Virus record (IMG/VR): IMGVR_UViG_3300022670_000305
Location: 1 to 35,599 of that record
DNA length: 35,599 nucleotides
From: a virus
Taxonomy: Duplodnaviria > Caudoviricetes
Strand: one strand, 5' to 3'
Shown here: in pieces, positions 1-35,599 of the stretch
How positions within the stretch are numbered: position 1 is the first letter of the stretch
Layout of the letters: each line of letters opens with the position of its first letter
Made by a program: the position numbers and the translations under genes
Notes under the pieces: generated by a model
Told to the model about the DNA's origin: nothing
Database searches by the model: none
Seen by the model: only the letters and a program-made list of their open reading frames with translations

Positions 1-115
1 CAAATATAGTATTATTAGCATTGCCAAAAAAGTTATGTAGCTCGGTAACTTCACGACCATCACGAGTAATAACCTTATTCCCGGCGAGTGCTTTTTCTAA
101 ACAGAATTCAATCAT
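1..115 (-). CDS. Phage hypothetical protein, runs off the window edge
   Basis: Manual translation MIEFCLEKALAGNKVITRDGREVTELHNFF...; AAGGA RBS upstream; not in the ORF track. Confidence 0.7.
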   Translation of the reverse strand, partial: MIEFCLEKALAGNKVITRDGREVTELHNFFGNANNTIF

Positions 116-127
116 TGTAATATCCTT

Positions 128-910
128 TTATTTATCGTTATTTGCTAACTCTGTGATTTTTAATCTAGCTTCGTCATTCGATAAAAAGAAGTTACACGGA
201 CTTATCGATTCGCCGTTATTTGATTCTTTATATATCATCATTGCCGCAAATAATGTTGATGTTTTATCTTCTAATTTTACACCTTCTACACCAGCTAAAG
301 TAACAATCCAACCAGCCCAGCAATGAGTGGTTGAGCAAGTATGCCAACAGCCCATTTCTAAAGAGTTATCACTACCTATAGCAGTAAGTACTTTTTTATT
401 TAAATCAATTACTTTAGGTGTTGGTGTTTTTTCTTTTTTGCCATAGCAGCCATAGCAGTCAGAGCAGCCAGAGCAGCCAGAGCAGCGAAAGCAGCGAAAG
501 CAGCGAAAGCAGCGAAAGCAGTCAGAGCAGCCAGAGCAGCCAGAGCAGCCAGAGCAGCGAAAGCAGCCATAGCAGTCAGAGCAGCGAAAGCAGCCAGAGC
601 AGCGAAAGCAGCGAAAGCAGTCAGAGCAGTCAGAGCAGCGAAAGCAGTCAGAGCAGTCAGAGCAGTCAGAGCAGTCAGAGCAGTCAGAGCAGAGAAAGCA
701 GTCAGAGCAGTCAGAGCAGCGAAAGCAGTCAGAGCAGTCAGAGCAGCGAAAGCAGTCAGAGCAGCCAGAGCAGTTCCAGCAACCTTTGTTTGTCTTATTA
801 TCATCTACATAACGAGGGTTTTCTTTGGCGAATAATTCGCTAACACCATTTATACTTTTATCTTCTCTTCTAAAAAACTCTGATTTATTTTTAAATATTT
901 CTGTTTTCAT
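128..910 (-). CDS. Cys-rich (Cxx)n repeat protein with C-terminal WHTCxTTHCxAGW domain
   Basis: ORF track 128..943; start moved to ATG 910 because the upstream ORF ends at 924 and an AAGGA RBS follows it; 38 Cxx triplets. Confidence 0.8.
   Translation of the reverse strand: MKTEIFKNKSEFFRREDKSINGVSELFAKENPRYVDDNKTNKGCWNCSGCSDCFRCSDCSDCFRCSDCSDCFLCSDCSDCSDCSDCSDCFRCSDCSDCFRCFRCSGCFRCSDCYGCFRCSGCSGCSGCSDCFRCFRCFRCFRCSGCSGCSDCYGCYGKKEKTPTPKVIDLNKKVLTAIGSDNSLEMGCWHTCSTTHCWAGWIVTLAGVEGVKLEDKTSTLFAAMMIYKESNNGESISPCNFFLSNDEARLKITELANNDK
440..781 (-). repeat. Tandem 9-bp repeat array (TGCTCTGAC, TGCTCTGGC, TGCTTTCGC, TGCTATGGC variants), 38 units
   Basis: Directly visible; encodes CSD/CSG/CFR/CYG. 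Confidence 0.97.
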
Positions 911-923
911 TTCCATCATCCTT

Positions 924-1103
924 TTAATGTAATTTACTAACACTCTTCATATAAGAGTTTTGTTGTTTTAATAAAGCTATTTCAGCGTTTGCTCTTTCGA
1001 GTTGTCCGGTAAAGAATTCAAGGTTAATCACGGAATCTTGAGTTACTTTAATAACCTCATCTGCTAAAGCGTAGAATTCAGATAACTTACAGTACCTAGT
1101 CAT
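924..1103 (-). CDS. Hypothetical protein, 59 aa
   Basis: Manual translation MTRYCKLSEFYALADEV...SKLH; ATGA overlap with upstream ORF. Confidence 0.65.
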   Translation of the reverse strand: MTRYCKLSEFYALADEVIKVTQDSVINLEFFTGQLERANAEIALLKQQNSYMKSVSKLH

Positions 1104-1237
1104 TTTCTTAGCTCTTTGATTGTTGATTTAATTACAACATGCTCAGAGTCAGTTAAATAATACTCGCGCTTAAATCGTTTAAGTTGTTTTTGATTAAGCC
1201 GATAAAGTTTAACCCTTTGAGTGTTTGTATTAGCCAT
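1100..1237 (-). CDS. Small basic putative DNA-binding protein, 45 aa
   Basis: Manual translation MANTNTQRVKLYRLNQKQLKRFKREYYLTDSEHVVIKSTIKELRK; overlaps both neighbours. Confidence 0.6.
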   Translation of the reverse strand: MANTNTQRVKLYRLNQKQLKRFKREYYLTDSEHVVIKSTIKELRK

Positions 1238-1793
1238 TACCACCCTTAACTGTTAATGATTTAATCCAACCTCTAAGCTCTATCATTTGAGGGCAAAAGC
1301 ACAATGATTCAACGTAAGTATAAAGCTTAGGGTAGTCATGCTGCTTGCGTTCGATAAACCAGTTTGCATCTTCTTCAGTAAGAAACGCTCCTTTTACAAC
1401 GTCTTCGTATTCTTCAACCCAAACCAATTCAAAACCTTCAAGTTCATCTGATTTACAATCAAAATTAGCAAGAAAATAATTAATCTTTCCTTCGCCATTG
1501 AAATTATTTTTCAGGTGGTGTTCATCAACCCAATATTCCAAAACAATAGGTAGGTCATCAGGATCGCAATCTAGGTAATTTACAATTTGCTGGTTTATGC
1601 TTCCACATTCTTTATTTGTAGCAACTAGAGAGTAATCATTATCCCGATCCATAAAATGAAAGATATCACTATAATCTGAATCTGTTGGTCGCGTTCTTTT
1701 ACACCTAACTTGCCATACTGGATCAGATGTAGCTCGAACGTCTTCATTATTCATTTGCTCTGACATTTCAATTAAAAACTTTGGCACTTCCAT
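1230..1793 (-). CDS. Ead/Ea22-like phage accessory protein
   Basis: N-terminal RATSDPVWQV and C-terminal FLTEEDANWFIERKQHDYPKLYTYVES...MIELRGWI patterns. Confidence 0.6.
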   Translation of the reverse strand: MEVPKFLIEMSEQMNNEDVRATSDPVWQVRCKRTRPTDSDYSDIFHFMDRDNDYSLVATNKECGSINQQIVNYLDCDPDDLPIVLEYWVDEHHLKNNFNGEGKINYFLANFDCKSDELEGFELVWVEEYEDVVKGAFLTEEDANWFIERKQHDYPKLYTYVESLCFCPQMIELRGWIKSLTVKGGNG

Positions 1794-1821
1794 TTATAAA
1801 TCCTCTAATCAAGTTAAGATA

Positions 1822-1850
1822 ACTGTAATGCATAATTACATGGAACGCAA
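1822..1850 (-). promoter_or_regulatory. Leftward sigma70-like promoter with overlapping palindromic operator
   Basis: TTGCGT-N17-TACAGT; inverted repeat TGTAAT-N5-ATTACA at 1824-1840. Confidence 0.5.
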
Positions 1851-1984
1851 GAGGCAAAACAAAGTATGATATAATAAACAACCACACTTTATAAAGAGTA
1901 AATTATGAGAGACGGTTATTTAGATATTAGCGAAGGCTTTCCAGGCATAACTAACGAAGGCGGCAGCATGGCACGGGCTAAACA

Positions 1985-2371
1985 ATGAGTTTAAGCAAGG
2001 CGTATGAATTCGCACTTAGCGGAGTTCTTTATGCGCCAACATCGTTTTTAAATACTCCAATGCTAGAGCTAGAAAAAATATGCAATGGTTGCGGCGCCGA
2101 TAACGCTAAGTTTGATTTTGTTCCTGATAGCATTTACGGAACAAGTATAAACGAGGCGTGCCATATACATGATTTTATGTATTCAATTGGTCGCACAATA
2201 GAAGATAAAGAAGAATCAGATCGCATATTTTTAAACAACCTTTGCCGATTGATAGAGCGCGATAAACACAAGTGGTATAAACCAACAGTATTACAGCGCA
2301 TTCGAGCAAAAGAGTATTATATTGCTGTTCATTATTTTGGCGGATCTGCATTCTGGTCGGGCAAAAATTAA
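1985..2371 (+). CDS. DUF1353-like / phospholipase A2-motif phage protein
   Basis: CNGCG and ACHIHDFMY (CxxHDxxY) motifs, D..FL.NL and Y.AV..FG; own extended -10 (TGaTATAAT, 1867-1875). Confidence 0.6.
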   Translation: MSLSKAYEFALSGVLYAPTSFLNTPMLELEKICNGCGADNAKFDFVPDSIYGTSINEACHIHDFMYSIGRTIEDKEESDRIFLNNLCRLIERDKHKWYKPTVLQRIRAKEYYIAVHYFGGSAFWSGKN

Positions 2372-2379
2372 TAAAAGTA

Positions 2380-2398
2380 AGCGGTGATATACACCGCT
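2380..2398. terminator. Hairpin between convergent genes
   Basis: AGCGGTG-ATATA-CACCGCT. Confidence 0.55.
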
Positions 2399-2404
2399 AT
2401 AAAC

Positions 2405-2608
2405 CTAAATCACGATACTGTTATCTGCTTCATTGCCAAATACGAACCATCCTTCAGCGCTGCCACGACAAAACATTTCAAGTCGTGGTAAATCGCCGCA
2501 CAATTCAATTATCAAATCGCGAAACTCTTCAGGCTTCTTGCTGTGCTTGCTTACTGTAAATTCATGAACAGCCCTAACGGAATGAGAATAAACTTTTGGC
2601 TTTCCTTT
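2405..2608 (-). pseudogene. C-terminal remnant of an MT-A70 family adenine methyltransferase
   Basis: Manual translation KGKPKVYSHSVRAVHEFTVSKHSKKPEEFRDLIIELCGDLPRLEMFCRGSAEGWFVFGNEADNSIVI*; no start codon or DPPW motif before the upstream in-frame stop at 2651-2653. Confidence 0.85.
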
Positions 2609-2792
2609 TATTAATAACGAGTTTTTTAGCGTCTGAAATAGCGCTACTAATCAACGTTGACACTTTCGTAAACTGGTTGTTTTTATACTTCTGCAATGTT
2701 TGCACGGCGGTGTCTTTTGCTACAGTTTCAATGCAGCCCACTTTTAAGCAGCCTTTGTAAGTTTCGTTGTACACCATATCTATAGCGTTCAT
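2574..2792 (-). CDS. Hypothetical protein
   Basis: ORF track; start at MNAIDM gives ATGA coupling to the upstream gene. Confidence 0.65.
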   Translation of the reverse strand: MNAIDMVYNETYKGCLKVGCIETVAKDTAVQTLQKYKNNQFTKVSTLISSAISDAKKLVINKRKAKSLFSFR

Positions 2793-3067
2793 AGCCTTGC
2801 CTCTATCATGTAATTTAACCATGACTTATTTAAGTATTCCTTATTGTATCCAGCATCATGCCCAGCTTCAAAGGCAACCTTTGATATACCCTCCCTGCTA
2901 GATTCTAACTCGTTAAATTCATCAATCTGATTTTGCAACCCGCTAACTTCATCTTCGTAAACACCAAGATCCTCAACTTTGCATTCTAATTCTTCGATAG
3001 TTTTATTTTTATATTCGATGATATCGATAAATTCTTGTGTTGATAAATTATCATAATTTGAATTCAT
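2789..3067 (-). CDS. Hypothetical coiled-coil protein
   Basis: ORF with AAGGA RBS. Confidence 0.75.
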   Translation of the reverse strand: MNSNYDNLSTQEFIDIIEYKNKTIEELECKVEDLGVYEDEVSGLQNQIDEFNELESSREGISKVAFEAGHDAGYNKEYLNKSWLNYMIEARL

Positions 3068-3097
3068 TTTATTTTGTTCCTTGTTTAGTGTTATGTG

Positions 3098-3370
3098 TTA
3101 ACTAATTGATATTTCTACAAATCCACCACAGCCATTACATGAATATTCATTCATAAATCTACCATCATCATTAAAATCATTATGCCCGCAACCCTTGCAT
3201 TTCAAGAATCTAAATCTACCATTTTCAACTTCCTTATTCTTCACTTTAGTCCACTGCGTTTCTCCATCAAATTTAAATGATGTCATAACCTCCCTGCTAT
3301 CACTTTGTGATTGACAGTCATGCAAAACAACAAACATATCCTTATTGTTTACTTTCATTCTATCGTTCAT
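3098..3370 (-). CDS. Hypothetical protein with C-terminal Zn ribbon
   Basis: CKGC...CNGC; AGGAG RBS. Confidence 0.75.
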   Translation of the reverse strand: MNDRMKVNNKDMFVVLHDCQSQSDSREVMTSFKFDGETQWTKVKNKEVENGRFRFLKCKGCGHNDFNDDGRFMNEYSCNGCGGFVEISIS

Positions 3371-3396
3371 CTTTACTTCTCCTTATCTAATGTTAT

Positions 3397-3687
3397 TTAA
3401 ATTCTAAACTTCGAAATTAACCCGTGAATATCCGCCTTTTTACCTGAGTGCTTGTAAATAATCGATAGCACAAATAAGCGTCCTTTTTTGTTTAACGTCC
3501 TATCCGCTTTTAATAACCCAAACATACGCATAAAACCTTCTTCTGTGTTTGAGTTCCTGTAACCAGCAGCGGCTTTTGATATCAGTTCAACTAACGACAA
3601 TCTTAAAAATCCAACACAGTGATCATAGTGTGACATTTCAGCTTTTAATATTAATTCTTTATCTGTAATTATTTCTTTGCTTTCCAT
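3397..3687 (-). CDS. Hypothetical protein
   Basis: Start set at MESKEI, with AAGGA RBS just after the P-like stop. Confidence 0.7.
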   Translation of the reverse strand: MESKEIITDKELILKAEMSHYDHCVGFLRLSLVELISKAAAGYRNSNTEEGFMRMFGLLKADRTLNKKGRLFVLSIIYKHSGKKADIHGLISKFRI

Positions 3688-3700
3688 CTTTATTTCTTCC

Positions 3701-4315
3701 TTAGTTAATAGGTTTAGACTTATTTTTAAGTATGTTGGCCATTCGTTTTTCAATAGCAGTTTTACAACCAGTACGGGCGCTAACCTTTTTATCCATTTCA
3801 TTAACAACTGATTTTTCAGGTAGCAACTTTTGATTTCTAATCGGCAACTTACCCTTTCGCTTTAACTCAAGTTTAATTTTAAATACTTTATTGAATAGCG
3901 CTCTTGCCCTTTCATCAGTTAACACGCATCTGCAATCATAGCCAACATCTTTACGAGTGAAGTATTCAACATCATCTAGCACAGGCTTCTTGCTGATCAT
4001 CCTGTTAAAAGCTTCTGTAGTATCGAAATCTAAGCATAACGATAGAAACTCAGGCAATGACGGCGGCCATCTTAATCTTTCGCTTACTGTGCGTTTTACG
4101 CCTCTTTTTAAATGATCATCCGTAATCAATGAAAGTTCCGTTACCCACATCTTCGGCGGCGTTTCCCCCCTCTCTCTCATCCACTGTTCGCCCCAAATGC
4201 CCGCCATCTGTTCCCACAGCCATTCCGCATTCATTGGGTTGTCTATATTTGTCATTAACCGCTCTTGCTCGGTCGTAGGCTGAAAGTTTTTTAACATTGT
4301 TTTCAGGTCTTTCAT
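3701..4315 (-). CDS. Lambda P-like replication protein (putative helicase loader)
   Basis: WPPSLPEFLSLC motif; directly follows the O-like initiator; start uncertain. Confidence 0.65.
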   Translation of the reverse strand: MKDLKTMLKNFQPTTEQERLMTNIDNPMNAEWLWEQMAGIWGEQWMRERGETPPKMWVTELSLITDDHLKRGVKRTVSERLRWPPSLPEFLSLCLDFDTTEAFNRMISKKPVLDDVEYFTRKDVGYDCRCVLTDERARALFNKVFKIKLELKRKGKLPIRNQKLLPEKSVVNEMDKKVSARTGCKTAIEKRMANILKNKSKPIN

Positions 4316-4970
4316 TTGCTGCACCTTTCATCTTTGCTTGTAGTTGTGGGAATTGCTTTCTAAGCTTTGTTACGCCTAAAATATTAGTCTTCCAAAATGA
4401 GTCACTATTAGCCCAAGCAAAAACATCTGAAATATCTTGATGCGTTAAATTGTCCTGCTCTCGCATTAATCTAATAACATCAGCCCAGCTTTTAAAGTTA
4501 GGTCTTTTACTGCTCGGCGCAACCTTGATCACCAGACTATAAACCCACTCTGCAAATTGATAATCAACATCTGAATACTTAGGAGTGCTAACGACTATAT
4601 CTTTAGTTACTTTATTATCACTATCACTATCACTATCACTATCACTATCATTAACGGGTTCTTTGGGTTTGCTTGGGTTGCCAGATAACCCACTGGGTTC
4701 TTTCGGTTTAACTGGGTTCTTAGGTCTACCTCCCTTGGAACCGTTATTCTTATTGCGTTCAACTATATTTTGATACTTTATAGAGTCGCGTTCAAATTGC
4801 GCTTTAAACGAAAAGAAAACTAAATCAAGCGTATCATCTAGATCGATATCTTGTTCAGAGTGATATGCTAAAAATGCTTTTAATAGCTTTCCTGCTTGCT
4901 CATCTGTTAACTTACTTAGTATCTTTAAAGTGTCCAAATAAAGAAGAAATGATTTCTTTTTATCGGTCAT
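4116..4970 (-). CDS. Phage replication initiator (DUF6291-like N-terminus, lambda O-like C-terminus)
   Basis: KKSFLLY...LTDEQAGKL...NGSKGGRP and WANSDSFWKTNIL...KLRKQF motifs. Confidence 0.8.
   Translation of the reverse strand: MTDKKKSFLLYLDTLKILSKLTDEQAGKLLKAFLAYHSEQDIDLDDTLDLVFFSFKAQFERDSIKYQNIVERNKNNGSKGGRPKNPVKPKEPSGLSGNPSKPKEPVNDSDSDSDSDSDNKVTKDIVVSTPKYSDVDYQFAEWVYSLVIKVAPSSKRPNFKSWADVIRLMREQDNLTHQDISDVFAWANSDSFWKTNILGVTKLRKQFPQLQAKMKGAANERPENNVKKLSAYDRARAVNDKYRQPNECGMAVGTDGGHLGRTVDEREGGNAAEDVGNGTFIDYG
4616..4721. repeat. Candidate replication origin inside the initiator gene
   Basis: (TATCAC)x5 plus a partial unit at 4616-4650; five GGGTT-core repeats including ACTGGGTTCTT x2 (4692-4702, 4711-4721); palindrome AACCCACTGGGTT. 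Confidence 0.55.
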
Positions 4971-4971
4971 G

Positions 4972-5025
4972 TATAATTACCTTGTTCTATTTATTAAGCC
5001 GCTATCGCCAAGACGCGGTTTTTTT
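4972..5025 (+). ncRNA. Putative oop-like antisense RNA (promoter through terminator)
   Basis: TATAAT 4972-4977 beside the initiator start; hairpin AAGCCGC/GCGGTTT plus T-run at 4996-5025. Confidence 0.4.
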
Positions 5026-5028
5026 ATT

Positions 5029-5247
5029 CTAGCAAACCGAAAAAGATTTGATATTAACCTCTTTCAGCATCGCCTTTACTGCATCAAGAGTTTTAAATTC
5101 TCGCTGACCACCCCTAGCTGATCTTATTACCGTAAATTCCTCATCAACAGTATGAACGGTAACGTTCCAGTGGATGCCTCTATCTACAGCTGACACAGAC
5201 ACGACCTTTCTTTGTTTATTTAATTCTTTAAGCTCTTTTTGTTGCAT
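5029..5247 (-). CDS. Small hypothetical protein, possible regulator
   Basis: SARGGQREFKTLDAV...L..V.I..F.V pattern recalled from small plasmid/phage proteins. Confidence 0.65.
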   Translation of the reverse strand: MQQKELKELNKQRKVVSVSAVDRGIHWNVTVHTVDEEFTVIRSARGGQREFKTLDAVKAMLKEVNIKSFSVC

Positions 5248-5279
5248 ATTATGCGTCCTCATTAATTAATCTATGTAAA

Positions 5280-5324
5280 CAATAACGCAATAACGTTGAC
5301 AAGTCAAATGTCATTTGCTATTAT
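5280..5324. promoter_or_regulatory. Overlapping divergent sigma70 promoters
   Basis: Rightward TTGACA-N17-TATTAT (5296-5324) containing IR CAAATG-T-CATTTG; leftward TTGACT-N17-TATTGT containing CAATAACG x2. Confidence 0.7.
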
Positions 5325-5395
5325 TTAACCTTGCAGTAACGGTCAATAGAGACCTTATGTTTAAAATTAAAGCAACAACGAGAGAGTAAATAAAA

Positions 5396-5827
5396 ATGAA
5401 AATGATAACAAAGTACAAAGCATTCGATAACACAGAGTATACAGATCAAAGTAAATGCATTGAACACGAAGCCAACTGCAAACAAGCTGACTTGATTATT
5501 AACAAACTTAAAAAGGTACCAAACAGTTGTGATTTTACCAACGGCGAAGGTTATGTTCAGCATGATTACAGTAATGTGCTAAGTGTTAGAAATGAATTTT
5601 TAGAATTTTGCAAGCGATACACAACATTTAAGTGGATACAGGAAACTATTGACGGTGGTTTTGATGTTGATGCGTCTTGGGCTGGTAGGGTAATTGGAGA
5701 AAGCGCGCCTAATTATATATCAAAAATGTGGTATAGGTTTTCATGTATAGATAAGCAGCAAAGAGAGTGGGGGCAACCTTATTACGCTGCAAATAAAGGC
5801 GACCGAAAAGAAGTTCAGCTTAATTAA
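5396..5827 (+). CDS. Hypothetical phage protein
   Basis: KYKAFDNTEYTDQSKCIEHE N-terminus; WGQPYYA C-terminus. Confidence 0.8.
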   Translation: MKMITKYKAFDNTEYTDQSKCIEHEANCKQADLIINKLKKVPNSCDFTNGEGYVQHDYSNVLSVRNEFLEFCKRYTTFKWIQETIDGGFDVDASWAGRVIGESAPNYISKMWYRFSCIDKQQREWGQPYYAANKGDRKEVQLN

Positions 5828-5859
5828 CCAACTAACAACGACAAGGATATAAAAGATGA
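5824..5859 (+). repeat. 36-bp exact direct repeat, copy 1 (stop codon-RBS-start codon linker)
   Basis: TTAACCAACTAACAACGACAAGGATATAAAAGATGA, identical at 7550-7585. Confidence 0.95.
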
Positions 5860-6050
5860 TCAATTCAATACTAGAACATGACGTTGGAATAACTGCGGTA
5901 TCTGTTATGGATGATTGTCATAAATATGGAGTAATTAATGGTTGTGATATTGATTGTCCAGTACTGATGCGTGGAGAGTGTGAATTAAAAGACGATGAAA
6001 ACAAAGAGTTATACCAAGAGTGTTTAGATCAACAAGGAGTAAACAAGTAA
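5856..6050 (+). CDS. Small Cys-rich hypothetical protein
   Basis: CHKYG...GCDIDCPVL..GEC; good RBS. Confidence 0.7.
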   Translation: MINSILEHDVGITAVSVMDDCHKYGVINGCDIDCPVLMRGECELKDDENKELYQECLDQQGVNK

Positions 6051-6214
6051 TGAGCAGTCAACAAGCATTAGAGGTAGTAGTTAAATTTAATGATCTACCA
6101 AATAAAAAAGAGAAAAAAATTATTGAAATGCAGTATTTGAAAAATGAAATAGGTAATCTTGAGTTTTTCCAATTAGCTCAGCGGTATATAAATAAACTTG
6201 AAAAACAGGAGTAA
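6050..6214 (+). CDS. Hypothetical protein
   Basis: TAATG coupling; AGGAG RBS. Confidence 0.6.
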   Translation: MSSQQALEVVVKFNDLPNKKEKKIIEMQYLKNEIGNLEFFQLAQRYINKLEKQE

Positions 6215-6226
6215 ATAAGAGATAAT
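6198..6226 (+). promoter_or_regulatory. Promoter for the ncRNA array
   Basis: TTGAAA-N17-GATAAT; predicted start near 6232, at the first hairpin. Confidence 0.6.
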
Positions 6227-6232
6227 ATCATT

Positions 6233-6374
6233 GCAGTTGTGAGAAGCTGCTTTGTAAATGGAATCAAACATTAAAGGTTATTTGTATTAGGTCTTAAGCG
6301 CTAAGAGGTTAAAACTTCTCACCGTTTGATTCCATCCTTGAATGTTTAGGGCTTAATACACATAGCCTTTTTTT
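6233..6374 (+). ncRNA. c4/CI-type antisense-attenuator leader RNA
   Basis: GTGAGAAG (6239-6246) and ATGGAATCAAAC (6258-6269) are complementary to CTTCTCAC (6315-6322) and GTTTGATTCCAT (6324-6335), which lie inside an approximately 26-bp stem ending in a T-run. Confidence 0.65.
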
Positions 6375-6444
6375 GTGTCTGTTAGTAGATTGTAGTCGTG
6401 AGTATTTACATATGGTAAACACGAAGCTTGCAAAAGCAGACACA
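6374..6444 (+). ncRNA. Structured RNA unit 2
   Basis: TGTGTCTGTT/AGCAGACACA outer stem; TCGTG/CACGA and TTTAC/GTAAA inner stems. Confidence 0.55.
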
Positions 6445-6477
6445 GCCCCTTTCAAAGCTTCTATAGTCTGTATTGTT

Positions 6478-6577
6478 CTGAGTATGGCGAAATTGGTAAA
6501 CGCAGCGGATAGCCGTGGTTGATCAAGTTATACGCGAGTAACTCAACATCTAGGTTCGAATCCTAGTGCTCAGACCA
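6478..6577 (+). tRNA. Non-canonical tRNA-Leu-like RNA with shrunken anticodon arm and oversized variable arm
   Basis: Acceptor CTGAGTA/TGCTCAG + ACCA; D arm GCG-AAATTGGTAAA-CGC; T arm CTAGG-TTCGAAT-CCTAG; anticodon arm only GCGG-ATAG-CCGT. Confidence 0.8.
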
Positions 6578-6595
6578 ATACAGACTTATCAAACT

Positions 6596-6830
6596 GTCGT
6601 TATAAACAATCCCCAAGCCTTAGGATGAGGCAGCATTTATGTAAGAGACCCGGGGGCCAAACTTCTAACTTAGCCGTGAAGTGGTGGATAAACGAATTAA
6701 ACGCTTGGTAAATTATTTTAATAAGGTTAGGAGATAACGGATTCTTCTTTAACAAAACCGATGAGCCTTAATAAATATTGCCCGTCCGATAAGACGATAA
6801 ACTGTGTTCGATAAATTGTTTATGTATGAC
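6596..6830 (+). ncRNA. Structured RNA unit 4, multibranched, about 235 nt
   Basis: Closing stem GTCGT-TATAAACAAT/ATTGTTTATG-T-ATGAC; inner CCCC/GGGG, GCCT/AGGC, TAAGGTT/AGCCTTA, CGTC/GACG. Confidence 0.6.
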
Positions 6831-6841
6831 TAGCTAATAAT

Positions 6842-6905
6842 AAATTAAATATAGGTCCAAGGGTTACCAAGTAACCGGGTCTAAGTGATAACTATAATTA
6901 AATTT
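6842..6905 (+). ncRNA. Structured RNA unit 5
   Basis: AT-rich outer stem (TATAG/CTATA) around GGTTAC-CAA-GTAACC. Confidence 0.4.
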
Positions 6906-6930
6906 CAACAACCAAACGGATTAAATAAAT

Positions 6931-7299
6931 ATGAAGCCAACAAAAGAAGAGAGAGCGAAAAAGATAAAAGAAAAGGGAGACGCTTACTATTCATTAAGAA
7001 ATAAGCTTGATGATATTCGTTGGCAACTAAAGAGTATAAATGATAGCAAGAAGCGTACACATGCGTTCAAGCTGCTTTATATCGCAATAGACTTGTCACT
7101 TGAACAAATCAGAAAAGACCATGATAGGTATGTAAGGCGAATTCGCAGAGCTGACAGCAACGAAGATGTAAAATTTATTCAAAAAGCGCTTAATCGTGAA
7201 AAGGCAAAAAACGCGAAGTTAGAAAATAAAATTGAAGAGGCTAAAACATCTAGCGGATTATTTATTGATTTTGTACGTGAAAAGATAGGTATGAAGTAA
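6931..7299 (+). CDS. Basic coiled-coil hypothetical protein
   Basis: ORF track. Confidence 0.75.
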   Translation: MKPTKEERAKKIKEKGDAYYSLRNKLDDIRWQLKSINDSKKRTHAFKLLYIAIDLSLEQIRKDHDRYVRRIRRADSNEDVKFIQKALNREKAKNAKLENKIEEAKTSSGLFIDFVREKIGMK

Positions 7300-7352
7300 C
7301 CGTGCCTAAGTGACAGCTTACTTTAAATTTAAATAACTAGAGAGTAAATAAA

Positions 7353-7553
7353 ATGTTTTGTAAACATGAATGGAAAGTTCTTAGTGAGACAACAACACAA
7401 AGCAAGTTTGAGTGCGCTTTAGGTGCTGTAAATGGTATTGCAGATGGTAAAATTGACATTCCTTCTCAAATGGCCTGCGCAGTCAGGAAATATATACAAA
7501 TAGTTTCTTGTGACAAATGCGGCAAATTAAAAAGATTTGTAGAAGATATTTAA
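7353..7553 (+). CDS. Small Zn-ribbon-like protein
   Basis: MFCKHEW...CDKCGK. Confidence 0.75.
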   Translation: MFCKHEWKVLSETTTQSKFECALGAVNGIADGKIDIPSQMACAVRKYIQIVSCDKCGKLKRFVEDI

Positions 7554-7585
7554 CCAACTAACAACGACAAGGATATAAAAGATGA
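7550..7585 (+). repeat. 36-bp exact direct repeat, copy 2
   Basis: Identical to 5824-5859. Confidence 0.95.
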
Positions 7586-7851
7586 AAGATGAAATTTGCA
7601 GGTGCGGAAGAAATAAACTACCGTTTGATGTTACATGCGATGATTGCCATTACTTTGATTTTGTAATACCTGCAAACTGCAAAGTTTTAGTTTTAGAGGC
7701 GTTAATTACTCTCGGCTATAAATATCAATGCAGATTTGATAAAAACGAATTCGTTCGAGACGGAAGTTGTGATCGTTATGTAGTCAGAATCACAGCGAAT
7801 CGAAAAGATGTAAGTGCGTTAACAGATTTACTGAACGATGTAATTAAATAA
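7582..7851 (+). CDS. Hypothetical protein with N-terminal CxC...CxxC
   Basis: ORF track; RBS inside the repeat. Confidence 0.7.
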   Translation: MKDEICRCGRNKLPFDVTCDDCHYFDFVIPANCKVLVLEALITLGYKYQCRFDKNEFVRDGSCDRYVVRITANRKDVSALTDLLNDVIK

Positions 7852-7879
7852 CTTTTATATACGCTATGGAGATAAGTAA

Positions 7880-8065
7880 ATGAGTAAATTAAAATCATGC
7901 CCTTTTTGCGGAAATAAAGCTGAATTACGCAGTGATAGTGATGAAATAACCATGGATGGGAAGTTGCCATTTTGGGTTTGCTGTACTCATTGTATGGGGT
8001 CTGCTGGTAGTCATTACGAAGAGTCTCAAGCTATTGAGTCGTGGAATGACAGGATTCAATTTTAA
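7880..8065 (+). CDS. Lar-family restriction alleviation protein
   Basis: LKSCPFCG...VCCTHC...AIESWN signature. Confidence 0.8.
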   Translation: MSKLKSCPFCGNKAELRSDSDEITMDGKLPFWVCCTHCMGSAGSHYEESQAIESWNDRIQF

Positions 8066-8202
8066 ATAGTCGAAGGTATGCAGTTAATTAAAGAAGAAGC
8101 TATAAGTTATTTACATGATCAGTGGACTAGTGCATATAAAGAATTTTACGAAAAACTGTAATTAATTTAACATCTATAACAAACTAAATAATGGTTAAGA
8201 AT

Positions 8203-8366
8203 ATGACTGCGATTAAAATGATTATAATTTTTATCACATGGATTATTGTATTTCCATTAATAGGGATTTTTTAGAAAAAATAGGGGTTGAAAGTAATGCT
8301 TATTTTGCGCTTTACGGGGTGTTATTTGCAGGCGCATCAAATGAAATAAACTCAAGAATTAAATAA
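8203..8366 (+). pseudogene. Small membrane protein interrupted at a T6 run
   Basis: One extra T at 8267-8272 would give a 54-aa ORF with two hydrophobic segments. Confidence 0.45.
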
Positions 8367-8383
8367 ACAAAGGTAGAATAGAG

Positions 8384-8599
8384 ATGATTTTAGCTATAAC
8401 AATTTATGTATTATTAGGTATTGCGCTATGTTATTACAATATACACATGGAATATAAAATAAATAGATTTTTTTACACTGTAAAGTTTGACGTATTTAAA
8501 GTAAGACCGTGCACATACTTTATGTTTGGGTTGTTGTGGCCGCTAGCTATTGATTTTTTAACGACTATAAAAGACTACACGCCAAAAGACGACGTTTAA
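8384..8599 (+). CDS. Small membrane protein
   Basis: Two hydrophobic segments; LLWPL motif. Confidence 0.7.
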   Translation: MILAITIYVLLGIALCYYNIHMEYKINRFFYTVKFDVFKVRPCTYFMFGLLWPLAIDFLTTIKDYTPKDDV

Positions 8600-8625
8600 C
8601 ATCACATATAACAGGAGATAACGAA

Positions 8626-8814
8626 ATGAAAATAAAAATACATATGAAAAGCGGTAAAACATTGGTTGAAAGTTACGTTAAGGATTTTACTGTTAAATAT
8701 AACAATAATGAAATAACAGGCCTTAATATTGATCTTTTTTGGTACGCAAGAAACAGGACGATATTTATGGCGGCATTAGACTTAGGTAATATTGAAGCAA
8801 TAACAATGCATTAA
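8626..8814 (+). CDS. Hypothetical protein
   Basis: MKIKIHMKSG...LGNIEAI; AGGAG RBS. Confidence 0.75.
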   Translation: MKIKIHMKSGKTLVESYVKDFTVKYNNNEITGLNIDLFWYARNRTIFMAALDLGNIEAITMH

Positions 8815-8846
8815 ACACTATATAGACCAAGAGGAAATACAAGCAT

Positions 8847-8877
8847 AAAAAAGCCGCAATCAATGCGGCATTCTTTT
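8847..8877. terminator. Bidirectional intrinsic terminator between convergent operons
   Basis: A6-GCCGCA-N5-TGCGGC-ATTCTTTT. Confidence 0.75.
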
Positions 8878-8889
8878 ATCTGGCAACAA

Positions 8890-9075
8890 CTAGCACTCTA
8901 AAGATTCAATACAAGCTGCACTACCTTGTTCGCATAAAGCTTTAGTTGATTTAGTTAACGCTTGCCACTCCCAAATAAAATATTTTTCATCATATTCAGA
9001 GCATTTAATATTCTGACAGCTAATCAAGCCGGCTTCAACAGGTAAAGAATTACATACATGGCATTTATTGATCAT
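8890..9075 (-). CDS. Small Cys-rich hypothetical protein
   Basis: CHVC...CQNIKC. Confidence 0.65.
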   Translation of the reverse strand: MINKCHVCNSLPVEAGLISCQNIKCSEYDEKYFIWEWQALTKSTKALCEQGSAACIESLEC

Positions 9076-9623
9076 TATGAATCACTCCCTGTAAATGATA
9101 CGCAGTTAATTTTACCGTTAAATATCGCGTTAAAGTTTTTTTCAGCACGTTCACGTGTTTGTGTTTGGTCGCCGTAAAACATTAAATTATCAATAGCCTT
9201 TTCTTTATCGCTACGGGTATCTATCGGTTTAATATCTGAAATATGGACTAACCTACTAATGGCTTTCGTTTTTGATTTGATCCATATTTGATTTTCATAA
9301 GTAAAAATAACCTCAAACAAATCATTAGAAAATTCAATCATCGCCCTTGCACTTGGTAACTCACCAGCATCACTCATCGCTTGAGTATAAACAGCCTTAC
9401 TATCTTGTTTCATATTCCCCCAGCCTTTATTGTTTAAGCAGTCTTCTACTTGTTGGTGGAAATCTCTAATCGTGCATATTATTTCAGGATGCCCATTTGA
9501 TACCACTAAACGATTATTATTGCTGCAAAGATTAATGTACATAGCCCCATGAAAGCTACCATAAATATTATTAAGATCACCTTTAAGCTCATTAACAACA
9601 TCAAGTACTGTTTTAGCTTTCAT
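9075..9623 (-). CDS. Hypothetical phage protein
   Basis: ORF track; coupled to both neighbours. Confidence 0.75.
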   Translation of the reverse strand: MKAKTVLDVVNELKGDLNNIYGSFHGAMYINLCSNNNRLVVSNGHPEIICTIRDFHQQVEDCLNNKGWGNMKQDSKAVYTQAMSDAGELPSARAMIEFSNDLFEVIFTYENQIWIKSKTKAISRLVHISDIKPIDTRSDKEKAIDNLMFYGDQTQTRERAEKNFNAIFNGKINCVSFTGSDS

Positions 9624-9918
9624 TGGATAGCTCCTTTAATAAAGCATCAGCATAATGAGTTCGCCACGCAAAGTATAAAGCTTGCTCGCCTTTAGGTGTA
9701 AAGCCGCAGTCAGCAACCGAAAAATCAGTACCTTCACGGTGCCATATAAAATCAGGATTATTTTCTTTTTCAGAAAATATAACATTAAACCAGCGAGGTA
9801 TATTGTCAGGTGCTTGTGCAGAAAAAACTTCACGTTTCGTTAATCCGCTATGAAAGTTTATTCCGTCATTAGTTTCTAGTACTGGGTATGCACATTCGTT
9901 TCCATTTTTATCACTCAT
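9613..9918 (-). CDS. Conserved phage hypothetical protein
   Basis: AYP...GLTKREVF...YADALL pattern. Confidence 0.8.
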   Translation of the reverse strand: MSDKNGNECAYPVLETNDGINFHSGLTKREVFSAQAPDNIPRWFNVIFSEKENNPDFIWHREGTDFSVADCGFTPKGEQALYFAWRTHYADALLKELSNES

Positions 9919-9978
9919 AATACTATCCTTAAATTAAATACATTAAACCATCTGTAATGCTTTCCACACATAGCTATT

Positions 9979-10473
9979 TTATTTTATTTTACACGTCAAC
10001 ACTAGGCCGAGAGAATCAAGTACCTGATCAACGTCTTTAAGCTTTGAATCCTTGCTGCCAATCCATACCCGACGCGTTCTTTCGTATGTTAAGCCGCACT
10101 TTTCAGCCATAGCCATAACGCCATTAATATTATTATCAATCGCCGCCTTTTGTACTATTGTTGCCAGTTCCTCACTTTCACTATCAATAAACGCAATCTG
10201 CTTTTTGAAATCAGGATTATCCTTTTTATTGTATTTCGGCTTAAGCGTACGTATTTTTTGTGACTCTATAACGTTAACTTCTGACTCTAAACACTCTATT
10301 AGGGTCACATTGTTGAAATTCTTATCTTTTAAGTGCGATTGAATTCTTGATTTTATGTTTCCTGACTTACCAACGTAAACAACAAGCCCAGAATCCCATA
10401 ACATATAAACGTACATCAAGTCTAAATCACAATTAATTGGCAAAAGGCTTATCGCTTCTTTTGAACGACTCAT
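9979..10473 (-). CDS. GIY-YIG nuclease domain fused to a C-terminal Cro-like HTH
   Basis: YVYML...VYVGKSGNIKSRIQSH...E...I..LKPKYN; C-terminus resembles the adjacent HTH gene. Confidence 0.8.
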   Translation of the reverse strand: MSRSKEAISLLPINCDLDLMYVYMLWDSGLVVYVGKSGNIKSRIQSHLKDKNFNNVTLIECLESEVNVIESQKIRTLKPKYNKKDNPDFKKQIAFIDSESEELATIVQKAAIDNNINGVMAMAEKCGLTYERTRRVWIGSKDSKLKDVDQVLDSLGLVLTCKIK

Positions 10474-10474
10474 T

Positions 10475-10678
10475 TTATTTCTCTCCTTTATCTATGAATT
10501 TAATTTTTAAATCTAAAGCTTCAAGCATTGCTTTCAAATCAACCAGCTTAATGCTTTCGTCACCATTCAAAAAGCCACTAACCTTGTAATAGGTTATGTC
10601 TGCTTTATCGACTAATTCCTTTATGGTGTCTATGTTGTTATTAATCATTGCTGTTTTAACTATTTTCGTTAAACTCAT
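10475..10678 (-). CDS. Cro/XRE-like HTH regulator
   Basis: IKELVDKADITYYKVSGFLNG...KLVDL; first gene after a divergent promoter region; alternative start 10696. Confidence 0.75.
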   Translation of the reverse strand: MSLTKIVKTAMINNNIDTIKELVDKADITYYKVSGFLNGDESIKLVDLKAMLEALDLKIKFIDKGEK

Positions 10679-10745
10679 GTCTTGGCCTTTCTTCATTTAA
10701 GTTGCACTAATAGTAAGTTAAATAAAGTAACCATGCAAGTTATTT

Positions 10746-10761
10746 AAGTTGATATCAACTT
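10746..10761. promoter_or_regulatory. Perfect 16-bp palindromic operator in the divergent intergenic region
   Basis: AAGTTGATATCAACTT; extra AAGTT half-sites nearby. Confidence 0.65.
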
Positions 10762-10845
10762 TATTTGATGAATAGCTTGCAATGAACAATCAGTGTGCTA
10801 GTATTTACCTCATCAAACGAAACAACAAATAAAGGATATACAGAA

Positions 10846-11172
10846 ATGAAACAAGAAATGCTTTTGAAATTAATAGAGTTACTAGTTGCATATGATGACA
10901 AGACAACATCATCATTATCAGGAACAGCACAAAAAGGCCGTTATATAGTGCTTGGTAATAGAGGTAATGTCGTTGTAGGTGATTTATTTATAACAGGATC
11001 TACTGGTCTTTTAAAGAATGCTAGCGTAATTCGCAGATGGGGAACAACAGGTGGGCTTGGAGAGTTAGCTTTAAAAGGTGCTACAGATAATACAAAATTA
11101 GATCCATGCGGAGAGTTTGAGTTTGAATTACTTACCACGTGCGGGATGATTCCAGTTACAAGTAGTCTGTAA
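10846..11172 (+). CDS. Conserved phage hypothetical protein (DUF6948-like), partner of the Gly-rich protein
   Basis: RGNVVVG...NASVIRRWGTTGGLGELA.KG....TKLD; AAGGA RBS at ATG 10846. Confidence 0.75.
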   Translation: MKQEMLLKLIELLVAYDDKTTSSLSGTAQKGRYIVLGNRGNVVVGDLFITGSTGLLKNASVIRRWGTTGGLGELALKGATDNTKLDPCGEFEFELLTTCGMIPVTSSL

Positions 11173-11468
11173 TGGAAAAGGAAAGCCGATTTAATATCGG
11201 CGACGGCGACGGCAACGGCAACGGCGACGGCTACGGCTACGGCGACGGCAACGGCAACGGCGACGGCTACGGCTACGGCGACGGCTACGGCTACGGCGAC
11301 GGCTACGGCTACGGCAACGGCGACGGCTACGGCTACGGCAACGGCGACGGCAACGGCAACGGCTACGGCGACGGCTACGGCTACGGCAACGGCCACGGCT
11401 ACGGCTACGGCAACGGCAACGGCCACGGCGACGGCAACGGCGACGGCAACGGCGACGGCAACGGCTAA
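11172..11468 (+). CDS. Gly-X (X=D/N/Y/H) repeat protein
   Basis: TAATG coupling to the upstream gene; 44 GX dipeptides. Confidence 0.8.
   Translation: MEKESRFNIGDGDGNGNGDGYGYGDGNGNGDGYGYGDGYGYGDGYGYGNGDGYGYGNGDGNGNGYGDGYGYGNGHGYGYGNGNGHGDGNGDGNGDGNG
11199..11465 (+). repeat. Tandem hexamer array GGC-NAC x44
   Basis: Directly visible; only position 4 of the hexamer varies. Confidence 0.97.
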
Positions 11469-11552
11469 AAACATACGCAATTAACTTAGCGAGTAACCGC
11501 ATAACCAACAAAGGAGAATAATATGAAACGACATCATAACTATGCAACTAAA

Positions 11553-11725
11553 CTATAAAATTAATAAATCGCCGGTCCGTGTATTGGTGTAATCATTGAT
11601 ACACCCATTAATCCCATTAAGTTGGGTTTTCTGGTGCAAGGAGTTAAGCAAGGTGCCAGTACCTATCCCGCCAACTTCTTTGAACAAAATGGCTAAGCTG
11701 AATAACTGGCAACTAATTTTAATAG
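11553..11725 (+). ncRNA. Structured RNA unit A
   Basis: Closing stems AAAATTA/TAATTTT and GCCGGT/ACTGGC; inner GGTGTA/TACACC, CCCA/TGGG, AAGGAGTT/AACTTCTT. Confidence 0.55.
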
Positions 11726-11951
11726 TCTTTATATATGAGTGAGCTAGCGGCGCTGAAAGTAGAAGCGCTAATCAGGTGAGCGAGAACTCGGATAGCACAG
11801 TTGGTATGCGGCAGTGGATAATACCCATATATCTCTGGTTCGAATCCAGATCGAGGTTACGAAAGTGATGAAGTAAAACGAGGCGTTATTGCACGCCTAT
11901 TGCCACCATAGCAGGATTAACGCCCTGCCTAGCTCATTCACTATATAAAGA
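11726..11951 (+). ncRNA. Structured RNA unit B containing a degenerate tRNA-like domain (11786-11857)
   Basis: About 22-bp closing stem TCTTTATATA-TGAGTGAGCTAG/CTAGCTCATTCA-C-TATATAAAGA; T arm TCTGG-TTCGAAT-CCAGA; D arm GCA-CAGTTGGTA-TGC; four more hairpins. Confidence 0.75.
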
Positions 11952-11972
11952 TTAAACAAAAAGGAATGTAAA

Positions 11973-12143
11973 ATGAAAAGCTTTGATGAGATTGTTAGCG
12001 ATCATTTAAAAATAATAACAACAGGCAAACAGCAGCAGCTTGAAATGCTGCTCAAAGAAATAATCACGTATAAATACGAAACCTTTAGCCAGCTTAAAGG
12101 TGCTATTGAAAATCATCTTGACTTGATAAAGTCTAAAAAATAA
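11973..12143 (+). CDS. Hypothetical protein, 56 aa
   Basis: Manual translation MKSFDEIVSDHLK...; AAGGA RBS. Confidence 0.65.
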   Translation: MKSFDEIVSDHLKIITTGKQQQLEMLLKEIITYKYETFSQLKGAIENHLDLIKSKK

Positions 12144-12162
12144 TTTAAGTGGAGTGATATAA

Positions 12163-12309
12163 ATGAGTGATAACAAACCTCATCAAGAATGCTTAGGATG
12201 CTGCCATATTTTTACTGGTGACGATATTTCAGAAGATGGATATTGTGATAGCTGTCAGTACGAATACGAAGCTAAACAGGATGCAAAGACAGATAATGAC
12301 GGACTTTAA
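12163..12309 (+). CDS. Small CxxC-CxxC protein, 48 aa
   Basis: MSDNKPHQECLGCC...YCDSCQ; GGAG RBS. Confidence 0.6.
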   Translation: MSDNKPHQECLGCCHIFTGDDISEDGYCDSCQYEYEAKQDAKTDNDGL

Positions 12310-12835
12310 AAAGCTATCAGCTCCATTACAGGCTGAAGAGATAGATTTCCGTATTCAATCTATCAACAAGGGTGGATATGCAACTATATTAGCCTACAAG
12401 GACGCTAGGGTTGATATTAATCGACTTAACGAGTTTTGCGGTCAACTTGGGTGGGAAAGAAAACATAACAACGGCAATCATAACTGCATTGTTTCTATAT
12501 GGGATAACGAAAATAAGCACTGGGTATCTAAGGAGGATACGGGCACAGAATCAAATACGGAAGCGGCAAAGGGTTTGGCTAGCGATTCATTTAAACGAGC
12601 TTGTTTTAACTGGGGTATAGGTATTGAGCTTTACGACTACCCCGTCATATCAGTTTTATTAAATAAAGATGAAGTAAATATGACAGGACAGCGCCCGAAA
12701 CAAACTTGGAAGTTAAAGTTAAAAGAATGGGTTTGGACGACACAGTTTGAAGATGGCAAGCTATCGTTTATCGGTGCTTACGATCAAAATGGCAATTTAA
12801 GATTTCAACATGGTAATTATAAGGAAGCAGCTTAA
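12296..12835 (+). CDS. sak: Rad52/Sak-like single-strand annealing protein
   Basis: LAYKDAR...RLNE..G..GW...KEDTGTES...KGLASDSFKRACFNWGIGIELYD. Confidence 0.9.
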   Translation: MTDFKKLSAPLQAEEIDFRIQSINKGGYATILAYKDARVDINRLNEFCGQLGWERKHNNGNHNCIVSIWDNENKHWVSKEDTGTESNTEAAKGLASDSFKRACFNWGIGIELYDYPVISVLLNKDEVNMTGQRPKQTWKLKLKEWVWTTQFEDGKLSFIGAYDQNGNLRFQHGNYKEAA

Positions 12836-13323
12836 TGAATTTAAGAGAACTAACAAGTGACCAAGAATCAATCCTTGCTCAAGTTGAAAGCGGTGATTTT
12901 AAATTAGATGATGTAAGTGATCATTTGAATTGGTTAGAAGAAGATCGCAATAAGAAAATTGAAAGTTATTTACATGTAATTAACCGCCTCACATCAGAAT
13001 GTGAAACTATATGTTCAGAAATAAACAGACTTGGAGAAATAGGATTATCAAAAAAGAAATCACTAGATAATATTAAGTCATGGCTATTAATGAGCATGAA
13101 AGATGGTGAAAAACACGACTTTGATTTATTTAAAGTAAGTAGAGTCAAAGGACGTCAAGTTGTAAATGTTATCGATGATAAAAAGGTTCCTATGAAATTT
13201 CAGGAATGCAAGCCTGAAACATGGCATGTAAATAAAAGAGAATTACTTGCTGAAATGAAAAAAGGCACAAAGATTGATGGCGCTGAATTATCAGTTGGCA
13301 ATTCAAGTTTACGTATTAAGTAA
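12835..13323 (+). CDS. Siphovirus Gp157 family protein
   Basis: Coiled coil followed by K..L...K.G..I.GAEL.....LRIK C-terminus; follows the annealing protein. Confidence 0.85.
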   Translation: MNLRELTSDQESILAQVESGDFKLDDVSDHLNWLEEDRNKKIESYLHVINRLTSECETICSEINRLGEIGLSKKKSLDNIKSWLLMSMKDGEKHDFDLFKVSRVKGRQVVNVIDDKKVPMKFQECKPETWHVNKRELLAEMKKGTKIDGAELSVGNSSLRIK

Positions 13324-13345
13324 CTTTTAAATAAAGGATGTTAAA

Positions 13346-13861
13346 ATGAAAGTAATGTTAGATTTAGAAACTATGGGCAATAATTCAAACTCAGCAATAA
13401 TTGCAATAGGTGCAGTTGCCTTTGACGACAAACAAGTGACAAGCAAGTTTTACACTGAAATTAATTTACAAAGCGCAATTGATAACGGCGGCGTGGTAAA
13501 TGGCTCAACGATTACGTGGTGGTTAAAGCAAAGCGATAGCGCAAGAAATGCCTTTGAAAATAACGACAAAGCACCTCATATCATGGTCGCACTTGGTAGT
13601 TTTTCAGAGTGGTACAAGGAGGTTAACGGCGGCGAAGTTTGGGGTAATGGCGCTATGTTTGATAATACTATTCTTGGTAACGCTTATAAAAAGAACAGCT
13701 TAGTGCAGCCGTGGAAATTTTGGGATGATAAGTGCTACCGAACAATTAAAGGCATGTATAAAGACATTAAGATTGAACGTGTCGGCGTTTACCATAATGC
13801 TGTCGATGATGCAGAAAGCCAAGCACTACACTTAATTAAACTATTAACTATTAACTATTAA
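13346..13861 (+). CDS. DEDDh 3'-5' exonuclease
   Basis: MLDLETMG, WGNGAMFD, HNAVDDA motifs. Confidence 0.9.
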   Translation: MKVMLDLETMGNNSNSAIIAIGAVAFDDKQVTSKFYTEINLQSAIDNGGVVNGSTITWWLKQSDSARNAFENNDKAPHIMVALGSFSEWYKEVNGGEVWGNGAMFDNTILGNAYKKNSLVQPWKFWDDKCYRTIKGMYKDIKIERVGVYHNAVDDAESQALHLIKLLTINY

Positions 13862-13891
13862 CTATTAAATAAACAAAGAGAGGGTATAAAG

Positions 13892-14110
13892 ATGAGCGAG
13901 TACTTATCACCTAATGTAATCAAGAATAGAATCAATCGCGGCAAAGCTAAAATTGTTGATGATGAATTAGAGGTTGAGTGCTCAAAGTGTCATGAATTTT
14001 TTCCACATACTCGTGAGTTTTATTATGGCGCAGGTCATCACGGATTATCACCAAGTTGTAGAGCGTGTGATATTGAACATAGAGAAAATAGAAAATCAAA
14101 CAAGCAGTAA
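13892..14110 (+). CDS. Small Zn-finger protein
   Basis: CSKC...EFY...CRAC. Confidence 0.75.
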   Translation: MSEYLSPNVIKNRINRGKAKIVDDELEVECSKCHEFFPHTREFYYGAGHHGLSPSCRACDIEHRENRKSNKQ

Positions 14111-14118
14111 ATAAAACA

Positions 14119-14151
14119 CGTCCTTTAAGTAAATAGCTTTCTTAAAGGACG
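14119..14151. terminator. 11-bp perfect inverted repeat (terminator or processing stem)
   Basis: CGTCCTTTAAG-N11-CTTAAAGGACG; no T-tail. Confidence 0.45.
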
Positions 14152-14170
14152 AATTAAATCAAAACAACCC

Positions 14171-14198
14171 TTGCATGTGACGCGTCACGATGTATAAT
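14171..14198 (+). promoter_or_regulatory. Promoter with palindromic operator in the spacer
   Basis: TTGCAT-N16-TATAAT with GTGACGCGTCAC at 14177-14188. Confidence 0.75.
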
Positions 14199-14222
14199 AG
14201 ATTTAAGAGTTAGGGAGAAGCC

Positions 14223-14510
14223 TTGGCCAATGGAGATAAAATTATGAAAGTATCACAGGTATCAATAGTTAAGAATTTATTAGGTAAAGAGGCTATTGTT
14301 GCTGCAATTAACGAAATGTTTAACGATAAGTTCTCTGCTCAATGTATTTATGATTTGGTTGTTACTGGCTCTATAGGTGTAAGTATTGAAGTTGATAATG
14401 GTATTAAATACACAAGAACAACAACCCATTACTTTATCACGTCGGAATTGTGCGGCGGGTTTAATCGCATAGAATACTGCTCAAAATCAAAAACAGTTTG
14501 GAGTATGTAA
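14223..14510 (+). CDS. Hypothetical protein; likely start at MKVSQ
   Basis: ORF track; GGAG RBS before the internal ATG. Confidence 0.65.
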   Translation: MANGDKIMKVSQVSIVKNLLGKEAIVAAINEMFNDKFSAQCIYDLVVTGSIGVSIEVDNGIKYTRTTTHYFITSELCGGFNRIEYCSKSKTVWSM

Positions 14511-14569
14511 TTAATTTACACCCTGCACTTTACGGAGTGCATGAGTAAGTTAATTAAAAAGGTTAATAC

Positions 14570-14740
14570 ATGGCTGAATCAGCGAACGCAAGAAAGAAAA
14601 AAAGCAGAGATAAAATAAAGGCTGCTGGATTATATGAGCTTCGCGACTTAACCGTAACGCCAGAAGAAGCGGTTATTATTAAAAAGCTATTCGATAAACT
14701 TAAACAGTTAAGGGGTAATGATGTTCGCAAAATTATATGA
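14570..14740 (+). CDS. Small basic putative DNA-binding protein, 56 aa
   Basis: Manual translation MAESANARKKKSRDKIKAAGLYELRDLTVTPEEAVIIKKLFDKLKQLR... Confidence 0.65.
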   Translation: MAESANARKKKSRDKIKAAGLYELRDLTVTPEEAVIIKKLFDKLKQLRGNDVRKII

Positions 14741-14972
14741 GACAGAAATTGGTCAGATTTTGGTTAAGCTAGATGAAGGAAATGAAGGCGCTCAAATAAA
14801 AATGTATTTTCAGCCTGAAGGTTTAGGGGTTTGCAGCGTTGACTTTAATTGGGTGGATTGTGATAACGAAACGCAATGGAAAAAAGCGGATGAAGCTTTT
14901 GAAATGATGACAGAAGAATCATGCTTTGAAATGGTTAAAAGTACACTTAGCAAGCTACTGTTAGAGGTATAA
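14718..14972 (+). CDS. Hypothetical protein
   Basis: ORF track (FAKLYETEIGQILV). Confidence 0.75.
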   Translation: MMFAKLYETEIGQILVKLDEGNEGAQIKMYFQPEGLGVCSVDFNWVDCDNETQWKKADEAFEMMTEESCFEMVKSTLSKLLLEV

Positions 14973-14975
14973 ATA

Positions 14976-15122
14976 ATGTCTACTCACAACGAGAACAAGA
15001 ATTCAATTTCAGTATCTACTCAATTAATTAAATTAATATTAATTGTTTGGCTAGTTGTCGGATTAGGTTCAATACCGAGCGTTATACATGCGCAAAATCA
15101 ATATGAACAAGCAAAGGAGTAA
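14976..15122 (+). CDS. Small single-TM protein
   Basis: Manual translation; GAGG RBS. Confidence 0.55.
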   Translation: MSTHNENKNSISVSTQLIKLILIVWLVVGLGSIPSVIHAQNQYEQAKE

Positions 15123-15125
15123 GTT

Positions 15126-15434
15126 ATGTTTGATGCTAACATGAGATATTTACCAAAAGGTTTAAAGTTCTTTGCGAAAGCTCACGGAGTTAGTGATTCA
15201 ATAAATAGGATGGGTGTTAATATTGGCGATTTAATACTTTGCCGCATGCTCAATAAAGGAAATGATAATCCTATCGTTGACATGTTAATAAACGGTAAAT
15301 TATTTTCTGTATCATCAGATAAAGATTTTTATGACAATTTGTTTGTGTATGAGGGTTGCTTTGATGGATCTGGATTTATTGACAAGCATTCAAAAAATAA
15401 AGCTATGAATATTTTAAATAACACATGGGGATAA
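15126..15434 (+). CDS. Hypothetical protein
   Basis: ORF track; AGGAG RBS. Confidence 0.7.
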   Translation: MFDANMRYLPKGLKFFAKAHGVSDSINRMGVNIGDLILCRMLNKGNDNPIVDMLINGKLFSVSSDKDFYDNLFVYEGCFDGSGFIDKHSKNKAMNILNNTWG

Positions 15435-15440
15435 ATGTAA

Positions 15441-15911
15441 ATGGATTTTAATCAATTACAAGATCGCGTAGTAATACCGATGTTAGAAAAAATACCAAAA
15501 GGTAAGACTCAAGAATCAATCAATGCAGTAATGATGATCATAGCGCATGAGTCGGTAAACGGATTTTACTTGGTTCAGCTCAAAGGTCCAGCATTAGGTA
15601 TGATCCAAATGGAGCCGCTAACACATAACGAAACATGGAAGTGGGGAGATACTATTTGGATCAATGCTTTAACTTGCGAAATAATCACGCAGCAAGAATT
15701 CGACTCAAAATCGCATCCTAAGCCTGATCGTTTAATTTATGACTTGGCTTACAATGTATTTATGTGTCGTCAACGTTTGTTTATGAAGAAAGGCGCATTA
15801 CCTACTGGCATGCATGAATTATCAAATTACTTAAAAAATGCGTGGAATTCAGCGTATGGAAAAGCAGAAGATTACAGTTATGTACACTCGTATAATAATT
15901 GGAATAAGTAA
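15441..15911 (+). CDS. Putative endolysin, lysozyme-like/transglycosylase fold
   Basis: IAHES (candidate catalytic Glu) and GPALGMIQMEP (GxxQ) motifs; followed by membrane proteins. Confidence 0.65.
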   Translation: MDFNQLQDRVVIPMLEKIPKGKTQESINAVMMIIAHESVNGFYLVQLKGPALGMIQMEPLTHNETWKWGDTIWINALTCEIITQQEFDSKSHPKPDRLIYDLAYNVFMCRQRLFMKKGALPTGMHELSNYLKNAWNSAYGKAEDYSYVHSYNNWNK

Positions 15912-15937
15912 CTTTATAACATAAAGGATAAGTAAAA

Positions 15938-16045
15938 ATGAAACAAAAAAATATTAATATATTAGCTAGCGTTGTTGTGGGGGTTGTTTTTGGGTTTTTA
16001 ATGTTCGCGCTTGTTGTTGTTGTGAATATTGCAGTTAATCAGTGA
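15938..16045 (+). CDS. 35-aa single-TM peptide
   Basis: MKQKNINILASVVVGVVFGFLMFALVVVVNIAVNQ; AAGGA RBS. Confidence 0.55.
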   Translation: MKQKNINILASVVVGVVFGFLMFALVVVVNIAVNQ

Positions 16046-16137
16046 TATTTCATGGCTAACTAACTTATGATACAATAAACATCACTATATAATACTATGT
16101 AGTGATGAAACTTAAATATTAAATCAAGGTATTAGAA

Positions 16138-16260
16138 ATGACTACAAGGCAACCAGGAAGAAAATTGACTGCAATTTTAACAGATCTAGAAGAAGGTAAA
16201 GTTTCTGTTGAAGAAGCTGAAGCTGAAATTAAAGAATTAACAGAAAGTAATGAATCTTAG
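16138..16260 (+). CDS. 40-aa helical peptide
   Basis: MTTRQPGRKLTAILTDLEEGKVSVEEAEAEIKEL... Confidence 0.5.
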   Translation: MTTRQPGRKLTAILTDLEEGKVSVEEAEAEIKELTESNES

Positions 16261-16777
16261 TTTTTTAACTTCGTTTTATTTTTTATTAGCGATCTATATG
16301 GTCGCTTTTCTAATTAATGGGAGGTCTATTCATTACTTTTTAGCGTTCATAGCCTCAGAATTTATTGGAAGGTTCAGTTTATTTTCTTGGGCTATAACTT
16401 ATGAGTGGGGTGTATTTATGCATCTTATTTGGTCAATTATTTATGCTTTATGTTTTATGTTCTTCTGGTTATCATTAAGCGAAGTTAATAAAAAAAATAA
16501 ATTAACAATGCTGCTTACTGTAGTTATGATATTATTTCAATTTGTTATGGCTTTAGATTGCAAATGGAGCGAAGGGAATGCAACGTTTTTGTATAATAGT
16601 TATAAATATCTCATTATTATCATTCATTGCTATATCGTTTCTACATTTATTAAATGGGGAAATATTATCGCCTTTATGGATGAACACGTTATTGGTATTA
16701 GGGGCATCTTCGGTGGTAATGGTTATTTTATGTTTTATTGGTATAATAAGAAAAACGACAACCTTAACGCAGATTAA
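16250..16777 (+). CDS. Multi-pass membrane protein
   Basis: About five hydrophobic segments. Confidence 0.7.
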   Translation: MNLSFLTSFYFLLAIYMVAFLINGRSIHYFLAFIASEFIGRFSLFSWAITYEWGVFMHLIWSIIYALCFMFFWLSLSEVNKKNKLTMLLTVVMILFQFVMALDCKWSEGNATFLYNSYKYLIIIIHCYIVSTFIKWGNIIAFMDEHVIGIRGIFGGNGYFMFYWYNKKNDNLNAD

Positions 16778-16782
16778 ACCCA

Positions 16783-17205
16783 ATGAGCATAGCCAAAGAC
16801 GAAGCGGAAAAAATAAGGATTGATATAGCTTTATTAAAGCTATCAGTTTCAGACACTTTAACTGCTGTACATGATCAAGCTAGCTCTTCAAAAGACCTAT
16901 TACAATCAGTTAATGAACTAACTATTGAAATCCGCGAAGATAGAGCTAGACGCGAAGCACACGATGAAAATCGCGAAACAAAAGATAAGTATATTCAAGA
17001 CCAAATTAGTTCAAACACTAAGCGCCTTGATTACTTTACTGAGAATTACAAACAACCAATAGAAAAACTTATTGTTTCTCAAGTTCGCTGGGAAAAGTTT
17101 ATTAGCGCAATATTCAGCAAGGCCGGAACAACGGTTTTTATTATTACTATTGTTGTAATACTTTACTTGTTAGGAATAAACCCAAAAGATATTAAATTTA
17201 AATAA
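16783..17205 (+). CDS. Coiled-coil protein with C-terminal TM helix, possibly lysis-associated
   Basis: TTVFIITIVVILYLLGI; position after the endolysin candidate. Confidence 0.65.
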   Translation: MSIAKDEAEKIRIDIALLKLSVSDTLTAVHDQASSSKDLLQSVNELTIEIREDRARREAHDENRETKDKYIQDQISSNTKRLDYFTENYKQPIEKLIVSQVRWEKFISAIFSKAGTTVFIITIVVILYLLGINPKDIKFK

Positions 17206-17242
17206 ATTAGATAAGTGATGATCAATGGCTTTTTTTTATGTA

Positions 17243-17386
17243 ATGAAAGACAGTATTAATGACGGCACAGCTACTGGTGATGCTGGTTTAGCTAAAGACG
17301 TTGAAACTGGTGAAGTTGGTGAGCGTGTTGAAGGTGTATCAAAAGTGAGTATTAAAAATGTACCCATAATTACGAGTAAAAAATAA
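17243..17386 (+). CDS. Hypothetical protein, 47 aa
   Basis: Manual translation MKDSINDGTATGDAG...; TAATG coupling. Confidence 0.5.
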   Translation: MKDSINDGTATGDAGLAKDVETGEVGERVEGVSKVSIKNVPIITSKK

Positions 17387-17697
17387 TGCCTTTATCACCT
17401 GATAATTCATCGGTAATAGAACATCAAGTAACTAACCCATTAGCTGTACCTATTTTTGTTAATGATGCAGCTGTTACCGTGACCATTCTTGATAATACTA
17501 GCACTGAAATACCTGATGAAGCTTGGCCTGTCACATTACCGTTTGTTTCTGGATCTGATGGAATATACAGAAAATCATTTGATCCGTTTAATTTAGTCGT
17601 AGGTGAAATTTACACGGTAATAATAAATGTAGTCGGTACAGATGCATTAGAAAGTAAATGTATAACTAAAATCAAGGCAACAGAAAGGATTTGTTAA
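17386..17697 (+). CDS. Beta-rich, probably Ig-like virion accessory protein
   Basis: AAVTVTI...WPVTL..V.GSDGIYR pattern. Confidence 0.6.
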   Translation: MPLSPDNSSVIEHQVTNPLAVPIFVNDAAVTVTILDNTSTEIPDEAWPVTLPFVSGSDGIYRKSFDPFNLVVGEIYTVIINVVGTDALESKCITKIKATERIC

Positions 17698-17819
17698 AAA
17701 TAAAATTACAATATAAATCAAAGACAAAGTATACTTCTCTCACTACGGATATATAAAAGAATTTAAGTAAACAAAGATAAGCTGATTACTTATCTAATAA
17801 TTGGATGGAAAGGTGATGT

Positions 17820-18158
17820 ATGAAAGATATAATTGTGAAAGCGAGCGTAATTGATACCGACCTAGTAAAAGCACTAATTTACTGTATCAATAAGTACAAG
17901 GATGAATTGCCAAAAGAGCTAGTAAGCAAGATAGAAGAAATAGCAAATTGCAAAACATTCGAATACGATGTTGATTATCTTAGAGCTAAAGGTTTAATTG
18001 CTTGCAGTGTAATTGCTGACAACACAACAATTGAAAAAGCAGTGTCAATAAACCCGATACTAAAAAGAATAACTGTCGACGGCTCTCGCTATGTTTACTT
18101 TGAAGATTGCGCAATTATAAGCTCTAAGGGTGAAGTGATCCCATTAGGTGACTTATGA
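17820..18158 (+). CDS. Hypothetical protein
   Basis: ORF track; ATGA-coupled to TerS. Confidence 0.7.
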   Translation: MKDIIVKASVIDTDLVKALIYCINKYKDELPKELVSKIEEIANCKTFEYDVDYLRAKGLIACSVIADNTTIEKAVSINPILKRITVDGSRYVYFEDCAIISSKGEVIPLGDL

Positions 18159-18640
18159 GTCAATCAAACCCCACTAAATCAGAAATAGATAAATACGCTA
18201 GTCATTATGTATTACATGGTGATCAATCATCTTCATTTAGAATTGCATTCCCTAAAAGCAAAGCCAAAGCAGAAACCATTCACGAAGCCGCTTCACGATT
18301 CCATTCTAAGAACAAGGTTCAAACAAGGATTAAAGAATTATCGGCACAAGTTCAAGCAATAGCTAAAGAAGAGTTTAAAATTGATGCTGCTTGGGTATTA
18401 AAGCAAGCACAAAAAGTTTATCTGAGGTGTATGCAAGAGGAAGAGATTACAATCAAAGGTAGAGGCACTGGCGAGTTTAAATTTGAAGCTGCTGGCGCTA
18501 ATAAGTCTCTTGAGATAATTGGTAAGCATATCGACGTGCAAGCATTCAATGAAAACCTAAGCATTAAAACAGGTGGCGAAGTTTGCCCGTGGGGTGAAAT
18601 CAAAGCTTCAGTTGATAAATTGAAAGACGATGATGAATAA
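18155..18640 (+). CDS. terS: Terminase small subunit
   Basis: IDAAWVL...ANKSLEIIGKHIDVQAF; directly upstream of TerL. Confidence 0.9.
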   Translation: MSQSNPTKSEIDKYASHYVLHGDQSSSFRIAFPKSKAKAETIHEAASRFHSKNKVQTRIKELSAQVQAIAKEEFKIDAAWVLKQAQKVYLRCMQEEEITIKGRGTGEFKFEAAGANKSLEIIGKHIDVQAFNENLSIKTGGEVCPWGEIKASVDKLKDDDE

Positions 18641-20157
18641 TGGGCGCGGTCTTAGATTGGAAGCCGCAAGAAAAGTTTACTGATTTCTTCTATACAACTG
18701 CCGACGAAATAATAAAGAAGCGAACTGTATTTAAAGAAGATCTAACTTACTTTGTTCCTTATGGCGGAAGGGGATCAGCTAAGTCATTTACGTTTATTGA
18801 TGCTTGCGTTGTTGAAGCTGCTCTTCGTCCTGTTAGAATTCTATGCACCCGTGAAATACAATTGTCAATTGATGAATCAATTAAGGCTGAAATCGAAGCC
18901 GCTATTGTTGATCGTGGACTAAGTCATTTCTTTAAAGTAACTGAAAAACAAATTGTTGGTATCAACGGTTCTAAATTCATGTTTAAGGGCATCAAGAACA
19001 ATATTAAAAATATTAAGTCGATTAGTGATGTTGACATTGTTCTATGTGAAGAATCCGAAAACGTATCAAAAAATTCTTGGGATAAACTTCTTCCTTCAAT
19101 TCGACCTAGAAAACCATTTGGCGGTAGAAAGCAACGCCCGATCATCATAGTAATTTTTAACCCGGACGATGAATTGGATGATACTTACCAAAGATTCATA
19201 ATTAGTCCACCGCCTAGAAGTTGTGTAAAGCTGATCAACTGGCGTGATAATAAATATTTTCCTGAAAACTTAGAAGAAATGCGCCAGCATTCATTAAAGA
19301 CTAGGCCATTATCTGATCATGAACATGATTGGGAAGGAAAACCAAAAACAGCGAGTGCTGATGTTATTATCCAACGTGAATGGATAAGAGCCGCAAGATT
19401 CGCCAGCAAGAAAGAAGGATTTATTAAATCAGGGCTTAAAAAAGTCGCTTACGATCCAGCTGGACAGGGTAGAGATTCAAACGCCGTTGTTTTTGCTGAT
19501 GGCAATATTATCAAGATGATTGACGAATGGGTTAAGTCTGATGATTTAAGAGAGGCTAGTTATCGTGCTTACAATCATTCTATTGAATTAGATGCTGATT
19601 CATTCATTTATGATACTTGTGGCGGTTTAGGTGATGGTGTAAGTGTTTTTATTGATGATAAGCGTGATCTTGTTATTGATGAAATAAATCAAATAAAAAC
19701 CACTACACAAGAAGAGCAAAGGGAATGTGAATACACCATTGGCAGAGAAGAGGATAGAAATATATTCGCCTTTGATGCTGGTTCAAGTGTTGTTAATCCT
19801 GATGATGAAATTGCTGGTACTGGTAAAACATGGGGCGAAAGGTGCGCAAATGCCAAAGCTCAAGCCCACATGATCACCGCGCAAAAATTATATAATACAT
19901 TTAGATTTGTTGTCTTGGATGAAGAAGGAATTAATCCTGACGATATGATTAGTATTGATATTGAGGATGATGTTGTTTTCAATAAATTAGTTAAAGAGCT
20001 ATCTTGTCCTTTATGGGTTAAATCAAAAACAAACAGTAAAAAGCAAGTTGAAAGTAAAGAGGCTATGGAGAAAAGAACGGGGCAGAAATCGCCTAATATA
20101 GGCGATGGTGTACATATGACGCAAGCACCACAAGCCAAGAAGAAATGCGCTTGGTAA
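18640..20157 (+). CDS. terL: Terminase large subunit (PBSX-like)
   Basis: Walker A GGRGSAKS, CTREIQ.SI.ES, Walker B LCEESE, FNP, nuclease YDPAG.G.D and SPNIGD. Confidence 0.97.
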   Translation: MGAVLDWKPQEKFTDFFYTTADEIIKKRTVFKEDLTYFVPYGGRGSAKSFTFIDACVVEAALRPVRILCTREIQLSIDESIKAEIEAAIVDRGLSHFFKVTEKQIVGINGSKFMFKGIKNNIKNIKSISDVDIVLCEESENVSKNSWDKLLPSIRPRKPFGGRKQRPIIIVIFNPDDELDDTYQRFIISPPPRSCVKLINWRDNKYFPENLEEMRQHSLKTRPLSDHEHDWEGKPKTASADVIIQREWIRAARFASKKEGFIKSGLKKVAYDPAGQGRDSNAVVFADGNIIKMIDEWVKSDDLREASYRAYNHSIELDADSFIYDTCGGLGDGVSVFIDDKRDLVIDEINQIKTTTQEEQRECEYTIGREEDRNIFAFDAGSSVVNPDDEIAGTGKTWGERCANAKAQAHMITAQKLYNTFRFVVLDEEGINPDDMISIDIEDDVVFNKLVKELSCPLWVKSKTNSKKQVESKEAMEKRTGQKSPNIGDGVHMTQAPQAKKKCAW

Positions 20158-20227
20158 GCTTTATTGTTGAGTTGTGTTATTATAATTATTAATATAAAAG
20201 TATCACAGATTAAAAAGGCAATAAATA

Positions 20228-21610
20228 ATGTTTGGTATGTCTACAAAAGAAAAACATCTAAAATTACAAAGCAAATACCAAGCAGAACTTAAAGATTTGC
20301 TTATTCAGATAAATAGCAACACTGAAAGAACTGGCTTTTTCGCTAGGTTTCAGGGTGGTAGTTTTGATCAAGCTGATACTCTTCATAATATTTTCGAAGA
20401 TTTTGGTTATCCTTGCCAATTAAATTTCTTTAACTTTTGGAATATGTTTCGCCGTTTTGGTGTTGCTTCAGCTGTTGTTGAAATGCCAGCTGATATTTGT
20501 TGGTTGTCACCACCAGAAATAGAAGGATCTGATACTTTTAATAAAGAGTTAAAGCAGTTAATTAAAAAAACTAATCTTTGGAATAGACTAAAAGGTTTAG
20601 ATAAGCGACAACGTGTAGGTAGGTATGCCGGATTATTGATTGAAGTAAAGGACAGTAAAAAACTAAGTGAACCTGTTTCGTCACTTAATGGTATTGGTAG
20701 TATTAAAAACTTAAAGCCAATTTATGAAGGTCAACTTGAGGTTTCTACAATTGATAAAGACCAGCAAAGTGATAATTTCGATCAACCTACCATGTACACG
20801 TATAATTCAGGTGCTACAGGTGATAGAAACGACGAATCAACTTTTAGTGGTCAAGTTCACCCAAGTAGATTAATAATAGCCGCTGAAGGTGCTGATGATG
20901 GCAGTATTTACGGTATAAGTTCATTAGAGAATATATTTAATGACTTGATGGATTTAAGAAAAATTAGCGGTGCTGGTGGTGAAGGGTTTTATCAGAATAC
21001 ACGTAGCGCGCCAGTAATAACGGCAAAAGAAGGATTTACCTTGCCGGACGGTAAACAGAGAGATGCTATGGCTGAGGAAATAGAGGATTTCTTAGGGAAA
21101 TGGCAAAAGAAATTTATAGCTAATGGTGTAGAATTTACCTATCCAAATATATCACTAGATAACCCTAAAGAATTTGCTGAAAACTCTTGGGCTAACATCA
21201 GCGCAGGAAGCAAAATTTCATCCGATGAATTACGCGGAACACAAACAGGCGTCTTAGCTGGTGATAAAAACAGCAAGTCAACACTTAGTAGAATGCAATC
21301 AAGGCGTGAAAACTTCTTAACTGAACTAGTAACCGACTTTATTGATTGGATGATATTACATCAAGTATTAACCGCTTCTGAGTATGAAATTGAATGGGAT
21401 GATTTATTAGCTGCTTCTGATGATGATAAATTATCATTGGGTGACAAGATGGCAGGTATTAATGAAAAGTCTTTTAGATCTGGTCTTGGTAATGTATTTA
21501 GCGAAGATGAAATTCGTGAAGCTTCAGGTCATGAACCGGCTGAATTTGAACTTCCTAGCGAAGCTATCGACGATGAAAGCATTGACGATGAGCTAAGCAA
21601 TGACGCATAA
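20228..21610 (+). CDS. Portal protein (DUF1073-type)
   Basis: Follows TerL; VGRYAGLL, VHPSRLI, GGEGF motifs. Confidence 0.9.
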   Translation: MFGMSTKEKHLKLQSKYQAELKDLLIQINSNTERTGFFARFQGGSFDQADTLHNIFEDFGYPCQLNFFNFWNMFRRFGVASAVVEMPADICWLSPPEIEGSDTFNKELKQLIKKTNLWNRLKGLDKRQRVGRYAGLLIEVKDSKKLSEPVSSLNGIGSIKNLKPIYEGQLEVSTIDKDQQSDNFDQPTMYTYNSGATGDRNDESTFSGQVHPSRLIIAAEGADDGSIYGISSLENIFNDLMDLRKISGAGGEGFYQNTRSAPVITAKEGFTLPDGKQRDAMAEEIEDFLGKWQKKFIANGVEFTYPNISLDNPKEFAENSWANISAGSKISSDELRGTQTGVLAGDKNSKSTLSRMQSRRENFLTELVTDFIDWMILHQVLTASEYEIEWDDLLAASDDDKLSLGDKMAGINEKSFRSGLGNVFSEDEIREASGHEPAEFELPSEAIDDESIDDELSNDA

Positions 21611-22520
21611 AGCAACCCGTCAAGAAGTCGACCCGACTCACCAGGCCCCGAATAGGAAAAGGGCAAATCAAGATAATACTACCCGGTTAAATAATGCTAA
21701 CAAACAAGTGTTATCACTTTGGCGCGATATAGATTCAAAGAAAACAGTTAGAAAGCAAATAGTAAACGAGACTTTAGATTTTTACGTTTATGATTTAACT
21801 AATAATGATTTAGAACAATTAAGTATTGATATTGAATCTATTATCAACACTGAAATGGAAACAGAGCAGCTAAACCCGCCGTTTAACTGGTATTATTCGC
21901 AATACATAGAAACGGCAACTAGAAGCGGTGTTATTCAAGAAAACTCATGGATAGAGGTCTTGCTCGCTGGCTTAGTCTTTACGCTTATTGCTGATGCAGT
22001 CTTGCTCTCTTCTGTAAGATATCAAACATTTTTAATTAAAGTAATTGAAGATAATTATCGATTACTTAAAAATCTATCTGCCACAACTAGTCGAGAAGTA
22101 TTTAATGTTATCAACCGCGGTATTGATGCCGGACTTGGCAAAGCTGCCATTCAACGAGAAATAACAAAACGCTTTCAAGTATCAAAATCTTCATCGAGAA
22201 GAATTGTTAACACCGAAATAAACAAAGCTTATAATAATTCACGCATGAATACCGTTGAAATTTATAGAGAGTTTGGAGCGCCTTTAGCTGTTCAGCATTT
22301 ATCAGCTTTAATACCTACAACAAGAGACAATCACGCGGCTAGGCATGGCAAAGCATATACACCAGAGCAACAACGCCGTTGGTGGGATACAGGAACAAAC
22401 AGGATTAATTGTCATTGTAGTACAAGATCAATAGTTGTTAACAGGGATGGTACTGTTGAGGATAAAACCGCACAAGACAAGGTTATCAAGCGCGGCCGTG
22501 ATTGGTTTAAATCTAATTAG
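21600..22520 (+). CDS. Minor head protein (Mu gpF/SPP1 gp7 family)
   Basis: RIVNTEI...TTRDNHAARHG...INCHCS. Confidence 0.9.
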   Translation: MTHKATRQEVDPTHQAPNRKRANQDNTTRLNNANKQVLSLWRDIDSKKTVRKQIVNETLDFYVYDLTNNDLEQLSIDIESIINTEMETEQLNPPFNWYYSQYIETATRSGVIQENSWIEVLLAGLVFTLIADAVLLSSVRYQTFLIKVIEDNYRLLKNLSATTSREVFNVINRGIDAGLGKAAIQREITKRFQVSKSSSRRIVNTEINKAYNNSRMNTVEIYREFGAPLAVQHLSALIPTTRDNHAARHGKAYTPEQQRRWWDTGTNRINCHCSTRSIVVNRDGTVEDKTAQDKVIKRGRDWFKSN

Positions 22521-22528
22521 GTTATTTA

Positions 22529-22777
22529 TTAAACTTTAAAATGATCAACAAGCAGATTGACAATATCAAAAGCTTCTAACATGGCCTCTTTTTCTATTTC
22601 AAAATGCTTCCTAGCCGTTTCTAATGTCGCTTTTTCTTCAGTAGTTACCGAGAATTGGTTGAATATAAAATCATCTATTGAGTCACTATTGTCTGTATGC
22701 GAGTTTTTAACTGGGACTAATATTTTATAAAGCTCTGCTAGTTTTTGCTTTTCTAGTTTTGATATATTTGTACTCAT
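22529..22777 (-). CDS. Hypothetical protein (moron 1)
   Basis: ORF track; GAGG RBS. Confidence 0.7.
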   Translation of the reverse strand: MSTNISKLEKQKLAELYKILVPVKNSHTDNSDSIDDFIFNQFSVTTEEKATLETARKHFEIEKEAMLEAFDIVNLLVDHFKV

Positions 22778-22778
22778 T

Positions 22779-23021
22779 TTATTTATCCTCTTCCCATTTT
22801 TTTAAATTTAATACCGCATTTTCTAGGCATTCAACCAAAGTATTGCAACGCTCAGATACAACTACACCACCTGAACTTGCTTCATACACTGTAATAATTG
22901 TGATATCACCTACCTTTGAATTAGCAGGGATCCCATGATGTTTCTTAACCAAAAAATCACCAGTTAATAAATACTCTGCACGATCTTTAGTTGACATTAA
23001 TTTCCATTGTTTATCTTTCAT
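22779..23021 (-). CDS. Hypothetical protein (moron 1)
   Basis: ORF track; GGAG RBS. Confidence 0.7.
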   Translation of the reverse strand: MKDKQWKLMSTKDRAEYLLTGDFLVKKHHGIPANSKVGDITIITVYEASSGGVVVSERCNTLVECLENAVLNLKKWEEDK

Positions 23022-23022
23022 C

Positions 23023-23649
23023 CTACTTCTCCTTTATAGATTTAATCTCATTAGCTATACGAAGGAGATAGCCTTTTAGCGGTTCATTCTGCTTGAGCGC
23101 TACCTCTTTGACGTGATTTGACTTAAACTTCTTGTAAGCTTTGCTTGTATCCTCTTGATTATCAAAATAGCCTATGTGCTTTAATTTTCCATTAACGCTG
23201 CATCCAGCACGAAATTTATTGCTGCTTACGAAAAGGCTAACTCCGCGAGGGTAATCCCCTCTTATTGCGGCATTATCACCAAGCAAGCTGTTTATTTCCT
23301 TACTAATAAAAATACACATTTCAGGGGAGTAAACCTTATTCCCTGTAATTATTATATCCTTATCTAAATGCCTATCTTGCCAGTTTTGTTTGATCATCCA
23401 CGCTTTAAAATTAGAGAAAGTTAACCATTCTTCACAAACTGAGCAGTCTTTATATGTCGGCTGAATTTTGTGAAAGCTGGCAGAGTAGCAACGTTTGATC
23501 ATATTTTTCCATCGTATATATATTGGACAGAAAAACCTTTTGCCATTAACTTTAATCTCTGTCTTATAGGTGGAATCATTTACCCCGAAACCGAATACAG
23601 GTTTTCTTGCGGCTAAAGATATTTTGTTTGCTGGGACTTCCTTAAACAT
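23023..23649 (-). CDS. HNH-like homing endonuclease with AP2-like C-terminal domain
   Basis: W.NMIKRCY...YKDCSVCEEW..FSNF...LDKDI..GNKVYSPE; PRGV...KHIGYF. Confidence 0.8.
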   Translation of the reverse strand: MFKEVPANKISLAARKPVFGFGVNDSTYKTEIKVNGKRFFCPIYIRWKNMIKRCYSASFHKIQPTYKDCSVCEEWLTFSNFKAWMIKQNWQDRHLDKDIIITGNKVYSPEMCIFISKEINSLLGDNAAIRGDYPRGVSLFVSSNKFRAGCSVNGKLKHIGYFDNQEDTSKAYKKFKSNHVKEVALKQNEPLKGYLLRIANEIKSIKEK

Positions 23650-23667
23650 AATACATTCCTCGTTAAA

Positions 23668-23832
23668 TTAAAGTTTACTTTTTAATCCGTTAACTGAAAG
23701 CATGAGAAAGGCGTTATCCTTAGCTTCCTTGTGCTTATGAGTATCCCACCATGTTTTCTTTCTATTAATGACCGACAAAAAATCATCAACAGTGTAACCT
23801 TTGCTTCTTAATATCTTTACCGCTTCATTCAT
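23668..23832 (-). CDS. Small HTH-like protein heading moron 1, 54 aa
   Basis: Manual translation MNEAVKILRSKGYTVDDFLSVINRKKTWWDTHKHKEAKDNAFLMLSVNGLKSKL; similar to 33806-33976. Confidence 0.75.
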   Translation of the reverse strand: MNEAVKILRSKGYTVDDFLSVINRKKTWWDTHKHKEAKDNAFLMLSVNGLKSKL

Positions 23833-23961
23833 TGATATAGCCTTTCGTAGTTAAATAGAACGCATACCGTAACACGATAGAATTAAGTGTACAACTGATT
23901 TTCTTTTAAATAAACCTTGTTAGTGTTATTATTTGACATATAAACAAACAAGGTATATCTA

Positions 23962-25329
23962 ATGCTTAAAAAGCTTCATTTTTGCACTCACAAAGTAAAT
24001 AGAAAGCATATCAGACGTGAAAATAGAAAAGGCGTCGAGCATATTATTCTCACGTCTTTTACTTTGCCGCCTGACATTGTTATGAATAACGGCCTTTACC
24101 CTGCTGAAGAAATAGAAAAATCATTCTTATCATTGAACCGAACTCCGGTGACAGTTGAGCATCCTGAAATAGATGGAATGTTCGTTTCTGCTAATGATCC
24201 CGAAATAGACTTTGATTTCCGCTTTGGTGCATTCAATGAAAACGCCCGTAAATTACCTGATGGTCGTATTGCCTTAGATAAAGTAATCAATGTACAGAAG
24301 GCGCTTAAAACTGAAAAGGGTAAGCGTTTACTTGATCGAATTGAAGAGCTTGAAACAAATGAAAATGCTCGTCCAATGCACACAAGCGTTGGCGTTTTTG
24401 TTGACGTTGAAGAAGTCGAATTGCAAAAAAACGATAGAGGGCAGGAATTCACATGGATTGCCCGTGATATGATTTTTGATCATGATGCTATATTGCTTGA
24501 TAGTGTTGGCGCAAGTACGCCAGATCAAGGGACAGGGATCGGAATTAATAAAGAACAATTAAAAGTTAGTCAATTTATTGTCGCCTCTGAAGATGAAAGA
24601 GAAGTTAAAGCTGTCAATTATTTGACTAATGAGTTATCTTTTTCAGATATAGAACATTCTTTATGGCACGAGTTAAATAAAGGACTAGAAGAAAATTTTA
24701 GTTGGGTTGTTGCCGTATTTGACGATAGTTTCATCTTTAACACTAGTGAAGGCGAAATGTTCAGATCTAATTACACGGTTGACGAATTAGATAATGTAAG
24801 CATTCAGGATACACGTTTACCGGTAGAACGTGTTGTTGAATTTAAACCCATAAATACTACCGATACAAACGAGGATAGCGCTATGCGTGATTCAATCATT
24901 GCCGAACTTGCGAAGATGGGAATAACGGTTAATACCGAAATTTCTGATTCTGAGCTAATGGCGAAATATAACGAAGCTGTGATCGCCAATGTAAAAGGTG
25001 ATGAAAGCACGGGTGGTGACGAAGGACTTGCTGAAATTGTTGCTAACGCAGTAAAAGAAGCAAACAAACCTTTAACCGACAAAATTAGCAACTTAGAAAA
25101 GCAATTAACTGATAATTCTAACGATGAATTAGAAGAGCTTGCACAATTTGTTGTTAGTACTAAAAAACGTACTGAATTTGAACTTGACGAATTAAAAGCG
25201 TTAGGCATTAATGCAGTCCGTAAAATTGCTGCTAATTGCGGTTTCTCTTCGAGTGTTGGTAATACAATGCACCTTAACAATACTGAGTCTGATATATTCA
25301 AAACGAATATTGATGATTTACCTGAATAG
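23962..25329 (+). CDS. Head maturation protease/scaffold (DUF2213-like)
   Basis: VMNNGLYP, EHP, HTSVG, FDHDAILL; acidic helical C-terminus. Confidence 0.85.
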   Translation: MLKKLHFCTHKVNRKHIRRENRKGVEHIILTSFTLPPDIVMNNGLYPAEEIEKSFLSLNRTPVTVEHPEIDGMFVSANDPEIDFDFRFGAFNENARKLPDGRIALDKVINVQKALKTEKGKRLLDRIEELETNENARPMHTSVGVFVDVEEVELQKNDRGQEFTWIARDMIFDHDAILLDSVGASTPDQGTGIGINKEQLKVSQFIVASEDEREVKAVNYLTNELSFSDIEHSLWHELNKGLEENFSWVVAVFDDSFIFNTSEGEMFRSNYTVDELDNVSIQDTRLPVERVVEFKPINTTDTNEDSAMRDSIIAELAKMGITVNTEISDSELMAKYNEAVIANVKGDESTGGDEGLAEIVANAVKEANKPLTDKISNLEKQLTDNSNDELEELAQFVVSTKKRTEFELDELKALGINAVRKIAANCGFSSSVGNTMHLNNTESDIFKTNIDDLPE

Positions 25330-25341
25330 GAGTAGACGAAA

Positions 25342-25812
25342 ATGGCTACTAAAGGTAAACGTAATATTTATGTTGGCCCAGCTGATCACGGTCACGCCGG
25401 AAAGCCTCTGAATGTAGAGGGCAAAGCTTTAGGTGTTGTTCGTCCTGGTGCTTTACTTGTTGAGGCGGCAACTGGTTTAGATGAAAGCGCACAATCTGCA
25501 ACATTATTTGGTGCCTCTCGTTTGTGGGCTGATAAAGACCAACAACGAACCAAAACCGTTGATGATGATTGGGTTATCAATGAAAACATGGTTGCTATTC
25601 AAGCGCGTTCAGGTGAATTCCTCAATGTTCTTGTTGCTACTGGTCAAGCAATCACTAAAAGACGCACACCATTAAGTTCTAATGGTGATGGGACGTTAAA
25701 AATCGCTGTTACTCCTGCAACTGTAGGTGCAACAAGTACAGAGATTTTAGCGTATTCTGATGAAATCGTAACAACTACAGGCGTTCAGCTTGTTACTGTT
25801 ATCATAGCTTAG
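25342..25812 (+). CDS. Head decoration/cement protein
   Basis: Between scaffold and capsid; PG.L...LSSNGDGTLK. Confidence 0.75.
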   Translation: MATKGKRNIYVGPADHGHAGKPLNVEGKALGVVRPGALLVEAATGLDESAQSATLFGASRLWADKDQQRTKTVDDDWVINENMVAIQARSGEFLNVLVATGQAITKRRTPLSSNGDGTLKIAVTPATVGATSTEILAYSDEIVTTTGVQLVTVIIA

Positions 25813-25822
25813 GAGGCTTATC

Positions 25823-26899
25823 ATGATTTTTAACAAATCTCTAGTTGCGAATAACCTTCGCGCAGAAAAACAGATAAGAGAGCGTGACGCTATCCGAAGC
25901 TGTTTTAATATGAATGAATCTCGTTTTGCTGCTGAAATGAAAGTTCACGGCTTAAAAGCTAATGCCGGGCAAATTCCTGCTGATGTATTTCGTGAATTCG
26001 ATAATGTAACAGTTGAACGCATGAAGTTAGATGAGGGTGATGCTTTCTTAAATATGTTGATGCCAATGTCGCGTTCTTTGCCTATCGGTAAGTTGACGTT
26101 TGAAAATCGCCGCGCTTCTGATGCTGGCAATGTTCAAACTTCAATGACCGGTCAAATCGGCGTTAAGTTTGATAGCGTTGATTTTAGCATTGATGGAACA
26201 ATCATCCCCGTACATGACAACGGTTATTCTCGAAATTGGCGTGAATTCTCAGCCGGTCAATCAGAAGGGTTTGATGCTTTGATTGATGATCAACGTGAAA
26301 ACGTTTCAGCACATCGTAATCATTTAGCTGATACGTTCCTTGATGGTCATCTTGACAAGAACGGTCAATTTATTGTTGTTGACACTCGACAATGGCAAGG
26401 TATGCGCAATGATTCGCGTGTTGCTCAAATCGATCTAGGTGCAGGGGGTGTAAACTTTGATTTCACCGATAACACCAAAACAGGCGTAGAAATTAAGGCG
26501 GCATTTATTGCAGTTCGCGACATCATGCGATTAACTAATAAATGTAACGTTGATCTTGAGTATCTTGTTTCTACTGAAATCGCGTCAAACTTTGAGCGTA
26601 AATTCAGCACTAACTATGATGCACCAACCATTGATCAAGAACTTGCTAAATTACGTGGTGTTTCTGCCATTACAGAGTCTAGTAAATTAGGTTCTGCCGC
26701 TGCTACTGCCGGTAATGAAATGATGGCCTTTCCTATGAACGGCTTGGTTCGTCCATTAGTAGGTATGGGTGTTTCTACCATTGCTCAACCTAGACAAATT
26801 TATAATGCAAATTATGATTTTGTTGTAGCATCCGCGATCGGTTGGGAAGTTCGGACTGATTTCTTTAACAATACCTGTGCAATGAGCGCTAAGGATTAA
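25823..26899 (+). CDS. Major capsid protein
   Basis: 358 aa, position, PIGK...SMTGQ...IPVHDNGY...WRE. Confidence 0.9.
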   Translation: MIFNKSLVANNLRAEKQIRERDAIRSCFNMNESRFAAEMKVHGLKANAGQIPADVFREFDNVTVERMKLDEGDAFLNMLMPMSRSLPIGKLTFENRRASDAGNVQTSMTGQIGVKFDSVDFSIDGTIIPVHDNGYSRNWREFSAGQSEGFDALIDDQRENVSAHRNHLADTFLDGHLDKNGQFIVVDTRQWQGMRNDSRVAQIDLGAGGVNFDFTDNTKTGVEIKAAFIAVRDIMRLTNKCNVDLEYLVSTEIASNFERKFSTNYDAPTIDQELAKLRGVSAITESSKLGSAAATAGNEMMAFPMNGLVRPLVGMGVSTIAQPRQIYNANYDFVVASAIGWEVRTDFFNNTCAMSAKD

Positions 26900-26901
26900 T
26901 C

Positions 26902-27096
26902 ATGGTTAAGAAAACGTTTATAGTTACCCATCCAAAGCTTTATATGATGGTTAAGGGTAAGCTTGCGCATGTTGAAAAAGGAACTGAATTGTCAATGGAC
27001 GAAAAACATGCTCAAAGCCTAATTGATCAAGGCAAAGTTTTAGTTAAAGGGCAAGGAAAGAAAGTCGATGTTGGTTCTGAAGAACAAGATAAATAA
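26902..27096 (+). CDS. Small head-associated hypothetical protein
   Basis: Directly follows the capsid gene. Confidence 0.7.
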   Translation: MVKKTFIVTHPKLYMMVKGKLAHVEKGTELSMDEKHAQSLIDQGKVLVKGQGKKVDVGSEEQDK

Positions 27097-27111
27097 CATC
27101 TAACTTTCATT

Positions 27112-27159
27112 AGAGTTAATATCAAGCGCATTCAATGAGTGTGCTTTATTATCAATTCT
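27112..27159 (+). other. Long imperfect hairpin after the capsid genes (processing or termination)
   Basis: AAGCGCATTC-AAT-GAGTGTGCTT with AGAGTT/AATTCT outer stem. Confidence 0.5.
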
Positions 27160-27171
27160 TAAGGTGCCCTA

Positions 27172-27609
27172 ATGGCTGCAACATTACCAAGTATTATAGT
27201 AACTGCCGAAACTTGGATCGATGTTTATCGCTTGGTGGAAATTGATGCAGGGGCAGAAATAGAAATACAAAATACAGGAACAACAGATCTTTATTTTTCA
27301 ATAGCAACTGATGAACCAGCGAGAGATAGCACGAGTTATAAAATATTTAAACGCGCTGAAACTATAACATTAGATGATGGTGATGTTAATGTGTGGTTGT
27401 TCAGTCCTCAAGCTGACGGATTTATAAATGTCAGCTTATTTCAGTCTACTATCGAAGGTTTATTAAAAACACTAATTGACGTAAACAGAAAAATATTAAG
27501 TCAATCATACGAGCAAAACAAATCTATTTTGTCTCAACTAAAACTGTTGAATGCCAGATTTGAAGAAATGGCCAACACTCGAATTAACGAAAATGATATA
27601 GGTAAATAA
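27172..27609 (+). CDS. Putative virion accessory protein (beta domain plus coiled coil)
   Basis: IEIQNTG.TDLY; located in the structural operon. Confidence 0.7.
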   Translation: MAATLPSIIVTAETWIDVYRLVEIDAGAEIEIQNTGTTDLYFSIATDEPARDSTSYKIFKRAETITLDDGDVNVWLFSPQADGFINVSLFQSTIEGLLKTLIDVNRKILSQSYEQNKSILSQLKLLNARFEEMANTRINENDIGK

Positions 27610-27610
27610 A

Positions 27611-28198
27611 ATGGCTGAAATTGTAGGCGGAAACAATCCAAGAAACGCTGTTCATGTTGACGATGAAGGGAAAATCCAAGCTAGAGCTGTCAGTATCAGC
27701 GAACAATCATCAAAAAGCCTATCTGGTGATACTTATAACATTAACACAGGGGAATTAATCTTAACCAATGATACAAGAACGCCTTTATTTACAATAAAGA
27801 ATGTAGGCGAAGAAAAGCCAATGGTTATAACTAGGTTTTTTGTTACGTTCTTACCGAGTAGTGGTGGGTCTGGATCTGTACATGCGTCCGTTGAAAGTAG
27901 CGTTAGTGGTGGAACTCTATTAGCTGAAGAAACATCACCTTTAATGAACTTTAATTTTGGCTCTAGCAAGGTTCCTGCTGCTGAGCTTAGAATAGGAGCT
28001 ACAGGTTTAACCGCAACAGGCGGAATTCTTAGCTTAGAATTTTTATTTACTGGTGATAATCAAAGGCATCTAATAAGCTTTGACGCTATTATTTTGCCCC
28101 GAGGCGCTTCTGCTACATTCTTTTTAACAGCCCCTCCCGGCAATACAAGCATGATTGTTGAGGCTGGCGCTAATATTTATATTGACGGTGATTTTTAA
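27611..28198 (+). CDS. Putative virion accessory protein, beta-rich
   Basis: N.NFGS...IILPRGAS pattern. Confidence 0.7.
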   Translation: MAEIVGGNNPRNAVHVDDEGKIQARAVSISEQSSKSLSGDTYNINTGELILTNDTRTPLFTIKNVGEEKPMVITRFFVTFLPSSGGSGSVHASVESSVSGGTLLAEETSPLMNFNFGSSKVPAAELRIGATGLTATGGILSLEFLFTGDNQRHLISFDAIILPRGASATFFLTAPPGNTSMIVEAGANIYIDGDF

Positions 28199-28830
28199 TG
28201 ACTCTTGAAGTTAAAATAACTGGAGATAATTCTGGATTTGCGGAAATTCAGGATAAAGCACTTTTAACTTCTATAATACCCTACCCACCTTTAGATGTAG
28301 CTAATAAGATTATTCCATTCATAGGTTCGTTAACTGTTGGTGGTGATGGCGTTACATCTGATTTAACCGTTGATGGCAGTGTTACCCCTGTAGATGCTTT
28401 TATTGGACCTCCTGTATTTGGAGATTTATATTTAACAACCGCTAATGTTTTGATCGCCGACACTGGCGCTTTATCATTAAATAGGTTCGGATCAATTAAC
28501 GGTGGGTTAGCTAATGGCATTGGTTTTTTTATTGAAACAGAAAATGAAAGGTTAAATCTTAGCGTATCACTTAAAACAAATTTTGATTTTATCCGTGTTG
28601 GAACTCTAACAGTTGGTACGGGTGGCAAAAGTGATGCTTACCAATTAGCATCAACAGACACTAGTAACAATGATGGTTATAATCCCGTGTTAGATTTCAC
28701 GAAAGTTTCACCTGTTGGCATTAGATTAAGAGCAGATACTCAAGATAAATTAGGTATTCTTATAAGTGATGATATATCTGGTGTCGCTACATTTAACATT
28801 ATTATCAACGGATTTATTAGGATTTCATAA
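28198..28830 (+). CDS. Putative virion accessory protein
   Basis: VDGSVTPV.AF...FG....L.NG...IRL pattern. Confidence 0.7.
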   Translation: MTLEVKITGDNSGFAEIQDKALLTSIIPYPPLDVANKIIPFIGSLTVGGDGVTSDLTVDGSVTPVDAFIGPPVFGDLYLTTANVLIADTGALSLNRFGSINGGLANGIGFFIETENERLNLSVSLKTNFDFIRVGTLTVGTGGKSDAYQLASTDTSNNDGYNPVLDFTKVSPVGIRLRADTQDKLGILISDDISGVATFNIIINGFIRIS

Positions 28831-28832
28831 AA

Positions 28833-29201
28833 ATGAGTAGAGTAACGCCAGCAGAAGTTAAAGAAATTATAGCAACAAACCTATTGGATCCCGTCATTCA
28901 AATTTGGATTGATGGCGCTAACACTATTGTTACTGAAAATTCAGAATGTATTGGTGGAGTTGAAGCCGTATTAACACAAGTTGAATTATATTTATCGGCT
29001 CATTTTGTCGGTATGTTAGATCCTGCAATACGTGGTTTTGTCACTAAAGAAAAGTTAGATATTTTCGAAACTACTTATTCTAATCCAGTAACACTAGCAA
29101 ATAACATTGATAACACGACATACGGCACAACAGCAAACATGTTATCAAAAGGCTGTTTAGCTAATACTTCTGATAGATCCATTAGTTTGTTTAGCGTTTA
29201 A
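28833..29201 (+). CDS. Head-tail adaptor
   Basis: RVTPAEVKEI...ELYLSAHF...TTYG..A..L. Confidence 0.8.
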   Translation: MSRVTPAEVKEIIATNLLDPVIQIWIDGANTIVTENSECIGGVEAVLTQVELYLSAHFVGMLDPAIRGFVTKEKLDIFETTYSNPVTLANNIDNTTYGTTANMLSKGCLANTSDRSISLFSV

Positions 29202-29210
29202 GGTGGCTAT

Positions 29211-29576
29211 ATGTCTTTTAATTACAGTGAAGCAAGATCTAGAGCAGAAAAAATAATAACTAAATTTGGCAGTGCTGGAATTGTAATTTTAAAAGGTTCT
29301 TCAGGTGGGTTTGATGATAATGGTGATGCTACACCAGATACACCAGATACAACAATAAATGGAATTATAACGCCACTGGTTAAATATAAAACCTCTGAAA
29401 TAGATGATAAATCAATACAAAATGGTGATGCTTGGGTTTTCTTTCATAGTGATAGTGATATCACAATAAACATGCAAACCACTGTTAACAGCAAAACTTT
29501 TAGAGTAGTAGATGTTATTAAGTTATCATCAGTTGACGATATTAATATTTATACAAGATTACAGTTGAGGATCTAA
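29211..29576 (+). CDS. Head closure protein
   Basis: A.KIITKFG...EIDD.SIQ.GD...Y..QLR. Confidence 0.8.
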   Translation: MSFNYSEARSRAEKIITKFGSAGIVILKGSSGGFDDNGDATPDTPDTTINGIITPLVKYKTSEIDDKSIQNGDAWVFFHSDSDITINMQTTVNSKTFRVVDVIKLSSVDDINIYTRLQLRI

Positions 29577-29578
29577 CC

Positions 29579-29968
29579 ATGTCTAGTCAATGGGATAATA
29601 TCTCTACTCAGAATAAAAAAAAGATGCTTGGCGCTGTAAAACGAGTTGTTAAAAGTATCGGTAAAGATATAATTAAAAGATCCCCTGTTGACACTGGAAA
29701 ATTTAAGGCTAATTGGAACGCAGCATTAAATGCGCCTGATTTGTCAATTGATAGACAGTCAGGTGCAGGATTAACGGAAGTAGCCAATAGAATAAAGATT
29801 GGTGATGCTTTCTTTTTTACTAATAATCTTGCTTATGCTTTACGTTTGGAGTTCGGGCATTCAGATCAAGCGCCGAATGGAATGGTTAGATTAGCTGTTG
29901 CCAAGTTTCCTTTTACAGTAAATAAAATTGCAGCTGAATTTATATCGAGGCCAGTAATAAATGATTAA
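29579..29968 (+). CDS. HK97 gp10-like tail completion protein
   Basis: SPVDTGKFKANW...NNLAYA.RLEFGHSDQAP.GMVR. Confidence 0.9.
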   Translation: MSSQWDNISTQNKKKMLGAVKRVVKSIGKDIIKRSPVDTGKFKANWNAALNAPDLSIDRQSGAGLTEVANRIKIGDAFFFTNNLAYALRLEFGHSDQAPNGMVRLAVAKFPFTVNKIAAEFISRPVIND

Positions 29969-30371
29969 TGTATTTGATTTAGCTAAGGCGTTAAGGAATG
30001 AAGCTAAAATTGTTACTGATGCTAACAGTTTTACTTTAGTCGGTAACGGTGAAGGTTTTGAACCTGATGTTAATCAATCACACATTGAAGAAATTGTTTT
30101 ATATGGTGATGATGATAGCGTTGGACTTGGCAATGACTCAAGTGATATCCAAATAGGGATTTATCAATTATCCGTTCATTCACCAAAAAATGACACCAAA
30201 TGGGCTGGATTAAAAATCGTTGGTGTTTTAAAAGATCACTTTGTAAGAGGTTTAAAACCCATATTTAATAGTCAAATGGTAGTTATAGAAACTTCCTCGT
30301 TGGCTCCTATGATGCAGAACGATACCCACATCATTCATCATCTAAGTATCGAATTTAGCGTTATAAACTAA
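29961..30371 (+). CDS. Tail terminator (DUF4128-like)
   Basis: GIYQLSV..PK...HF..G; position. Confidence 0.8.
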   Translation: MINVFDLAKALRNEAKIVTDANSFTLVGNGEGFEPDVNQSHIEEIVLYGDDDSVGLGNDSSDIQIGIYQLSVHSPKNDTKWAGLKIVGVLKDHFVRGLKPIFNSQMVVIETSSLAPMMQNDTHIIHHLSIEFSVIN

Positions 30372-30429
30372 ATATGATATTATGAGTACGGATGATAATT
30401 TTAACTAGTTAATTTAAGGTAATATAATT

Positions 30430-30876
30430 ATGACAGTCCAAACTTCCACAGGCGTTTTGTTCGCGATTGTCGCGGCATCCCCTGCCACCATAGACGCGGC
30501 CGGATTCGGTGCGTTAACATATGAAAATGTCGGTGAAGTAACCGATGTTCCAGAAATAGGCGCTGATGTTTCAGTGGTTACACATATGCCATTGGCAACA
30601 GGTATTGTTGAAAAATTCAAAGGGTTTAAGAATTTCGGTTCTTTCGCTTTAGGTTTTGGCGATGATATAACTGATGCCGGGCAACTTGTTTTAGAATCTG
30701 GTGCTACAGGTGCAAATGAAAATGTACAACATAGCGCGAGAGTAACCTTGCAAGATGGAACATTTATTTACTTTACTAATAAAATTTTCTCTTTCAAGAT
30801 TAATCCGGGTTCAGCTGATTCTATTGTTGCTGCAACAACTTCAATAGAAATTGAATCTAAATTAGTGAGGGTATAA
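30430..30876 (+). CDS. Major tail tube protein
   Basis: VGEVTDVPEIG...KFKG..NFG...DAGQ..L. Confidence 0.9.
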   Translation: MTVQTSTGVLFAIVAASPATIDAAGFGALTYENVGEVTDVPEIGADVSVVTHMPLATGIVEKFKGFKNFGSFALGFGDDITDAGQLVLESGATGANENVQHSARVTLQDGTFIYFTNKIFSFKINPGSADSIVAATTSIEIESKLVRV

Positions 30877-30878
30877 TC

Positions 30879-31226
30879 ATGGCTGTTATTACTCCTAGTT
30901 CGATCACGGGTTCAGGACAAAAAGCGGTTACTGTTACGGTTTTAGGTGCTTCTGATACCTTTGTATATAATTCATCCGCGAAAGCGGTTTTATACCTTAA
31001 TAACGTTACAGGTGGAGCATTAACTCCTCTAATTGATGGTGATGGTGCGGTTGATGTTCCTTGCGCTGGTATTTTAGACGTTGTTACTTCTGCTGGATTA
31101 ACATTAACATCAATAGGTGCTGGTGATACTGTTGCTATTCCTCTTGATAGTATCAATGCTTATCTAAGGGGCGTTATAACTATTACTGGTGGTGATGCTA
31201 TTCAAGCATCATTATTAGAATTTTAA
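30879..31226 (+). CDS. Tail-associated hypothetical protein
   Basis: Beta-rich; co-transcribed with the tail tube gene. Confidence 0.7.
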   Translation: MAVITPSSITGSGQKAVTVTVLGASDTFVYNSSAKAVLYLNNVTGGALTPLIDGDGAVDVPCAGILDVVTSAGLTLTSIGAGDTVAIPLDSINAYLRGVITITGGDAIQASLLEF

Positions 31227-31246
31227 TAACATTAAGTGACATTGAT

Positions 31247-31274
31247 AAAAAGCCGCTTTAATCGCGGCTTTTTT
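31247..31274. terminator. Bidirectional intrinsic terminator
   Basis: AAAAAGCCGC-N7-GCGGCTTTTTT. Confidence 0.9.
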
Positions 31275-31281
31275 ATATCTA

Positions 31282-31641
31282 TTATTTTGATTGAAGACAT
31301 AACTTTATATATTTTAATTTAAACTGCATTATCGAATTTCTATATTTTTCCGTTTCTTCATCATGCTTTCTAATTTCATCAGCTCTGATGATACTATTTC
31401 TTGCATTAATGGCATTCGATAAATATTCAATACCGTTATAAGTTGGTGTTTCATAAGCATCAAGAACCATAGCTTGATCTTCTTTATACAATGGCAATAG
31501 TTTGAATACATCTTTTTGAGCTTGACGTTTTATCATTATTTCTTTTGCTAGTTCACCAACTTGTTTACACTTTTCATTATTGGCAAAAACGGAAAAGTTA
31601 ACGGTTATCAATAGTAGAATTAAATATTTCATGATCATCAT
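31282..31641 (-). CDS. Exported protein (moron 2)
   Basis: Signal peptide MKYLILLLITVNFSVFA; Cys near each end. Confidence 0.75.
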   Translation of the reverse strand: MMIMKYLILLLITVNFSVFANNEKCKQVGELAKEIMIKRQAQKDVFKLLPLYKEDQAMVLDAYETPTYNGIEYLSNAINARNSIIRADEIRKHDEETEKYRNSIMQFKLKYIKLCLQSK

Positions 31642-31692
31642 CCTTTTATTAGTTCCTATTCATTATAGATTAATTAATGTTACAATCAACTC

Positions 31693-31769
31693 GGCTAGAG
31701 TAACGTACTCGAAAAGGCGGCCTCATCCTCCGTCAGCCACCCAACTTTATGGATGAAATAATGCGAGGC
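31693..31769 (+). promoter_or_regulatory. Structured 5' leader with anti-RBS loop
   Basis: GGCT/AGCC closing GAGTA/TACTC and GGCGG/CCGTC hairpins; GCCTC and TCATCC are complementary to GAGGC (31765) and GGATGA (31751). Confidence 0.6.
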
Positions 31770-31776
31770 ATGAATT

Positions 31777-32229
31777 ATGGATTTATCTAATCTAAACGTA
31801 GTAGAAAAAGCGAATAAGGGATCAGTATTAGAATTAAAAAACCCTATGGATCACACAGATAAAAAAGGTGTTTTTCATGAGAAAGGTGATATTTTAACTG
31901 ATGAAGGTGAAAAGTGCGCTGATAATAAAAATATCAAGCCGCTTTACCTTCGTTTATTAGGATCTGATTCTAATGTTTATAGAACATCGATAAAACGACG
32001 TTTTGAACGCAGTCAAAATAAGAAAAATCAAAAGCTAGATCTTGATGATGTTCAACTTAAGGCAGCGGAACTTTTGGCTAAATGCACAACTGAATGCTAT
32101 TTAATTGAAGATGGCAAGGCCGTTGAATGCACTATAGCTGAAATGACTCGGCTATACATGAAGTACCCGTGGCTAAGAGAGCAAGCAGAAGAACATATGA
32201 GTGATCGCTCGGCTTTAATGGAGAGCTAA
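31777..32229 (+). CDS. Tail assembly chaperone (lambda G-like)
   Basis: MDLSNL...L.LLGSDS..Y...Y..YPWLREQ; between tail tube and tape measure. Confidence 0.85.
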   Translation: MDLSNLNVVEKANKGSVLELKNPMDHTDKKGVFHEKGDILTDEGEKCADNKNIKPLYLRLLGSDSNVYRTSIKRRFERSQNKKNQKLDLDDVQLKAAELLAKCTTECYLIEDGKAVECTIAEMTRLYMKYPWLREQAEEHMSDRSALMES

Positions 32230-32258
32230 GTTTAGAGCTTAGCCTTTATGCAAAACAA

Positions 32259-32672
32259 TTGGCGTGGCTACATGCGGCGCCAAAACGAAATAAGAAAGAT
32301 GAAAACCCTAAATCAAGATTGGAATTACTAAGTGAAGATGATCCAGCTAGGGAGCTGCCAGATATAAACCTTTATTTATCTATGTGTTTTGAACTGCTTG
32401 GTATATGTTCGAATACTGGAATGGGGTTAACTGCTTTAACTTGGTTTGATGTAAAATCATTTTGTGATCAATCTAGTTATCCATTGACTGGTTGGGAGTC
32501 GGAACAAATAGTTTTAATGAGTCGAGCATATTGTCGTATGTCTCATAAAGCTACAAAAGTTGGTTTTCCTTCCCCTTACAATTTAGCATTAGAAGATGAA
32601 GATGCTTTAGAAGTAAATAGATCTATAGTAAATGACAGGTTTTTATCAATGGTTAATGAAACATCAAAATAA
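32259..32672 (+). CDS. Tail assembly chaperone, second ORF (lambda T-like, probably reached by frameshift)
   Basis: AWLHA.P...GMG..ALTW.DV..F; frame is open back across the G stop in the -1 frame; poor independent start. Confidence 0.75.
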   Translation: MAWLHAAPKRNKKDENPKSRLELLSEDDPARELPDINLYLSMCFELLGICSNTGMGLTALTWFDVKSFCDQSSYPLTGWESEQIVLMSRAYCRMSHKATKVGFPSPYNLALEDEDALEVNRSIVNDRFLSMVNETSK

Positions 32673-32697
32673 AAGGGCTTAATTAAAGCCCTTTTTT
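32671..32697. terminator. Bidirectional intrinsic terminator
   Basis: AAAAGGGCTT-N6-AAGCCCTTTTTT. Confidence 0.9.
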
Positions 32698-32709
32698 ATT
32701 GATGAATAT

Positions 32710-32934
32710 TTATTTTTCATAGCGCGCCTCGTATGCTTTATCTAAAACAAAATTAAAAAAGTAAAGTAAAATAACCACTATTATCACTAGTCCTATTACT
32801 GTGCTTTCACCCTTTAAAAAACCAAACAAACCACCAATAAACTCAGATAATACAAACCAACCCCAAGCCAACACTGATAGTAAAGAAAATATTATCAAGT
32901 CTTTTACTAATCTATCAATTTTCATTTGATTCAC
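32710..32934 (-). CDS. Two-TM membrane protein (moron 3)
   Basis: Two hydrophobic segments. Confidence 0.7.
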   Translation of the reverse strand: MNQMKIDRLVKDLIIFSLLSVLAWGWFVLSEFIGGLFGFLKGESTVIGLVIIVVILLYFFNFVLDKAYEARYEK

Positions 32935-33226
32935 CGTTTATTTTATCTAGTAAGTTTATAGCTTTTTTATGGGCGCAATCTTTGCCGTGGGTATTTACCT
33001 GATCACAATAAGGACAATAATCTTTTGTACCAAAAAAACTACGACCCATTGTTTTATTGAATTCAAGTAATTCACTCAACGCTTCAACTAAAGCATCATG
33101 GTTGTTTACGGACTTGCATACTGCCGTTAATTCTTGATGATTAAAATCAACTGTTGTTGTTTTAAAAATCAGGTGTTCTTTCGGCATTGGCATTGGTAGA
33201 CCTTCAAACACTTCGGACATTTTCAT
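32915..33226 (-). CDS. Hypothetical protein with CPYC...H...C (moron 3)
   Basis: VNNHDALVEAL..LL pattern. Confidence 0.75.
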   Translation of the reverse strand: MKMSEVFEGLPMPMPKEHLIFKTTTVDFNHQELTAVCKSVNNHDALVEALSELLEFNKTMGRSFFGTKDYCPYCDQVNTHGKDCAHKKAINLLDKINGESNEN

Positions 33227-33540
33227 TTTATAGCATCCTTTAATATTGATTTATAAGCAGAGCATTTGTGATTAGCTACGGTAAGTTTATTTTGTAATCT
33301 TTTATTTTTAATCCGCAACTCGTTGTTAGAGTCATCTTGTGCAATTGCCGCTAACTTATGCGCTGAAATTTCCATTTTTAAATCTGTTATTGTCGAATTT
33401 AGGCGGTAAATGTTCAATGACAACTCTTCCATATGAACAATAGAATCATGACAAGCCTTAAATAATGATAAAGGCTCAACTTTAGAGCCAAAAAAATTAC
33501 GAACTTCTGTACTTAACTTTTCTGCAATATGATTATTCAT
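33223..33540 (-). CDS. Coiled-coil hypothetical protein (moron 3)
   Basis: ORF track; AAGGA RBS. Confidence 0.7.
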   Translation of the reverse strand: MNNHIAEKLSTEVRNFFGSKVEPLSLFKACHDSIVHMEELSLNIYRLNSTITDLKMEISAHKLAAIAQDDSNNELRIKNKRLQNKLTVANHKCSAYKSILKDAIK

Positions 33541-33596
33541 CGTTTTAAGTTCCTTTTGCCATTGGGTTTATTAAACTTGTTATACCAGCCGTTAAA

Positions 33597-33809
33597 TCAA
33601 TCACTTTTAATTCTCTTATATTCATTGCAGATATGACTTGCAACAGCCACACCTTTAACTATAACAATCAATGGTGAGCTATTTGTACATCGCCAATCAT
33701 CTTTAACTATTTCTATTTTTGTAGCTGTGCTACTTTTATAAATTACATTAACACCCCAAATAATTGGCGAAATAATTAAAATAAATACCAAGCATATTAA
33801 ACCTTTCAT
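33597..33809 (-). CDS. Membrane-anchored small protein (moron 3)
   Basis: N-terminal TM; WRCT...CNEY. Confidence 0.7.
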   Translation of the reverse strand: MKGLICLVFILIISPIIWGVNVIYKSSTATKIEIVKDDWRCTNSSPLIVIVKGVAVASHICNEYKRIKSD

Positions 33810-33976
33810 ACCTTAACCTCCAACTCGTCAACTTTCTTAACTAAAAAACCATAACGTGCGGCTGATGCTTTTGAATGAGTGCGGTACCATCTAAGACTAA
33901 ACCCTATACGTTTCAAGAATTCAGCAACAGTATAACCCTTGCTTTCTATGTCTACAGTCAATTGAACTTTCTTCAT
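33806..33976 (-). CDS. Small HTH-like protein heading moron 3, 56 aa
   Basis: Manual translation MKKVQLTVDIESKGYTVAEFLKRIGFSLRWYRTHSKASAARYGFLVKKVDELEVKV. Confidence 0.75.
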   Translation of the reverse strand: MKKVQLTVDIESKGYTVAEFLKRIGFSLRWYRTHSKASAARYGFLVKKVDELEVKV

Positions 33977-33988
33977 CTTTACCCTTAA

Positions 33989-34034
33989 TAGTGAATATCT
34001 GCACTAATCATAGTGTATATTTTCACTATGTCAA
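33989..34034 (-). promoter_or_regulatory. Moron 3 promoter with two operators
   Basis: TTGACA-N16-TATGAT; TAGTG-N8-CACTA twice (33989-34006, 34009-34030). Confidence 0.75.
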
Positions 34035-34107
34035 GCTTCTTTATGAAATATACATTTAGTGCTAGAATAATCATATAAATTATTCTCCTTTCCCATGGTG
34101 CTTTTAA

Positions 34108-35599
34108 ATGAGTGATATCGCCAAATTAGGTTTTCAAGTTGATACAGCACCTTTAAAAAAAGGCGAGAAGGCATTAGATAGCTTTGCCGCGACTGGCAAA
34201 AAAACAGAAAAATCAATTGATACATCAACCAAAAAAATAAAGAATGATTTTGATTCATTAGAAAAATCCATTGGTAAGACTGCCGCCGCACAAGCTAAAG
34301 CCACTAAAGAAGCCGCCAAATTTAGCAGAGCTTCTGGTCAAGCCGGTATCCAGTTTCAACAATTCATAGGGCAGGTTCAAGGCGGTCAAGGCGTTATGCT
34401 TGCATTTTCGCAGCAAAGTGCCGACCTTGGGTTTGTTCTTGGTTTTCCTTTGGCTGGTGCTATTTCTGGTATCGTTGCTTCGTTAATAGGTATTTTTTTA
34501 CCTACTTTACTAAAATCTAGTGAAGAGGTTGAAAATTTAACCAAAAATACAGATAAACTAATAAAAGTATTTAGTAAGTTGAATGATGAACAAAAACTTA
34601 TTGCCCAACAAGGTTTACAAGAAGAACTAAAAGATCAAACTAAACGTTTTGGTGAATTATTCATTGAAATAGAAAAATTAGAAAAAGAAGCTATTGTTGC
34701 TCGTCGTCAATTTGGTCGTGGTGGTGTACTTAGTTTAATGTTCGATCCTGATGAAACGTTAAAAGAATTAGTTTCATCAAAGTTAGCGATTTCAACTCTC
34801 GGTTTAGAAATAGAAAAAACAGCCGAACAAATACGTTCTTTAGCTGCCGATAATGCAAATAGAATACAAATAAACGAAACCATAGAAGCACTTAAAGAAC
34901 AAGCTAATTTATACGGTGCAAATGAACGGGCAATAGCTTTGTATCAAGCATCTATTAAAGGCGCTAGTTCAGAGCAATTATTAGCTATTTCAAGTACATT
35001 TGATCTTATCGACGCTAAAAAACAGGAAGCCGAAGCGACAAAAGAAAACGAAGCGTTAAATAGGACTATCGGCGTTATTGCTGAAAGTATTGAAAGACAA
35101 GTTATAGCATTGCGAGATGGTACAGAAGCATCATTAGAATTTTCAACTGCTAAAAAACTTGGGCTTAGTATTGACGAACAATTACCACAAGTTATACAAA
35201 AACAAATAGACGCACTAAAAAAGCTTAAAAAAGAAAGATCGGAAGCTTTAGCGTTATCAAAAAAGGAAACTAAAGATAGAAAAGATCTTGATAGTTTAAC
35301 TAAACAAGTTGAAAATTTTGGTGGTACATGGTCAAGAACTGGTTCTATTATTGTTGATGCATTTGGTGATATGTCTAATGCATTGAATGATTACATGGAT
35401 CGTGTTGAAGATATCGCCAAATTAGAAAAGCGTGTTGCCGATGCGCGAATAACATTCGGTGATGATAATGTTCAAGTTATCATGCTTCAAAAGCAACTCG
35501 ACGAAGAAAAAGTTAGTGCTGAATTATCTGGTTTGAAATCAATATCTTCAGCTTCAGCTTCTTTATTTGGTGAAAAAACGGCGGCGGCTAAAGCATTTT
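34108..35599 (+). CDS. Tail tape measure protein, runs off the window edge
   Basis: MSDIAKLGFQVDT...GIQFQQFIGQVQGGQ..MLAFSQQSADLG; follows the chaperones; absent from the ORF track, presumably because no stop is reached. Confidence 0.92.
   Translation, partial: MSDIAKLGFQVDTAPLKKGEKALDSFAATGKKTEKSIDTSTKKIKNDFDSLEKSIGKTAAAQAKATKEAAKFSRASGQAGIQFQQFIGQVQGGQGVMLAFSQQSADLGFVLGFPLAGAISGIVASLIGIFLPTLLKSSEEVENLTKNTDKLIKVFSKLNDEQKLIAQQGLQEELKDQTKRFGELFIEIEKLEKEAIVARRQFGRGGVLSLMFDPDETLKELVSSKLAISTLGLEIEKTAEQIRSLAADNANRIQINETIEALKEQANLYGANERAIALYQASIKGASSEQLLAISSTFDLIDAKKQEAEATKENEALNRTIGVIAESIERQVIALRDGTEASLEFSTAKKLGLSIDEQLPQVIQKQIDALKKLKKERSEALALSKKETKDRKDLDSLTKQVENFGGTWSRTGSIIVDAFGDMSNALNDYMDRVEDIAKLEKRVADARITFGDDNVQVIMLQKQLDEEKVSAELSGLKSISSASASLFGEKTAAAKAF

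Follow-up and report, generated by a model that had tools for sequence, protein, structure and literature searches.

The window, meaning the whole stretch of DNA that was analysed, is a linear virus record of 35.6 kb, estimated by CheckV to be 51% complete. It belongs to a tailed phage of lambdoid type, whose genes comprise O-like and P-like replication functions, Erf-like and Gam-like recombination functions, a terminase and head-tail proteins; the nearest kin of its capsid protein are Vibrio phages, at about 48% identity. The array at 6198-6905 sits in the rightward early region, flanked by short genes without an assigned function. A preliminary description had remarked on about 700 bp lacking a long ORF, and no + strand ORF of at least 50 aa was found within 6214-6931; the − strand of this interval has two listed ORFs of 51 aa each. 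On comparison with other phages, the array is recognised as a predicted member of a family of non-coding RNA operons, larger than first described, whose parts follow in the order sigma70-type promoter, leader of about 140 nt, slot A, linker, optional slot B, slot C and end hairpin (Table 1).

Table 1. Features of the array and of the second slot-B carrier (window positions)
Feature	Position	Strand	Details
Sigma70-type promoter	6198..6226	+	-35 TTGAAA, 17 nt, -10 GATAAT; score 10/12; predicted start near 6233
Leader hairpin P0	6233..6250	+	predicted fold
Helix A	loop a 6239-6246 with a' 6315-6322	+	83% paired versus 77% permuted, 4/5000
Helix B	6259-6269 with 6324-6334	+	crosses helices A and D; 95% paired versus 75% permuted, 0/5000
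Helix C	6266-6277 with 6336-6347	+	complementary, nearly invariant; 724/5000
Helix D	6276-6297 with 6346-6367, then U7 6368-6374	+	terminator-like or processing stem
Slot A	6375..6444	+	9-10-bp closing stem around hypervariable insert; from fold and homologues
Linker, helix E	6446..6462 with ~6241-6262	+	conserved; pairs back to leader 5' end
Slot B	6465..6586	+	leader/trailer stem around tRNA-shaped RNA; fold z -4.5; relatives
tRNA-shaped RNA	6478..6577	+	acceptor 6478-6484/6567-6573, A6574, CCA 6575-6577, T arm 6550-6566
Short strand, helix F	6592..6597 with first bases of transcript, 6233-6238	+	-5.9 kcal/mol in window
Slot C	6596..6830	+	~235-nt multibranch RNA, family C1, 15-bp closing stem; 80-86% identity, four relatives
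End hairpin and conserved end motif	6842..6905 (motif 6877-6889)	+	precedes RBS of next gene; weak
Second slot-B carrier stem	11724..11953	+	183-nt insert; z -5.0; conserved stem family in relatives

The sigma70-like promoter claimed ahead of the array was recovered, and a similar site lies ahead of 36/43 homologous arrays, as counted with a permissive pattern composed after the sequences were known. Promoter-like sites are no commoner in the region than expected by chance (48 observed versus 67.6 in shuffles). The preliminary description had also proposed five units, each closed end to end by pairing between its own 5' and 3' ends. Such stems are predicted for units 2, 3 and 4. Unit 1 (6233-6374) is built differently: its 5' end makes the local hairpin P0 and pairs with 6315-6322 and with the downstream linkers at 6446-6462 and 6592-6597, and its 3' end pairs with 6276-6297. 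For unit 5 the closing stem was predicted neither in the window nor in a consensus of six homologues, both of which gave the inner hairpin only. The crossing-helix nature of unit 1 had been overlooked, as had the constant-frame stems with swappable inserts and the identity of the array as the tRNA operon of a phage group.

When the + strand was folded against dinucleotide shuffles at the unit boundaries first proposed, which had been picked after the fact, the z-scores were -4.7, -2.5, -4.5, -1.0 and -1.0 for units 1 to 5 and -5.0 for 11725-11953, so that units 1-3 and 11725-11953 stood out and units 4 and 5 did not. The − strand folded more weakly than the + strand in all six cases. When 592 fixed tiles of 120 nt were scanned blind, neither array had a tile in the top 25; since blind tiling does not single out the region, folding energy alone is weak evidence. 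Covariation among homologous phage loci was found for leader helices A, B and D by permutation tests, which take no account of relatedness among the sequences, and it constitutes the real support for structure, given post hoc boundaries and a negative blind scan. In an Rfam search of the window and 49 loci, tRNA alone exceeded its cut-off and the remaining modules had no match. Conservation and covariation thus support a promoter-driven, multi-unit structured RNA operon, as predicted from sequence, without an Rfam family, and we consider it very probable that the operon is a real structured RNA.

A total of 43 arrays were catalogued by hand from marine phage records. Re-finds (L191, L229, L231, L271, L303, L312, L316, L341 and others of the same contigs) were removed before counting, and L314 was dropped as a chance hit in coding sequence. 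A blastn search of 50,697 phage records gave a match to the first unit in phiV208, a Vibrio phage, where it lies in a gap that has the same plan and a different insert; elsewhere, short tRNA-arm hits only were returned. Pattern scans with the type-1 leader of the window yielded eight loci from IMG/VR and ten from metagenomes, two of them identical across the array, and scans with other modules led to arrays having a second leader type. A looser type-1 pattern matched at least 119 loci in viral contigs, with no new member among the matches listed, while in bacterial genome contigs none of 32 type-1 pattern hits was confirmed and plasmids gave no match. The cultured carriers comprise the Vibrio phages NF (two arrays), Seahorse, vB_VaM_H2, 1.054.O, 1.122.A and phiV208 and the Pseudoalteromonas phages HS5 and BS5. 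As the homologues were found with patterns drawn from the conserved parts, the finding that these parts are invariant is to some extent circular.

Few proteins accompany the array. Ten carrier genomes have between 1 and 5 of 62 tested window proteins in common, and the window terminase has a detectable match in just 2/10 carriers (31% identity). The commonest protein families, the O-like initiator and one other cluster, occur in 8/11 genomes, and none occurs in more; by this measure no partner protein was found among the 11 carrier genomes. The RNA frame is more widely shared than any protein. That carriers share few proteins, with no family beyond 8/11 genomes, points to host machinery. The genes downstream of the array also vary between carrier phages. 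In Vibrio phage 1.013.O (L372, 41362-41513), a relative by its capsid, two tRNA genes were seen by eye without this leader.

In the type-1 leader, strands a, b, c and d pair with a', b', c' and d' in the same order, so that the helices cross. The 19 type-1 leaders, collected with the leader 3' arm as the search pattern, were aligned with MAFFT: 91.3% of cells were paired and 13/41 pairs were altered on both sides, a result reached by 0/500 shuffles, with slid controls at 35-51%. In helix B both sides were altered in 6/10 pairs of this alignment. Helix D, tested in anchored registers, was 95.5% paired versus 87% when permuted (0/5000). The same anchored-register test gave no covariation for helix C in type-1 leaders (724/5000). 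Helix C overlaps helix B and the foot of helix D and is accordingly an alternative fold; by eye, a counterpart in unrelated sequence is present in the other leader types, the overlap with the foot of helix D recurs in three leader types, and one compensated pair was seen between L376 and L380. Helices A, B and D share no bases and could be present together in a knot-like fold.

The type-2 leader is unrelated to type 1 in sequence and has the same set of parts. Across 14 type-2 sequences (L311, L342 and L371 were missed by the pattern and excluded), cognate versus non-cognate pairing energies were -10.9 versus -4.6 kcal/mol for helix B, -7.1 versus -4.9 for helix A and -30.0 versus -21.7 for helix D, with 0/10000 for each. 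NF and 1.122.A have a third version of the leader, in which the order a-b-c-d was again seen by eye. Over all 43/43 arrays the helix D duplex lies between -25.6 and -36.7 kcal/mol, and in 42/43 it is followed by a T-run. The hairpin, with a stem of 22-27 bp, stands directly before the U-run as in an intrinsic terminator; a simple terminator scanner missed it because that scanner permits loops of 3-8 nt only. More leader variants were noted before a slot-C RNA in Vibrio phages 1.131.O (L382, 440-860) and K30 (L381, 440-890).

The 5' end of the transcript is also matched by two strands further downstream. For helix E, the pairing energy was -19.9 kcal/mol for cognate linkers, -16.9 for non-cognate and -11.2 for shuffled linkers (n=41, 0/10000). 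Because this linker lies downstream of slot A, its pairing with the 5' end implies that read-through past the U-run is under selection. For helix F, the start motif is present in most arrays.

Right after the U-run, canonical tRNAs were found in 5/43 arrays, with nine tRNA genes called by ARAGORN: Arg+Met, Trp, His, Trp+Arg+Gly and Met+Arg. Seahorse (three tRNAs), vB_VaM_H2 (two tRNAs), phiV208 and NF have a near-identical promoter and 5' hairpin with different slot content, the slot of phiV208 and NF being filled by an insert that is no tRNA and has two T-loop-like hairpins. Outside the five tRNA-bearing arrays and L331 and L377, from which slot A is absent, a closing stem of at least 5 bp was present in 33/36 non-tRNA cases versus 19.5% in shuffles, with a closing run of 3-14 bp. 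The enclosed inserts are mutually similar in only 4/630 pairs, just 2/36 have a strict T-arm, and folded alone they have a median z of -0.75 versus shuffles. In contigs of four sequencing runs (DNA or unlabelled, one possibly the source of the window) over 5400-12300, joints jump slot A (6378>6441, 6382>6437) and the second-array insert (11766-11771>11909 or 11920). Most of these joints have a short side of less than 30 nt, and they give a weak hint of related phages with other inserts. The inserts in slot A of L001 and in slot B of L052, L323 and L334 were each noted to have a pair of T-loop-like hairpins.

Slot B consists of a 20-25-bp stem, almost invariant in sequence across the arrays that have it, around inserts of 40-183 nt; it is missing from many arrays. 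At the core of the stem lie a 7-bp helix and, after it, an A, positioned like a tRNA acceptor where a T-arm precedes. The inserts are mutually similar in 7/351 pairs, the L342 carrier having been missed by the pattern used for these counts. A T-arm was retained in 12/27 slot-B inserts, where 0.1 was expected, and 15/27 were without one; under a looser rule, 15 inserts had a T-arm near the 3' stem, all in sense orientation, compared with 0 in 20 antisense rows. Anticodon-like loops were not enriched in the inserts beyond the shuffle range, and alone the inserts fold with a median z of -0.5 versus shuffles, orientations pooled.

The tRNA mimic claimed for the first array was borne out: 6478-6574 scores 39.3 bits against Rfam tRNA (cut-off 29), and ARAGORN gives no tRNA call for it. 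Its arms were read directly off the sequence and the Rfam alignment. In common with canonical tRNAs, 6478-6577 has a 7-bp acceptor, a discriminator, CCA, a D arm with GG and a T-arm with a TTCGA loop, as well as a long variable arm; in place of the 5-bp anticodon stem and 7-nt loop it has a 4-bp arm with a 4-nt loop (6505-6516). In the predicted fold of the window, the CCA is paired within the outer slot-B stem, which would hinder RNase P until that stem opens. In slot B of L007 and L019, near kin of this RNA carry a 7-nt loop where the anticodon would be, with the central triplets CAT and CGC.

A second array of the same design but unrelated sequence had been placed at 11553-11953. The design does recur in the window, though not with unrelated sequence, since the stem that closes 11724-11953 belongs to the conserved slot-B family seen in relatives. 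The part at 11553-11720 folds no better than chance (z -1.4), and the tRNA-like piece of the second array, 11787-11856, has no match in Rfam at an E-value of 5 or lower. Similar stand-alone slot-B carriers, with promoter-like sites of their own, are L319, L322, L333, L334, L337, L338, L343 and G001, and two carriers or arrays with unlike inserts exist in the window, in G001 and in the contig of L326/L333. The flanks of the carriers vary, and by eye their G-U wobbles suit the sense RNA strand. A MITE was rejected as their identity, the body being unlike in nearly every copy and the flanks not fixed. An 11-codon ORF with a strong RBS stands right before the second array (11524-11559), possibly a leader peptide or gene remnant.

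Slot C exists as several families. In that of the window, 15/54 predicted pairs are compensated across 7 sequences. Slot-C-like pieces, of the type in L382/L381, were seen in dozens more cultured Vibrio phage records. At the end of the array, 1/13 pairs of the inner stem of the end hairpin is compensated (consensus of 6 homologues) and the end motif was found in 23/43 arrays. A partial second copy of the end motif follows the next gene in the window (7294-7337), and another follows an HNH gene in L037 (2491-2530); the latter suggests insertion or recombination at the motif.

Several known systems invite comparison. T4 species 1 and 2, RNA C/D and the T5 stable RNAs are structured non-tRNA RNAs in phage tRNA clusters; the maturation of the T4 and T5 stable RNAs is attributed to the tRNA enzymes of the host. 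The array family is similar in having structured non-tRNA RNAs in the same unit as tRNAs (by homology, 5/43 arrays), and differs in its constant frame, in inserts that change among phages and mostly include no true tRNA, and in the crossing-helix leader ahead of them. The window array itself has no true tRNA gene, and blastn gave no match to T4 or T5 except true tRNA pieces. Long imperfect stems punctuate the RNase III-processed T7 early RNA, the lambda N leader and rRNA processing stalks. Such stems also occur here within one predicted transcript; unlike the T7 and lambda transcripts, the products would be non-coding RNAs and the slot-A stems are too short for RNase III. Promoter-proximal structured leaders are known from lambda pR'/tR', HK022 put and attenuators. 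Like the lambda and HK022 examples, the present leader ends at a U-run before tRNA or early genes, but it folds differently, with three or four helices that cross one another; it exists in no fewer than three versions of unrelated sequence and has no Rfam match.

YrlA, as characterised by Chen et al. (2014, PMC4201824), combines a tRNA-like domain with a long terminal stem and is found in phages. Slot B shows this combination too, yet identity with YrlA or Y RNAs was rejected. A TROVE (Ro60) gene was present in 0/10 relatives (91-100% complete) and 0/1 window record (51% complete), the GNCGAAN0-1G motif was present in 0/25 slot-B 5' arms, and the order of arms differs: in slot B the D arm precedes the T arm and the long stem extends the acceptor, whereas in YrlA the T and D arms are separated by an acceptor stem that is looped (PMC4201824). 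A CRISPR-like or guide array (Racr, TIGR) was rejected because 6198-6905 has no multi-copy repeat among the 20 largest families listed and no Rfam CRISPR repeat. GOLLD, ROOL and all other Rfam families save tRNA were likewise rejected, with no match above cut-off in the window and 49 loci. Likenesses to hammerhead, twister, pistol, boxA and the type I-E/I-F CRISPR repeat, judged by eye against consensus sequences, did not hold across homologues and gave no Rfam hit.

The operon is conserved and apparently undescribed. No description was found in the literature, although parts may be listed unnamed in further supplements of PMC10690425, in which Fremin et al. (2023) report 8,495 candidate RNAs from IMG/VR; the array motifs are absent from four supplements of that paper. 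No tRNAs are reported in the genome paper on NF, whose main text does not contain the words non-coding, noncoding or intergenic (PMC10196503). The Seahorse paper notes three tRNA genes, the word non-coding being absent from its main text (PMC7012835).

Near-identical stems around unrelated inserts indicate that the inserts have been exchanged. The simplest account is that the maturation signals of a tRNA operon were turned into general-purpose frames. As a whole, the reading we prefer, in which a phage tRNA-operon frame has swappable slots, is cut by host tRNA nucleases and delivers tRNA-shaped RNAs as decoys, is put forward tentatively, as nearly an even call; counted against it are the many inserts without tRNA features that fold weakly alone. 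The main rival, unlikely in our judgement but deserving serious attention, takes the inserts to be decayed or replaced tRNA genes without a function of their own; selection would maintain the promoter and leader, the stems and slot C, and whatever filler can fold would be tolerated. It would accommodate the weak folding of inserts alone, the absence of slot A from L331 and L377 and of slot B from many arrays, and the series that runs from intact tRNAs through tRNA-like RNAs with an odd anticodon arm (L007, L019, window) to an insert with a D-arm only (L043). Decay, however, leaves copies that have diverged from a single ancestor, whereas the near-identical stems enclose inserts of 40-183 nt that are unrelated; T-arms remain beside the acceptor-like stem; and the additional stand-alone carriers own promoter-like sites.

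That the slot RNAs are trans-acting antisense regulators of host or phage mRNAs, like P1 C4 or P4 CI, with the inserts as targeting segments, appears improbable. Variable loops within constant stems would fit targeting, and C4 and CI RNAs, matured by RNase P, provide a precedent. Against this, the longest exact match of 20 inserts to their own phage genomes, outside 700 nt of the insert, averaged 10.95 nt versus 11.3 nt to other genomes, and no Rfam antisense family matches the window or loci.

With respect to processing, the canonical tRNAs in the slot of 5/43 arrays need excision to work, so host maturation enzymes probably act on other inserts too; the argument rests on established tRNA maturation. 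Helix D (22-27 bp) and slot B have stems of about two turns. RNase III suits only such long stems and not slot A, which makes tRNA-maturation enzymes likelier as the general route. It is therefore likely that the operon precursor is processed into pieces. A mainly cis-acting region, in which a long leader tunes termination or put-like processive antitermination for downstream early genes, seems quite improbable: it would explain the start at a promoter, the hairpin and U-run with a competing helix, and the same-strand genes that follow with no + strand terminator called in between, but it leaves the tRNAs, the tRNA-shaped inserts and the stand-alone slot-B carriers unexplained, and the downstream genes are unlike between phages. 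That the array folds into a single large, ornate RNA which stays uncut, in the manner of GOLLD or ROOL and with tolerant peripheral domains, is very unlikely, because although the long-range helices E and F bind modules to the 5' end, modules are freely gained, lost and swapped, true tRNAs in the slot require excision and there is no Rfam match.

Under the preferred reading of an exchangeable tRNA-operon frame, host RNA polymerase would start near 6233, as suggested by the conserved promoter. Helices A, B and C would form first and hold the 5' arm of helix D while polymerase crosses the U-run, helix D forming later, so that the leader may be an attenuator or timer; covariation supports helices A, B and D, and the switching is conjectural. 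The 5' end would then pair with the linkers and close the domain, a pairing with support in the energies above and with a presumed timing. The slot RNAs would be freed by RNase E, RNase P and RNase III with 3' trimming. The exchange of inserts between phages, evident from the comparisons, probably proceeds by recombination in the near-identical stems through the phage's annealing proteins. In the least certain step, an RNA with elbow and acceptor but without an anticodon may bind or titrate tRNA-recognising proteins.

Our best guess for the tRNA-shaped inserts is thus that they may be decoys for host tRNA-binding defence enzymes. Decoys are favoured because the inserts often keep the elbow and acceptor shape and because anti-phage defence is commonly directed at tRNA. 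It is established that hosts defend themselves by attacking tRNA and that some phage tRNAs counteract this (PMC11464382, PMC12445682). AriB contacts the D-loop besides the anticodon arm according to passages of PMC12409363, and decoys are not mentioned in the passages of that paper that were searched. The PARIS (PMC11464382) and P2 OLD (PMC12445682) cases resemble the array in involving phage tRNA-type RNAs, a conflict with tRNA nucleases being proposed here. In the portions of these papers on counter-defence, however, the phage RNAs decode and replace a cleaved tRNA, whereas most array inserts cannot decode; an anticodon-less RNA cannot replace a cleaved tRNA in this way, which weakens the decoy role. 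A bolder form, which we regard as doubtful, is a cassette library of small RNAs in marine phages, in which the acceptor-like stems would serve as both maturation signals and recombination arms, tRNAs, mimics lacking an anticodon and other hairpins could be swapped, the RNAs would jam tRNA-targeting immunity, and the crossing helices of a new knot-like attenuator would delay the terminator hairpin; if true, it would be an RNA-only, diversified anti-defence system without a partner protein.

The array bears on the long-standing question of why phages carry tRNAs together with unexplained stable RNAs. If the inserts are decoys, they would represent a protein-free class of counter-defence that annotation has overlooked. 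Between cultured phages, a shared promoter and frame enclose tRNAs in one case and non-tRNA inserts in the other, which makes function open to testing by swaps. Motifs without an Rfam match obtained from the comparison are the crossing-helix leader in several versions, the conserved carrier stem and the slot-C RNAs.

Elsewhere in the window, a 39-nt intergenic direct repeat (5821-5859 and 7547-7585, 97% identical), with an RBS and start codon at its end, may be a linker for module exchange. Two divergent HTH-like genes at 9979-10696 (−) lie upstream of the operon with the second array, and a homologue of 9979-10473 also adjoins the second carrier of G001. At 11172-11468 and 128-943, tandem DNA repeats encode low-complexity proteins with Gly-Asp/Asn/Tyr repeats and Cys-rich triplet repeats.

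Follow-up and report, generated by a model that had tools for sequence, protein, structure and literature searches.

Genomic context of the element

The window, by which we mean the whole stretch of DNA analysed here, corresponds to a viral record of IMG/VR that comprises 35,599 bases and has an estimated completeness of about 51%. A PHROGs scan of its 65 ORFs detects lambdoid replication genes together with siphovirus head and tail genes, the terminase is 54–57% identical to those of Vibrio siphophages (55% to that of Seahorse), and the best sequencing run for the window is from marine sediment. The window phage is a marine siphophage. The subject of this work is a tRNA-like element at 6465–6586, which lies within a 716-nt non-coding stretch (6215–6930) flanked by small ORFs. 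The element and its surroundings are listed in Table 1, together with a related group of genes from other phages.

Table 1. Features of the locus in the window (coordinates of the window unless a locus is named) and of related genes elsewhere.
Feature	Position	Strand	Basis or remark
Sigma70-type promoter (predicted)	6198–6226	+	10/12 consensus letters, 17-nt spacer; predicted start near 6233
Conserved leader RNA	6233–6373	+	Common to 12 loci; two predicted alternative folds; attenuator-like
First slot, closing stem and head	6374–6444	+	Each relative has a different head; three Vibrio phages have normal tRNAs at this place
Pyrimidine-rich linker	6446–6458	+	Conserved; left edge of second slot
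Closing stem, 5' arm	6465–6477	+	6/7 letters as in E. coli pre-16S around the −115 cut; predicted RNase III cut after 6470
Acceptor stem, 5' strand	6478–6484	+	C1; invariant in 4/4 members; Rfam alignment; predicted RNase P cut before 6478
D arm, Leu-type, with A14, A15, G18, G19, A20a	6487–6503	+	Sequence, Rfam alignment
Hairpin in anticodon-arm position, 4 bp and 4-nt loop, 12 nt	6505–6516	+	Sequence, alignment to homologues
Variable arm, 30 nt: 5 bp, 4-nt bulge, 4 bp, 8-nt loop	6518–6547	+	Sequence, fold
U48	6549	+	
T arm, 5 bp and canonical 7-nt loop	6550–6566	+	Rfam alignment; 2/5 pairs change on both sides
Acceptor stem, 3' strand; A73; encoded CCA	6567–6573; 6574; 6575–6577	+	Invariant in 4/4 members
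Closing stem, 3' arm	6578–6586	+	6/7 letters as in the pre-16S +33 site; predicted RNase III cut after 6582
Further conserved non-coding modules	6591–6930	+	Reach first ORF; abut linker directly in empty-slot relatives
First downstream ORF	6931–7299	+	122 aa, no assigned function
Double-T-loop tRNA-like genes	L142:1193–1295 (−); L175:1340–1442; L153:2627–2735; L165:937–1045		Three in cultured Vibrio phages

Contigs from eight sequencing runs were compared with this region. A Logan contig of run X1 spans 6352–6844 without a single difference from the window, and X1 alone covers 6501–6523; since X1 is probably the source sample, this identity counters the assembly error that an initial annotation of the sequence had named as an alternative, rather than documenting an independent occurrence. 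DNA run X12 contains a contig joining 6461 to 6588, which represents an empty form of the locus, as well as the same scaffold with another head. Runs X13 and X15, both from one sample, carry the leader of a relative on a contig starting 8 letters before 6231, and X19, an RNA run by guess only, has a contig with a relative's scaffold. The contigs of the eight runs, these five included, give no indication that the element is transcribed.

Several other features of the window deserve mention. Two low-complexity ORFs with no assigned function encode a Cys-x-x repeat protein (128–943, minus strand) and a Gly-rich repeat protein (11172–11468, plus strand), and an HNH endonuclease with two small ORFs (22529–23649, minus strand) is inserted in opposite orientation inside the head gene block. 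A perfect 19-nt inverted repeat (5210–5228 and 8354–8372, 3.1 kb apart) flanks the plus-strand block that includes the element. Repeated intergenic units precede small ORFs (6869–6912 with 7294–7337 and 5821–5859 with 7547–7585; 77% and 97% alike) and are possible gene-cassette boundaries.

Structure of the tRNA-like element

The element is real in the sense that every part described for it in the initial annotation is found in the sequence: the 7-bp acceptor stem, the discriminator A followed by CCA, the Leu-type D loop, the T arm, a 12-nt arm in the anticodon position and a variable arm of about 30 nt. The acceptor stem begins with C1-G72 and is followed by a 5-bp T arm, giving the acceptor branch a 7/5 geometry, and the 5-bp stem with 7-nt anticodon loop of a tRNA-Leu is absent, its place being taken by 4 bp and 4 nt. 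Rfam reports a tRNA match at 6478–6574 (39.3 bits, E 4.8e-5) that leaves the anticodon arm unaligned, and apart from this weak hit the element matches no Rfam family at E up to 1. ARAGORN, from which a pseudogene or undetermined call had been anticipated, returns no gene on the element. The predicted fold is considerably more stable than those of shuffled sequences (z = −4.3; none of 200 shuffles equally stable). The cloverleaf as drawn has an energy of −23.2 kcal/mol compared with a minimum of −25.4, that is, 2.2 above it, and the energy-only fold differs in the D and variable arms. The distal hairpin of the variable arm resembles the head of a related element, L140. Two other identifications were considered and rejected: a tmRNA, which would have a tag reading frame and the alanine acceptor pair G3-U70 where G3-C70 stands here, and for which ARAGORN finds no gene, and twister- and hammerhead-like words 3' of the element, which have no Rfam match.

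The initial annotation had emphasized features relevant to leucyl-tRNA synthetase (LeuRS), and in this respect the window copy agrees with it. Judged against the E. coli identity elements listed in PMC9976931 (A73, A15-U48, G18G19, A20a, U54:A58, U55, C56), the set is complete in the window and in one homologue, L055, and the predicted 100-nt product would retain each of its members. The same source describes a tRNA-Leu lacking the anticodon arm that is still charged, and irregular tRNAs that are charged yet do not translate are known (PMC5389517). One could thus suppose that a leucylated RNA ties up LeuRS or EF-Tu, or donates leucine to a non-ribosomal transferase. We regard this as quite improbable: the identity set is incomplete, and the Leu-type D loop absent, in two other homologues, L020 and L045; no tRNA-dependent transferase is found by PHROGs among the 65 ORFs of a record that is about 51% complete; and slower translation would harm the phage.

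Homologues, covariation and the origin of the short hairpin

Viral contigs were scanned with a pattern describing the T arm and acceptor, which yielded at least 119 loci and 99 distinct matches. Three of these are homologues of the element, namely L020 (also L130), L045 (also L126) and L055 (also L132), and a stricter full scan returned the identical three. L020 and L055 were also recovered by a leader-only pattern that makes no demand for CCA; L045 was recovered solely by the CCA-demanding pattern. As a control, pairing between the sequences preceding and following the acceptor stem was scored in the 85 distinct matches that agree with the element at the 3' end and in which the start of the acceptor could be located (mostly tRNA-Pro; 14 of the 99 are unscored). 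The three homologues pair at 11–12 of 13 positions, and the other 82 of the 85 distinct matches listed at 9 or fewer.

The window and its three homologues share the closing stem, the acceptor stem, the T loop, A73 and CCA, while the D arm, the arm in the anticodon position and the variable arm are exchanged among the four; the D arm of the window is shared with L055 and is replaced by a different one in L020 and L045. The view that only the decoding part of a tRNA-Leu is broken is therefore too narrow, all three of these arms being exchanged and two of the four members being without a Leu-type D loop. Among 33 hand-named base pairs, 8 change on both sides within the four sequences, a number reached by 1 of 500 shuffles, and 90.8% of the cells in this test pair, compared with 24–37% in slid controls; as there are only four related sequences, the covariation count is not a probability. 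The short hairpin of the window was scored as unpaired because MAFFT misplaces it. The fold is kept by compensatory changes among the members. The existence of three homologues with compensatory pairs, together with the lack of a normal tRNA in the 12 leader-bearing loci described below, indicates that the element did not arise by random decay or a private deletion, in line with the initial annotation on this point.

The same annotation had proposed looking for relatives with the shortened arm. Relatives exist, but none has it: in all three the arm in the anticodon position is longer than in a tRNA and ends in a tip of 4-bp stem and 7-nt loop, the centre of which reads CGC in two and CAT in one. 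In the alignment to L055, the window has gaps of four letters where the arm begins and of exactly the central triplet in the loop, so that the window hairpin equals the tip of the homologues' longer arm minus that triplet. Because the gap relative to the nearest homologue falls on the anticodon triplet, the TAG in the window loop is probably not a leftover anticodon, contrary to the earlier reading of it as a surviving leucine anticodon; as aligned, it would most simply correspond to U33, A37 and G38. Descent from a normal tRNA-Leu via two deletions around TAG would be less economical.

That the element is instead a tRNA-Leu(UAG) which, despite its odd arm, works as a suppressor or in frameshifting, or that it results from a sequencing slip, is barely credible. 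The 5' strand of the hairpin does resemble that of a phage tRNA-Leu in record G013, but established tRNA geometry leaves no way for a 4-bp stem with a 4-nt loop to place a triplet in the decoding site, and the odd RNAs are nearer kin than this nearest normal tRNA-Leu, with 74–79 identities over 100 letters (79 for L055) versus 65. Against a slip, the reassembled reads agree with the window.

An exact search of viral contigs for the D arm joined to the short hairpin gave no match, so the window is to date the only sequence with the 4-nt-loop head. In BLAST comparisons of the element, phages yielded no more than fragments of tRNA-Pro and tRNA-Leu, covering the T arm or the D arm, and E. coli yielded no match. 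A genome collection gave no match in one search and a single Roseivirga contig in another, which was rejected for having neither leader nor T-loop words; no prophage copy was found. Relaxed ARAGORN settings produced four different, unconvincing calls for the four family members.

A conserved leader followed by two slots

The element is the second of two modules placed behind a conserved leader. The promoter search found 3 sites in the window where 6.5 are expected by chance, and the promoter call is accordingly weak by itself; a similar −10 word is present directly upstream of the leader in homologues. The two predicted folds of the leader are a long stem ending in a U tract and an inner stem combined with loop-loop pairing between 6239–6246 and 6315–6322, the latter pairing being observed to covary between phages. 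Rfam has no match to 6233–6373, and RNAalifold applied to 18 leaders finds only 9 pairs, owing to a poor MAFFT alignment and the two competing folds. Independently of the element, the leader may function as an attenuator or as an antiterminator RNA. Further downstream, ten letters at 6744–6755, kept in L139, equal a stretch of the E. coli rRNA leader that we take to be boxA. The closing stem of the first slot resembles the acceptor of a tRNA-Trp that occupies the same place in Vibrio phages.

Twelve leader-bearing loci, the window included, were collected with two leader patterns, the first contributing 7 of its 21 matches (the other 14 being chance matches in coding DNA) and the second all 4; a further leader search returned the same 7 viral contigs. 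Searches with neighbouring genes led to L004 and L172–L174, none of which has the leader or the element. In the 12 loci the second slot is occupied by this RNA in three, one of which has a sister element in tandem, by a sister element only in five, and is empty in four. The sister elements have the same basal stem with another head and no CCA (L150 is interrupted by a contig end), and their heads range from tRNA-like to plain rods, those of L140 and L149 not being tRNA-like. With one third of the loci lacking it, the element is dispensable. The homologue L045 lies outside this arrangement, its RNA following a different leader upstream of the portal gene. A normal tRNA-Leu(TAG) at this position in close relatives, which would have contradicted the initial annotation, is not seen: there is no normal tRNA in any of the 12 loci, and 12 related IMG/VR records contain no Rfam tRNA match besides the odd elements.

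Cultured phages show what else the slot can hold. A similar leader (77%) is present in Vibrio phage phiV208, and among 15 loci from cultured Vibrio and Pseudoalteromonas phages there are five with normal tRNAs behind a related leader (L162, L163, L166, L176 and L180), three with odd tRNA-like genes (phiV208, NF and 242E40-1), five with neither, and two with tRNAs behind other leaders. In L176 and L180 the normal tRNAs directly follow the linker, which is the place of the element in the window. Normal tRNAs behind related leaders identify the slot as the tRNA locus of these phages, and among relatives it is filled, empty or refilled. The gene of 242E40-1, labelled tRNA-Und, is homologous to the head of L142, and the two represent a second, independent odd form, in which the D arm is followed by a long arm ending in another T loop and then by a small hairpin and the T arm; phiV208 and NF bear a looser likeness to this form. 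In the double-T-loop genes the second T loop tops the arm that stands in for the anticodon arm. Two tRNA-like genes at L178:1125–1280 (Pseudoalteromonas phage Pq0) are unannotated in the record.

The position of the element raises the question of a role in regulation. A released RNA could switch an attenuator-like leader, its own or that of a co-infecting phage, in a structure-based or loop-loop-based manner similar to T-boxes and thereby tune early genes or superinfection. The leader directly in front of the element has a U tract and is predicted to adopt two alternative folds, and short self-complementary GC words occur in the leader loops of all 12 loci and also in the loop of the variable arm. 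We nevertheless consider this explanation unlikely, since complementarity to the own locus does not exceed 7–8 letters and is no better than to other loci, the same leader also precedes normal tRNAs or nothing, and the L045 RNA stands behind a different leader.

A related alternative is suggested by the C4 and CI antisense RNAs, cloverleaf RNAs that are freed by host RNases and have loops complementary to targets in the same operon. An immunity RNA of this type, released by host RNases and pairing through its loops with targets in its own operon, would fit the early-leader position and the variable loops on a constant stem. It is nonetheless largely refuted, and we consider it very improbable: the C4 models of Rfam are unmatched, as is every family other than tRNA at E up to 1; the longest complement in the own context is 7–8 letters for each of nine heads; and the best complement anywhere in the window is 10 letters, a length equalled or surpassed by 190 of 200 shuffled heads.

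The closing stem and its predicted processing

As the initial annotation had noted, the acceptor helix is extended by 11 bp across the CCA, 6465–6475 pairing with 6576–6586. There is an additional pair between positions −1 and 73; C74 is mismatched and C75 and A76 are paired. This closing stem is the strongest inverted repeat at its spacing. Its two arms resemble the sites at which RNase III cuts the E. coli 16S precursor, 115 nucleotides before and 33 after the mature rRNA (PMC8708148). All nine full elements, with stems of about 19–24 bp, start and end with the pre-16S cut-site word (6 or 7 of 7 letters in each arm), the likeness being a post-hoc match to one site of another species, E. coli, rather than of the phage's own host. 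Across 20 records the paired word occurs nowhere except at these elements, and it is absent from a reversed control; the 178-nt element of record G002 exceeds the pattern length. The latter (G002:C1:18738–18915, minus strand; L197) is a second closing-stem element with a T arm beside the stem, 3.3 kb from the first.

A 12-bp stem suffices for one RNase III cut (PMC8708148) and a G-C pair between the cuts is preferred in vivo (PMC6212723). The closing stem has a helix of at least 12 bp with favourable pairs at the cuts, including a G-C pair between them. The 11 paired positions on each side given for a double cut (PMC6212723) are not available, as only 6–8 bp lie outside the predicted cuts, and a single nick is thus possible. 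The 112-nt product that these cuts would leave is predicted to keep C75 and A76 paired (probability of being unpaired 0.01) up to the removal of the 7-nt leader by RNase P, which this pairing may hinder.

The CCA had previously been described as buried in the extended stem. Given the match of the stem to the E. coli pre-16S RNase III site, it is by analogy likely to be buried only in the precursor. CCA is constant in all four members even though one or two of its positions are mismatched in each and the partner letters vary, which fits a need for CCA after processing.

The closing stem also admits an explanation in which the RNA it encloses has little importance. The stem could be under selection because RNase III, by cutting there, matures the early transcript that follows, the heads being leftovers of tRNA genes that are shuffled in a slot prone to recombination and drift as cargo, with a precedent in T7 R1.1, where RNase III matures an early transcript (PMC8708148). 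The stem is the sole part common to all nine elements, the heads include plain rods as well as tRNA-like forms, no element occupies 4 of the 12 slots, and the head in the window has lost letters relative to L055. We consider this a possible explanation, although a less probable one than that preferred below. Against it, the T loop, A73 and CCA are invariant in four of four members, and the D stem, the T stem and the stem at the anticodon position show paired changes; distant phages share the double-T-loop head on different closing stems; and the phages with an empty slot are also without the stem that would serve as the handle.

Discussion

Our preferred interpretation is that the element encodes a tRNA mimic that is processed but does not decode, whose head can be exchanged and whose most probable role is that of a decoy against tRNA-targeting defences. 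We assign it a probability of roughly 0.4. Transcription would start at the predicted promoter and read through the leader into the slots. RNase III, judging from the likeness to pre-16S, would cut on both sides and leave a 7-nt leader and a 5-nt trailer, and RNase P together with 3' trimming by exonucleases would then produce a 100-nt RNA (6478–6577) with the 7/5 acceptor-T arm, the elbow and CCA. By published identity rules the version in the window could be leucylated, and by its structure it should be unable to read a codon. In the least certain step, the RNA would soak up tRNA-targeting defence enzymes, and heads would be swapped as host defences differ.

We rank a decoy first because tRNAs, which have an established role against defences, are the usual content of the locus, because the elbow, acceptor and CCA are kept while the anticodon and variable arms, which nucleases read, vary, and because the presence of the element is patchy. 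Defences that cut tRNAs and counter-measures based on phage tRNAs are described as widespread (PMC11555353, PMC12445682, PMC13096335), and an anti-defence role of phage tRNAs is also treated in PMC10264068, PMC12409363, PMC13056530 and PMC12851939. PMC13096335 leaves decoy and supplement as alternatives for phage tRNAs.

There are also arguments against a decoy. Known phage tRNAs rescue by replacing the cut tRNA (PMC11555353, PMC12445682): according to these sources a phage tRNA with an altered anticodon no longer gave rescue from retron-Eco7 (PMC11555353), and the correct anticodon was needed for rescue from P2-OLD (PMC12445682). A mimic that has lost this loop is also poor bait for nucleases acting on the anticodon, which counts against the proposed role, as does the occurrence of sister heads without CCA, several of which are not tRNA-like.

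A broader form of the proposal, which we regard as doubtful, is that marine gammaproteobacterial phages possess an RNA-only cassette slot in which a constant stem copied from the RNase III site of host rRNA releases interchangeable tRNA-shaped decoys. Whether they have lost the anticodon, have a longer one or have another T loop in its stead, the decoys would counteract immunity directed at tRNAs while decoding nothing, and RNAs C and D of phage T4 would be of the same kind. If a decoy role is true, a pure RNA decoy would be a second anti-defence route beside replacement of the cut tRNA, one that we found elsewhere only as a possibility (PMC13096335), and it would suggest a role for T4 RNAs C and D that can be put to the test. 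The sister forms in the cultured phages 242E40-1, phiV208 and NF make the question open to bench work. Even without a decoy role, the leader, the two slots and the RNase III-like handle constitute an uncatalogued structured-RNA locus that is overlooked by tRNA finders and is a natural counterpart of the tRNA-scaffold trick.

Comparison with known RNAs

The family, its leader and its closing stem are undescribed in Rfam and in the mostly open-access literature searched; additional background is given in PMC3074117 and PMC4810235. The element is a conserved, uncatalogued RNA, a variant among the RNAs of phage tRNA clusters. Canonical class II tRNA-Leu, as in T4 and in the IMG/VR record G013, shares with it the D loop, A15-U48, the long variable arm, the T arm and A73-CCA; the G013 tRNA also has C1-G72 and is the best outside match of our model R1 (39.9 bits). 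The window RNA differs from canonical tRNA-Leu in having 12 extra base pairs beyond the acceptor stem and no 5-bp stem with 7-nt anticodon loop. Irregular or allo-tRNAs are tRNA-like genes of mobile elements, some of them charged yet non-translating (Mukai et al., PMC5389517); they have 8/4 or 9/3 geometry with intact anticodon loops, whereas the window RNA is 7/5 and its anticodon loop is gone. The YrlA Y RNAs, which occur in phages, carry a tRNA elbow on a long closing stem and were in one case an RNase P substrate, but according to PMC4201824 they are permuted (T, closed acceptor, D) and lie beside Ro60, in contrast to the order D, anticodon position, variable, T in the window; no Ro60 is found by PHROGs among the 65 ORFs of the record (about 51% complete), and there is no Rfam YrlA match. 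The E. coli pre-16S RNase III stem and T7 R1.1 have the same word as the closing stem across the cut on both strands; compared with pre-16S, the closing stem has only 6–8 bp outside the cut and encloses about 110 nt. The tRNA-Und of Vibrio phage 242E40-1 (OX241574.1), an automatic label for an odd tRNA-like gene that follows a leader of this kind, differs from the window element in that its anticodon arm is replaced by the long arm with the second T loop and CCA is absent; our literature search found no studies of it.

The closest kind is represented by T4 RNAs C and D (rnaC and rnaD; species 1 and 2), stable small RNAs in the phage tRNA cluster that are presented without a known function in papers from 2010, 2022 and 2025 (PMC12685909, PMC9697503, PMC3014915). 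They share with the window element the position in a phage tRNA locus, and RNA C has a canonical T arm before the closing strand, with other arms replacing the D and anticodon arms. The match of model R1 to rnaC is weak (22.6 bits) and is due mostly to the T arm, no RNase III-like closing stem is seen around either T4 RNA, and the window RNA, unlike them, has a full D arm, a 7/5 acceptor-T arm and heads exchanged between phages. The resemblance is a likeness and not membership. In T4 rnaD (L170:1554–1672, minus strand), the 7-nt loop of the 5' hairpin is one letter off the anticodon-position loop of L045 and L055.
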